The position numbers were made by a program, and so were the translations under genes. Below, piece after piece: positions 1 to 6,070 of a DNA stretch of 6,070 nucleotides. How positions within the stretch are numbered: the stretch's first letter is position 1; every line of letters starts with the position of its first letter. The notes below the pieces were generated by a model. It was not told the origin of the DNA and ran no database searches. It saw only the letters and a list, made by a program, of their open reading frames with translations. This stretch comes from Nanobdellati archaeon (GTDB lineage: Archaea > Nanobdellota > Nanobdellia > UBA10117). Where the stretch lies: the NCBI GenBank assembly GCA_016182015.1, contig JACOYC010000007.1, positions 1-6,070 of the forward strand, given 5' to 3'.

Positions 1-91
1 CCGCCAAACGCGCTGCTCCAAGAGCATTTCGTCCAAGCTCATCAAACCATTAAAGGTGCTGGACAGGCATACAGACTGCTCGAAAAATGCC

Positions 92-215
92 TTTATAAAT
101 GTTTCGAAGGAACATTTATTTGCAAATGAGTTAAAACGAAATTTGTATTATAAAGATTTCGCTGGAATCTTTATTTGCAAACGACAAGCTTGTATCATAA
201 GTTTTCGCTAAGGCT
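92..215. repeat. Imperfect tandem repeat, about 2.5 copies of a ~55-bp AT-rich unit
   Basis: Exact 12-mer TTTATTTGCAAA at 115-126 and 170-181 (period 55). TTATAAA at 93-99 and 148-154, with a degenerate TCATAA at 195-200. TTTCG at 102-106, 157-161 and 203-207. TTGTAT at 143-148 and 190-195. The repeat lies immediately downstream of the stop (221-223) of the 505-aa gene. Confidence 0.6.
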
Positions 216-220
216 GAAGG

Positions 221-1738
221 CTATGCCACTACTAAAGTTGGTTCTGGCTGGACTGCCAAGCCTTCTTTTGGGCTGTTGTCTGCGGTGCCTGGCCGGGCCA
301 AAAACATCGCATCAATAACACTATCAGTAACTTTGTCTGTGACGCTTGCGTTCCCGTGCCGCATCAAATACTCGCTGGCCAGCCGCTGTATGCAAGCCCG
401 CAGCGAGCCATCCCTGCCAAGGGGCTGGATTTTTTGCTGAAAACTTTTGAAGTAATTAGCAATAAGCCCTTCCTGCGTTGAAACACCTGCCAGCCGCTGG
501 GCAACTTGGACAAGCTTGCTAGCCGGCAGCGCGCTAAATCGCTCCGTGAAAAGCGAGTGGTCGATCTCTTCCAATGTCCTTTCCGTACGAGTATAATCGC
601 TAAAATCACTAATATATTCGTAAACTTCGGCGCGGCGATTTGTGTAATCAATTATTCTGCGATTTCTAAATAGTGTATACGTATCGCGCAACGAATTCTG
701 ATCAGATTCCCTATTATTAGCGTTGATGATAGTATTAAAGTCAAAGTAATTACTATCCGCGCTATCGTGAATGTCACTAACGCCAGAATTAGAAATATAA
801 TATATATTATCCATACCTTCTGAAAAGAGGCTGTTCCTTTTTTTCTTTCGCTGGCCTGCCTCTGCTCTCTCTTTGTCATAAATTTCATTAGTTGTTTTTT
901 CAAATAATATTTTCGCACTGGGTTTGTTTTTTTGTTTCAGTTCTAGTGTGCGGGAATAAATAACATCAAGTGCAATGCACCTTAGGGCATCTTCTTTTGG
1001 GACTAAAATGCGCTGACCCTGCACATCATGCGCGATGCATTTCTCAGCGTCAAAGTTTTGTGTTCTTGAAGCATAACTTCCGGGACAGACATAATAAAAT
1101 CGTTTTATATCAACGCCGGAATCGCTGGCTGTCATCTTCAGCCACAATCCAATTGTTGAGCCGGGTTTATTGAAATGAGCGATGTTAAAAATAATGCTTT
1201 TCCCGTCGTACTGCACAGTCAGGTCGCTGACATTTTTCTCAGACGAACGTGCTATAACCTGGTCAGTTTTCAGGATGTCCAGCGGATTCTGCGCCCGAAT
1301 ATTATTAACTAATAAAATTGTATCTTCCAGATCAAGCTCTGCTTGTTGCCCACTAGACCCTTGCTCATAGGGCTTGTCTTCCAGACAATATTTTTTCTTT
1401 CCATCGGACAGGCCAACACTACCATGGACATCACCAAGCAGGAAAACTGCATCAAACGGCAGGTTAAATTTATTTTTCAGAAATTTTGCGAACAAAAATC
1501 TGTATAGCGCCTTTGTGCCGCAAAATACCTCGCCGAGCTGTTCAACTTCGTGCGGCCATGGAAATAATATACAATTGCCAAACGCGCGCGTGCGGCCCCA
1601 CTCATACTTGAAACCTTCTGTAACTGTTATAACTGCGCTGGCAATGTCTTCGAGAGATTTTCCGGATAAATCAATGCCCTTGGCTTTCTGTTCAAATAAT
1701 TCTAAAGTTTGCTGTGGAACGCTGTCTGGCCATACCAT
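221..1738 (-). CDS. Hypothetical protein, 505 aa, no family recognised
   Basis: The track ORF is 221..1741 (506 aa), but it starts at a GTG. The first ATG is the next codon (1738-1736) and shares its A with the TGA of the upstream ORF (sense GTGATG), which implies translational coupling. The N-terminal ~125 aa show a PD-(D/E)xK-like pattern. Residues ~300-385 are N/D/S/Y/R-rich low complexity. The C-terminal ~120 aa look helical. Confidence 0.8.
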   Translation of the reverse strand: MVWPDSVPQQTLELFEQKAKGIDLSGKSLEDIASAVITVTEGFKYEWGRTRAFGNCILFPWPHEVEQLGEVFCGTKALYRFLFAKFLKNKFNLPFDAVFLLGDVHGSVGLSDGKKKYCLEDKPYEQGSSGQQAELDLEDTILLVNNIRAQNPLDILKTDQVIARSSEKNVSDLTVQYDGKSIIFNIAHFNKPGSTIGLWLKMTASDSGVDIKRFYYVCPGSYASRTQNFDAEKCIAHDVQGQRILVPKEDALRCIALDVIYSRTLELKQKNKPSAKILFEKTTNEIYDKERAEAGQRKKKRNSLFSEGMDNIYYISNSGVSDIHDSADSNYFDFNTIINANNRESDQNSLRDTYTLFRNRRIIDYTNRRAEVYEYISDFSDYTRTERTLEEIDHSLFTERFSALPASKLVQVAQRLAGVSTQEGLIANYFKSFQQKIQPLGRDGSLRACIQRLASEYLMRHGNASVTDKVTDSVIDAMFLARPGTADNSPKEGLAVQPEPTLVVA

Positions 1739-2061
1739 CACTCAAATCTTGGCGCACCGCCGTAATTAGAGTCAATGCGTGGCGGATCGCCTGGCGCGCG
1801 CTGGACTGTTTTTAAATCTTTCAAATTTATACCGTAATAAGCCACTAAGGTATGTTCAACAACACCAGTATCAACGCTTGGCACTAATTCGCGCTGGAAA
1901 AACTGTTTTGTTTTTGTACTAAGGTCTGCAACCGTAGCAAGTTCTAGTTGCTTTAATCTGCCTAAAACTCTTGAGCGCACGTCCGGGTGGACGTCCACCA
2001 TTCTGTTAACAAACGTTTCTATGGAATCTGATCTTTTTCCGGGTTTACCTTGGCTAAACAT
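1738..2061 (-). CDS. Hypothetical small protein, 107 aa, first gene of a two-gene operon
   Basis: ATG at 2061-2059. GGTGAT (sense; + coordinates 2067-2072) lies 5 nt upstream and matches the Shine-Dalgarno core. The stop TGA (1740-1738) overlaps the start of the 505-aa ORF. No recognisable motif. Confidence 0.6.
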   Translation of the reverse strand: MFSQGKPGKRSDSIETFVNRMVDVHPDVRSRVLGRLKQLELATVADLSTKTKQFFQRELVPSVDTGVVEHTLVAYYGINLKDLKTVQRAPGDPPRIDSNYGGAPRFE

Positions 2062-2093
2062 ATTATATCACCAAATTATTCTGGCCAAAAGGC

Positions 2094-2114
2094 TTTTTAA
2101 ATCTTTCTATATTG
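2094..2114 (-). promoter_or_regulatory. Candidate TATA elements for the 107/505-aa operon
   Basis: Sense TTTAAAAA (2094-2101) lies 33-40 nt upstream of the ATG. Sense CAATATAGAAAG (2103-2114) lies 42-53 nt upstream. The proximal box would place the TSS inside the SD-like GGTGAT, so which box is used is unresolved. Confidence 0.35.
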
Positions 2115-2158
2115 GTTAATGTCCCTGTAGGCTTAAATTAAGTACAAATATATTAATT

Positions 2159-2175
2159 CTAATATGAAATATTAG
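2159..2175 (-). terminator. AT-rich hairpin just 3' of tRNA-Asp (possible 3' processing or termination element)
   Basis: CTAATAT-GAA-ATATTAG forms a perfect 7-bp inverted repeat abutting the tRNA-Asp discriminator base (2177). Confidence 0.3.
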
Positions 2176-2176
2176 G

Positions 2177-2461
2177 CGCCTGAGCCGAGATTCGAACTCG
2201 GGTCTGAACCGTTCTGCATGACAACCAAAGTACTTCAGCCGATCGCAGATCGGCTTGCCTTTTCTTTGGGTTGCCGACAAAATCCATTTTGGATTTTGCG
2301 GACACATCTGAACTTTGTTCAGATTGTGCCACGACACCTTTCTTTTTACGACGCAAGAAAAATCCGAAGATTTTTCTGCGCCCAGAAAATGCTTTGCATT
2401 TTCTTGGGAAAGAAAGGGGTTGTGTGACAGGGTTCTATCCTAACCGCTAGACTACTCAGGC
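2177..2461 (-). tRNA. tRNA-Asp (anticodon GUC), intron-containing
   Basis: Exons 2461-2425 and 2211-2177 join to 72 nt: GCCUGAG-UA-GUCU-AGCGGUUA-GGAU-A-GAACC-CUGUCAC-GGUUC-AGAC-CCGAG-UUCGAAU-CUCGG-CUCAGGC-G. Acceptor stem 7/7, T stem 5/5, anticodon stem 5/5; the D stem has two G.U pairs. The 3' trailer is CCU, so CCA is not fully encoded. Confidence 0.9.
2212..2424 (-). other. tRNA-Asp intron, 213 nt, canonical position 37/38
   Basis: C32UGU35 pairs with the intron 3' GCAG. The 3' bulge is AA|C38 and the 5' bulge is C36A37|C. An ACAACC/GGUUGU helix closes the intron, with an extra CAU opposite the 5' bulge, so the BHB is relaxed. The interior is filled with 6-13 bp hairpins and holds no plausible ORF. 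Confidence 0.8.
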
Positions 2462-2484
2462 ATAGCTTTTCGTTTTGTGTGCGC

Positions 2485-2492
2485 TTTTTAAA
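2485..2492 (-). promoter_or_regulatory. TATA box of tRNA-Asp
   Basis: Sense TTTAAAAA lies 24-31 nt upstream of tRNA position 1 (2461). CTAT immediately precedes +1, as it does for tRNA-Tyr. Confidence 0.6.
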
Positions 2493-2512
2493 GTTGAGTC
2501 CCGCCCTCAGGA

Positions 2513-2663
2513 TTTTCTTTATCATCCTTTTTCCTTAGCGCCATCGTAGATGGCGCACGGGGGAATCAGGGTGAGCGTCCCAATCGAACGAAGTTCGATG
2601 TGCGGCAAAATCCATTGGATTTTGATTGCAACCTGAAGGGGGCAGAGCCCCCTTCGGGTCCGT
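2513..2663 (-). other. tRNA-Tyr intron 2, ~151 nt, inside the T-loop (about 59/60)
   Basis: The T arm is split: UCAGG-UUCAAA ends at 2664 and U-CCUGA-GGGCGGG-A resumes at 2512. A-runs on both sides make the boundary ambiguous by up to ~4 nt. The interior has the hairpins GAAGGGGGC-TCT-GCCCCCTTC, CAAAATCC-AAT-GGATTTTG, ATCGAAC-TTC-GTTCGAT and GCGCCAT-CTACG-ATGGCGC. I could not draw a clean BHB by eye. Confidence 0.65.
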
Positions 2664-2685
2664 TTTGAACCTGAAACCTTCCGGG

Positions 2686-2723
2686 TTCTGAGCGCATATT
2701 GCTTGCCTAGCGGCAAGTGCTGT
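2686..2723 (-). other. tRNA-Tyr intron 1, 38 nt, at or near 37/38
   Basis: Sense sequence is ACAGCACTTGCCGCTAGGCAAGCAATATGCGCTCAGAA, with an internal hairpin CTTGCC-GCTA-GGCAAG. The 3' end UCAG pairs with C32UG (U35.U mismatch), followed by the bulge AA|C38. The boundary is ambiguous by +/-1 nt. Confidence 0.7.
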
Positions 2724-2783
2724 CTACAGCCAGACGCTCTACCAGGTTGAGCTAGGGCGGGATAGATAGTGCTGCATATTTGG

Positions 2784-2792
2784 TTTAAAAAA
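2784..2792 (-). promoter_or_regulatory. TATA box of tRNA-Tyr, doubling as a T-run after the upstream CDS
   Basis: Sense TTTTTTAAA lies 23-31 nt upstream of tRNA position 1 (2761). It is also 15 nt downstream of the TAA (2809-2807) of the surface-protein gene. Confidence 0.6.
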
Positions 2793-2806
2793 GTTCTGTG
2801 CGCATA

Positions 2807-4213
2807 TTATTCCTTCGTAGAAATCTTTCCAAGCACAGAAACAGTGTTGGATGCAACTGCCTTTGCCTTGCCGTTCTCTGTCTTGAATTTTACGTGCGCG
2901 GCAGGCAACCTAATCGCCCCAACAATACCAAGAGAGGTTCTCAAATCATAAGTCAAAACCCTTTCCTCGCCAGGATATAAAACATCAAACTTCCAGCTTA
3001 GCCTGATGTGCCCGCCTTCCTTCTTTATCACGCTCGGGTTCATTGTACCATAATCGCTGCCCGGTTTTAGCGGCGTGGCAATCACATCTGTAACAGTAAC
3101 GTTCGGCACCTGCTTGCCCGCCAGTGATTTTACAACAAGCTTAACCTTCAGGCTCTTTGGCCCTTTTATTACTGATTTCGTAATGCTAAACTCGGCGCCG
3201 TAATATTTTGATAATGTATAAACGCCGGCGATGAGTAATATTAAAACAACGGCCAGCCATGCGTAAGATATTGTGTAAGCCATGGTTGTGCTCTGGCCGG
3301 GAGAAAGCGAATACTGCCAGCCAGCCACAAATCCGCCGCTGTCACCGCTTAATTTCTCTGCTTCGGGTTTCGAAAAAAAGAACGCGCGCTGCCAAGACGG
3401 AAGCAAAACTGTATGTGTGCCAACCGCATCGATATTGCCTTTGTTTGTCAGCGTGATTGTATATTTTGTGCCGAGGAATGCTCCGGAAGTATCTGTTTTG
3501 GAAACCACATTTTCGGAAGACAAAACCTGAAACCGCTTGCTCTGCTGAGAAACAAGTTTGCCGGCCGAATAAATCGAAACCACATTCTTGTAGTTGCCTG
3601 GCTTTACGTCAGAGTCTATTGTTATGTCTTTCTGCAGAACCAGTTTGGCCTCGCCGGAGGCCAGCTTGCCAATTGTAAAGTCAACCGGCTGGAACAAATC
3701 GCTGCTCAACTTGCCTGTCAGGCCTGCCGCTTCATCCTTGCCGGAATTTTTAACGATCAGATTTATTTTGTAATCGCCAGGCTTTATCTTACTCTCCAAA
3801 TCTATTGAAGAATCAATATGCGGCGGTTCTGTGAGGACAGTTATCTTAACCAGCACCGATGTCTGCACTTTTGGGTTATTGCAGGCCTTTGCAGTCACTT
3901 CAATCGCGTAGGTGCCGGCATAAACATCTGCCGGCGGCGTGATTCTAAGTTCGGCAGATCTTGCGGAATTTGCAGGTATATCTAAAATATAATTATCAAA
4001 GTAGGCTGTCCCCCAGCCTGGCGCCGAAAGGCAGAATCTGTCGAACTTTGCCTGATTATTACCGACTGTAATGCCGTATTTTGCAGAATCTGTGTAAGAA
4101 ACAGCACCGACCACTGCATTTTGCGTCATAACAACATCAGAACCTGCATGCGCGATGGGCAAACCGAGAACAAGTAACAAAAGACTAATGATGATTATGT
4201 GTGGCCAGCGCAT
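2807..4213 (-). CDS. Secreted, membrane-anchored protein with CARDB/Ig-like beta-rich repeats
   Basis: The track ORF 2807..4222 starts at a TTG; the first ATG is at 4213-4211 (MRWPHIIIISLLLLVLGLPIAHA|GS), which reads as a classical signal peptide. Segments such as RITPPADVYAGTYAIEVTAKA, INLIVKNSGKDEAAGLTGKL and YTITLTNKGNIDAVG resemble CARDB/NEW3-type Ig-fold repeats. One TM helix lies at track residues ~316-337 (YTISYAWLAVVLILLIAGVYTL), followed by a K-rich segment and a ~125-aa C-terminal beta-rich domain. Confidence 0.85.
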   Translation of the reverse strand: MRWPHIIIISLLLLVLGLPIAHAGSDVVMTQNAVVGAVSYTDSAKYGITVGNNQAKFDRFCLSAPGWGTAYFDNYILDIPANSARSAELRITPPADVYAGTYAIEVTAKACNNPKVQTSVLVKITVLTEPPHIDSSIDLESKIKPGDYKINLIVKNSGKDEAAGLTGKLSSDLFQPVDFTIGKLASGEAKLVLQKDITIDSDVKPGNYKNVVSIYSAGKLVSQQSKRFQVLSSENVVSKTDTSGAFLGTKYTITLTNKGNIDAVGTHTVLLPSWQRAFFFSKPEAEKLSGDSGGFVAGWQYSLSPGQSTTMAYTISYAWLAVVLILLIAGVYTLSKYYGAEFSITKSVIKGPKSLKVKLVVKSLAGKQVPNVTVTDVIATPLKPGSDYGTMNPSVIKKEGGHIRLSWKFDVLYPGEERVLTYDLRTSLGIVGAIRLPAAHVKFKTENGKAKAVASNTVSVLGKISTKE

Positions 4214-4242
4214 GTTTATCAATTATGTTAGTGAATAATTAG

Positions 4243-4250
4243 TATATAAA
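4243..4250 (-). promoter_or_regulatory. TATA box of the surface-protein gene
   Basis: Sense TTTATATA lies 30-37 nt upstream of ATG 4213. This predicts a near-leaderless transcript starting around 4220. That argues against the TTG at 4222 as the start codon. Confidence 0.5.
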
Positions 4251-4307
4251 TGTTTCTAGATCGCATAATGAGCAATCCACAATGATATATGGTGAGGCTG
4301 CGCAGAT

Positions 4308-4464
4308 TTGTTCCGCACATCGGGATTTGCGGGATTGTTAAATCCCGCTGTTTTTCTTTTTGGGTTCCCAGGAGCCTTTTTCTTTCCAGAGCCGAATGAA
4401 ATTCGGCTTGGCCAAGAAAAATGCCGAAGCATTTTTCTCTGGTTTTAAAAGAAAAAGGGTGCTG
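4308..4464 (-). other. tRNA-Pro intron 2, ~157 nt, inside the T-loop (56-60)
   Basis: CGCAG-UUCAA ends at 4465 and AU-CUGCG-CAGCCUC-A-CCA resumes at 4307. Read without splicing, the local T-loop would be AACAAAU, which lacks U54 and U55. The exact boundary is ambiguous by ~2 nt. It contains the three-way-junction module at 4375-4458. Confidence 0.65.
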
Positions 4465-4484
4465 TTGAACTGCGGTCACACCCA

Positions 4485-4583
4485 TTCTGGTAAAGACATC
4501 TTTTGTGCGATTGAAAATCGCACTTTTCTTTCTTTAGACGCCCAGGAGCGTTTCTTTCTTTTTAAAAGAAAGAAAAGCTGCTG
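4485..4583 (-). other. tRNA-Pro intron 1, 99 nt, at or near 37/38
   Basis: The sense strand starts CAGCAGC and ends CCAGAA. CCAG pairs with U33GG35 (A32.G mismatch), followed by the bulge AA|U38. It contains CTTTTCTTTCTTT...AAAGAAAGAAAAG (+ 4523-4577) and the hairpin GTGCGATT-GAA-AATCGCAC (+ 4505-4523). The boundary is ambiguous by +/-1 nt. Confidence 0.65.
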
Positions 4584-4638
4584 CCCCATGGGCGTAGCCT
4601 ACCAAGCTAGCCGACAGCCCCGCTAAGAATTTATTTAT

Positions 4639-4663
4639 AGCTTTAAAAGTTCTTTTACTATTT
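4639..4663. repeat. 25-bp exact direct repeat, copy A (tRNA-Pro promoter region)
   Basis: AGCTTTAAAAGTTCTTTTACTATTT is identical to 4751-4775. Confidence 0.9.
4641..4648 (-). promoter_or_regulatory. Candidate TATA box of tRNA-Pro
   Basis: Sense TTTTAAAG lies 20-27 nt upstream of G1 (4621), slightly closer than for the other two tRNAs. It sits inside the 25-bp repeat that duplicates the adk 3' end. Confidence 0.4.
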
Positions 4664-4720
4664 GTACAGCCCCCTTTCTTTGGGAAAGAAAGGTGCTCTA
4701 CGAAACCACCAAAGAAACCT

Positions 4721-4739
4721 GTGCGATATTCTATCGCAC
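4721..4739 (-). terminator. Hairpin 8 nt downstream of the adk stop (terminator-like, or a cassette of the intron hairpin family)
   Basis: GTGCGATA-TTC-TATCGCAC has a perfect 8-bp stem. In the adk sense it is followed by AGGTTTCTTTGG. The same stem occurs in tRNA-Pro intron 1 (4505-4523). Confidence 0.4.
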
Positions 4740-4746
4740 TAAATTT

Positions 4747-5457
4747 TTACAGCTTTAAAAGTTCTTTTACTATTTTTTCAGCATCTGCTTTTACGCTACT
4801 AACGTCTTTTTCCGCATTGACTGGTCTAAACGCGGCGGAATATGTTCTGCGCATGCTTTCCACCATTGGCCATGTCTTCTTATCATACTCACGTATCGCA
4901 TTCGCAAACATGTCGTAATTAACATCTTCCTGCCTGATGTAAAGCCCGCCCCCGCAGGCATCACATCTGTCCGCAGTTTTTGGCGGAGAAAACTTAACAT
5001 GATAGACTAAACCGCATGGCCTGCAGCTCCTTCTTCCCTTGGCCCGCTCAAACAATGTATCGTCATTCGCAATGTCAAGGTAAAGCACTGCATCAAAATC
5101 AATCTCCCATTTCATATGTCCGTTCACGCGCTCGAACATCCTTTCGAGAAAATCCAGCTGTCCAGTAGTCCTTGGGTAGCCAACCCAAAAAGCAACCGAG
5201 CCCGGCTTCATTGCAAAAAATTGATGCTCGACAAGGGAATTCATGTACGGATCCGGAGTAAGGCTTCTGTCTGCATCAAAATGCTCTGCGACTTTTCCAA
5301 GCAAAGTCCCGTCGCGCTTGCCTGCCCGCAGCAAATTTCCGGTTGCGATATGCTGCGAGTCCGGTATTTGTTTGAGTAAGTGCTGCAGAACAGTGTCTTT
5401 GCCCGAGTAAACAGCGCCAATTATAACCACATTCTTAACTGGTTTAAGTTCAGCCAC
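4747..5457 (-). CDS. adk: Adenylate kinase, long form with a four-Cys zinc LID
   Basis: Motifs: GAVYSGKDT (P-loop; compare GxPGxGKGT), HIATGNLLRA (compare IStGdlLRa), GYPRTTGQ (compare GfPRTxxQ), LID GRRSCRPCGLVYHVKFSPPKTADRCDACGGGLYIRQEDV (CxxC...CxxC), and IREYDKKTWPMV. The start is GTG at 5457; the next in-frame Met is residue 72, after the P-loop. GAGGT (+ 5463-5467) lies 5 nt upstream. Confidence 0.9.
   Translation of the reverse strand: MAELKPVKNVVIIGAVYSGKDTVLQHLLKQIPDSQHIATGNLLRAGKRDGTLLGKVAEHFDADRSLTPDPYMNSLVEHQFFAMKPGSVAFWVGYPRTTGQLDFLERMFERVNGHMKWEIDFDAVLYLDIANDDTLFERAKGRRSCRPCGLVYHVKFSPPKTADRCDACGGGLYIRQEDVNYDMFANAIREYDKKTWPMVESMRRTYSAAFRPVNAEKDVSSVKADAEKIVKELLKL
4751..4775. repeat. 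25-bp exact direct repeat, copy B (last codons of adk)
   Basis: AGCTTTAAAAGTTCTTTTACTATTT is identical to 4639-4663. Here it encodes the adk C-terminus (...KIVKELLKL). Confidence 0.9.
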
Positions 5458-5489
5458 AGCTTACCTCTAAAAGCAGATAAAACAGTGAC

Positions 5490-5499
5490 TATAAAAAAA
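5490..5499 (-). promoter_or_regulatory. Candidate TATA box / T-run between the kinase gene and adk
   Basis: Sense TTTTTTTATA lies 33-42 nt upstream of the adk GTG and 14 nt downstream of the TAG (5515-5513) of the upstream gene. Confidence 0.45.
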
Positions 5500-5512
5500 T
5501 ATCTGTGCAAAA

Positions 5513-6070
5513 CTAAACGAATTTCCCAACTAAAACATCAATCTTGGAATAAAGCTGCATAAGCGAGCCAGATGCATCAATCACATAATCTGCCTGCGCG
5601 AAAACCCTTTTCAGATGAAACTCTTTTTCCTCCCTTTTTTCTAGAGCGAGGAACTCTGGCCAGTAGGCTGGATCTCCCGGCCGGCCGCGCTTCTTCATCC
5701 GCTCAAAACGAATTTTTGCGGGCGCAGTCACAAATACTAGTTTTGCCTTGTGCTTAAAATATTTTTTAACAACTTTTACATCGGATGCCAAGCGTATGCC
5801 ATCAATGCAAACCTTTTCGTCGCCATCATTCTCTACTTTCTGAATTATCTTTCTTATAAAATAATTTGTCCCGTACTTATTTCTCAGCCGCTCGGAAAGT
5901 TTTTCCAGATTCTTGCGGTTGGAGCGTATGCGCCTTTTTCTTGCCTCAGAGCGGATGTAGTCAGAAACTGTGTGCTTGTGAAATTTATATTTTTTTTCCA
6001 AATATTCGGCAACAGTCCCCTTGCCAGCCCCGATATCTCCAACTAAACCTATGACTGTGCGGATGGCCAT
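5513..6070 (-). CDS. P-loop nucleotide/nucleoside-kinase-like protein (dephospho-CoA-kinase / archaeal UPF0200-like)
   Basis: 185 aa. The ATG falls exactly at the window edge (6070-6068). A Walker A motif, GLVGDIGAGKGTVAEYL, sits at residues 8-24. VCIDGIRLASDV resembles the xIDGvRsxxEv segment of small archaeal NMP-kinase-fold proteins. The P-loop lying so close to the N-terminus supports this ATG as the true start. The specific substrate is not assignable by eye. Confidence 0.8.
   Translation of the reverse strand: MAIRTVIGLVGDIGAGKGTVAEYLEKKYKFHKHTVSDYIRSEARKRRIRSNRKNLEKLSERLRNKYGTNYFIRKIIQKVENDGDEKVCIDGIRLASDVKVVKKYFKHKAKLVFVTAPAKIRFERMKKRGRPGDPAYWPEFLALEKREEKEFHLKRVFAQADYVIDASGSLMQLYSKIDVLVGKFV

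Follow-up and report, generated by a model that had tools for sequence, protein, structure and literature searches.

How archaeal tRNA genes gain introns is an old open question. Archaeal introns with a bulge-helix-bulge (BHB) junction are known to be circularised, and the tRNA-Trp gene of Haloferax and other Euryarchaeota holds a long one at the canonical site that carries a box C/D guide, and whose excised form is both folded and circularised. The lengths given for archaeal tRNA introns are 11–129 nt, with medians of 12–25 nt (PMC4090602), or under 100 nt (PMC4033280). Transposing and multiple tRNA introns have been described in the Thermoproteales (Sugahara 2008; Fujishima 2010; summarised in PMC4033280), disrupted tRNA genes, along with an EndA of broad specificity, in ARMAN/Micrarchaeota and Nanoarchaeota (PMC3239211, PMC5829648, PMC12397907), and families of short palindromic repeats of the REP/REPIN type are a further point of comparison (PMC3116915).

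Here we describe a tRNA-Asp(GUC) gene that recalls each of these systems and departs from all of them. It shares with other archaeal BHB introns at 37/38 the position, a 4-bp helix between nucleotides 32–35 and the intron 3' end, a 3-nt 3' bulge and the lack of an ORF or ribozyme core, but its intron has 213 nt, a 5' site located in an internal loop or multiloop, and a content that is a mosaic of perfect hairpins. With the tRNA-Trp C/D intron it has great length and the canonical position in common, but it has no C/D boxes, no Rfam match and no conservation in relatives. The ARMAN and Nanoarchaeota genes resemble it in their DPANN host, relaxed sites and multiple introns, and in that standard tools leave the tRNA sets incomplete, whereas these papers report no introns of such length (PMC3239211, PMC5829648, PMC12397907). 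As far as the Thermoproteales introns are presented in the PMC4033280 summary, they share with this clade genes that are interrupted more than once, outside the canonical position (here the D-loop, 29/30, 53/54 and the T-loop), the occurrence of similar introns in different tRNA species, implying transfer, and rapid gain and loss; by the same summary, what differs here is the DPANN host, the several-fold greater length, the hairpin modules, a turnover visible between ~10%-diverged genomes, and the lack of any detected copy of the Asp intron itself. REP/REPIN repeats (PMC3116915) likewise form short hairpin families packed in scarce non-coding DNA that differ between relatives, but in our case no RAYT or transposase is seen, sequences vary while stem and loop size are kept, and in the sampled DNA the hairpins occur nowhere but within or beside tRNA genes. 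In the literature searchable here, the coverage of which is incomplete, we found no description of hairpin-mosaic or >200-nt DPANN tRNA introns.

The window, i.e. the whole 6,070-nt stretch of DNA that was analysed, presents the tRNA-Asp gene as follows.

2485..2493, minus strand: TATA-like box CTTTAAAAA, 24–32 nt upstream of the tRNA-Asp 5' end (read from the sequence)
2425..2461, minus strand: tRNA-Asp(GUC) exon 1, 37 nt, positions 1–37, GCCUGAGUAGUCUAGCGGUUAGGAUAGAACCCUGUCA (ARAGORN -i)
2212..2424, minus strand: tRNA-Asp intron, 213 nt at position 37/38 (ARAGORN -i, folding, hairpin search)
2212..2217, minus strand: intron 3' end GCAGAA, in which GCAG pairs with C32-U35, and AA together with C38 forms the 3' splice-site bulge
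2177..2211, minus strand: tRNA-Asp exon 2, 35 nt, positions 38–73, CGGUUCAGACCCGAGUUCGAAUCUCGGCUCAGGCG (ARAGORN -i)

When long introns are allowed, ARAGORN reports tRNA-Asp(gtc) with a 213-nt intron at c[2175,2461], in agreement with the earlier note, which had described an ORF-less intron about three times the size of the mature tRNA. With default settings the same program finds no tRNA gene anywhere in the window, and neither does the Rfam cmscan search of the window at E ≤ 1, where the sole match, IRES_Cx43, has 18.7 bits against a threshold of 70 bits and was dismissed as chance. The joined 72-mer has G10, U33, the GUC anticodon, A37, C38, a UUCGAAU T-loop and G73, so that the Asp identity elements G10, GUC, C38 and G73, as read from the sequence, are all present in the spliced product, and this folds as the expected 72-nt cloverleaf when the cloverleaf constraint is imposed. 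Exon 2 is directly followed by CC (2176–2175), and thus the CCA end is incompletely encoded. The TATA-like box suggests that the gene has its own archaeal promoter, and equivalent boxes lie before tRNA-Tyr (2784–2793) and tRNA-Pro (4640–4649), about 25 nt upstream in all three tRNAs of the window. An assembly artefact was ruled out by Logan assembly L004 (SRR12113430), obtained from an independent run, which is 100% identical to the window over positions 152–2587 and includes the entire tRNA-Asp gene. An archaeal host is indicated by an identical adenylate kinase labelled 'DPANN group archaeon' at NCBI; used as a query among genome contigs, this kinase retrieved no relative.

The splice junction had been described as BHB-like, and this is correct for its 3' half. 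Constrained folds contain the 4-bp helix C32-U35/GCAG and the 3-nt bulge AA|C38, but the proposed 5' bulge CA|C is not a clean one. If the closing helix ACAACC/GGUUGU forms, CAU lies opposite CAC and the 5' site is found in a 3x3 internal loop; in an alternative conformer GGUUG pairs with the internal CAACCCAAAG, and the 5' site is located at a multiloop. The conformer with the closing helix is 3.8 kcal/mol less stable than this alternative (-113.5 versus -117.3 kcal/mol). With A37|C placed in one or the other of these loops, the Asp junction fits only the relaxed BHL/hBH class (a bulge-helix with the 5' site 4 bp away in a loop), and not the strict hBHBh' class, which has two 3-nt bulges 4 bp apart and flanking helices. 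The relaxed character of the motif, like the split state of the neighbouring tRNA genes, was absent from the earlier note. Relaxed bulge-helix-loop sites are substrates of broad-specificity archaeal endonucleases (PMC12397907; PMC5829648); in particular, the EndA of ARMAN-2 cleaves bulge-helix-loop substrates (PMC12397907), and a link has been drawn between variants of the DPANN EndA and a higher number of disrupted tRNA genes (PMC5829648). Neither an EndA nor an RtcB gene is located within the 6-kb window. In the syntenic relative L053 the same geometry is forced on the 11-nt intron CUGUCA|AAUCCGCAGAA|C, for which no outer helix is possible, so the enzyme of this clade must already handle loop-type 5' sites. 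The ending GCAGAA|C is common to this short intron and to the Asp intron of the window, and the three canonical-position introns of the window (Asp, Tyr and Pro) all end in NCAGAA|N, matching U33-G34 of their own anticodon loops.

The Asp intron is predicted to fold almost wholly as hairpins, as had been noticed from its letters. Its minimum free energy is -87.6 kcal/mol, compared with -49.6 ± 4.5 kcal/mol for 200 shuffles (z = -8.46). The opposite strand reaches -88.1 kcal/mol (z = -8.61), and thus, as a test of RNA-level versus DNA-level hairpins, the folding energy shows no strand asymmetry. The intron is a mosaic of perfect 8–9-bp hairpins, near-perfect Watson-Crick palindromes with no strand signal, where a perfect hairpin is defined as a stem of at least 7 bp with a loop of 3–4 nt. 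Five of them were located by the hairpin search:

2381–2408, minus strand: perfect hairpin
2352–2380, minus strand: perfect hairpin
2302–2329, minus strand: perfect hairpin
2277–2299, minus strand: perfect hairpin
2237–2255, minus strand: perfect hairpin

The first two are enclosed by a long-range helix CCUUUCUUU/AAAGAAAGG. With 213 nt the intron lies above the 11–129-nt range of PMC4090602, as do the T-loop introns of 151 and 157 nt in the neighbouring genes; the earlier note had given tens of nt as the usual size. The two kinds of content that would be usual in a long intron were, as also stated there, not found. The ORFs overlapping it have only 65–73 aa, cross the exon borders and give no Pfam match at E ≤ 0.1, and with no nuclease ORF within it a homing-endonuclease intron was ruled out. 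A C box (RTGATGA, one mismatch allowed) is absent from 2212–2424 and no Rfam family matches at E ≤ 1, ruling out a box C/D guide, and a group I intron was likewise discarded on the lack of an Rfam match and on a fold that is a string of simple hairpins. A loose scan of the introns for nested strict BHB motifs returned dozens of matches, driven by low-complexity U-rich and A-rich arms, and was judged to carry no information on mini-introns nested in them. By eye, a 5-nt direct repeat, CAACC, may faintly flank a ~141-nt block inside the intron.

The other two tRNA genes of the window also contain introns, two each. These introns were located by brute-force deletion of every possible second segment followed by a new ARAGORN run, and these genes and a nearby insert are the following.

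2499..2761, minus strand: tRNA-Tyr(GUA), exons 2761–2724, 2685–2664 and 2512–2499 (deletion and ARAGORN)
2723–2686, minus strand: tRNA-Tyr intron, 38 nt at 37/38
2663–2513, minus strand: tRNA-Tyr T-loop intron, 151 nt at ~59/60, in a register ambiguous by ~3 nt
4290..4621, minus strand: tRNA-Pro(GGG), CCA encoded, exons 4621–4584, 4484–4465 and 4307–4290 (deletion and ARAGORN)
4583–4485, minus strand: tRNA-Pro intron 1, 99 nt at 37/38
4464–4308, minus strand: tRNA-Pro intron 2, in the T-loop, 157 nt at ~58/59
4671..4745, minus strand: 75-nt hairpin insert composed of modules of the intron families (GUGCGAUAGAAUAUCGCAC; CCUUUCUUUCCCAAAGAAAGG)

The insert sits between two 37-nt direct repeats (4634–4670 and 4746–4782, 92% identical), which correspond to a duplication of the 3' end of the adenylate kinase ORF and the tRNA-Pro TATA box; in the relative L052, tRNA-Pro directly follows the kinase stop codon. 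The five introns and the insert make up 12% of the window and contain 17 of its 19 distinct perfect hairpins, and shuffles of the window yield about one hairpin. Logan contigs were also seen to terminate inside hairpins, at 2587, 4393 and 4688.

In order to place the intron among its relatives, we scanned GTDB genomes with the exon pattern, which gave 46 loci, nearly all of them DPANN and the others from further archaeal MAGs, save one labelled Chakrabartia. About 39 of these 46 sampled loci have an intron-less tRNA-Asp. The exact 31-nt exon-1 pattern has no match in metagenome contigs, and the junction pattern gave one locus there, L051. Introns at 37/38 of tRNA-Asp were found in two of the GTDB loci, L030 (78 nt) and L035 (141 nt), and in L051 (86 nt), those of L030 and L051 having a common start CACAACC and strict BHB ends, and L017 and L039 have T-loop introns (51 and 211 nt, respectively) instead of one at 37/38. 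Among 60 ARAGORN-detectable tRNAs in 351 kb of DPANN loci, introns in the anticodon loop have lengths of 12–141 nt. No long homologue of the 213-nt Asp intron was detected in the genome and metagenome scans or among the collected introns, only module matches of 13–14 nt.

The closest comparison is with L053, where the flanking DNA is 88–92% identical to the window. Its tRNA-Asp has three introns, of 26 nt at 29/30, 11 nt at 37/38 and 21 nt at 53/54, and once these are removed it is identical to the mature sequence of the window at 67 of 72 positions. All five differences keep or improve pairing, with two compensatory acceptor pairs and a change of U13.G22 to C-G. The introns of the L053 tRNA-Tyr have ~41 nt each, including the one in the T-loop, where the window has 151 nt. 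A second relative is represented by L055 and L052, which belong to one genome and have 75–84% protein identity to the window. Here, tRNA-Asp has a 103-nt intron at 37/38, unrelated to the Asp intron of the window, and a 102-nt T-loop intron; tRNA-Tyr has a ~153-nt D-loop intron and a 40-nt intron at 37/38, and none in the T-loop; and the two tRNA-Pro introns have 14 and ~41 nt, versus 99 and 157 nt at the same positions in the window. The 37/38 intron of this tRNA-Asp matches intron 1 of the tRNA-Pro in the window (89% identity over 82 nt, E = 7e-19), and the 3' ends of the two differ, each being fitted to the anticodon loop of its host. ARAGORN labels the L052 tRNA as Phe(gaa) and the L055 and L035 tRNA-Asp as Ser(aga), because it places the intron differently; we set these labels aside and kept Pro(GGG) and Asp(GUC) on the basis of exon sequence (CCCUGUCA and UUGGGG), orthology and the position of the 3' bulge, the L052 case being formally ambiguous. 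The length and content of the Asp intron are lineage-specific, and very young relative to the flanking genes.

The hairpins themselves form families, with two to four related members within 16 kb of clade DNA and a stem length that peaks at 8–9 bp across the collected introns. Family members differ by paired changes, as in GUGCGAU[U-UUC-A / A-GAA-U / U-UCC-A / C-UGC-G]AUCGCAC and AGCCGA..UCGGCU. In 357 kb of DPANN loci, five such families are restricted to the tRNA introns of this clade and to the spacers next to its tRNA genes, with L035 and L039 as the only additional loci, and a 29-nt hairpin in the Tyr–Asp spacer of L053 is 93% identical to one in Pro intron 2 of the window. When the hairpin of the Tyr 37/38 intron is compared between window/L055 and L053, three of its six pairs have changed on both sides and 100% are still paired, versus 11–44% in slid controls. 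Similarly, of the homologous introns in the tRNA-Pro of the window and the tRNA-Asp of L055, one has CAG/CUG as its outer helix and the other UGG/CCA, and the remaining differences of this pair are confined to loops and linkers. On this comparative basis, the maintained feature is that of being hairpins, as indicated by compensatory changes in homologous introns, and not any specific RNA. The loops on the sense strand include three cUUCGg tetraloops and three GNRA loops, a weak indication that the hairpins are of relevance as RNA; the maintained pairing, together with the three cUUCGg tetraloops, would also fit an RNA-level role for them.

The earlier note had taken size and fold as the marks of an excised intron with a role of its own. 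In such a case the excised RNA, linear or circular, would be a functional structured molecule, e.g. serving as a stable circular scaffold, as a sponge for proteins or in regulation, and the very strong fold (z = -8.46), the compensatory changes that keep the helices of homologous introns, the cUUCGg and GNRA loops on the transcribed strand and the general tendency of archaeal BHB introns to circularise are all in its favour. The comparison with relatives goes against it, as with flanks ~90% identical the intron is absent or replaced at the same site, by 11 nt in L053 and by an unrelated 103 nt in L055, and most sampled DPANN tRNA-Asp genes are intron-less. In addition, neither the genome and metagenome scans nor the collected introns hold a long homologue, Rfam gives no match, the fold is just as good on the opposite strand (z = -8.61), and the same hairpin families make up four further introns and a spacer of the window. 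A role for the excised intron is in our view quite improbable, and we find no support for a conserved function of the RNA of this 213-nt intron. The equal folding energy of both strands and the perfect palindromes speak for DNA-level selfish repeats, REP/REPIN- or MITE-like, for which the tRNA introns and spacers of a compact genome would be the only safe landing sites and RNA structure would be incidental. Such repeats would also account for the hairpins outside introns (the 75-nt insert with its flanking 37-bp duplication, and the L053 Tyr–Asp spacer), for the Logan contigs that end in hairpins at 2587, 4393 and 4688, and for the possible, weak CAACC repeat seen by eye around the ~141-nt block. 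Against this, neither a transposase, a RAYT-like gene nor any other mobilising gene is seen nearby, the hairpins differ in sequence and share geometry, and so are not copies of one element, and every family member was found in or next to tRNA genes. Furthermore, a whole intron common to tRNA-Pro and tRNA-Asp at 37/38, with an adapted 3' end, points to boundaries defined at the RNA level. We regard selfish repeats as an unlikely explanation.

That the locus is a pseudogene, i.e. a tRNA-Asp destroyed by an insertion with a working copy elsewhere, would explain why default tRNA finders miss it and why its 5' splice site is not a strict bulge. This is very hard to believe given that the exons are intact and differ from those of L053 by compensatory changes, that the insertion is placed precisely at 37/38, has a proper helix and 3' bulge, and ends in the same GCAGAA|C as in L053, that a promoter-like box is present, and that both neighbouring tRNA genes are split alike, with orthologues in relatives that also carry introns. 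Purifying selection on the exons preserves a cloverleaf that can be formed by the spliced product alone, which argues that the gene is functional and that the intron needs to be removed. We thus favour the reading that this is a functional tRNA-Asp gene, the endonuclease-spliced intron of which was probably inflated by mobile or accreting hairpin modules, which would have enlarged or replaced a short resident intron.

Under this reading of a functional gene with an inflated intron, tRNA-Asp would probably be transcribed from its own TATA promoter, and its precursor would form a cloverleaf whose anticodon stem continues into the 4-bp C32-U35/GCAG helix. EndA would cut AA|C38 in the 3-nt bulge and A37|C four base pairs away in the loop, and an RtcB-type ligase would join the exons and probably circularise the intron; splicing by EndA and RtcB, circularisation and the exact cut sites are inferred here from the established archaeal pathway. 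The 213 nt would be a fast-evolving filler of self-contained perfect hairpins, typically of 8–9 bp with a 3–4-nt loop and belonging to a few related families, through the accretion of which a short resident intron may have been inflated or replaced, while whole introns would move between tRNA genes in the clade. The accretion is deduced from module sharing and length differences, rather than from a reconstructed series of insertions. The modules may arise or move at the RNA level, by reverse splicing, or at the DNA level, as palindromic repeats or by template switching. The load of a long intron would be tolerated because each module folds locally, leaving the cloverleaf and the splice helix free, and this local folding would also explain why pairing, and not sequence, is maintained. 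More tentatively, the clade may host active mobile tRNA introns that spread to other tRNA genes and positions via the host endonuclease and ligase, through reverse splicing and copying into DNA, and that grow by hairpin modules, with intron sets that differ almost completely in ~10%-diverged genomes; we consider this possible, though rather doubtful.

These findings bear on how DPANN tRNA genes are annotated, and on how they evolve. All three tRNAs of the window are missed by default ARAGORN and by the Rfam tRNA model, and long and multiple introns such as these may account for some of the gaps in the tRNA sets reported for DPANN genomes (PMC5829648). Introns of 150–213 nt, including those in the T-loop, are demanding natural substrates for DPANN splicing endonucleases, and the fact that pairing is kept and sequence is not suggests that a long intron can be accommodated only when packed into local hairpins. 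Genomes with 88–92% identical flanks do not agree in how many introns they have, where these lie, how long they are or which introns they are, and one intron is located in different tRNA genes of two relatives; intron gain, loss and transfer thereby become testable, and the locus exposes both a dynamic intron system and a blind spot in DPANN tRNA annotation. If an active mobile intron system is indeed present, it would for the first time allow the gain of archaeal tRNA introns to be followed from one near-identical genome to another, and this for introns 2–10 times the usual length.

The tRNA-Asp(GUC) gene, with its 213-nt intron composed mostly of hairpins, is not the only interrupted tRNA gene in the window, and the surrounding DNA holds further features, several of them containing the short perfect hairpins, here called modules, that fill introns and spacers:

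221-2061, minus strand: conserved gene pair encoding proteins of 107 aa and 505 aa, adjoining the tRNA cluster
2159-2175: perfect 7-bp hairpin, CTAATAT GAA ATATTAG, directly 3' of the CC end of tRNA-Asp
2499-2761, minus strand: tRNA-Tyr(GUA), interrupted twice, by a 38-nt intron at position 37/38 and by a T-loop intron of 151 nt
4290-4621, minus strand: tRNA-Pro(GGG), CCA encoded, with introns of 99 nt in the anticodon loop and 157 nt in the T-loop
4634-4782: 37-nt direct repeat, copies 92% identical, bracketing a 75-nt insert

The tRNA-Tyr(GUA) gene was not called by default tools, and on the minus strand its 3' end lies only 37 nt from the start of tRNA-Asp. The hairpin on the other side of tRNA-Asp may signal processing or termination, or may be one more module. 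For the adjoining 107-aa and 505-aa proteins there were no Pfam matches; in the contig of a relative (protein P0047), the same gene pair directly precedes the rpoH-rpoB-rpoA operon. Two similar copies of ~19 nt, ACATTTATTTGCAAATGAG and ATCTTTATTTGCAAACGAC, are present within positions 100-200, in the spacer that follows the 505-aa gene.

Upstream of tRNA-Pro, the 37-nt direct repeat copies the final codons of the adenylate kinase gene along with the TATA box of tRNA-Pro, and the 75-nt insert between the copies consists of two perfect hairpins. In a close relative (syntenic locus L052), the kinase stop codon is followed directly by tRNA-Pro. The repeat-bracketed insert looks like the product of an insertion or duplication event. 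A shorter direct repeat, CAACC, is present inside the tRNA-Asp intron (2212-2424), at intron nucleotides 3-7 and again before CAAAG. The two copies bound a block of ~141 nt, and removal of this block with one CAACC copy would leave an intron of 67 nt with a 10-bp closing helix (ACAACCCAAAG/CUUUGGUUGU), comparable in length to those of two other tRNA-Asp loci (78-86 nt in L030 and L051). The block may be an insertion footprint, for which a 5-mer repeat is weak evidence.

The genome that carries L052 also carries a second syntenic locus, L055, in which the cluster is arranged differently:

L055 1746-3025: region of tRNA-Asp and tRNA-Tyr

Here both tRNA genes lie on the opposite strand to the 471-aa gene, with ~600 nt, including a called 58-aa ORF, in between; in the window all three genes are on one strand. 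At ~2115-2130 there is a remnant similar to the tRNA-Tyr 3' exon (GAGTCCCGCCCTCAG). This points to a local rearrangement around the tRNA cluster. The tRNA-Asp intron of L055 is homologous to intron 1 of the window's tRNA-Pro(GGG).

Hairpin-rich DNA also separates the two genes in another close relative, L053:

L053 1660-1912: tRNA-Tyr/tRNA-Asp spacer, 254 nt

This spacer is dense with nested helices, one of its hairpins being 93% identical to a hairpin of the window's tRNA-Pro intron 2, and may be simple spacer DNA or one more RNA gene in many fragments.

In independent short-read assemblies of this organism every break falls within a perfect hairpin, the Logan contigs ending at window positions 2587 (L004), 4393 (L003) and 4688 (L001 and L002). 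Assemblies of this lineage are therefore fragmented by the modules, through either their repeat or their palindrome nature. The tRNA-Asp of Woesearchaeota ERP119294_co1_40 (L039) has no anticodon-loop intron and carries a 211-nt T-loop intron built of 7-9-bp hairpins (GAAAAUCCAAAGGAUUUUC, GCAAAAUCGAAGAUUUUGC); therefore, a second DPANN lineage also has long hairpin-mosaic introns.

Follow-up and report, generated by a model that had tools for sequence, protein, structure and literature searches.

Several described systems resemble parts of the locus reported here. The tRNA-Trp intron of Haloferax carries a C/D box sRNA, and MITEs and REP-like elements are short hairpin-forming repeats that occur in both orientations and show presence/absence polymorphism. 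Purine-purine-pyrimidine triples (9-23-12, 45-10-25, and 46-22-13) are found in the tRNA core, and in duplex DNA a homopurine mirror repeat suffices for H-DNA, in which an antiparallel third strand makes A·A-T and G·G-C triples. The transposed introns of the Thermoproteales are much shorter than the 90 to 215 nt of the introns described below. In the study by Fujishima et al. (2010), similar introns were reported in many tRNA species of the Thermoproteales, at canonical and noncanonical positions and with several in one gene (summarized in PMC4033280). DPANN archaea have been noted for disrupted tRNA genes, and "missing tRNAs" in their genomes were noted earlier (PMC5829648). The known major-groove RNA triplexes, which include the MALAT1 and PAN ENEs, telomerase RNA, and the SAM-II and preQ1 riboswitches, are of the pyrimidine motif, with U·A-U and C+·G-C triples and a parallel third strand; purine-motif triplexes are well established for DNA, and those with RNA strands are disputed in vitro (PMC7583470).

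The stretch of DNA analyzed here (the window; 6,070 nt) contains members of a family of BHB-type tRNA introns in tiny DPANN archaea, long and rich in structure, that has apparently not been described before; no account of this family was found in the literature searched. Like the transposed introns of the Thermoproteales, similar introns occupy many tRNA species and positions, with several per gene. Unlike the Thermoproteales introns, they belong to another phylum (Woesearchaeota/Nanoarchaeota), have a conserved multihelix core with a covarying third strand and, in some members, an optional hairpin cassette, and are also found outside tRNA genes. With the Haloferax tRNA-Trp intron they share length, structure, and a recognizable RNA module, but here the module recurs across numerous tRNAs and insertion positions and there is no C box: RUGAUGA was absent from the introns, and the sole RTGATGA in the window (4188-4194, + strand) lies outside them. 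An intron-borne C/D box sRNA was rejected for lack of a C box in the introns, and apart from a 4-nt helix (H) the introns showed no guide complementarity to the host tRNA. The preliminary description of the window had singled out 81 nt (2337-2417); these are probably the P1 arm of a long BHB-type intron that folds by itself and whose family has multiplied in the tRNA genes of Woesearchaeota/Nanoarchaeota-type DPANN archaea, and it is the entire family, rather than the 81 nt, that merits description.

Structure of the tRNA-Asp(GTC) intron

ARAGORN called no tRNA gene in the raw window and made calls only after in-silico splicing. Joining 2461..2425 to 2211..2175 on the minus strand gave a clean 74-nt tRNA-Asp(gtc), which places the intron at 2424..2212 (213 nt), in canonical position 37/38. 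The gene (2177..2461, minus strand) thus comprises exon 1 (2461..2425), the intron, and exon 2 (2211..2177), and the 81 nt lie within a tRNA-Asp intron, as had been proposed. In the tRNA sense (minus strand), they form a 9-bp closing helix around two hairpins, as first described. The helix strands read CCTTTCTTT (2337-2345) and AAAGAAAGG (2409-2417) on the + strand; hairpin 1 (2408..2381) is CCCAAGAAAAUGC-AAA-GCAUUUUCUGGG and hairpin 2 (2380..2352) is CGCAGAAAAAUC-UUCG-GAUUUUUCUUGCG in the tRNA sense, each with 12 bp and one bulged nucleotide, so that the UUCG tetraloop is indeed on the tRNA-sense strand. The minimum free energy of 2337-2417 was -34.0 kcal/mol, compared with -14.8 +/- 3.1 in 200 dinucleotide shuffles, none of which was as good (z = -6.15); sequence, fold, and z score all agree with the architecture originally drawn. 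The companion module at 4375-4458 gave -37.0 kcal/mol (z = -6.47). A cmscan search of the whole window (E <= 1) returned no relevant Rfam family, and the only match was a chance one to IRES_Cx43 (18.7 bits versus a gathering score of 70). A hammerhead or other three-way-junction ribozyme was rejected because no Rfam covariance model matched.

The remainder of the intron was mapped on the minus strand. The 5' strand of the P1 extension (2418..2424; intron nt 1 to 7, CACAACC) pairs with its 3' strand UGUCGUG (2336..2330) with two mismatches, and the MFE fold of the pre-tRNA contains this helix; an assignment of h' as an AGC/GCU pairing with the 3' end was replaced by the P1 extension, which is backed by covariation. 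P1 consists of the pyrimidine strand (2417..2409) and the purine strand R1 (2345..2337), an assignment that draws on the fold, the z score, and family covariation, and encloses the twin-hairpin cassette (2408..2352), in which hairpins 1 and 2 are followed by UCGUAAA. A second inserted hairpin pair (2277..2330) lies between the P1 extension and P2. Its first hairpin (2330..2300) is GGCAC-AAUCUGAAC-AAA-GUUCAGAU-GUGUCC and its second (2299..2277) is GCAAAAUCCA-AAA-UGGAUUUUGU; both types recur at the same place in two other loci, L102 and L105, where the stems show compensatory changes and GCA/GGCA repeats flank the pair. Then follow the P2 5' strand (2269..2275, GGCAACC), which was assigned from the sequence by family analogy and pairs with GGUUGUC (2226..2220); the purine tract J (2258..2267, AAAGAAAAGG), which mirrors the P1 purine strand and would supply the third strand of a P1-J triple helix; and the P3 hairpin (2237..2255, AGCCGAUC-UGC-GAUCGGCU), whose position differs between family members. 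The sequence at the end of the intron (2212..2226) comprises the P2 3' strand (2226..2220), an AU linker, H' (2217..2214, GCAG), and the AA that precedes the 3' splice site; H' pairs with CUGU (2430..2427) of the tRNA-Asp anticodon loop. At another locus (L044), the same tRNA has a simple, 98-nt family intron at the same site.

A family of structured introns in DPANN tRNA genes

The family introns are 90 to 215 nt long and are represented by about 125 copies from Woesearchaeota/Nanoarchaeota genome bins and groundwater metagenomes. The hairpin pattern matched eight loci in DPANN genome bins, and the core pattern matched 82 metagenome stretches in 78 distinct contexts and no viral contig; chance pattern matches (L005, L007, L012, L014-L023 [bacteria], L040, L058, and L076/L077) were left out. 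The covariance model gave 166 matches in 549 kb, of which the approximately 125 copies are full length and in the sense orientation.

The core begins with the 5' splice site, C-R-G-C-A-K-C, P1 (a pyrimidine tract, a loop, and the purine tract R1), and GCUCCYG; continues with the P2 5' strand GGMRYCY, J, one or more variable P3 hairpins, and the P2 3' strand; and ends with H', 4 nt that can pair with the final bases of the exon, followed by AA and the 3' splice site. The first intron nucleotide is the start of P1. Over the family, P1 and its extension form 15 pairs that are 95.4% paired, with 62 double-change cells, and none of 500 shuffles was as good. The helix CRGCAGC/GCUCCYG, homologous to the P1 extension, covaries, and the first intron nucleotides covary with CYG; P2 has moderate support (Fisher p = 0.0015). 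The 4-bp helix H is CUGU/GCAG in tRNA-Asp and GUUC/GAAC in the T-loop intron of tRNA-Pro, and the 3' bulge (xAA before the cut, N after it) is present. The 5' site abuts the three-way junction of the P1 extension and P2 and has no textbook 3-nt bulge, so the BHB motif is relaxed. In the standard motif, a 4-bp helix lies between two 3-nt bulges at the exon-intron boundaries; EndA cuts such introns, and RtcB joins the exons and closes the intron into a circle. The window contains no EndA gene.

The core was found in Glu, Asp, Gly, Asn, Pro, Ser, Thr, Lys, and other tRNAs. In-silico removal of introns restored canonical tRNAs for tRNA-Asp, tRNA-Pro, and tRNA-Tyr in the window, and a splice rule of a 4-bp H helix and then AA ahead of the 3' cut gave clean tRNAs at about 20 further loci; ARAGORN placed the junctions after nt 15, 23, 37, and 59, which include D-loop, anticodon-loop, and T-loop sites. 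The occurrence of similar introns across tRNA species and positions is the feature by which transposed or mobile tRNA introns are recognized. In addition, some core copies lie outside tRNA genes. Copies of this kind were found at a palindromic site, free-standing copies are flanked by 25- to 40-nt direct repeats of the neighboring gene's 3' end, and near-identical cores are present in genomes of 37% and 60% GC. From these sequences we infer that the family introns are spliced, form a physical triplex, and are mobile. The family is a large and well-resolved example of an intron, spliced by proteins, that has multiplied among tRNA genes and the positions within them, with presence/absence variants, subfamilies, and free-standing copies, and it makes the question of intron spread testable.

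Covariation of P1 with J and a candidate triple helix

P1 consists of 8 to 12 bp of U-A and C-G with every purine on one strand and is supported by covariation. Downstream of P1, J is the mirror image of R1 in a fixed register, with A at U-A and G at C-G. The mirror relation held in 558 of 586 cells, compared with 434 +/- 9.5 (maximum, 474) in shuffles and 490 of 586 under a direct-copy model, although, because the family sequences are related, such counts are higher than the number of independent events. The parallel Y-J columns were 99.3% complementary with 44 double changes, and complementarity fell to 61 to 64% when they were slid by one to three columns. In the model alignment, the match of J extended to 599 of 618 cells, and at least eight haplotypes were concordant. 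No consistent Watson-Crick partner of J was found downstream in the family, and explanations of J by direct copying or alternative Watson-Crick pairing were rejected on the basis of the 490 cells, the loss of complementarity on sliding, and the missing downstream partner. In the tRNA-Asp copy itself, the AAAG of J could also pair with CUUU at 2230-2227, and the J tract is symmetric, so this copy alone is uninformative about the mirror code.

A homopurine-homopyrimidine helix and an antiparallel, mirror-symmetric purine third strand, the sequence features of a purine-motif triplex, are both present, and the family core thus has the sequence signature, or code, of an antiparallel purine-motif triple helix. 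An ENE-like pyrimidine-motif triplex was rejected, since the tRNA-sense strand has one pyrimidine and two purine tracts and U·A-U could come only from the complementary strand. On that strand the mirror symmetry would give a canonical U·A-U/C+·G-C triplex, so a triplex could act in antisense RNA or single-stranded DNA. As in the known major-groove RNA triplexes, a third strand of the same molecule would be matched base for base to a Watson-Crick helix in a presumed stabilizing or architectural role; unlike theirs, J is purine and antiparallel and would span 8 to 10 triples. The A·A-U and G·G-C major-groove triples proposed for P1-J resemble those of the tRNA core, where three triples are isolated, whereas the P1-J series would be continuous over 8 to 10 steps. 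The homopurine mirror repeat and antiparallel purine third-strand code are likewise those of H-DNA. In contrast to H-DNA, the same strand also holds the pyrimidine tract, so one strand could form both hairpin and third strand, and the flanking helices contain G-U pairs, which indicates RNA.

That the core is a natural, maintained purine-motif RNA triplex of 8 to 10 A·A-U/G·G-C triples that clamps the fold of a mobile tRNA intron is a tentative proposal that may well be incorrect. In the probable explanation of the 81 nt as a P1 arm, J would lie antiparallel to R1 in the P1 groove as a purine-motif triplex, and P2 (7 bp) would run alongside the 8-bp P1 extension, so that J would enter P1 at its base. 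The compact core would keep the two splice sites together, and the splicing endonuclease could then cut the relaxed bulge-helix-bulge at any host tRNA position; cutting independent of position would explain both the tolerance of D-loop, anticodon-loop, and T-loop sites and the spread of the family. If the proposal of a natural, maintained triplex clamp is correct, the clamp would explain how one intron is spliced from any tRNA position, and it would offer the first long example of a triplex type whose existence in RNA is still disputed. The three-way covariation designates a concrete natural RNA of about 100 nt for testing the purine motif in RNA.

The twin-hairpin cassette

Two hairpins are present in approximately one-fifth of the family members, as an optional cassette of about 57 nt in the P1 loop; in most members this loop has 3 to 7 nt. 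The further copies predicted in the preliminary description were found: 12 distinct two-hairpin modules occur in other tRNA introns with compensatory stem changes, which shows the module to be a distinct structured unit that recurs rather than a fold arisen by chance. All 12 distinct cassettes fold as two hairpins with differing stem sequences and a conserved geometry, namely, a 3-bp base followed by a 1-nt bulge in the 5' arm of hairpin 1 and in the 3' arm of hairpin 2. In hairpin 2 the bulge is conserved and 6 of 13 pairs have compensatory changes; the count refers to this hairpin, as the MAFFT alignment of hairpin 1 was too poor for clean counts. Four introns with diverged backbones (the window tRNA-Asp, L011, L024, and L009) have cassettes identical at 57 of 57 positions. 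Similar pairs are also found at the P1/P2 junction, with GCA/GGCA flanks, and on P3 tips.

Other parts of the original account need revision. The 9-bp closing helix is not a piece of a portable 81-nt module but the intron's own stem P1, which in about 80% of the members is closed by the 3- to 7-nt loop only; P1 also covaries with the third segment J, which lies outside the 81 nt. An internal duplication of the hairpins is not general; the slots elsewhere hold unrelated hairpins (GCCGAAU/AUUCGGC, GCAAACC/GGUUUGC, and GGAAAAUUG/CAAUUUUCC). The idea of a discrete RNA domain carried by the intron stands insofar as the unit is recurrent, but the domain is not autonomous, being the P1 arm of an intron family with an optional hairpin pair. 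As most members are without the two hairpins, the suggestion that these are dispensable for splicing is plausible. The cassette is most likely a selfish or neutral expansion of the P1 apical loop, where it would lie beyond the triplex and extra RNA would be harmless. The loop is UUCG in some copies and CGAA in others, and this change of orientation suggests that the cassette is subject to processes at the DNA level.

Alternative explanations

It is possible, if somewhat unlikely, that the cassette moves on its own as a DNA element, a small palindromic sequence that inserts into intron loops, has no RNA function, and is kept by selection only at structurally harmless helix tips. It shares with MITEs and REP-like elements a repeated, hairpin-forming sequence of about 57 nt, both orientations, and identical copies in diverged contexts; its presence or absence in otherwise homologous introns, the same hairpin types in different slots, the additional pairs at the P1/P2 junction and P3 tips, and a quasi-palindromic pair base (CCAGAG...CUUGG and then CCAAG...CUCUGG) also fit. 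Unlike those elements, it is not flanked by a target-site duplication in the P1 loop, no transposase or other vehicle is known for it, and it was found only at the helix tips and junctions of structured RNA; moreover, the core pattern was not found in viral contigs, and the strongly conserved hairpin geometry looks like selection on the folded strand. This explanation overlaps that of the P1 arm of an intron family and differs from it only in the manner of cassette spread. It is barely credible, in contrast, that the 81 nt are a MITE with the closing helix as terminal inverted repeats. The 9-bp repeat, the palindromic interior, and the second similar unit at 4375-4458 would suit a MITE, but such a reading is already contradicted by termini that occur in the roughly 80% of members without hairpins and by the absence of a target-site duplication beside 2337 or 2417, and the termini also covary with J and the helix runs on outward as the P1 extension.

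The bulged hairpins might instead be a functional platform, either a pseudo-twofold site for a dimeric protein or a stability or dimerization element of the excised circular intron. Their pseudosymmetry, the conservation of bulge positions in stems of different sequence, the very stable folds, and the frequency of UUCG and GNRA-like loops are in keeping with such a role, which is nevertheless improbable given that about 80% of the members lack the cassette, that the loop sequences are free and even inverted, and that there is no conserved single-stranded motif, C/D box, or Rfam match. An unlikely but less remote alternative places the whole structure at the DNA level: the mirror and inverted repeats would form an intramolecular triplex or hairpin in transposon single-stranded DNA, and the element would persist in tRNA genes only through being spliced. 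The standing of purine-motif triplexes, established for DNA and disputed for RNA (PMC7583470), favors this alternative, as do the free-standing copies between direct repeats, the copies at the palindromic site, and the near-identical cores in genomes of 37% and 60% GC. However, the G-U pairs of P2, P1, and the hairpins exist on the sense strand only, the intron copies are always in the tRNA orientation, and what links the intron's first nucleotide and its last four to the splice sites and the exon is complementarity and not duplication. In addition, a sense-oriented TATA box and T6 run accompany the GC-rich free-standing copies, which suggests that these copies are transcribed.

Other loci in the window

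The tRNA-Pro(GGG) gene (4290..4621, minus strand), supported by ARAGORN after removal of the T-loop intron and by the covariance model, has two family introns. Intron 1 (4583..4485, minus strand; 99 nt, position 37/38) has a simple P1, with J at 4535..4524, and intron 2 (4464..4308, minus strand; 157 nt, T loop) holds the module 4375-4458, with J at 4361..4351. The covariance model scored 71.5 bits at 4583-4525 and 27.9 to 38.7 bits at 4351-4426. A division into three introns was rejected, as CGCUCCUGGGCG is intron core and not exon.

A free-standing, diverged family copy (4664..4745) lies on the + strand, opposite to the introns, with P1 at 4671-4693, J at 4711-4717, and P3 at 4720-4740 (covariance model match, 19.2 bits; E = 8e-4). 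It is situated between 37-nt direct repeats (4634-4670 and 4746-4782) that are 92% identical, the second of which spans the final 12 codons of adk. The exact adk protein was found on short contigs only, and a synteny route through adk relatives in GTDB genomes returned none. In a locus whose adk is 75% identical (L004), the orthologous tRNA-Pro has short introns without the cassette. Even at this adk identity the tRNA exons are very different, so exon sequences were rejected as search keys.

The tRNA-Tyr(GTA) gene (2499..2761, minus strand), located by splicing trials with ARAGORN, has an anticodon-loop intron of about 38 nt and a T-loop intron of about 150 nt, the latter of a different type, with no P1 or J. 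On the raw window ARAGORN misses all three of these tRNA genes, and a model of the intron family would recover many of the tRNAs missing from DPANN genomes. The tRNA-Tyr gene also contains the hairpin CAAAAUCCA-A-UGGAUUUUG (repeat D10), which resembles the hairpin at 2299..2277 of the tRNA-Asp intron.

Intron-containing tRNA genes

No tRNA was found by ARAGORN or Rfam in the raw window, and under standard annotation tRNA-Asp, tRNA-Tyr, and tRNA-Pro would be counted as missing from this genome. In-silico splicing placed three tRNA genes with five introns on the minus strand. The joined segments 2461..2425 and 2211..2175 form a clean tRNA-Asp(GTC), and the module at 2337-2417 therefore lies, as the preliminary description had proposed, within a 213-nt intron (2424..2212, minus strand) at position 37/38. 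Two introns interrupt the tRNA-Pro(GGG) gene (4621..4290, minus strand), one of 99 nt at 37/38 and one of 157 nt in the T-loop, the latter containing a second module (4458..4375). The two further introns are in tRNA-Tyr(GTA) (2761..2499, minus strand). The tRNA-Tyr T-loop intron (2515-2672, minus strand) is of another type, with neither a pyrimidine/purine stem P1 nor the downstream purine tract J. It consists of successive hairpins, GAAGGGGGC-UCU-GCCCCCUUC, CAAAAUCCA-A-UGGAUUUUG, AUCGAAC-UUCG-UUCGAU, and GCGCCAUC-UAC-GAUGGCGC, one of which is of the type found at 2299..2277 in the tRNA-Asp intron.

A relative whose adenylate kinase is 75% identical (locus L004, 3120-3250) carries the orthologous tRNA-Pro(GGG) with introns at the same two positions. 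Those introns are only ~13 and ~41 nt long and have no module and no P1 or J. The tRNA-Pro exons of the relative and the window differ at many places, with compensatory changes, indicating that tRNA evolution is fast in this lineage.

Reading of the strand bore out the earlier sequence statements on the module: 2417..2337 (minus strand) forms a perfect 9-bp helix enclosing two neighboring hairpins, each with 12 bp and one bulged base and one with a UUCG loop. Its minimum free energy was -34.0 kcal/mol, compared with -14.8 ± 3.1 kcal/mol in shuffles (z = -6.15), and the unit at 4458..4375 behaved in the same way (-37.0 kcal/mol; z = -6.47).

Distribution of the intron family

A search pattern for the shared hairpin (AGAAAAAU-UUCG-type), run on GTDB genomes, matched five Woesearchaeota/Nanoarchaeota genome bins, with two adjacent matches in each of two loci (L006 and L013). 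In the matched loci that were read, the hairpin pair always formed part of a longer conserved element located within tRNA genes. The core of that element, searched for with the pattern RAAASGCUCCYGGGMRYCYAAA, was found in 82 metagenome stretches, mainly from groundwater and sediment, representing 78 distinct contexts. A covariance-model search for further copies had been suggested in the preliminary description; a model built from 38 distinct cores gave 166 matches in 549 kb of fetched loci, including ~125 full-length sense copies, with up to seven copies per locus. In-silico splicing followed a simple rule, in which the four bases preceding the final two bases of the exon pair with four nucleotides of the intron, which are followed by AA. 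After such splicing, ARAGORN recognized normal tRNAs, including those for Glu, Asp, Gly, Asn, Pro, and Ser, with exon junctions after nucleotides 15 (D-loop), 23, 37, and 59 (T-loop). In one locus (L044), the window's tRNA-Asp is interrupted at the same site by a "simple" family intron of 98 nt.

Conserved core

Members of the family share the order 5' splice site, C-R-G-C-A-K-C, P1 (pyrimidine tract Y, loop, purine strand R1), G-C-U-C-C-Y-G, the 5' strand of P2 (G-G-M-R-Y-C-Y), J, one or more variable hairpins (P3), the 3' strand of P2, a 4-nt H', AA, and 3' splice site. P1 extends outward as far as intron nucleotide 1. Covariation links the R of CRG to the Y of CYG (GC, 8; AU, 6; GU, 1). Across the 38 distinct sequences, the 15 pairs of P1 and its extension were 95.4% paired with 62 double-change cells, which no shuffle equaled; support for P2 pairing was moderate (Fisher p = 0.0015). 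In the tRNA-Asp intron (minus strand), the P1 extension pairs 2424..2418 with 2336..2330, off the family consensus and with pairing retained; P1 is the 9-bp closing helix of the module; P2 pairs 2275..2269 with 2226..2220; and J, P3, and H' are at 2267..2258, 2255..2237, and 2217..2214, respectively.

The tract J is R1 reversed, and its register is fixed, with the base of P1 as the anchor point. Examples are R1 AAAGAAAAAGG with J AAAAAGAAAG, R1 GAAGAGAAAGG with J AAAGAGAAGG, and, in the T-loop intron of the window, R1 AAAGAAAAAGG with J AAAAAGAAAAA. Position by position, the triples (Y, R1, J) were nearly all (U,A,A) or (C,G,G), with 40 CGG, 21 UAA, and 1 other at position 4; 45 UAA, 16 CGG, and 1 other at position 6; and 27 CGG, 32 UAA, and 2 others at position 8. 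Since family copies are related, cell counts are not counts of independent events; read in this way, mirror agreement of J held in 558 of 586 cells, versus 434 ± 9.5 (maximum, 474) when J was shuffled among introns. A model in which J is a direct copy of R1 accounted for only 490 of the 586 cells at its best offset. J is not a complement of R1 either, and no Watson-Crick partner for it recurred consistently in the downstream sequence. When Y(i) and J(i) were paired in parallel, they were 99.3% complementary, with 44 double-change cells, and sliding the partner by 1 to 3 columns reduced this to 61 to 64%. When 80 distinct copies were aligned to the model, agreement was found in 599 of 618 cells, with at least eight fully concordant haplotypes.

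At the level of sequence, this pattern is exactly the purine-motif triple-helix code, in which A goes with A-U and G with G-C and the third strand is antiparallel to the purine strand (PMC7583470). As P2 is 7 bp and the P1 extension 8 bp long, P2 lying beside P1 would bring J to where the tract begins at its base. The formation of purine-motif triplexes by RNA strands in vitro is disputed (PMC7583470). The complementary strand, through this mirror symmetry, gives a parallel triplex of the canonical U*A-U/C+*G-C type. The G-U pairs show selection of the predicted helices on the sense strand, and the triplex-forming strand may be either one; an ENE-type triplex on the transcribed strand was rejected. 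The tract of the tRNA-Asp copy is symmetric, and the AAAG of its J could also pair with CUUU at 2230..2227, extending P2.

At the base of P1, position 0 (window 2416/2338/2268) takes one of three combinations, (C,G,C), (U,C,U), or (U,G,U). The base on the J side there follows the pyrimidine-strand base, and one subfamily retains a U-C mismatch in P1. In the family alignment, Y is preceded by GCAGC[C/U] and J by GCAYC[C/U], which form a parallel repeat with near identity.

Hairpin cassettes

The preliminary description had treated the module as a discrete domain. The hairpin pair is indeed recurrent, but the closing helix belongs to the intron as stem P1, and comparison of family members identifies the two hairpins as an optional insertion in the P1 loop. 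The sequence is Y-UUUGCGG-R1 in simple members and Y-U-[hairpin 1][hairpin 2]-UUGCGG-R1 in members with the hairpin pair (cassette). The cassette was present in ~18 of ~95 distinct members. All twelve distinct cassettes folded as two hairpins, with at least seven different upper-stem sequences in slot 1 and at least five in slot 2; the retained geometry was a 3-bp base followed by a one-base bulge, which hairpin 1 has in its 5' arm and hairpin 2 in its 3' arm. A 57-nt cassette identical to that of tRNA-Asp was present in L011 (tRNA-Glu D-loop), L024, and L009 (T-loop), in introns with differing backbones. The hairpin at window 2352-2380 recurs at ~2880-2940 of L009, the loops being UUCG and CGAA, respectively (tRNA sense). 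A GCCGAAU hairpin has a GAA or UUC loop depending on its slot. Such flipping of loops on constant stems hints at palindrome dynamics at the DNA level. Between the P1 extension and P2 lies an inserted hairpin pair of another kind (2330..2277), which occupies the same place in L102 and L105, and further pairs are located on P3 tips.

Classification and proposed mechanism

The closest known kind is the intron families spread among Thermoproteales tRNA genes (PMC4033280). Increased tRNA gene disruption and unpredicted tRNAs have been noted in DPANN archaea (PMC5829648); the open-access papers searched described neither long, conserved tRNA introns in DPANN archaea nor this core, and no intron with a mirror-repeat triplex. 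The window matched no relevant Rfam family, and C/D box intron identity was rejected for the element. A MITE bounded by the closing helix was likewise rejected, because that helix is P1, which is present in simple members and covaries with J. The element appears to be a mobile bulge-helix-bulge tRNA intron with a new structural core.

The comparisons show predicted introns that interrupt tRNA genes at several positions, with ends tied by P1 (from intron nucleotide 1), P2, and a 4-bp helix formed with the exon; strong constraint acts jointly on P1, its extension, and J, and the cassette is optional. A P1-J triplex together with P2 could form a compact, self-contained scaffold, which would offer a relaxed bulge-helix-bulge to the splicing endonuclease whatever the host site, and for that reason one intron family could have colonized D-, anticodon-, and T-loops. 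The cassette would sit at the distal tip of P1, where additional RNA may be tolerated, and its spread is probably selfish or neutral. New copies might arise by reverse splicing and reverse transcription, by recombination, or by DNA-level insertion.

Neighboring ORFs and copies outside tRNA introns

The 506-aa and 107-aa ORFs (window regions 221-2061 and 2807-4222, minus strand) had no Pfam match. A 471-aa ORF in the same regions and on the same strand had only subthreshold hits to cell surface repeat domains (NPCBM_assoc, CARDB, and DUF11), and its ortholog lies directly after adk in two relatives.

A diverged family copy at 4664-4745 (plus strand; 19.2 bits, E = 8e-4 with the covariance model) is antisense to the tRNA genes and is flanked by 37-nt direct repeats (4634-4670 and 4746-4782) that are 92% identical. 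The second repeat consists of the last 12 codons and stop of adk, and the adk 3' end is therefore duplicated around the element; the first also provides the TATA-like box that precedes tRNA-Pro. Four GC-rich (60% GC) archaeal contigs, L042, L065, L070, and L106, contain a core that is nearly identical (CAGCAGCCUUUCUUUCGAAAGAAAGGCUCCUGGGAAUCCAAAGAAAAC...). In the first three, it lies directly downstream of, and antisense to, a tRNA gene (Gln or Leu). It is bracketed by a duplicated tRNA 3' part in L042 and L065 and has an ~50-nt direct repeat on either side in L106, where a tRNA was not seen. L065 has a TATA box upstream of the core, and in L065 and L070 a T6 run directly follows the P2 3' strand. 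Judged by this layout, copies of the L042, L065, and L070 type look like free-standing small-RNA genes with a leader antisense to the tRNA 3' end. Other copies outside tRNA genes lie at the palindrome TGAAACTAGTTTCA, namely, L102 8195-8312 (plus strand) and 10090-10310 (minus strand) and L081 ~9455-9560, and their 5' flank pairs with the palindrome copy at the 3' end of the element. The palindrome also occurs singly in several other loci and, in L102, within a winged-helix regulator gene or at its end.

What the first reader, a model, noticed from the sequence alone, without database searches (positions are those of the whole stretch)
2499..2761. tRNA-Tyr with two introns, one of ~151 nt inside the T-loop
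The 5' half of the T arm (UCAGG-UUCAAA, ending at 2664) and the 3' half (U-CCUGA plus the acceptor, from 2512) are ~151 nt apart. A separate 38-nt intron sits at 37/38. T-loop introns are known as non-canonical positions in some archaeal lineages, and they need a splicing endonuclease that tolerates relaxed BHB motifs. One this large is unusual. I could not draw a strict BHB at this site, so how it is recognised is open.
Basis: partly seen in the sequence, partly recalled or inferred. Interest (0 to 1): 0.65.

Follow-up and report, generated by a model that had tools for sequence, protein, structure and literature searches.

The report
Split tRNA-Tyr gene with a large T-loop intron
This is a real tyrosine tRNA gene from an uncultured DPANN archaeon, interrupted by a 38-base intron next to the anticodon and a 151-base intron in the T-loop; this kind of interruption is already known in these archaea, but this intron is about ten times longer than the one tested example and is built from four perfect hairpins.

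Summary
On the minus strand, 2761..2499 encodes tRNA-Tyr(GUA) in three exons (38, 22 and 14 nt), separated by a 38-nt intron at 37/38 and a 151-nt intron in the T-loop. ARAGORN and Rfam find nothing in the raw DNA. After in-silico splicing, ARAGORN calls tRNA-Tyr.

The closest relative (neighbouring protein 94% identical) has a 42-nt intron at the same site. There the junction can only be 59/60. Six of the nine exon differences from the window form three compensatory pairs, one of them spanning the insert.

The splice site is not a strict BHB. It is a relaxed hBH: T stem, 3-nt bulge AA^U, then a 3-bp UUC/GAA helix. The local minimum-energy fold predicts this unaided. It matches the 13-nt 59/60 hBH intron of ARMAN-2 tRNA-Cys, which the epsilon2 endonuclease cleaves in vitro.

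Of 60 tRNA-Tyr genes retrieved, 24 (Micrarchaeota, Aenigmatarchaeota and unclassified archaea) carry T-loop inserts of 42-211 nt, so 151 nt is not exceptional in this clade.

The unreported part is the architecture. The intron is four perfect hairpins. The window holds two more hidden tRNA genes (Asp, Pro) with 99-213-nt hairpin-array introns. Intron size and position change between close relatives. No RNA data or endonuclease gene were available.

The parts
2784..2792 (-). TATA-like box TTTTTTAAA, 23-31 nt upstream of tRNA-Tyr position 1
   Evidence: Read directly. The block cgcacagaacttttttaaacca is identical in relative L067. tRNA-Asp has TTTAAAAAG at the same spacing (2484-2492).
2724..2761 (-). 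tRNA-Tyr exon 1 (positions 1-37: acceptor 5' strand, D arm, anticodon stem 5' strand, CUGUAG)
2686..2723 (-). Intron 1, 38 nt, canonical 37/38 position. Outer helix is the anticodon stem, H is CUG/CAG plus a U.U mismatch, bulges are AG^A and AA^C.
   Evidence: Homologous to the 37/38 introns of L067 and L069, where H is 4/4.
2664..2685 (-). tRNA-Tyr exon 2 (C38, anticodon stem 3' strand, variable loop AGGUU, T stem 5' strand UCAGG, U54-A59)
2513..2663 (-). T-loop intron, 151 nt, at 59/60
2499..2512 (-). tRNA-Tyr exon 3 (U60, T stem 3' strand CCUGA, acceptor 3' strand GGGCGGG, A73). No CCA is encoded.
2666..2669 (-). 5' strand of central helix H (U54 U55 C56 A57), followed by the 5' bulge A58 A59 ^ A (2665..2663)
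2512..2518 (-). 3' strand of H (A G A A, 2518..2515; three pairs plus an A.A mismatch) and the 3' bulge A A ^ U60 (2514..2512)
2635..2655 (-). Intron hairpin 1, GAAGGGGGC-UCU-GCCCCCUUC (9 bp; extended by GACC/GGUU)
   Evidence: A similar hairpin occurs in the T-loop introns of L054 and L058.
2606..2624 (-). Intron hairpin 2, CAAAAUCC-AAU-GGAUUUUG (8 bp). A second copy lies in the tRNA-Asp intron at 2278-2298.
2583..2599 (-). Intron hairpin 3, AUCGAAC-UUC-GUUCGAU (7 bp)
2538..2556 (-). Intron hairpin 4, GCGCCAUC-UAC-GAUGGCGC (8 bp), with an outer imperfect stem UCACCCUGAUUCC/GGAAAAAGGAUGA

Best explanation
2761..2499 (minus strand) is a functional tRNA-Tyr(GUA) gene of an uncultured DPANN archaeon, interrupted by two protein-spliced (archaeal endonuclease-type) introns.

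Inferred pathway: the gene is transcribed from its own TATA box as a 263-nt precursor. The four intron hairpins fold locally. This leaves the A-rich 3' tail of the intron free to pair G-A-A with U54-U55-C56. The result is a relaxed hBH motif: the T stem as outer helix, a 3-nt bulge A-A^U60, a 3-bp central helix, and a 5' bulge A58-A59^A that faces a multi-helix junction instead of an inner helix h'. A broad-specificity splicing endonuclease cuts after A59 and before U60. It cuts the 37/38 intron in the same way. RtcB-type ligation then restores the T loop UUCAAAU, and CCA is added.

Shown here: the exon anatomy, the cloverleaf after removal of the inserts, the orthologous intron at the same site, the compensatory exon changes, the hBH fold in the local MFE, and the hairpin content.

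Inferred, not shown: transcription, cleavage and ligation, and the endonuclease type.

The large size most likely reflects gain of hairpin modules inside an ancestrally short (about 42 nt) 59/60 intron. It probably does not reflect a conserved function of the intron.
For: 1. In-silico splicing gives an ARAGORN tRNA-Tyr with archaeal identity elements C1-G72 and A73. The raw sequence gives nothing.

2. Syntenic orthologue L067 (GCA_016204275.1; neighbouring 471-aa protein 94% identical) has a 42-nt insert at the same place. Only junction 59/60 yields UUCAAAU there. It forms h=6 bp, H=3/4 and h'=6 bp.

3. Mature window and L067 sequences differ at 9 of 74 positions. Six of these are three compensatory pairs: 5:68 C-G to U-A, 27:43 U-A to C-G, and 28:42 C-G to U-A. 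The 5:68 pair spans the T-loop insert. The promoter block is identical.

4. The unconstrained MFE of the T arm plus intron (168 nt, -68.6 kcal/mol) forms the T stem, a 3-nt bulge, UUC/GAA and four hairpins. The same motif is predicted for L054.

5. The same geometry (T stem as h, 3' bulge AA^U at 59/60) has H=UUCA/UGAA, 4/4 pairs, in L045, L048, L054 and L058. A one-base-shifted 58/59 geometry (H=GUUC/GAAC) pairs 4/4 in 17 of 18 Micrarchaeota/Aenigmatarchaeota genes. There the intron-side variants GGAC, GGGC and GAAU all keep pairing.

6. All three 37/38 introns in the window have the same form: outer helix, 3' bulge AA^N, and an H of 3-4 bp.

7. An hBH intron at 59/60 is an experimentally cleaved substrate of ARMAN-2 epsilon2 EndA (PMC3239211). 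DPANN EndAs with insert loops go along with more disrupted tRNA genes (PMC5829648).

8. Independent Logan assemblies reproduce window 2587..2171 at 100% identity.
Against: - No RNA evidence exists for transcription or splicing.
- The window alone gives only a 3-bp H helix with an A.A mismatch and no h'. I estimate that 3 of 4 pairs with UUCA would arise by chance in about 14% of random 4-mers. The geometry therefore rests on relatives and on the local fold.
- The MFE of the full 263-nt precursor is not the cloverleaf. It is 24 kcal/mol lower (-116.6 against -92.9) and uses an 8-bp pairing of exon GAGCGUCU (2739..2732) with intron GGGACGCUC (2581..2573).
- The endonuclease of this organism is unknown.
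- The 5' 76 nt of the intron (2663..2588) is supported only by the window's own assembly, because contig L001 starts at 2587.
- A second, uninterrupted tRNA-Tyr gene elsewhere in the genome cannot be excluded from a 6-kb window.
Confidence: 0.82

Rival explanations
1. Dead gene. A tRNA-Tyr gene was inactivated when palindromic or mobile DNA inserted into its T loop, and the working tRNA-Tyr is encoded elsewhere.
For: - The insert consists of perfect DNA palindromes of a kind that also sit outside introns (the 75-nt element at 4671-4745).
- The BHB is weak: a 3-bp H and no h'.
- The full-length MFE does not favour the cloverleaf.
Against: - The exons are intact and co-vary with the orthologue, including across the insert.
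- The promoter is conserved.
- The same site is interrupted in 23 other tRNA-Tyr genes, and pairing of the intron 3' end to the T loop is maintained.
- In the three related genomes the syntenic tRNA-Tyr is always interrupted somewhere.
- All three tRNA genes in the window are interrupted in the same style.
Confidence: 0.06
2. The 151-nt intron is kept because it encodes a functional stable RNA, for example a C/D-box-like guide as in the haloarchaeal tRNA-Trp intron, or a stable circular RNA. This would be in addition to being spliced out.
For: - The intron is very stable and structured (MFE -62.9 kcal/mol, z = -5.4).
- It has CUGA (within 2573..2564) and AUGAUAA (within 2527..2517) flanking hairpin 4.
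- It has an 8-bp complement to exon positions 22-29 just upstream of that CUGA.
Against: - No Rfam family matches even at E<=1.
- There is no 5' C box, and the C'-like box lacks the second G.
- About 4 such 8-bp complements are expected by chance between a 151-nt and a 74-nt sequence (my estimate).
- The intron sequence is not conserved even in the 94%-identity relative, whose 42-nt intron has none of these hairpins.
- The gene in L069 lacks the T-loop intron altogether.
Confidence: 0.08
3. Assembly artefact. The 151-nt stretch is a chimeric join of hairpin-rich reads, and the real intron is shorter or different.
For: Independent contigs from the same sample series break inside the introns: L001 starts at window 2587, L004 ends near 4393, and L002/L003 end near 4688. 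Related populations differ by whole-hairpin indels.
Against: - Both flanks of the insert belong to one co-varying tRNA.
- The overlapping parts of four independent assemblies are 100% identical.
- Inserts of similar and larger size occur at this site in many unrelated assemblies.
- A chimera would not change the conclusion that a T-loop intron exists.
Confidence: 0.04

Closest known systems
ARMAN-2 (Ca. Micrarchaeum acidiphilum) pre-tRNA-Cys(GCA) 59/60 intron, relaxed hBH type, cleaved by the epsilon2 splicing endonuclease (Fujishima et al. 2011, PMC3239211)
   Same: Same superphylum (DPANN). Same intron position (59/60 in the T loop). Same relaxed motif class: outer helix, bulge and central helix, with no inner helix.
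   Different: 13 nt there against 151 nt here. Here the inner helix is replaced by a junction of four perfect hairpins. The isoacceptor differs (Tyr). Cleavage has not been tested for this substrate, and the endonuclease type is unknown.
Multiple-intron tRNA genes and transposing tRNA introns of Thermoproteales (Sugahara et al. 2008 and Fujishima et al. 2010, as cited in PMC4033280 and PMC8450103)
   Same: Several introns per gene at canonical and non-canonical sites. Related intron sequences occur in different tRNA genes: the window tRNA-Pro 37/38 intron is 89% identical over 82 nt to the L069 tRNA-Asp 37/38 intron. Gain and loss are rapid between relatives.
   Different: Thermoproteales introns are mostly short (tens of nt; my own knowledge) with recognisable BHB motifs. 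Here the introns are 99-213 nt arrays of perfect 7-11-bp hairpins, in a mesophile-like, ~44% GC DPANN genome.
Haloarchaeal tRNA-Trp intron (~105 nt) carrying a box C/D guide RNA (cited in PMC4090602)
   Same: A tRNA intron longer than 100 nt, excised by the BHB pathway.
   Different: That intron sits at 37/38, has a strict BHB, and has conserved C/D boxes with a known function. Here no complete C/D boxes exist, there is no conservation, and the position is in the T loop.
Cyanidioschyzon merolae ectopic D-, anticodon- and T-arm tRNA introns (PMC3728597, PMC9602550)
   Same: Introns in the T arm are removed by a BHB-recognising endonuclease.
   Different: That organism is a eukaryote and its introns are short. 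The two lineages are unrelated.

Membership tests
Archaeal endonuclease-spliced (BHB-type) tRNA intron | Removing the insert restores a canonical cloverleaf tRNA with the identity elements of its isotype | tested here: met
   ARAGORN calls tRNA-Tyr(gta) after splicing, with C1-G72, A73 and T loop UUCAAAU.
Archaeal endonuclease-spliced (BHB-type) tRNA intron | Strict hBHBh' motif: two 3-nt bulges separated by a 4-bp helix and flanked by two helices | tested here: not met
   h=6 bp, H=3/4 (A57.A mismatch), h' essentially absent (xx|x|x).
Archaeal endonuclease-spliced (BHB-type) tRNA intron, relaxed hBH/BHL class | Outer helix, 3-nt bulge holding the 3' splice site, and central helix; the 5' site lies in a bulge or loop | tested here: met
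   T stem, AA^U, and UUC/GAA are found by rule-based scoring and by unconstrained local MFE. The full-length MFE differs.
Archaeal endonuclease-spliced (BHB-type) tRNA intron | Orthologues keep an intron, or an intact loop, at the same site while the exons co-vary | tested here: met
   L067 has a 42-nt intron at 59/60. L069 has an intact T loop. There are three compensatory exon pairs.
Archaeal endonuclease-spliced (BHB-type) tRNA intron | Cleavage by EndA and ligation by RtcB, with a spliced product in vivo | not testable with these tools
   No RNA data and no enzyme were available.
Archaeal endonuclease-spliced (BHB-type) tRNA intron | The host encodes a broad-specificity EndA: (alpha-beta)2, epsilon2, or a loop-bearing alpha4 | not testable with these tools
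   The window and the related contigs hold no EndA gene.
Self-splicing group I intron in tRNA | Catalytic core P3-P9, usually more than 200 nt, located in the anticodon loop | tested here: not met
   No Rfam group I match at E<=1. The intron is 151 nt of four simple hairpins and sits in the T loop.
Split or permuted tRNA gene | Exons lie at separate loci or in permuted order, with separate promoters | tested here: not met
   The exons are colinear within 263 nt, behind one TATA box.
Box C/D sRNA-bearing tRNA intron | C (RUGAUGA) and D (CUGA) boxes at the ends, plus C'/D' boxes and a guide complementary to a target | tested here: not met
   Only CUGA and AUGAUAA are present, around hairpin 4. 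There is no 5' C box and no conservation in L067.
Mobile (transposing) tRNA intron family | Closely similar intron sequence in other tRNA genes or at other positions | tested here: inconclusive
   For the Tyr T-loop intron, only hairpin 2 recurs (in the Asp intron); blastn finds no other copy. For neighbouring introns the feature is met: window Pro 37/38 against L069 Asp 37/38, 89% over 82 nt.

The most novel reading that the evidence does not exclude
The large tRNA introns of this DPANN lineage may be built and reshaped by small mobile palindromic hairpin modules. These would insert into tRNA introns at any position (D loop, 37/38, T loop) and also into intergenic DNA. They would persist in introns because relaxed-specificity splicing removes them harmlessly, making tRNA introns safe harbours for a previously undescribed class of miniature non-autonomous elements.

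Supporting observations:
- The window has 19 perfect hairpins against 1.6 expected, and 17 of them lie in tRNA introns or spacers.
- A ~75-nt two-hairpin unit is present in the window tRNA-Pro 37/38 intron, inverted in the spacer upstream of tRNA-Pro (flanked by a 37-nt direct repeat), in the L069 tRNA-Asp 37/38 intron, and in the L069 tRNA-Tyr D-loop intron.
- L054, L058 and L048 differ by whole-hairpin indels while their exons are identical.
- One tRNA-Tyr lineage carries a 42-nt or 151-nt T-loop intron, or a 152-nt D-loop intron, in three close relatives.
Probability: 0.35. Interest if true: 0.65.

Novelty: new variant of a known kind. Interest (0 to 1): 0.45.

Why it matters
Standard tRNA finders (ARAGORN, the Rfam tRNA model) miss all three tRNA genes in this window and every tRNA in eight related loci. 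Genomes of this lineage will therefore look as if they lack tRNA-Tyr, tRNA-Asp and tRNA-Pro. This affects completeness estimates and claims of 'missing tRNAs' in DPANN.

Biologically, the gene extends the known substrate range expected of a relaxed-specificity splicing endonuclease. The tested case is a 13-nt hBH intron. Here the insert is 150-210 nt and its inner helix is replaced by a multi-hairpin junction.

The set of close relatives also carries different intron sizes and positions in the same gene. That makes it a compact natural system for studying how archaeal tRNA introns are gained, moved and expanded.

Tried and rejected
- **Direct detection.** ARAGORN and Rfam (E<=1) on the raw window found no tRNA. 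The only Rfam match was a chance IRES_Cx43 hit at 4506-4590, a hairpin inside the tRNA-Pro intron.
- **Metagenome scan with the exact 27-mer of exon 1.** 0 hits. A degenerate pattern then gave 19 loci.
- **blastn of the 151-nt intron against all 69 loci.** No homologue beyond itself. MAFFT against the introns of the L045 group aligned only the junctions.
- **First parse of tRNA-Pro with three introns (39 + 60 + 157 nt).** Rejected. The supposed exon piece GGGCG lies inside a repeat element that is colinear with the L069 Asp intron. The correct parse has two introns (99 + 157 nt), with GGGUG as the 3' strand of the anticodon stem and the usual CAGAA^N intron end.
- **C/D-box guide RNA reading of the intron.** Rejected: the boxes are incomplete and there is no conservation.
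- **Group I intron, split or permuted tRNA, and integration of a large element at the tRNA 3' end.** Rejected on anatomy.
- **Intron CCUGA (2570..2566) as an alternative T-stem partner.** It is not conserved in L045 or L067, so I did not pursue it.
- **Protein searches to widen the set of relatives.** ADK, the 471-aa protein and the 107-aa protein yielded only three related genomes. One contig (ERZ27297570) had no retrievable DNA.

Full report
**Observation.** Read on the minus strand, 2761..2499 contains every part of a tRNA-Tyr(GUA), in the right order but in three pieces.
- Exon 1, 2761..2724: CCCGCCC-UA-GCUC-AACCUGGUA-GAGC-G-UCUGG-CUGUAG.
- Intron 1, 2723..2686: 38 nt.
- Exon 2, 2685..2664: C38-CCGGA-AGGUU-UCAGG-UUCAAA.
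- Insert, 2663..2513: 151 nt.
- Exon 3, 2512..2499: U60-CCUGA-GGGCGGG-A73.

ARAGORN and the Rfam tRNA model see nothing in the raw DNA, even at E<=1. With the two inserts removed, ARAGORN returns tRNA-Tyr(gta) with C1-G72 and A73. Exon 3 is a perfect 12-nt Watson-Crick complement to two pre-defined upstream segments. I estimate that such a match arises by chance about 3e-5 times within 500 nt. A TATA-like box, TTTTTTAAA, lies 23-31 nt upstream (2792..2784).

**Origin.** The flanking genes are two P-loop kinases, an adenylate kinase, a 471-aa secreted-type protein and two ORFs with no family match. They have only three close relatives in 5.8 billion proteins, from two NCBI MAG assemblies and one contig with no retrievable DNA. 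One MAG is labelled 'DPANN group archaeon'. Gene order is conserved among them: ADK, tRNA-Pro, 471-aa gene, tRNA-Tyr and tRNA-Asp, 107-aa gene.

**Evidence that the gene is functional.**
- In L067 (GCA_016204275.1; 471-aa protein 94% identical) the syntenic tRNA-Tyr has a 41-nt 37/38 intron and a 42-nt T-loop insert.
- In L067 only junction 59/60 restores UUCAAAU, so the position is unambiguous. The motif there is nearly complete: h 6 bp, H 3/4, h' 6 bp after a 2x2 mismatch.
- The 5' end of that intron (A-CGG) matches the window's, which fixes the window's ambiguous A-run junction at 59/60.
- The mature sequences of window and L067 differ at 9 of 74 positions. Six of these are three compensatory double changes (5:68, 27:43, 28:42), and the 5:68 pair spans the T-loop insert.
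- The promoter block is identical, while the introns are unalignable.
- In L069 (GCA_053535855.1; 84%) the same gene has an intact T loop. It carries a 152-nt intron in the D loop (H = GCUC/GAGC, bulges AG^U and AA^A) and a homologous 40-nt 37/38 intron.

**Recognition of the T-loop intron.** I scored every junction compatible with the mature T loop against the BHB geometry.
- For the window, only 59/60 gives an outer helix (T stem plus one pair, 6/6), a central helix U54-A, U55-A, C56-G (with A57.A mismatched), and 3-nt bulges A58A59^A and AA^U60. There is no inner helix.
- This is a relaxed hBH motif.
- The unconstrained MFE of the T arm plus intron (168 nt) reproduces the motif exactly: T stem, 3-nt bulge, UUC/GAA, then a multiloop with four hairpins.
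- The same geometry with a perfect UUCA/UGAA helix occurs in L045, L048, L054 and L058.
- A one-base-shifted geometry (58/59; G53UUC56 paired to GAAC, with the GUGUG/CACAC T stem slipped by one) occurs in 18 Micrarchaeota/Aenigmatarchaeota genes. There the intron-side variants GGAC, GGGC and GAAU all preserve pairing.
- The three 37/38 introns of the window follow the same rule: outer helix, 3' bulge AA^N, and an H of 3-4 bp.
- In the literature, a 13-nt hBH intron at 59/60 of ARMAN-2 tRNA-Cys is cleaved in vitro by the epsilon2 endonuclease (PMC3239211). DPANN endonucleases with extra loops correlate with more disrupted tRNA genes (PMC5829648).

**Caveats.**
- For the window alone a 3/4 match is weak. 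I estimate about 14% by chance.
- The MFE of the whole 263-nt precursor is not the cloverleaf. It is 24 kcal/mol lower and uses an 8-bp exon-intron pairing.
- No RNA data exist and no endonuclease gene was found.
- The 5' half of the intron is supported only by the window's own assembly.

**Content of the intron.** It folds into four hairpins with perfect Watson-Crick stems of 7-9 bp and 3-nt loops (MFE -62.9 kcal/mol, z = -5.4). It matches no Rfam family. It has only partial C/D-like boxes and is not conserved in the 94% relative. A conserved function for the intron RNA is therefore unlikely.

**Wider context (outside the finding).** The window holds two more hidden tRNA genes on the same strand.
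- tRNA-Asp(GUC), 2461..2177, has a 213-nt 37/38 intron.
- tRNA-Pro(GGG), 4621..4293, has a 99-nt 37/38 intron and a 157-nt T-loop intron at 58/59.
- The window contains 19 perfect hairpins (stem >=7, loop 3-4), against 1.6 expected. Seventeen of them lie in these introns or adjacent spacers.
- Hairpin families recur in relatives.
- A ~75-nt two-hairpin unit occurs in four places: the window's tRNA-Pro 37/38 intron; inverted upstream of tRNA-Pro, between 37-nt direct repeats; the L069 tRNA-Asp 37/38 intron (89% over 82 nt); and the L069 tRNA-Tyr D-loop intron.
- The tRNA-Pro of the relative has introns of only 14 and 42 nt.
- L067 tRNA-Asp has three short introns, at 29/30, 37/38 and 53/54.
- L054, L058 and L048 have identical exons and 37/38 introns, but T-loop introns of 107, 150 and 187 nt that differ by whole hairpins.
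- Among 60 tRNA-Tyr genes retrieved with a D-arm pattern, 24 have T-loop inserts of 42-211 nt. In 21 distinct such inserts (these plus L067), all are more structured than shuffles, with 21 perfect hairpins against 0.9 expected.

**Comparison and novelty.** The position (59/60), the relaxed hBH class and the multi-intron state are all documented for DPANN and Thermoproteales. The finding belongs to a known kind.

I found no description of three things in the searched literature: T-loop introns of 100-200 nt, their construction from perfect hairpin modules with a multi-helix junction in place of h', and the very fast turnover of intron size and position between near relatives. The search covered open-access papers only.

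I rate the finding as a new variant of a known kind, of moderate interest. Its practical consequence is that standard tRNA finders miss these genes entirely.

Noticed in passing
window 2177-2461 (minus strand): Hidden tRNA-Asp(GUC), 37 nt downstream of tRNA-Tyr, with its own TATA box (2484-2492). It carries a 213-nt intron at 37/38 (2212-2424) made of five perfect hairpins. ARAGORN calls it only after in-silico splicing.
   Followed up: yes
window 4293-4621 (minus strand): Hidden tRNA-Pro(GGG) with a 99-nt 37/38 intron (4485-4583) and a 157-nt T-loop intron at 58/59 (4308-4464; H = GUUC/GAAC). CCA is encoded after A73. The orthologue in L005 has introns of only 14 and 42 nt.
   Followed up: yes
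window 4634-4782: A 37-nt direct repeat (the ADK 3' end plus the TATA box; 4746-4782 and 4634-4670, 92% identical) flanks a 75-nt two-hairpin element (4671-4745). That element is an inverted copy of part of the tRNA-Pro 37/38 intron and is absent from relative L005. It looks like an insertion with a long target duplication that re-created the tRNA-Pro promoter.
   Followed up: partly
window 2159-2655 and 4329-4739: The window holds 19 perfect Watson-Crick hairpins (7-11 bp stems; 13 with 3-nt loops and several with UUCG tetraloops), against 1.6 expected from shuffles. Only one lies in coding sequence. The stems contain no G.U pairs, which points to DNA-level palindromes or recent origin rather than selection on RNA alone.
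   Followed up: partly
L069 2742-3007 (minus strand) and 1751-2035: In GCA_053535855.1 the tRNA-Tyr/tRNA-Asp pair is inverted relative to the 471-aa gene. tRNA-Tyr has a 152-nt D-loop intron instead of a T-loop intron. tRNA-Asp has a 103-nt 37/38 intron, 89% identical over 82 nt to the window's tRNA-Pro intron, plus a 102-nt T-loop intron.
   Followed up: partly
L067 1652-1905: In the 94% relative the Tyr-Asp spacer is about 250 nt, against 37 nt in the window. It contains the hairpin AGAAAAATGCATCGGCATTTTTCT, near-identical to one inside the window's tRNA-Pro T-loop intron (4415-4438). tRNA-Asp there has three short introns, at 29/30, 37/38 and 53/54.
   Followed up: partly
L048, L054, L058 (JGI metagenomes) and L045: These are near-identical tRNA-Tyr genes with the same exons, flanks and 37/38 intron in L048, L054 and L058. 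Their T-loop introns are 187, 107 and 150 nt and differ by insertion or deletion of whole hairpins. This looks like population-level length polymorphism.
   Followed up: partly
window 2573-2581 vs 2732-2739: Intron segment GGGACGCUC is complementary to exon GAGCGUCU (D-stem 3' strand through the anticodon stem) and lies 3 nt upstream of a CUGA. This pairing dominates the full-length MFE. It is probably chance (about 4 such matches are expected by my estimate), but it would compete with cloverleaf folding.
   Followed up: partly
L001-L004 vs window: Independent Logan assemblies from four runs are 100% identical to the window, but all break inside tRNA introns or spacers (at about 2587, 4393 and 4688). 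This suggests strain variation or assembly difficulty at the hairpin arrays.
   Followed up: no
L045, L054, L058 (8-13 kb each): ARAGORN finds no tRNA at all in these loci, although each carries at least the interrupted tRNA-Tyr. tRNA complements of these lineages are likely under-called in annotations.
   Followed up: no

Follow-up and report, generated by a model that had tools for sequence, protein, structure and literature searches.

Archaeal tRNA introns span a reviewed size range of 11–129 nt, with medians of 12–25 nt (PMC4090602). Thermoproteales are known for tRNA genes that carry multiple introns, including introns in the T loop and introns with relaxed BHB motifs, and for homologous introns located at different sites (PMC4090602, PMC4033280, PMC8450103). 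One example is the tRNA-Pro(UGG) gene of Pyrobaculum islandicum, interrupted at 25/26, 37/38 and 56/57 according to the account of Sugahara 2007/2008 given in PMC4090602. Disrupted tRNA genes are also more frequent in DPANN archaea, as reported in a survey with one Woesearchaeota genome among those sampled (PMC5829648), and broad-specificity splicing endonucleases have been described in this group, namely the epsilon2 EndA of ARMAN-2 and the L3-loop alpha4 EndA (PMC3239211, PMC5829648). Finally, a 2026 survey of 208 complete Nanobdellota genomes reported order-level 'missing' tRNAs and considered split tRNAs or gene loss.

Here we describe a tRNA-Pro(GGG) gene with two large introns, located in a 6,070-nt stretch of DNA that was analyzed as a whole (the window). 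Genes of this kind are already known; the novelty lies in the length of the introns, a recurrent geometry at position 58/59, a conserved intron core and growth by nesting. As in Thermoproteales, several BHB-type introns are present in one tRNA gene, one of them in the T loop, the junctions are relaxed (hBH / HBh') and intron number varies between close relatives. Unlike in Thermoproteales, the host is a DPANN archaeon (Woesearchaeota) and not a crenarchaeon, and introns in the window reach 99–213 nt and possess a conserved multi-helix core. The 58/59 site, with a central helix that borrows G53, falls outside the explicit and open-ended list of positions in PMC4090602. The locus has its lineage context in common with the disrupted DPANN genes reported previously (PMC3239211, PMC5829648), as well as non-canonical and multiple introns, and those reports ascribe incomplete predicted tRNA sets to unidentified disrupted genes. 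However, they are confined to counts and enzyme types, and the present genes, the sizes of their introns and a shared core are not described there. In a literature search of incomplete coverage we found no account of these lengths, of the 58/59 geometry, of the intron core or of nested growth.

Layout of the interrupted tRNA-Pro(GGG) gene

An initial annotation, made from the letters alone, had proposed a 332-nt gene at 4290–4621, with three exons of 38, 20 and 18 nt that together encode a tRNA-Pro(GGG) with a perfect T stem (CGCAG/CUGCG) and an encoded CCA. All of these coordinates and lengths hold, the gene being on the minus strand (Table 1). Presented with the joined exons (76 nt), ARAGORN calls tRNA-Pro(GGG) with a 7-bp acceptor stem containing one G-U pair, a 4-bp D stem, a 5-bp anticodon stem and a perfect 5-bp T stem, followed by the T loop UUCAAAU, A73 and CCA. 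Both intron positions and the anticodon are likewise borne out by intron-less or differently interrupted orthologs, cloverleaf covariation, BHB motifs and synteny. The genes of relatives do not encode CCA, and that of the window gene is therefore possibly incidental.

Comparable A/T-rich boxes lie about 20–35 nt upstream of tRNA-Pro in all orthologs, and the box read in the window may represent an archaeal TATA box. An independent Logan assembly (L003) is 100% identical to the window over 4393–5591, which takes in the first two exons, the whole of intron 1 and the beginning of intron 2. Given this identity, an assembly artefact can be ruled out for intron 1 and its junctions.

Table 1. Features of the tRNA-Pro(GGG) locus. 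Exon and intron positions are given in the direction of the tRNA.
Feature	Position	Strand	Description
Exon 1	4621..4584	minus	38 nt, GGGGCUGUCGGCUAGCUUGGUAGGCUACGCCCAUGGGG; acceptor 5' strand, D arm, anticodon stem 5' strand, loop to G37; anticodon GGG
Intron 1	4583..4485	minus	99 nt, canonical position 37/38
Exon 2	4484..4465	minus	20 nt, UGGGUGUGACCGCAGUUCAA; U38, anticodon stem 3' strand GGGUG, variable loop UGAC, T stem 5' strand CGCAG, UUCAA (positions 54-58)
Intron 2	4464..4308	minus	157 nt, T loop, position 58/59
Exon 3	4307..4290	minus	18 nt, AUCUGCGCAGCCUCACCA; A59-U60, T stem 3' strand CUGCG, acceptor 3' strand CAGCCUC, discriminator A73, CCA (4292..4290)
A/T-rich promoter-like element	4632..4649	minus	CTTTTAAAGC TATAAATA; -11 to -28 from the mature 5' end; read from sequence
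Nested two-hairpin element	4386..4442	minus	57 nt, CCAGAG...CUCUGG; in the P1 loop of intron 2
Extra core copy outside tRNA	4671..4745	plus	between ADK and the tRNA promoter, opposite strand to the tRNA
Direct repeat (family D1)	4634-4670 / 4746-4782		37 nt, flanking the extra core copy
Mechanical ORF	4228-4485	minus	85 aa
Mechanical ORF	4360-4626	plus	88 aa

Host and genomic context

Neighboring genes encode an adenylate kinase (ADK), a P-loop kinase, and a protein with CARDB/NPCBM-like repeats that is secreted or resides in the membrane. Close relatives of the ADK are rare, with only two found among 5.8 billion proteins, at 75% and 56% identity. The former is encoded in NCBI assembly GCA_053535855.1 (L004), and the latter on a contig titled 'Candidatus Woesearchaeota archaeon isolate nzgw42' (L005), which is the closest named relative. 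A scan of a genome collection with the ADK alone gave no relative, and the same scan with an alignment of three sequences gave one, a Woesearchaeota MAG. Because its nearest named relative is a Ca. Woesearchaeota MAG, the host is a DPANN archaeon of Woesearchaeota type. It is a tiny archaeon from groundwater. Exact look-up of the ADK returned only short Logan contigs of the same strain, and exact look-ups of the proteins from the 471-aa and 506-aa ORFs returned no match, probably because start codons differ.

Gene order around the tRNA is p185-(ADK)-tRNAPro-p471. A p471 homolog follows tRNA-Pro in L005, L009, L010, L013, L014 and L020, and the p185 kinase precedes it in L008, L010, L013, L014 and L024; in both L004 and L005, tRNA-Pro(GGG) lies directly downstream of ADK. 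As the locus is syntenic, the window gene is the ortholog of the uninterrupted genes and not a stray copy, and it occupies an orthologous, apparently single-copy locus.

Orthologs carry zero to three introns

We scanned metagenomes with the first 22 nt of exon 1 and retrieved 19 further loci, 17 of which parse as tRNA-Pro(GGG); these 22 nt are identical in all 19 loci and in L005. Six of the orthologs are intron-less (L008, L010, L013, L014, L020 and L021), and another six harbor a short intron of 19–27 nt at 37/38 and no other (L006, L007, L015, L016, L022 and L023). The T-loop intron occurs alone in three loci (L012, L018 and L024), the lengths in this group being 12, 36 and 106 nt in order of size, and both introns occur in two (108 + 160 nt in L009, 146 + 12 nt in L017). 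The ADK-linked relatives add further arrangements. In L004, a 14-nt intron at 37/38 is accompanied by one of 42 nt in the T loop, and L005, with exons near-identical to those of the window, carries a 47-nt intron in its D loop plus introns of 102 nt at 37/38 and 30 nt at 58/59, three in all. Overall, orthologs possess 0 to 3 introns of 12 to 160 nt, located at 20/21, 37/38, 58/59 or 59/60. Their boundaries agree with those predicted for the window, with some T-loop introns fitting best at 59/60.

Removal of the inserts leaves a canonical cloverleaf that is colinear with uninterrupted homologs, as is characteristic of BHB introns. Relative to the intron-less gene of L013, the only differences in the joined product of the window fall at compensatory positions in its anticodon stem. 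Minus its CCA, exon 3 is identical at 15/15 positions to the intron-less ortholog in L013, L014, L020 and L021, and exon 2 at 18/20, a match far beyond chance. The cloverleaf reaches 99.6% pairing over 13 distinct spliced sequences, with nine pairs changed on both sides, including four of the five T-stem pairs that bridge intron 2. None of 500 shuffles reached the observed covariation and no slid register came close. L004 provides an example, with compensatory changes in the acceptor (GGGGCCA/UGGCCUC), the T stem (CUGAG/CUCAG) and the anticodon stem (UACCC/GGGUA). Intron-less Pro(GGG) genes exist at the orthologous locus of other genomes, and they support the call rather than refute it.

The initial annotation had noted that all three tRNA genes of the window carry large introns and had taken this as a sign of a genome-wide phenomenon. 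The three genes indeed do: tRNA-Asp(GTC) has an intron of 213 nt, tRNA-Tyr(GTA) has introns of 38 nt and 151 nt, the latter in the T loop, and tRNA-Pro has those of 99 and 157 nt. The phenomenon of large introns extends across the lineage and is very variable, with 0–3 introns in the same gene among relatives.

Relaxed splice junctions and a recurrent 58/59 geometry

Junctions were scored for BHB geometry, defined as a 4-bp central helix and two 3-nt bulges, each cut after its second base, between outer helices h and h'. At intron 1, the anticodon stem, lengthened to 7 bp, serves as h', and the bulges are GG^C on the 5' side and AA^U on the 3' side. The central helix AUGG:CCAG has 3/4 pairs, with an A.G mismatch at 32, and there is no h helix, the long hairpin starting directly at the 5' end of the intron. 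In the orthologous 37/38 introns of L004, L005, L006, L007 and L015 the central helix is complete (4/4).

The junction of intron 2 can be placed anywhere from 55/56 to 58/59 with no change in the product, and only 58/59 yields a complete central helix, in which G53-U-U-C56 pairs with GAAC (4/4) between bulges AA^C and AA^A. The registers from 55/56 to 57/58 were rejected, with at most 2/4 central-helix pairs. Beyond an A.G mismatch, h consists of GCAC:GUGC (4 bp), and the intron ends in GAAC-AA. With G53 borrowed from the T stem, h' is weak and amounts to one pair after the 3' bulge, or alternatively to a 5-nt bulge beside a 4-bp T stem.

The same 58/59 geometry, with a GUUC:GAAC helix and AA^N bulges, is found again in L005, L018 and L024. 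L024 presents the frame of window intron 2 with an unambiguous junction and almost identical intron ends (CAGCAC...GUGCGGAACAG). In L018, GAAU replaces GAAC, turning a G-C into a G-U pair, and L005 combines GAAU with a different 7-bp h. A second class of T-loop introns is located at 59/60, where the 12-nt introns of L012 and L017 form a textbook hBHBh'; the T-loop intron of L004 also fits best there, with a central helix of 3/4. The window Tyr T-loop intron likewise fits best at 59/60. The suggestion in the initial annotation that Pro and Tyr use one T-loop position is thus right as to the loop, but the phosphodiester is not necessarily the same.

Taken over 16 distinct introns, the central helix has 4/4 pairs in 11 and 3/4 in 5, where chance would give 4/4 in about 2% per given register. 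Neither window intron displays the strict hBHBh' motif, and both display a relaxed one, intron 1 being HBh' and intron 2 hBH plus a 3' bulge. Relaxed HBh' and hBH motifs require a broad-specificity endonuclease, and such enzymes are present in DPANN lineages (PMC4090602, PMC5829648). By analogy, a broad-specificity EndA would handle the junctions of the window gene; the window itself encodes no EndA.

A conserved structured core with nested elements

Both introns are highly folded, with minimum free energies of -31.4 kcal/mol for intron 1 (z = -4.4 vs shuffled controls) and -56.5 kcal/mol for intron 2 (z = -6.0). Intron 1 is composed of a P1 hairpin (nt 1–41), a P3 helix (nt 42–48 with 83–89) enclosing an A-rich linker and the hairpin hp2, and a 3' tail UUUA-CCAG-AA. 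In intron 2, the h helix closes a copy of the same P1/hp2 core. The two introns are homologous to each other and to the long introns of relatives, with orthologs of intron 1 in L005, L009 and L017.

The core starts with CAGCAGCC/CAGCACC. Its P1 is a polypyrimidine/polypurine hairpin that closes back on GGCUCCUG and includes CCCAGGAGC read on the other strand. A G-rich strand GGGnnUC(C) and an A-rich linker, AAAAGAAA, follow. The stem of hp2 shows compensatory changes (GUGCGAU..AUCGCAC / GCGGGAU..AUCCCGC / GUGGGAU..AUCCCAC), and the tail pairs back to the G-rich strand to form P3. The initial annotation had already pointed out CCCAGGAGC in both Pro introns. It occurs exactly twice in the window, with 0.02 occurrences expected by chance; the position given for the copy at 4541–4549 was right, that for the other, which lies at 4367–4375, was off by one. 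The motif is not an isolated one and is part of the larger folded core.

P3 is present in independent minimum-energy folds of most core members. P3 was evaluated with a script comparing complementarity per sequence to shuffles: summed complementarity reached 64, whereas 1000 shuffles averaged 41 and never exceeded 51. In the T-loop intron of the window P3 is weak, with 4 bp.

Short and long alleles have the same ends, as seen in L006 (CGGCAG..GCUCCAGAA) compared with the window (CAGCAG...CCAGAA), and in L024 (CAGCAC..GUGCGGAACAG) compared with the window (CAGCAC...GUGCGGAACAA). These common ends show the core to fill the apical portion of a short BHB intron that is older. A core profile matched the Pro 37/38 and Pro 58/59 introns and, in L009, the T-loop intron of tRNA-Asp and one of the introns of tRNA-Tyr; in L018 it matched the intron that tRNA-Gly carries at 37/38. 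Similar intron sequences are therefore found at different positions and in different isotypes, the hallmark of transposed intron families. The same search gave no match to the window Tyr T-loop intron. The 213-nt Asp intron of the window was considered as a further member and set aside, as it fits only once nested hairpins are removed by hand (21.9 bits), which is suggestive but circular.

The P1 loop of intron 2 encloses a further element with two hairpins (Table 1). Over all 57 nt it is 91% identical to copies in the Pro T-loop intron of L009 and the Gly 37/38 intron of L018, and copies from Pro and Gly introns are 91–100% identical. Relative to the host tRNA, the window copy is inverted with respect to those of L009 and L018, and these opposite orientations argue for an event at the DNA level. 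Nearly all copies of the core reside within tRNA introns in about 126 kb of related DNA scanned, and viral contigs scanned for the core motif gave no match. One extra copy lies outside any tRNA, next to the gene (Table 1); it is a weak nhmmer match on the plus strand (E = 0.0034). The direct repeat on its two sides is a duplication of the ADK 3' end, which also preserves the tRNA promoter. Together with the CCAGAG/CTCTGG termini of the 57-nt element and its occurrence in both orientations, this repeat-flanked copy outside tRNA genes might hint at a MITE-like nature of the module.

Transposed introns have been described in Thermoproteales in 2010, as summarized in PMC4090602 and PMC4033280. Their counterparts here are the introns of Pro 37/38, Pro 58/59, the Asp T loop, Tyr and Gly 37/38. 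In contrast to the introns presented in those summaries, the shared unit is a structured module internal to the intron, set within a BHB frame that was already there, and it can hold a further nested element in either orientation. The core copy outside tRNA genes with its 37-nt duplication points to DNA-level, MITE-like insertion rather than movement of whole introns.

In Euryarchaeota, the intron of tRNA-Trp encodes a box C/D guide RNA. The present case is similar in being a long, structured archaeal intron at 37/38 with a conserved internal RNA. It differs in the boxes: a regex scan for C (RUGAUGA) and D (CUGA) boxes found neither in either intron of the tRNA-Pro gene, and no guide function can be proposed.

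Proposed pathway and alternative explanations

We consider it very probable that the locus encodes a functional, cis-spliced tRNA-Pro(GGG) of Woesearchaeota type, with two protein-spliced BHB-type introns that grew as a structured module spread into them. Transcription from the A/T-rich promoter just upstream would yield a precursor of about 330 nt. EndA would cut at the relaxed BHB motifs, between G37 and U38 and between A58 and A59, and a ligase of RtcB type would join the three exons to a 73-nt body (76 nt with the encoded CCA). Both folded introns would be released, probably as circles. As to their origin, a short ancestral BHB intron may have gained the structured core (P1, P3, hp2) and so become large, and in the T-loop intron the 57-nt element would have been nested within that core. 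The core appears to spread at the DNA level, because relatives have it in several tRNA genes and at more than one position, possibly by transposition of the intron or module as described for Thermoproteales.

A broader reading, which we offer tentatively and hold to be possible, with the balance leaning somewhat against it, is that the long introns are assembled from small structured elements of an undescribed family. These would be a P1-P3-hp2 core of about 75–100 nt and the nesting 57-nt element, colonizing BHB introns of many Woesearchaeota tRNA genes and occasionally intergenic DNA. Insertion in apical loops, in either orientation, would spare the splice motif, and tRNA introns might thereby act as safe harbors for a MITE-like repeat. 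The excised introns may in that case be stable, structured and possibly circular RNAs, perhaps with a function of their own.

Repeated hairpin insertion might instead have left a decaying or inactive gene, with Pro(GGG) decoding provided by another gene or by tRNA-Pro(UGG/CGG). Both BHB motifs of the window are imperfect, intron 2 has two T5 runs on its sense strand that could attenuate archaeal transcription, and relatives thrive with an intron-less gene; the module also inserts in non-tRNA DNA, and insertions need not be adaptive. However, the exons are intact and differ from those of relatives by compensatory or G-U changes only. The insertions sit exactly at BHB-competent junctions, where the complement of the central helix is kept (4/4 in intron 2), and the orthologous, apparently single-copy nature of the locus also speaks against decay. 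The long-intron architecture is moreover retained in L005, L009, L017 and L018, which are divergent genomes (p471 44–72% identical). Decay is on these grounds improbable. Even less probable is that the pieces are transcribed separately, with oligo-T stops and internal promoters in the introns, and joined in trans. Such split tRNAs are known in Nanoarchaeum equitans, also a DPANN archaeon (PMC4090602), and T runs that could serve as stops exist in intron 2 (T5) and in the T-loop intron of L005 (T8). Yet intron 1 has no T run of five or more, and exons 2 and 3 are not preceded by a promoter-like box that could be read from the letters. All three exons follow one another in tRNA order on a single strand, within 332 nt, unlike those of split genes, encoded at separate loci, or of permuted genes, where the 3' half precedes the 5' half; the intron ends pair in cis through the h and central helices, and alleles with short introns or none behave as an ordinary cis gene.

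Self-splicing introns of group I or II, or a protein-coding region, can be dismissed almost entirely. Group I introns exceed about 200 nt and group II introns about 400 nt, and introns of 99 and 157 nt are too short for either ribozyme class. Group I introns are known in archaea (PMC6125680), but both classes have a conserved catalytic core that covariance models pick up, and an Rfam scan at E<=1 gave neither a group I nor a group II match. Two mechanical ORFs do overlap the region (Table 1). The orthologous region, however, measures anywhere between 73 and 341 nt owing to indels whose lengths do not keep a reading frame in threes, and the inserts vanish in intron-less alleles, so no ORF is conserved.

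Large introns hide tRNA genes from standard finders

Under the favored reading of a functional gene with enlarged BHB introns, the introns of the window extend the reviewed size range of archaeal tRNA introns from 11–129 nt to at least 157–213 nt. The series of orthologs with 0, 1, 2 and 3 introns, together with a moving core, forms a natural set for studying gain, enlargement and loss of BHB introns outside Thermoproteales, and the 58/59 geometry that borrows G53 offers a concrete substrate for the specificity of DPANN splicing endonucleases. Hidden genes with multiple introns, such as the tRNA-Pro of the window, offer a simpler and directly checkable explanation for the 'missing' tRNAs of Nanobdellota. 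Were the MITE-like reading true, many tRNAs reported missing in DPANN would be such hidden genes.

All three tRNA genes of the window (3/3) escape default ARAGORN and Rfam. Default ARAGORN found 0 tRNAs in the whole unspliced window, and an Rfam scan of the window at E<=1 returned neither a tRNA match nor any family matching the introns. With long introns permitted, ARAGORN called tRNA-Asp alone. Among the orthologs, it called intron-less genes and those with a canonical intron as tRNA-Pro(GGG) and missed every gene with a T-loop intron. Removal of intron 2 alone was enough for the window gene to be called, with a canonical intron of 99 nt.

Intron cores at the tRNA-Pro promoter and in other tRNA genes

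The intron core module, the folded P1-P3-hp2 structure common to both introns of the tRNA-Pro(GGG) of the window, also occurs outside that gene (see table for coordinates). A 75-nt copy lies on the opposite strand, bracketed by direct repeats that represent a duplicated 3' end of the adjoining adenylate kinase gene (ADK), which itself overlaps the tRNA promoter. The arrangement resembles an insertion in which a long stretch of target was duplicated, so that neither the ADK C-terminus nor the tRNA promoter was lost.

Coordinates of tRNA genes, introns, repeats and mechanical open reading frames (ORFs)
Feature	Location	Strand	Description
37-nt direct repeat	window 4634-4670 and 4746-4782		92% identical; whole region 4634-4782
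tRNA-Asp(GTC)	window 2175-2461	minus	one 213-nt intron at the canonical site; called by ARAGORN when set to permit long introns
tRNA-Tyr(GTA)	window 2499-2761	minus	joined exons accepted by ARAGORN
tRNA-Tyr intron, 37/38	window 2723..2686	minus	38 nt
tRNA-Tyr T-loop intron	window 2664..2514	minus	151 nt
Third intron, L005 ortholog (Woesearchaeota MAG)	L005 4341-4387		47 nt; D loop, 20/21
T-loop intron, L005	L005 4526-4555		30 nt
Hidden tRNA locus, L018	about 1290-1615	minus	
Hidden tRNA loci, L009	about 2563-2775 and 3458-3680		
Mechanical ORF, 85 aa	window 4228-4485	minus	
Mechanical ORF, 88 aa	window 4360-4626	plus	

Among the other tRNA genes of the window, the tRNA-Asp intron may be a further expanded member of the same family, as it aligned to the Pro intron core profile with 21.9 bits once two blocks of nested hairpins had been removed by hand. 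The T-loop intron of tRNA-Tyr, for which 59/60 is the best-fitting site (central helix of the splice motif 3/4), consists of four unrelated hairpins and gave no match to the core.

Core-bearing introns were also found in three further hidden multi-intron tRNA genes of the related metagenome loci L018 and L009; ARAGORN detected none of the three genes. tRNA-Gly(GCC), in L018, is interrupted by introns in the D loop and at 37/38, the latter bearing both the core and the 57-nt two-hairpin element that is nested in the window tRNA-Pro T-loop intron; in L009, the core is likewise borne by the T-loop intron of tRNA-Asp(GTC) and by one intron of tRNA-Tyr(GTA).

Variation among tRNA-Pro genes of relatives

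In the Woesearchaeota ortholog (L005), the central helix of the D-loop intron is CUUG:CAGG (4/4). Within the short T-loop intron, the sense strand carries a T8 run, which in archaea would be expected to act as a strong signal for termination. L011 (minus strand, from about 4215) has a Pro(UGG)-like gene whose 22-nt 5' end is shared with tRNA-Pro(GGG). Its long D-loop insert holds a second GGCTAGCTTGGT copy, an indication that the intron arose through duplication or that the gene is rearranged.

In L010, L017 and L024, a conserved element of the form ..AAUGGGAC(C/U)AGC..hairpin..GCGCnGCCCCA was observed about 10-75 nt 3' of tRNA-Pro. The T-stem/acceptor 3' end of the tRNA is repeated at its end, and it may be a 3' exon relic or a small RNA. 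No such downstream element is present in the window.

Reading frames and terminator-like signals around tRNA-Pro

The two mechanical ORFs span tRNA exons and intron hairpins; they are unconserved in orthologs of different length, and almost certainly not genes. On the plus strand of window 4200-4800, 8 terminator-like sites (hairpin plus T-run) were counted against 0.9 expected. All 8 are intron hairpins seen antisense, with A-rich tracts before the hairpins, and are probably a by-product of module composition rather than real terminators.

Follow-up and report, generated by a model that had tools for sequence, protein, structure and literature searches.

The DNA stretch analyzed here (6,070 nt, hereafter the window) carries the same kind of three-way junction, a closing helix around two bulged hairpins, in two tRNA introns, one in an anticodon loop and one in a T-loop. 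From this likeness, a first-pass annotation of the window argued that neither the host tRNA nor the splice site dictates where the module moves or is recruited. The questions raised by this locus are what the module consists of, whether its two copies are truly related, and whether it spreads as DNA or is kept for a function of the RNA. Coordinates of the features are collected in Table 1.

Table 1. Features of the window discussed in the text (a slash in the bulges marks the proposed splice site).
Feature	Position	Strand	Description
tRNA-Asp(GTC)	2175..2461	-	single 213-nt intron, 2212-2424, at 37/38
tRNA-Asp rod + cassette	~2336/2337-2417	-	hairpins 2381-2408 and 2349-2380; linker 3' of both
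tRNA-Tyr(GTA)	2499..2761	-	38-nt 37/38 intron, 2686-2723, starting ACAGCAC
tRNA-Tyr(GTA) T-loop intron	2513-2663	-	151 nt
tRNA-Pro(GGG)	4290..4621	-	exons 4621-4584, 4484-4465, 4307-4290; acceptor stem GGGGCTG/CAGCCTC, discriminator A73, CCA encoded
Pro T-loop intron	4308..4464	-	157 nt, from exon reconstruction; intron fold z = -6.0
Proposed BHB bulges	A4466 A4465/C4464 and A4309 A4308/A4307	-	sequence read with standard BHB geometry
Proposed BHB central helix, 3' strand GAAC	4310..4313	-	partner G53-U-U-C56, 4470-4467
Rod 3' flank	4326..4374	-	CTCCTGGGAACCCAAAAAGAAAAAC + hairpin GCGGGATTTAACAATCCCGC
Pro module closed by P1	4375..4458	-	11-bp pyrimidine-purine helix, arms 4448-4458/4375-4385; encloses linker and two bulged hairpins
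Two-hairpin cassette + linker	4386..4447	+	family's standard order on +; reversed relative to tRNA-Pro
Cassette hairpin Hd	4386-4411	+	loop GAA
Cassette hairpin Hc	4412-4442	+	second hairpin before TTTTA linker
Intron 5' end	4459..4464	-	CAGCAC (family consensus CAGCAGC), starting at 5' splice site
tRNA-Pro 37/38 intron	4485..4583	-	99 nt, same family, rod only
Direct repeat, copy 2	4634..4670		37 nt, 92% identity to copy 1; 30-nt core 29/30
Degenerate rod copy	4664..4745	+	P1 CCTTTCTTT/AAAGAAAGG, purine tract, GTGCGAT hairpin
Direct repeat, copy 1	4746-4782

All tRNA genes of the window lie on the minus strand. ARAGORN detected no tRNA in the unspliced window, and Rfam (E <= 1) found no tRNA in the raw window, where its sole match was a spurious IRES. 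Because both are blind to these genes, exons were decoded by hand and then verified with ARAGORN on the spliced sequences; after in-silico intron removal tRNA-Pro(GGG), tRNA-Asp(GTC) and tRNA-Tyr(GTA) were all called. Canonical cloverleaves were likewise restored in silico for the Pro and Asp genes of related locus L029, for L044 Pro and for L009 Ser. The host of the Pro module is tRNA-Pro(GGG), with near-identical exons in the orthologues L029 and L044 and a mature T-loop, TTCAAAT, identical in L029, L044 and L004. A three-intron model of this gene, with GGGCG (4543-4539) as the 3' strand of the anticodon stem, required a variable-loop intron and was rejected. The preferred strand, GGGTG (4483-4479), gives the same AA/Y 3' bulge as in Asp and Tyr and agrees with L044, where tRNA-Pro lacks an anticodon intron and its sequence is ATGGGG-T-GGGCAAGAC.

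In Asp, Tyr and Pro, the 37/38 introns have an AA/Y 3' bulge and a helix H of 3-4 bp, which fit canonical BHB geometry. BHB geometry puts the T-loop intron at 58/59 of tRNA-Pro, and a CAA repeat at both junctions permits any position from 55/56 to 58/59 with the product TTCAAAT unchanged. We infer the exact splice sites, the BHB pairing and the actual splicing of the Pro introns from sequence. In the T-loop intron the central helix would be GUUC/GAAC, and a terminal helix in the intron fold, GCAC (4462-4459) with GTGC (GUGC in RNA, 4318-4315), is a candidate for h'. The minimum free energy (MFE) fold of the whole precursor does not contain the proposed central helix; the intron 3' end, GUGCGGA, pairs with the 3' strand of the T-stem instead. 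In the proposed BHB, two extra unpaired nucleotides split the outer helix. The Pro intron is not of group I or II, with no such Rfam match at E <= 1, and ORFs over the tRNA-Pro locus are only short overlapping ones on both strands, none of them for a homing endonuclease. No splicing endonuclease gene was found in the window. We also considered the rod, the conserved 5' part of these introns defined below, as a nested BHB intron and rejected this, as CAG-C-AGC / GCT-C-CTG has a C-C mismatch only and no 3-nt bulges.

The Pro module begins 6 nt inside the T-loop intron. Its closing arms had been annotated as CCTTTTTCTTT at 4375-4385 and AAAGAAAAAGG at 4448-4458, around two hairpins with a single bulged base each; coordinates and letters proved exact and both hairpins were confirmed, with a 5-nt linker, TTTTA (4443-4447), beside them. 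The three-way junction is both the MFE and the centroid fold of the Pro module on either strand, and the fold in RNA sense (minus strand) has an energy of -37.0 kcal/mol (z = -6.47) that none of 200 dinucleotide shuffles equalled. The Asp module adopts the same fold (z = -6.33), so the observation that one architecture occurs in an anticodon-loop and a T-loop intron holds. An independent assembly, L003, matches at 100% over 4393-4458 plus the exon junction.

Relatedness of the two modules was assessed with a profile HMM built from 11 module copies of other genomes, the window being excluded. In nhmmer searches the Pro module matched over its full length on the plus strand (53.1 bits, E = 1.3e-16) and only partially on the minus strand (25.1 bits), and the Asp module matched over its full length on the minus strand (51.7 bits, E = 3.6e-16). 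Since the full-length match is on the plus strand, antisense to the tRNA, for Pro and on the minus strand for Asp, the two modules are mirror images relative to their host tRNAs. Relative to the tRNA, the single-stranded linker precedes the hairpins on their 5' side in Pro and follows them on their 3' side in Asp. When the Pro cassette was compared with the orthologous L029 intron by blastn, 61 nt aligned on the opposite strand at 91.8% identity (E = 2.6e-20). The first-pass annotation had paired Pro hairpin 4412-4442 with Asp 2381-2408; the HMM alignment gives Asp 2349-2380 as the counterpart, the error having arisen because both modules were compared on the plus strand though the Pro cassette is reversed. 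All hairpins of both modules are paralogues of one hairpin family, direct identity between the modules is ~64-67% whichever orientation is used, and the differences between their closing helices are compensated, as had been claimed.

We detected at least 17 non-redundant introns with rod and cassette in MAGs of Woesearchaeota/Nanoarchaeota and in metagenome contigs. They span at least five genomes or metagenomes and occupy the D-loop, 37/38 and T-loop of many tRNAs. Related loci were taken as ~8-kb pieces around pattern matches. The rod is defined by CAGCAGC / GCTCCYGGG together with the pyrimidine-purine helix P1 and begins at the 5' splice site, and the cassette is an optional palindromic hairpin pair within the apical loop of the rod. 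The Asp module is identical at 77 of 83 positions to a D-loop copy in L011, at 77 of 84 to a copy at 37/38 of tRNA-Ile in L024 and at 72 of 81 to a T-loop copy of tRNA-Ser in L009, and L006 and L013 have identical modules in two different tRNAs. With such near-identical modules in D-loops, anticodon loops and T-loops of other tRNAs, mobility independent of host tRNA and splice site is supported; what moves is not one unit, as first thought, but two, one nested in the other: the rod plus flanks, and the pair of hairpins that forms the cassette at its tip. Searching by regular expression or HMM recovered at least 20 copies of the rod 3' flank on the sense strand of the related loci, and the shared hairpin pattern is not expected to match in shuffled sequence. 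Searching for adk homologues returned just two close relatives, and an adk-based search of species genomes returned none. Viral contigs scanned with hairpin, flank and junction patterns gave either nothing or three chance matches within coding regions.

Comparison of orthologous tRNA loci, which the first-pass annotation had suggested as a check, revealed Pro and Asp genes that differ in intron presence, position and content while their exons stay intact. At the T-loop site of tRNA-Pro(GGG), L004 has a 41-nt intron without the rod, L044 a 106-nt rod-only intron (and no anticodon-loop intron), L029 a rod with the cassette in standard orientation, and the window a rod with the cassette reversed. 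The family intron of tRNA-Asp is at 37/38 in the window versus the T-loop in L029. Empty apical loops read GTTGCAA in L044 and TTTGCG in L010, versus ..CT[cassette]TTGCG.. where filled, and comparison of the empty L044 and L029 sites with filled ones showed no target-site duplication at tRNA sites. The Pro introns are mosaic in composition. The body of the window T-loop intron is 87% identical (84/97) to the anticodon-loop intron of L029 tRNA-Pro, with the cassette standing out in this alignment as a cleanly inserted block within the apical loop, and the P1 3' arm with the flank (4326-4385) reaches 90% over 60 nt against the same intron. The 37/38 intron of the window tRNA-Pro is homologous to the anticodon-loop introns of L029 Pro and L009 Ser, and its P1 (4551-4575) is capped by a simple loop with the cassette absent.

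A further, degenerate rod copy lies outside any tRNA, between the adk stop codon and the promoter of tRNA-Pro and antisense to both. In local alignments to the Pro anticodon-loop intron it scored z = 10.4 in antisense and 3.0 in sense. This copy is flanked by a direct repeat, copy 1 of which includes the last adk codons. In the orthologue L004 the adk stop is 22 nt before tRNA-Pro and the duplication is absent. Across 19 related loci, a short HMM of the rod 3' flank picked up no additional rod copy that was antisense or intergenic, which leaves the spacer copy as the only case of its kind. Cassette-type hairpins were detected in intergenic regions of L008, L030 and L053.

Compensatory substitutions, suggested from the outset as a check on the helices, were found in the cassette. 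Both of its hairpins are paired in 100% of 357 cells, 42 of which have changes on both sides, a number reached in 0 of 500 shuffles; these compensated changes arise mostly where one hairpin type has replaced another as a unit, and less from numerous independent substitutions. P1 forms a perfect helix (Watson-Crick or G-U) of 7-13 bp in 15 of 17 copies with varied arm sequences, as checked copy by copy, the MAFFT alignment misaligning arms of unequal length. Hairpin architecture is kept throughout: a base of 3 bp is followed by a bulge of one base, an upper stem of 9-10 bp and a tri- or tetraloop. The conserved single-base bulge three pairs above each hairpin base could mark a recognition site. 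The cassette contains one bulged unit twice, in opposite orientations (CCAGAG..CTTGG, then CCAAG..CTCTGG), and on its standard-order strand it always lies directly 3' of the pyrimidine arm, in both orientations. Read in the tRNA sense, the tetraloop of Hc is UUCG in nearly every copy, both where Hc comes first and where it comes second, and also in the reversed Pro copy; L009 has CGAA on the sense strand. This constancy hints at selection at the RNA level or frequent loop conversion. When 11 introns were folded on both strands, no sense-strand advantage was seen, with summed energies of -511.5 kcal/mol sense versus -533.2 kcal/mol antisense and 16 G-U pairs sense versus 33 antisense.

Taken as a whole, these results are probably best explained by a BHB-type intron family spread over D-loop, 37/38 and T-loop sites, with the cassette as a passenger at the DNA level. 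The Pro module is the apical part of a T-loop intron, probably protein-spliced (BHB), in a Woesearchaeota-like DPANN archaeon. This intron is one of a family of large, structured introns that has spread over these sites in many tRNAs of the lineage. Each member appears to end in four bases complementary to an exon stretch of the same length, which lies two nucleotides before the 5' splice site; the precursor could in this way offer the splicing endonuclease a relaxed BHB. The palindromic cassette, optional and able to swap hairpin variants, is a separate unit inserted in the apical loop of the rod. Because the introns have no sense-strand folding bias and the cassette is found in either orientation, we read it as a selfish or neutral passenger that would move at the DNA level. 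The steps may be insertion, exchange among intron copies through recombination or gene conversion, and flipping of the segment between the palindromic arms, and the cassette may persist because the entire intron is excised from the pre-tRNA.

The three-way junction could instead be a module of the RNA, serving the splice-site register, protein binding or a stable excised (circular) intron RNA. Such a role would account for the fully paired cells with compensated changes, the hairpin architecture kept across copies, the sense-strand UUCG found nearly throughout, even in the reversed Pro cassette, and the position of the rod right beside the 5' splice site. We nevertheless regard it as unlikely, given that the cassette is missing from the L044 Pro T-loop, window Pro anticodon-loop and L029 Asp T-loop introns, which must still splice, and is reversed in Pro. 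Hairpin types are moreover interchangeable, with CGAA as the sense loop of L009; there is bias neither towards sense-strand folding nor in G-U pairs; hairpins of the same type are also intergenic; and there is no Rfam match and no C box. That the likeness of Pro and Asp is chance similarity of tracts, or that insertions have turned the tRNA genes into dead pseudogenes, is very improbable and largely refuted. The helices are indeed rich in A/T and in purine/pyrimidine tracts, the direct identity of the modules is just ~64-67%, and ARAGORN and Rfam missed the tRNAs of the raw window. Yet the window-free profile matched both modules over their full length at E ~1e-16, and the likeness is not the low-complexity tract matching that the first-pass annotation named as the finding that would undo its claim; the hairpin pattern is not expected in shuffles, the three genes splice to perfect cloverleaves, and orthologue exons are intact where the introns differ.

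Overlapping with the passenger explanation is the idea of a non-autonomous DNA transposon that comprises the cassette, perhaps with the entire rod, and resembles REP/BIME elements or MITEs. This adds an enzymatic mechanism, namely a putative trans-acting transposase, for example IS200/IS605-like or RAYT-like and acting on single-stranded hairpins, for which tRNA introns would be safe harbours. It fits the inverted pairing of a single bulged hairpin unit, the fixed place of the cassette on the 3' side of the pyrimidine arm, apical loops whose empty and filled states suggest insertion without duplication, the intergenic copies and the antisense rod copy between direct repeats. However, a repeat of 30-37 nt is much longer than usual target duplications, and the mosaics can be accounted for just as well by recombination among paralogous introns; we consider this reading quite unlikely. 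A broader proposal, which we offer as a tentative possibility, is that introns and cassettes together are archaeal non-autonomous DNA transposons which survive in tRNA genes by virtue of their own splice-compatible ends. If so, at least some archaeal tRNA introns would arise as mobile DNA rather than as RNA-level insertions or ancient relics, and the rod-only, filled and flipped series with the repeat-flanked spacer copy would record the insertion mechanism itself.

The family is a variation on the known 'transposed' archaeal tRNA introns, in that similar introns were found at different tRNAs and positions and their presence and position change between orthologues. In Thermoproteales, BHB introns have been transposed between tRNA sites through a presumably DNA-level mechanism (Fujishima et al. 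2010, cited in PMC4090602), and the same text reports both gain and loss of tRNA introns between close relatives. The introns described here share with those the occurrence of similar introns at different tRNAs and positions and the gain and loss among close relatives; they differ in belonging to a DPANN, Woesearchaeota-like host rather than Crenarchaeota, in a length of 99-213 nt, in a conserved 5' rod with a separable, invertible two-hairpin cassette, and in the rod-only, filled and flipped states at a single orthologous site. According to the accessible parts of PMC3239211 and PMC5829648, ARMAN and other DPANN archaea have non-canonical and multiple tRNA introns and broad-specificity endonucleases, and the latter source reports increased tRNA gene disruption in DPANN lineages. 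The present introns resemble these in the DPANN host, sites outside 37/38, proposed relaxed BHB motifs and tRNAs missed by standard predictors. In their accessible parts both papers survey intron positions and enzyme types, and the accessible texts retrieved in a literature search on DPANN tRNA introns describe no repeated intron family or structured cassette.

These findings bear on how archaeal tRNA genes gain introns, as 'intron transposition' in Thermoproteales was inferred without a mechanism. The lineage studied here is a cleaner system, with a recognisable intron family, empty, rod-only, filled and flipped orthologous sites, intron mosaics within the same gene and a copy outside any tRNA, and this combination makes DNA-level and RNA-level models directly testable. 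All three tRNA genes of the window are unseen by ARAGORN and the Rfam tRNA model; such predictor-invisible tRNAs help to account for the incomplete tRNA sets that have been reported in DPANN, and they bias inferences of genome completeness and codon usage for such MAGs.

Bacterial REP/BIME/REPIN elements and MITEs are short, imperfect, bulged palindromes which occur as inverted pairs, in many repeats and in either orientation, nested in other non-coding DNA and folding strand-symmetrically. The cassette has the same short inverted repeats, both orientations relative to host transcription and strand-symmetric folding; it differs in being archaeal, in lying mostly inside spliced tRNA introns and in having no clear target duplication at tRNA sites. 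Another large structured intron whose excised RNA could function is the tRNA-Trp intron of Euryarchaeota, which carries a box C/D sRNA. The introns here have no C box and no Rfam match, and their cassette is dispensable and reversible: the single window match to the C box (RTGATGA) is at 4188-4194 on the plus strand, within a coding region and outside all window introns, and no snoRNA was matched in the window by Rfam at E <= 1. The Tyr T-loop intron has GGATGATAAAG...CTGA at its 3' end; taking this for a box C/D element was rejected, as there is no consensus C box. In plastid non-coding DNA, hairpin loops and segments between short inverted repeats flip without other change. The reversed cassette between P1 arms of 11 bp, together with the flips of the TTCG/CGAA loop, matches this behaviour, in a different genetic system and with the flip inside a transcribed, spliced intron.

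The minus strand of the window holds three tRNA genes, each interrupted by large inserts. Neither ARAGORN nor Rfam detected a tRNA in the raw window; introns of 38-213 nt hid the three loci from ARAGORN and the Rfam tRNA model, and annotation pipelines will miss or mis-annotate these loci. The module at the center of this analysis lies inside the T-loop intron of tRNA-Pro, 6 nt from the intron 5' end. This gene has a second intron of 99 nt at 37/38, and tRNA-Asp has a single intron of 213 nt, also at 37/38. A 3' CCA is gene-encoded in tRNA-Pro (4290-4292), tRNA-Asp has CC only (2175-2176) and tRNA-Tyr has none. The adenylate kinase (adk) is identical to the NCBI protein of a "DPANN group archaeon" MAG, and 4393-6070 is reproduced at 100% identity by independent Logan assemblies (three sequencing runs).

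Positions of tRNA genes, modules and neighboring features in the window
Feature	Position	Strand	Details
tRNA-Pro(GGG)	4290-4621; exons 4621-4584, 4484-4465, 4307-4290	-	ARAGORN on joined pieces
tRNA-Asp(GTC)	2175-2461; exons 2461-2425, 2211-2175	-	ARAGORN on joined pieces
tRNA-Tyr(GTA)	2499-2761; exons 2761-2724, 2685-2664, 2512-2499	-	ARAGORN on joined pieces
tRNA-Pro T-loop intron	4308-4464	-	157 nt
Pro module	4375-4458	-	three-way junction (MFE and centroid), -37.0 kcal/mol, z = -6.47, 0/200 shuffles as good
Pro module	4375-4458	+	same three-way junction, z = -6.46, 0/200 shuffles as good
Asp module	2336-2417	-	same three-way junction, z = -6.33, 0/200 shuffles as good
P1 arms, Pro	4448-4458, 4375-4385		
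Hairpins Hd and Hc, Pro	4386-4411, 4412-4442		
adk	4747-5457	-	
Degenerate rod copy	4664-4745	+	
37-nt direct repeat	4634-4670, 4746-4782		92% identical
Spurious ORFs over tRNA-Pro	4228-4485; 4360-4626	-; +	85 aa; 88 aa

The module coordinates and sequences that the first-pass annotation had given from sequence alone were all correct on direct check. Entire introns are also much more structured than shuffles (z -4.4 to -8.5), with the exception of the 38-nt Tyr 37/38 intron (z = -0.94). Total folding energies of eleven family introns were -511.5 kcal/mol in sense vs -533.2 kcal/mol in antisense, with 16 vs 33 G-U pairs; the helices are essentially Watson-Crick palindromes.

The pattern AGAAAAAT(N)CTTCGG(N)ATTTTTCT, which is common to one hairpin of each module and for which no chance match is expected in the window, was found at 20 loci in 185,579 species genomes (8/20 from Woesearchaeota/Nanoarchaeota MAGs) and at 32 loci in JGI/ENA metagenomes, about a dozen from the metagenome pair Ga0209541 and Ga0209542. 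At archaeal loci (L numbers denote loci in other MAGs or metagenome contigs) the hairpin nearly always sits in a tRNA gene and within the modules' architecture; other matches are ordinary bacterial hairpins or coding matches. We use "rod" for the pyrimidine-purine helix P1 with its flanks, which lie outside the module as first delimited, and "cassette" for the two bulged hairpins in the P1 tip. Seventeen non-redundant rod-plus-cassette introns were collected, window copies included, in the D-loop (L006 His, L011, L013), at 37/38 (window Asp, L024 Ile, L010 and L034 Leu, L039 His, L044 Gly, L056 Cys, L058 Trp, L043, L045) and in the T-loop (window Pro, L029 Pro, L009 Ser, L053). Host identity was verified by in-silico splicing for Pro, Asp, Tyr and Ser and read from flanking exon sequence for the others. 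The Asp module matches the L011 D-loop copy at 77/83 positions, L024 Ile at 77/84 and the L009 Ser T-loop copy at 72/81, and L006 and L013 have identical modules in two different tRNAs. One tRNA-His gene in L006 (6630-7130) carries three family introns, with the cassette in the D-loop intron and only the rod in the 37/38 and T-arm introns; its T-arm splice region reads TCCGATT↓CAGCAGCC ... TCGAAAAT, with no clean splice-site placement.

All members share a 5' flank, C(A/G)GCA(G/C/T)C from the splice site followed by the P1 pyrimidine arm, and a 3' flank in which the purine arm leads into (C)GCTCCYGGG and, beyond a short spacer, into a second purine tract (AAAGAAAGA) with another hairpin after it. 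In many family introns the rod occurs alone and a loop of 3-7 nt caps P1 (among them the window Pro, L029 Pro, L009 Ser and L006 His anticodon-loop introns, the L029 Asp and L044 Pro T-loop introns and the L006 His T-arm intron), so the two hairpins are an optional apical-loop insertion. The cassette scaffold is [CCAGAG-X-CTTGG][CCAAG-Y-CTCTGG], or CCC/CGC variants, and is one bulged hairpin unit paired with its inverted counterpart; the upper stems X and Y are exchangeable, and at least five types occur in various combinations. Downstream of its cassette the Asp intron (2212-2336) holds the hairpins ATCTGAAC-AAA-GTTCAGAT, CAAAATCCA-AAA-TGGATTTTG and AGCCGATC-TGC-GATCGGCT; the first recurs between GGGAAC and the purine tract in L034 (~1380-1435) and L043 (~3380-3432), and the Tyr T-loop intron also holds a CAAAATCCA-type hairpin. 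Hairpins therefore accumulate at several intron sites beyond the rod tip.

RNAalifold recovered both hairpins from an alignment of the 17 sequences (A2), with 21 pairs, seven of them changed on both sides and none broken. Standard pairs fill 100% of 357 cells against a shuffled mean of 87.3% (0/500 shuffles at 100%), and 42 cells changed on both sides vs 15.6 in shuffles (0/500); with partners slid by one to three columns, pairing was only 37-60%. In 15/17 copies P1 is a perfect (Watson-Crick or G-U) helix of 7-13 bp, with arm sequences that vary among copies (CCTTTCTTT, CCTTTTTCTTT, TTTCTCT, TTTCTTTCTT, GCCTTTTTT and others). L034 and L045 scored 1 bp because the script permitted no interruption; by eye they have ~8 bp, interrupted by a single mismatch or unpaired base. 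Hairpin pairs and P1 thus stay intact despite differing arm sequences, confirming the proposed compensated changes. Much of the variation is exchange of whole hairpin types, so the covariation counts overstate the number of independent events.

Orthologous tRNA-Pro(GGG) loci present a series of states. In L004, where adk is 75% identical and tRNA-Pro begins 22 nt after the adk stop, the anticodon-loop intron is ~14 nt and the T-loop intron 41 nt, without rod and with a fragment resembling hairpin Hd. L044 lacks an anticodon-loop intron and has a rod-only T-loop intron of 106 nt. L029 combines a rod-only anticodon-loop intron (108 nt) with a 160-nt T-loop intron bearing the rod and a standard-orientation cassette; in the window the former is also rod-only and the latter has the rod and a reversed cassette. 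The window T-loop intron shares 84/97 positions (87%) of its body with the L029 Pro anticodon-loop intron, the cassette being a clean apical insertion, and its 3' end (GTGCGGAAYAA) resembles the L044 T-loop intron 3' end. These introns are thus mosaics, with site-specific ends and exchangeable interiors. The window tRNA-Asp(GTC) has a family intron at 37/38, where its L029 counterpart has none but carries a 27-nt anticodon-stem intron and a rod-only T-loop intron. These differing states support the earlier suggestion of an independently moving module, while its hairpin assignment had to be corrected.

In tRNA sense, 16 copies share the order P1, hairpin 1, hairpin 2, 4-7-nt linker and P1'; in the window Pro T-loop intron the linker (TTTTA, 4443-4447) comes first and the hairpin order is opposite. 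A cassette profile HMM built from 11 copies outside the window, all in tRNA sense, matched Asp at full length on the minus strand (2408-2349, 51.7 bits) and Pro at full length on the plus strand (4386-4444, 53.1 bits, E = 1.3e-16), with a one-hairpin match only (25.1 bits) on the Pro minus strand. The best blastn segment against the L029 tRNA-Pro precursor likewise joins opposite strands (4443-4383 to L029 274-214, 91.8% over 61 nt, E = 2.6e-20), in a locus whose exons and flanks are collinear. Flipping the interior in silico lets the Pro module align gaplessly to the L029/L010/L056 group, and unflipped it takes long gaps; the intron flanks CAGCAC and CTCCTGGG are in sense orientation. The Pro cassette is thus reversed relative to its host tRNA and to the other copies. 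Discordant with reversal is the Hc tetraloop, TTCG in tRNA sense as in nearly all copies (CGAA in L009); the L053 T-loop cassette is ambiguous in orientation. Because the Pro copy is reversed, the positional counterpart of 4412-4442 is Asp 2349-2380 rather than 2381-2408 as first claimed. The reversal may reflect either in-place inversion between the 11-bp P1 arms or cassette entry on the other DNA strand of the symmetric rod.

The degenerate rod copy is antisense to both adk and tRNA-Pro (alignment z 10.4 in this orientation vs 3.0 in the other), and cassette-type hairpins, single or paired, are found intergenically in L008 (~1490-1550), L030 (~8890-8960) and L053 (~10590-10640). Together with the lack of a sense-strand folding edge, these favor spread and rearrangement at the DNA level, which fits the suggestion in PMC4090602 that archaeal intron transposition proceeds at this level. 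The rod copy lies downstream of the adk stop codon and ahead of the tRNA-Pro promoter, bracketed by the direct repeat, which duplicates the adk end; one repeat copy retains the adk C-terminus and the other is just upstream of tRNA-Pro. The duplication is absent from the orthologous L004 locus, and could be either a target duplication of exceptional length or one rescuing two overlapping functions. In related DPANN contigs (L030 ~8800-9010, L008 ~1470-1590, L053 ~10580-10670), short perfect hairpins form intergenic arrays in which some units are cassette-type (CCAGAG...CTTGG); the arrays are reminiscent of bacterial REP clusters.

The family is a DPANN counterpart of the "large-scale intron transposition" of Thermoproteales (Fujishima 2010, as cited in PMC4090602). 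It also agrees with the increased tRNA gene disruption and the incomplete tRNA sets that PMC5829648 reports for DPANN, and gives a concrete reason for undetected tRNA genes in these genomes. A full-text literature search, with much subscription literature outside its scope, returned no description of this intron family, rod or cassette. What is new here is the conserved rod, a palindromic cassette that is nested, optional and invertible, the complete state series at one orthologous site and the copy outside tRNA. The family introduces no new principle, but as a natural experiment on intron gain it is unusually informative.

How these introns may be spliced can be considered from their ends. 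The archaeal BHB has a 4-bp central helix between 3-nt bulges and is cut after the second bulge base. With this geometry, the 37/38 introns end in GCAG (Asp), TCAG (Tyr) and CCAG (Pro), each followed by AA↓Y; the tetranucleotides would pair with C32-U33-G34-N35 in Asp and Tyr and with A32-U33-G34-G35 in Pro (3/4 pairs). For the Pro T-loop intron the geometry would place the intron at 58/59, with GAAC (4313-4310) perfectly matching G53-U-U-C56 (4470-4467) and proposed bulges AA↓C and AA↓A. Helix h' (GCAC, 4462-4459, with GUGC, 4318-4315) is present in the intron MFE and would stack straight onto P1. The L029 Pro T-loop intron would fit 59/60 with H = UUCA/AGAA, the same H as in the window Tyr and L009 Ser T-loop introns. 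Weaknesses of the Pro assignment are two extra unpaired bases in the outer helix and a full-precursor MFE in which the intron 3' end pairs with the T-stem 3' strand instead. The rod is probably a rigid helix beside the 5' cut, and the cassette, ~15 bp from that cut, is probably dispensable.

The Pro T-loop intron 3' end (4308-4320, GUGCGGAACAA) resembles the T-arm 5' half (CCGCAGUUCAA), and in the whole-precursor fold GUGCGGAACAA and the T-stem 3' strand (4297-4306) form a pseudo T-arm; this intron end is shared by L044. In tRNA-Tyr, TTCAGGTT is similarly present in both the exon (plus-strand 2668-2675) and the T-loop intron (2630-2637). The 16-nt AATATGCGC[A/T]CAGAAC is found twice, once at the Tyr 37/38 intron 3' end (2685-2700) and once ~30 nt upstream of tRNA-Tyr, where the 471-aa ORF has its stop codon (2793-2808). 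CAGCACT, the 5' end of the same intron (2716-2722), is also repeated upstream (2775-2781); both intron ends are therefore present upstream of tRNA-Tyr in permuted order.

Follow-up and report, generated by a model that had tools for sequence, protein, structure and literature searches.

The DNA analysed here is a stretch of 6,070 nucleotides, referred to as the window in the following, in which every gene is carried on the minus strand. The genes and the other features discussed below are listed in Table 1, and we are concerned mainly with the junction between the adenylate kinase gene, adk, and the gene of tRNA-Pro(GGG). The open reading frame of adk ends with the stop codon TAA at 4747-4749, and the C-terminus of its product, ...KIVKELLKL, can be aligned with those of the Adk proteins of the relatives, P0002 and P0003.

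It is noted that none of the three tRNAs of the window is detected by ARAGORN with default settings or by Rfam, and that when introns are allowed ARAGORN gives only tRNA-Asp, with an intron of 213 nt. The other tRNAs were rebuilt by hand, with the spliced sequences folding as canonical cloverleaves, and the intron boundaries are those reconstructed from the mature tRNA sequence rather than those of a demonstrated BHB cleavage. For tRNA-Pro, the stretch TGGGCGT within intron I1 was considered as the true 3' half of the anticodon stem, which is ruled out by the downstream exon TGGGTGTGACC that the window shares with a relative (L005, described below): only the splice to TGGGTGTGACC gives the cloverleaf.

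Table 1. Positions of the genes and of the features at and around the adk/tRNA-Pro junction
Feature	Position in the window	Strand	Remarks
P-loop kinase	5513-6070	minus	
adk (adenylate kinase) CDS	4747-5457	minus	ORF; Pfam ADK (PF00406) and ADK_lid (PF05191)
Distal repeat copy	4746-4782	minus	last 11 codons of adk, stop codon and 1 nt
Insert	4671-4745, 75 nt	plus	degenerate copy of the ~100-nt tRNA-intron family, inverted and truncated at its 3' end
Hairpin m2	4721-4739	plus	GTGCGATA-TTC-TATCGCAC, perfect 8-bp stem
Hairpin m1	4673-4693	plus	CCTTTCTTT-GGG-AAAGAAAGG, perfect 9-bp stem; aligns with m1 of the family
Proximal repeat copy	4634-4670	minus	now non-coding; carries the tRNA-Pro promoter box
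Remaining ancestral spacer, adk stop codon to tRNA-Pro +1	4622-4633	minus	13 nt including 4634
tRNA-Pro(GGG)	4290-4621	minus	spliced exons give a canonical cloverleaf
tRNA-Pro exons	4621-4584, 4484-4465, 4307-4290	minus	
tRNA-Pro intron I1	4583-4485, 99 nt	minus	position 37/38
tRNA-Pro intron I2	4464-4308, 157 nt	minus	T-loop
Nested hairpin module in I2	4442-4386, 57 nt	minus	
Secreted-type protein, 471 aa	2807-4222	minus	
tRNA-Tyr(GTA)	start 2761	minus	
tRNA-Asp(GTC)	2461-2175	minus	

The adk/tRNA-Pro junction in the window and in its relatives

Between adk and tRNA-Pro an exact 25-mer occurs twice, at 4639-4663 and at 4751-4775, with its expectation by chance being 0.00 (200 shuffles). The similarity extends from this core to a direct repeat of 37 nt, the two copies of which are identical at 34 of 37 positions (92%), have a spacing of 112 nt and read GCT GAA (A/C)AA ATA GTA AAA GAA CTT TTA AAG CT(G/A) TAA A. 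The pseudo-codon CAA (Gln) of the proximal copy corresponds to the Gln of the L005 adk (AEQIV), implying that the adk homology extends through GCTG. The insert of 75 nt sits precisely between the two copies, and the simplest reading of the layout is one of duplication, insert and duplication, rather than of a tandem duplication with a later insertion in one unit; it is not a simple tandem duplication, with 75 nt of intron-family sequence separating the 37-nt copies. The strand of the insert is opposite to that of every gene in the window, tRNA-Pro and its introns included. Besides the repeat, the 8-mer ACAGCCCC, which is the reverse complement of the tRNA-Pro start, has exactly two occurrences, at 4614-4621 and 4666-4673, the expectation being 0.08 per window.

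The relatives used for comparison are DPANN/Woesearchaeota MAGs, with the loci L004 and L009 coming from one genome (GCA_053535855.1) and L005 coming from Candidatus Woesearchaeota archaeon nzgw42. The synteny of adk, tRNA-Pro and the secreted protein is common to L004, L005 and the window. In L004, which with an adk 75% identical to that of the window is the closest relative found to have the junction, 13 nt separate the adk stop codon from tRNA-Pro; in L005, with an adk 56% identical, this distance is 17 nt; and a repeat or an insert is absent from the junction in both. The window has 112 extra bases relative to these relatives, namely the 37-nt repeat plus the 75-nt insert, and when one repeat copy and the intervening DNA are removed, what remains is the stop codon, 13 nt and the tRNA, i.e., the arrangement of L004. 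The extra segment, as the original prediction had supposed, is thus not ancestral.

Concerning closer relatives, a genome search with adk only gave no matches, a profile search of genomes gave L005 alone, and a metagenome search gave only L006, the adk of which is 25% identical and which was taken as a negative control. A relative with 94% identity (L007) begins 45 nt upstream of the neighbouring gene and does not contain the adk/tRNA-Pro junction, with the neighbour protein having 94% identity being named 'DPANN group archaeon'. Together with L005, this puts the window in the DPANN/Woesearchaeota lineage.

Upstream of all five tRNA genes examined there is a box (A/G)(A/G)CTTT(T)AAA at -31..-22, and this box is, from its position and conservation, very probably the archaeal BRE/TATA promoter. 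In L004 and L005 the box, GAGCTTTTAAA(T/G), lies within the last codons of adk (E-L-L), so that the 3' end of adk would double as the promoter of tRNA-Pro. In the window the proximal copy has TTTTAA in the sense direction at 4648-4643, which is -27..-22 from the tRNA-Pro start, a position identical to that in L004. The BRE/TATA-like box is intact in the distal copy as well (sense CTTTTAAAG, 4761-4753), and a longer pre-tRNA-Pro may thus be possible, which would have a leader of ~110 nt containing antisense-intron sequence. It is also noted that the distal GGGGCTGT was considered as the true 5' exon of the tRNA with an intron at 8/9, and this was rejected: no TATA-like box occurs within 55 nt upstream of it, no BHB is evident, and the proximal tRNA-Pro start already yields the complete tRNA without the distal GGGGCTGT.

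Relation of the insert to the tRNA introns

The insert and the introns I1 and I2 of tRNA-Pro are evidently members of one hairpin-rich intron family of ~100 nt. When the nested module of 57 nt is taken out of I2, 100 nt are left that are colinear with I1 and with the tRNA-Pro intron of L005. I1 is 89% identical to the 37/38 intron of tRNA-Asp in L009, and the latter locus has two more family members, a T-loop intron in tRNA-Asp and a D-loop intron in tRNA-Tyr, with tRNA-Pro of the same genome (L004) having only a 15-nt intron at 37/38. Across the family the hairpins m1 and m2 are kept by compensatory changes and CTCCTGGG is a conserved motif. In other family members the 5' end is ACAGCC(C), with the L005 intron beginning ACACAGCC and the T-loop intron of tRNA-Asp in L009 beginning GACAGCCC, in both cases in contexts unrelated to the tRNA-Pro start of the window, and the 3' end of the family consists of a 4-nt helix strand plus 2 nt (CCAG-AA, CCAT-AG, ACAG-AA; by eye). 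Based on these comparisons of sequences, the family is mobile among the tRNA genes of this DPANN/Woesearchaeota lineage. Around the intronic copies only junction repeats of 3-4 nt were seen by eye, and no long target duplications.

For the insert, a family HMM was built from five introns (of tRNA-Pro and tRNA-Asp), with the insert itself excluded. This HMM (nhmmer) matches 4667-4748 on the plus strand over model positions 4-88 of 99, with an E value of 2.8e-8 across ~43 kb of loci and of 3.7e-9 in the window alone; all the other matches in these loci fall within tRNA genes. That the match reaches beyond the insert results from the microhomology at both junctions. When 4662-4750 was aligned with all the introns of the window and of the relatives in both orientations, the plus strand gave local alignment scores of 26 with I1 of tRNA-Pro and of 26.5 with the tRNA-Pro intron of L005, colinear with the sense strand of the introns, the remaining introns and orientations giving only 7-15.5. 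The score of 26 was reached in 0 of 2000 dinucleotide shuffles (mean 8.7, sd 1.6). The insert represents nearly the entire intron in inverted form, its modules being hairpin m1 (pyrimidine/purine), a spacer GCTC, a tract AAAGAAA, hairpin m2 with its 8 bp and a tail rich in A. Among 48 permutations of these modules, the observed order and orientation score highest. Hairpin m2 differs from its counterpart at 4505-4523 (GTGCGATT-GAA-AATCGCAC) in one compensated closing pair. The identity of the insert to each known family member is 52-64%, being 54% to the adjacent I1; this is below the identity of >70% at which introns were reportedly grouped by Fujishima in 2010, with other members of the present family reaching up to 89%.

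These results bear on the original prediction as follows. Its sequence features, i.e., the 25-mer, the 8-mer, the 14-mer and both hairpins, were all found again when recomputed, and its main point, that intron-type sequence is not confined to tRNA introns, is borne out by the intergenic HMM match. The 14-mer TTGGGAAAGAAAGG is indeed common to the Asp intron (2404-2417) and to 4680-4693, where it reflects the pyrimidine/purine hairpin of the family. The ~65 extra bp, which had been placed at 4674-4739, do consist of intron-type DNA, with their extent now being re-read as the 75 nt of the insert. By contrast, the two hairpin cassettes, together with their spacer, make up one colinear copy of the ~100-nt family rather than having landed separately, as indicated by the HMM alignment and by the comparison of module permutations.

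Although related to introns, the insert is not a functional intron, because it has no flanking exons, has no 3' splice-site segment and lies on the wrong strand. It has, as a transposed intron would, significant similarity to the introns of distinct tRNA genes (the HMM E value of 2.8e-8), but being intergenic and inverted it does not occupy a tRNA-gene position able to form a splicing motif. What it has on its two sides is not exons but the adk stop codon and the promoter of tRNA-Pro, and the full tRNA-Pro is rebuilt without it. No BHB motif is formed, as model positions 89-98, which make up the 3' end of the family, are absent from the insert and the copy is on the opposite strand. No C/D-box motifs were seen by eye in I1 or in the insert. 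The insert itself is probably non-functional.

Origin of the repeat and the insert

We propose that the region is probably the scar of one off-target, inverted insertion of an intron-family copy, accompanied by a target duplication of 37 nt. Before the event, the junction consisted of the adk stop codon, 13 nt and tRNA-Pro, with the BRE/TATA box GAACTTTTAAAG embedded in the last codons of adk. Then ~75-85 nt of an intron-family copy would have been inserted in the inverted orientation directly after the adk stop codon, with the target of 37 nt (11 adk codons, the stop codon and 1 nt) being doubled on either side. The donor would be another family copy of the same genome that lies outside the sampled DNA. 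Since the copy is antisense to all known transcripts, lies outside any tRNA and has microhomology of 4 nt at both of its junctions (CAGC and TTTA), we infer that the event took place at the level of DNA, where it may have occurred by microhomology-mediated template switching or by capture at a staggered break.

In the present arrangement the conserved C-terminus of adk and its stop codon come from the distal copy, and the promoter, with its ancestral spacing kept, comes from the proximal one. With the distal copy terminating adk and the proximal copy keeping the TATA at -27..-22, an insertion could be tolerated at a site where coding sequence and promoter overlap. Had the target not been doubled, the insertion would have moved the promoter away from tRNA-Pro or changed how adk ends. 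It is the duplication that would have made the event survivable, at the same time uncoupling two functions that overlapped formerly.

Several points count against a single insertion: the insert has an identity of no more than 52-64% to any one of the known family members, the duplication of 37 nt is far longer than the usual products of transposases, no donor copy for the insert was found among the loci searched, no second example of a target duplication was found, and the mechanism is drawn from one locus. A candidate for a second promoter duplication in the Tyr-Asp spacer of L007 was not significant, with a score of 7.5 versus a shuffle mean of 8.1.

A first alternative, which we regard as unlikely, consists of two events. 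First, GCTG microhomology would have led to the tandem duplication of a 52-nt unit that runs from the adk 3' end across the spacer to nucleotide 8 of tRNA-Pro; later, ~65 nt of intron-type sequence would have entered the upstream unit precisely where its pseudo -1 and +1 positions meet. This agrees with the exact second occurrence of the 8-mer ACAGCCCC, for which the expectation is so low, and with the gapped alignment that is possible between the distal CTAAATTTTTAC and the proximal spacer CTAAGAATTTATTTAT; moreover, the junction of GGGGCTGT with ACAAATAG is the product expected from slippage between two GCTG sites. However, a second event is required, and this insertion must hit exactly the boundary of a pseudo-tRNA stub of 8 nt. 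In addition, both the 8-mer and the CTAAATT tail fall within the alignment to the family profile (model positions 4-88), while other family members start with ACACAGCC or GACAGCCC in unrelated tRNA contexts, and GCTG(T)ACAAATAG continues the homology to adk (GCT GAA CAA ATA, with the Gln as in L005). Under the single insertion, the 8-mer can be read as CAGC, from the repeat or the microhomology, followed by CCCC from the 5' end of the family, and the distal CTAAATT aligns with the tail that follows m2 in the family. It can be seen that the 8-mer need not come from the 5' end of tRNA-Pro, as had been assumed, because CAGC from the adk repeat plus the family 5' end suffices. Of the tandem duplication that was originally put forward, the doubling of the adk 3' end and promoter therefore stands, with one target duplication of 37 nt being a simpler description than a tandem unit of 52 nt.

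A local origin seems rather improbable. Here a fold-back template switch would have copied the adjacent I1 into the adk/tRNA junction, with the copy having diverged later. The presumed donor is near, ~100-180 nt away on the other strand, two template switches classically yield an inverted copy flanked by a direct duplication, and I1 has CAGC and TTTAC microhomologies at its ends. Nevertheless, the insert, at 54%, is no closer to I1 than to the introns of other genes and genomes (52-64%), for which reason a local inverted copy of I1 is not favoured. Moreover, the repeat copies are 92% identical, suggesting that the event is more recent than the divergence between insert and I1 implies, and I1 for its part seems to be a recent acquisition or the product of a recent conversion, given its similarity to the Asp intron of another genome (89%).

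It is very improbable that the insert is a functional element, whether a plus-strand, intron-like small RNA or a hairpin terminator or leader for adk or tRNA-Pro. For the small RNA, the proximal repeat with its near-palindromic TATA would serve as promoter, and the transcript would end at the T5 run at 4744-4748. In its favour, the plus-strand AGCTTTAAAAG resembles the tRNA promoter box, with the family copy beginning ~20 nt downstream (by eye), the fold of the region is better than those of shuffled sequences (z = -2.9), and both hairpins are perfect, with one pair compensated. A recent copy of a hairpin-rich donor, however, would be just as likely to have perfect stems; the insert is wholly absent from both L004 and L005, and Rfam gives no match to it, with only one spurious IRES match appearing at E<=1.

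Finally, the concern that the region might be an artefact or a chimera of assembly is practically negligible, because, although the Logan contigs L001 and L002 both end at 4688 inside hairpin m1, an independent Logan assembly from a different run (L003, run SRR12113384) covers 4393-5591 at 100% identity across the repeat and the insert, and the repeat copies and the intron copy have diverged, whereas a collapsed or chimeric assembly would yield exact copies.

Comparison with known systems and implications

The transposition of tRNA introns between tRNA genes has been described in Thermoproteales (Fujishima et al. 2010, as presented in PMC4033280). The likeness to the present case is that highly similar BHB-type introns are present in evolutionarily distinct tRNA genes at different positions; here, I1 of the window tRNA-Pro is 89% identical to a tRNA-Asp intron of L009 and the family is found at 37/38, in the T-loop and in the D-loop. 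The present case differs in that the host lineage is DPANN/Woesearchaeota, that the introns are long (~100-157 nt) and made of perfect hairpins, and that one copy is outside any tRNA, inverted and flanked by a target duplication of 37 nt. To our knowledge, none of these differing features has been described for the Thermoproteales introns. We also know of no insertion footprint described for the transposition of archaeal tRNA introns, a process so far deduced from the resemblance of introns between tRNA genes.

Archaeal mobile elements can duplicate tRNA fragments at their integration sites (Sugahara et al. 2012, PMC3293823; pNOB8/SSV-type). As at such sites, direct repeats beside a tRNA gene flank the inserted DNA here and the tRNA gene stays functional. 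However, the DNA between the repeats is only 75 nt long and contains no ORF, and hence no integrase or other recombinase, the repeat is made of the adk end and the promoter rather than of a tRNA segment, and the inserted DNA is derived from an intron, so that the region does not represent an integrated element of the att type.

With insertion sequences and MITEs (IS/MITE) the locus shares the layout of duplication, insert and duplication and an insert that comes from a multi-copy, hairpin-rich family. It differs from them in that the duplication of 37 nt is several times longer than the typical 2-15 bp, that no terminal inverted repeats are evident on inspection of the insert ends and no transposase is known, and that the other copies of the family sit in tRNA introns. 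Template switching of the FoSTeS/MMBIR type gives complex duplications with inverted templated insertions, to which the direct duplication around an inverted segment, with 4-nt microhomologies (CAGC and TTTA) at both junctions, is similar; for this kind of sequence, we know of no demonstration of such a mechanism in archaea. In the literature searched, the coverage of which is incomplete, we found no description of this hairpin-built intron family, and none of a copy, derived from an intron, that lies beyond tRNA genes and has a target duplication.

It has been reported that in DPANN lineages the tRNA sets are heavily disrupted and their prediction is incomplete (PMC5829648). With this agrees our observation that the tRNAs of the window are missed by the default finders and by Rfam, which implies that the tRNA sets of DPANN are likely under-annotated.

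As for the introns themselves, the inverted copy outside tRNA, with its duplicated target and microhomology, points to copying at the DNA level and not to reverse splicing into a transcript. The locus can thus be regarded as a rare footprint of how these introns spread, in which a duplication rescues an insertion at a place where the end of a coding sequence and a promoter overlap, and it gives a concrete signature for genome-wide searches. Going further, the family could be conceived as a palindromic element that is mobile at the DNA level and inserts anywhere, surviving mainly in tRNA introns and in harmless spacers, which is an extension that we consider doubtful. If this is true, the copies in tRNA introns would be removed by the splicing endonuclease, while the copy between adk and tRNA-Pro would be an off-target insertion that preserves the signature of insertion, i.e., either orientation, a long target duplication and microhomology at the junctions. 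The locus would then provide the first direct footprint of the gain of a BHB intron in archaea.

Introns shared between tRNA genes and intron-type hairpins outside them

The first intron (I1) of the window tRNA-Pro is 89% identical to the tRNA-Asp 37/38 intron at locus L009 of GCA_053535855.1, the tRNA-Pro of that genome having a sole intron of 15 nt. One intron is therefore present in different isoacceptor genes, indicative of recent transposition or conversion of introns in a DPANN lineage. The second intron (I2) of the window tRNA-Pro has a composite 57-nt hairpin module nested in the loop of m1, one of the two hairpins of the intron family, and modules related to it occupy this same position in the D-loop intron of the L009 tRNA-Tyr. 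Moreover, the hairpin AGAAAAATGC-loop-GCATTTTTCT of the 57-nt module recurs together with its flanks (27/31 nt), apparently in inverted orientation, in the spacer between the tRNA-Tyr and tRNA-Asp genes of L007, a locus of a relative. It represents a second instance of hairpins of intron type located outside a tRNA.

Coordinates of the features in the window and at the related loci
Feature	Window	Related loci
I1 of tRNA-Pro; tRNA-Asp 37/38 intron	4485-4583 (minus)	L009:1898-1993 (minus)
57-nt module in I2; related modules in tRNA-Tyr D-loop intron	4386-4442	L009:2905-2975
Tyr-Asp spacer hairpin		L007:1723-1753
Conserved motif within I1	4534-4546	
tRNA-Tyr and tRNA-Asp with introns	2175-2761	L007:1490-2035
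tRNA-Tyr 3'-end fragment upstream of tRNA-Asp		L009:2110-2135 and 2755-2775 (minus)
Regions of the hairpins in tRNA introns and insert	2175-2761, 4290-4745	
Three tRNA genes	2175-2761, 4290-4621	
Conserved upstream region, 471-aa protein gene	4233-4262	L004:3440-3470; L005:4636-4662

Intron turnover and palindromes

The tRNA-Tyr and tRNA-Asp introns of L007 are far shorter than and very different from those of the window, with three short introns in the L007 tRNA-Asp versus one of 212 nt, while the neighbouring protein is 94% identical between the two. The flanking genes change much more slowly than the intron content. In L009 the whole Tyr-Asp block has the opposite orientation relative to the window, a tRNA-Tyr 3'-end fragment (CTGAGGGCGGGACTC) lies directly upstream of tRNA-Asp, and about 620 nt with small ORFs separate this fragment from the complete tRNA-Tyr. 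The arrangement resembles an insertion accompanied by duplication of a tRNA end.

With a perfect hairpin defined by a stem of at least 7 bp and a loop of 3-6 nt, the window has 19, with 15 located within tRNA introns, two within the insert between adk and tRNA-Pro, one adjoining the tRNA-Asp 3' end and one within coding sequence. Because the stems are strictly Watson-Crick and the 'compensated' pairs are one-step, it is suggested that the palindromes may be kept up or produced at the DNA level. It is also noted that two independent adk-carrying Logan contigs (L001 and L002) both stop at window position 4688, within m1 of the insert, which could be due to differences between strains or to a break in coverage or in the assembly graph at this palindrome.

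Conserved motifs and detection of the tRNA genes

The region upstream of the gene of the 471-aa secreted-type protein (sense TTTATATACTAATTATTCACTAAC) is near-invariant among relatives, with the protein identity being just 72-84%, and it may be a promoter or 5' leader that has been strongly conserved. Within I1, the conserved family motif CTCCTGGG(C/A) (minus-strand sense CTCCTGGGCGT) resembles the 3' side of the anticodon stem of tRNA-Pro, and the minimum-free-energy fold has it paired with the genuine 5' side of that stem. The motif could act as a competitor or a guide in the pre-tRNA folding.

None of the three window tRNA genes was found by default ARAGORN or Rfam (E<=1), and with long introns allowed, ARAGORN found tRNA-Asp alone among them. 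Such tRNA genes will escape routine DPANN annotation.
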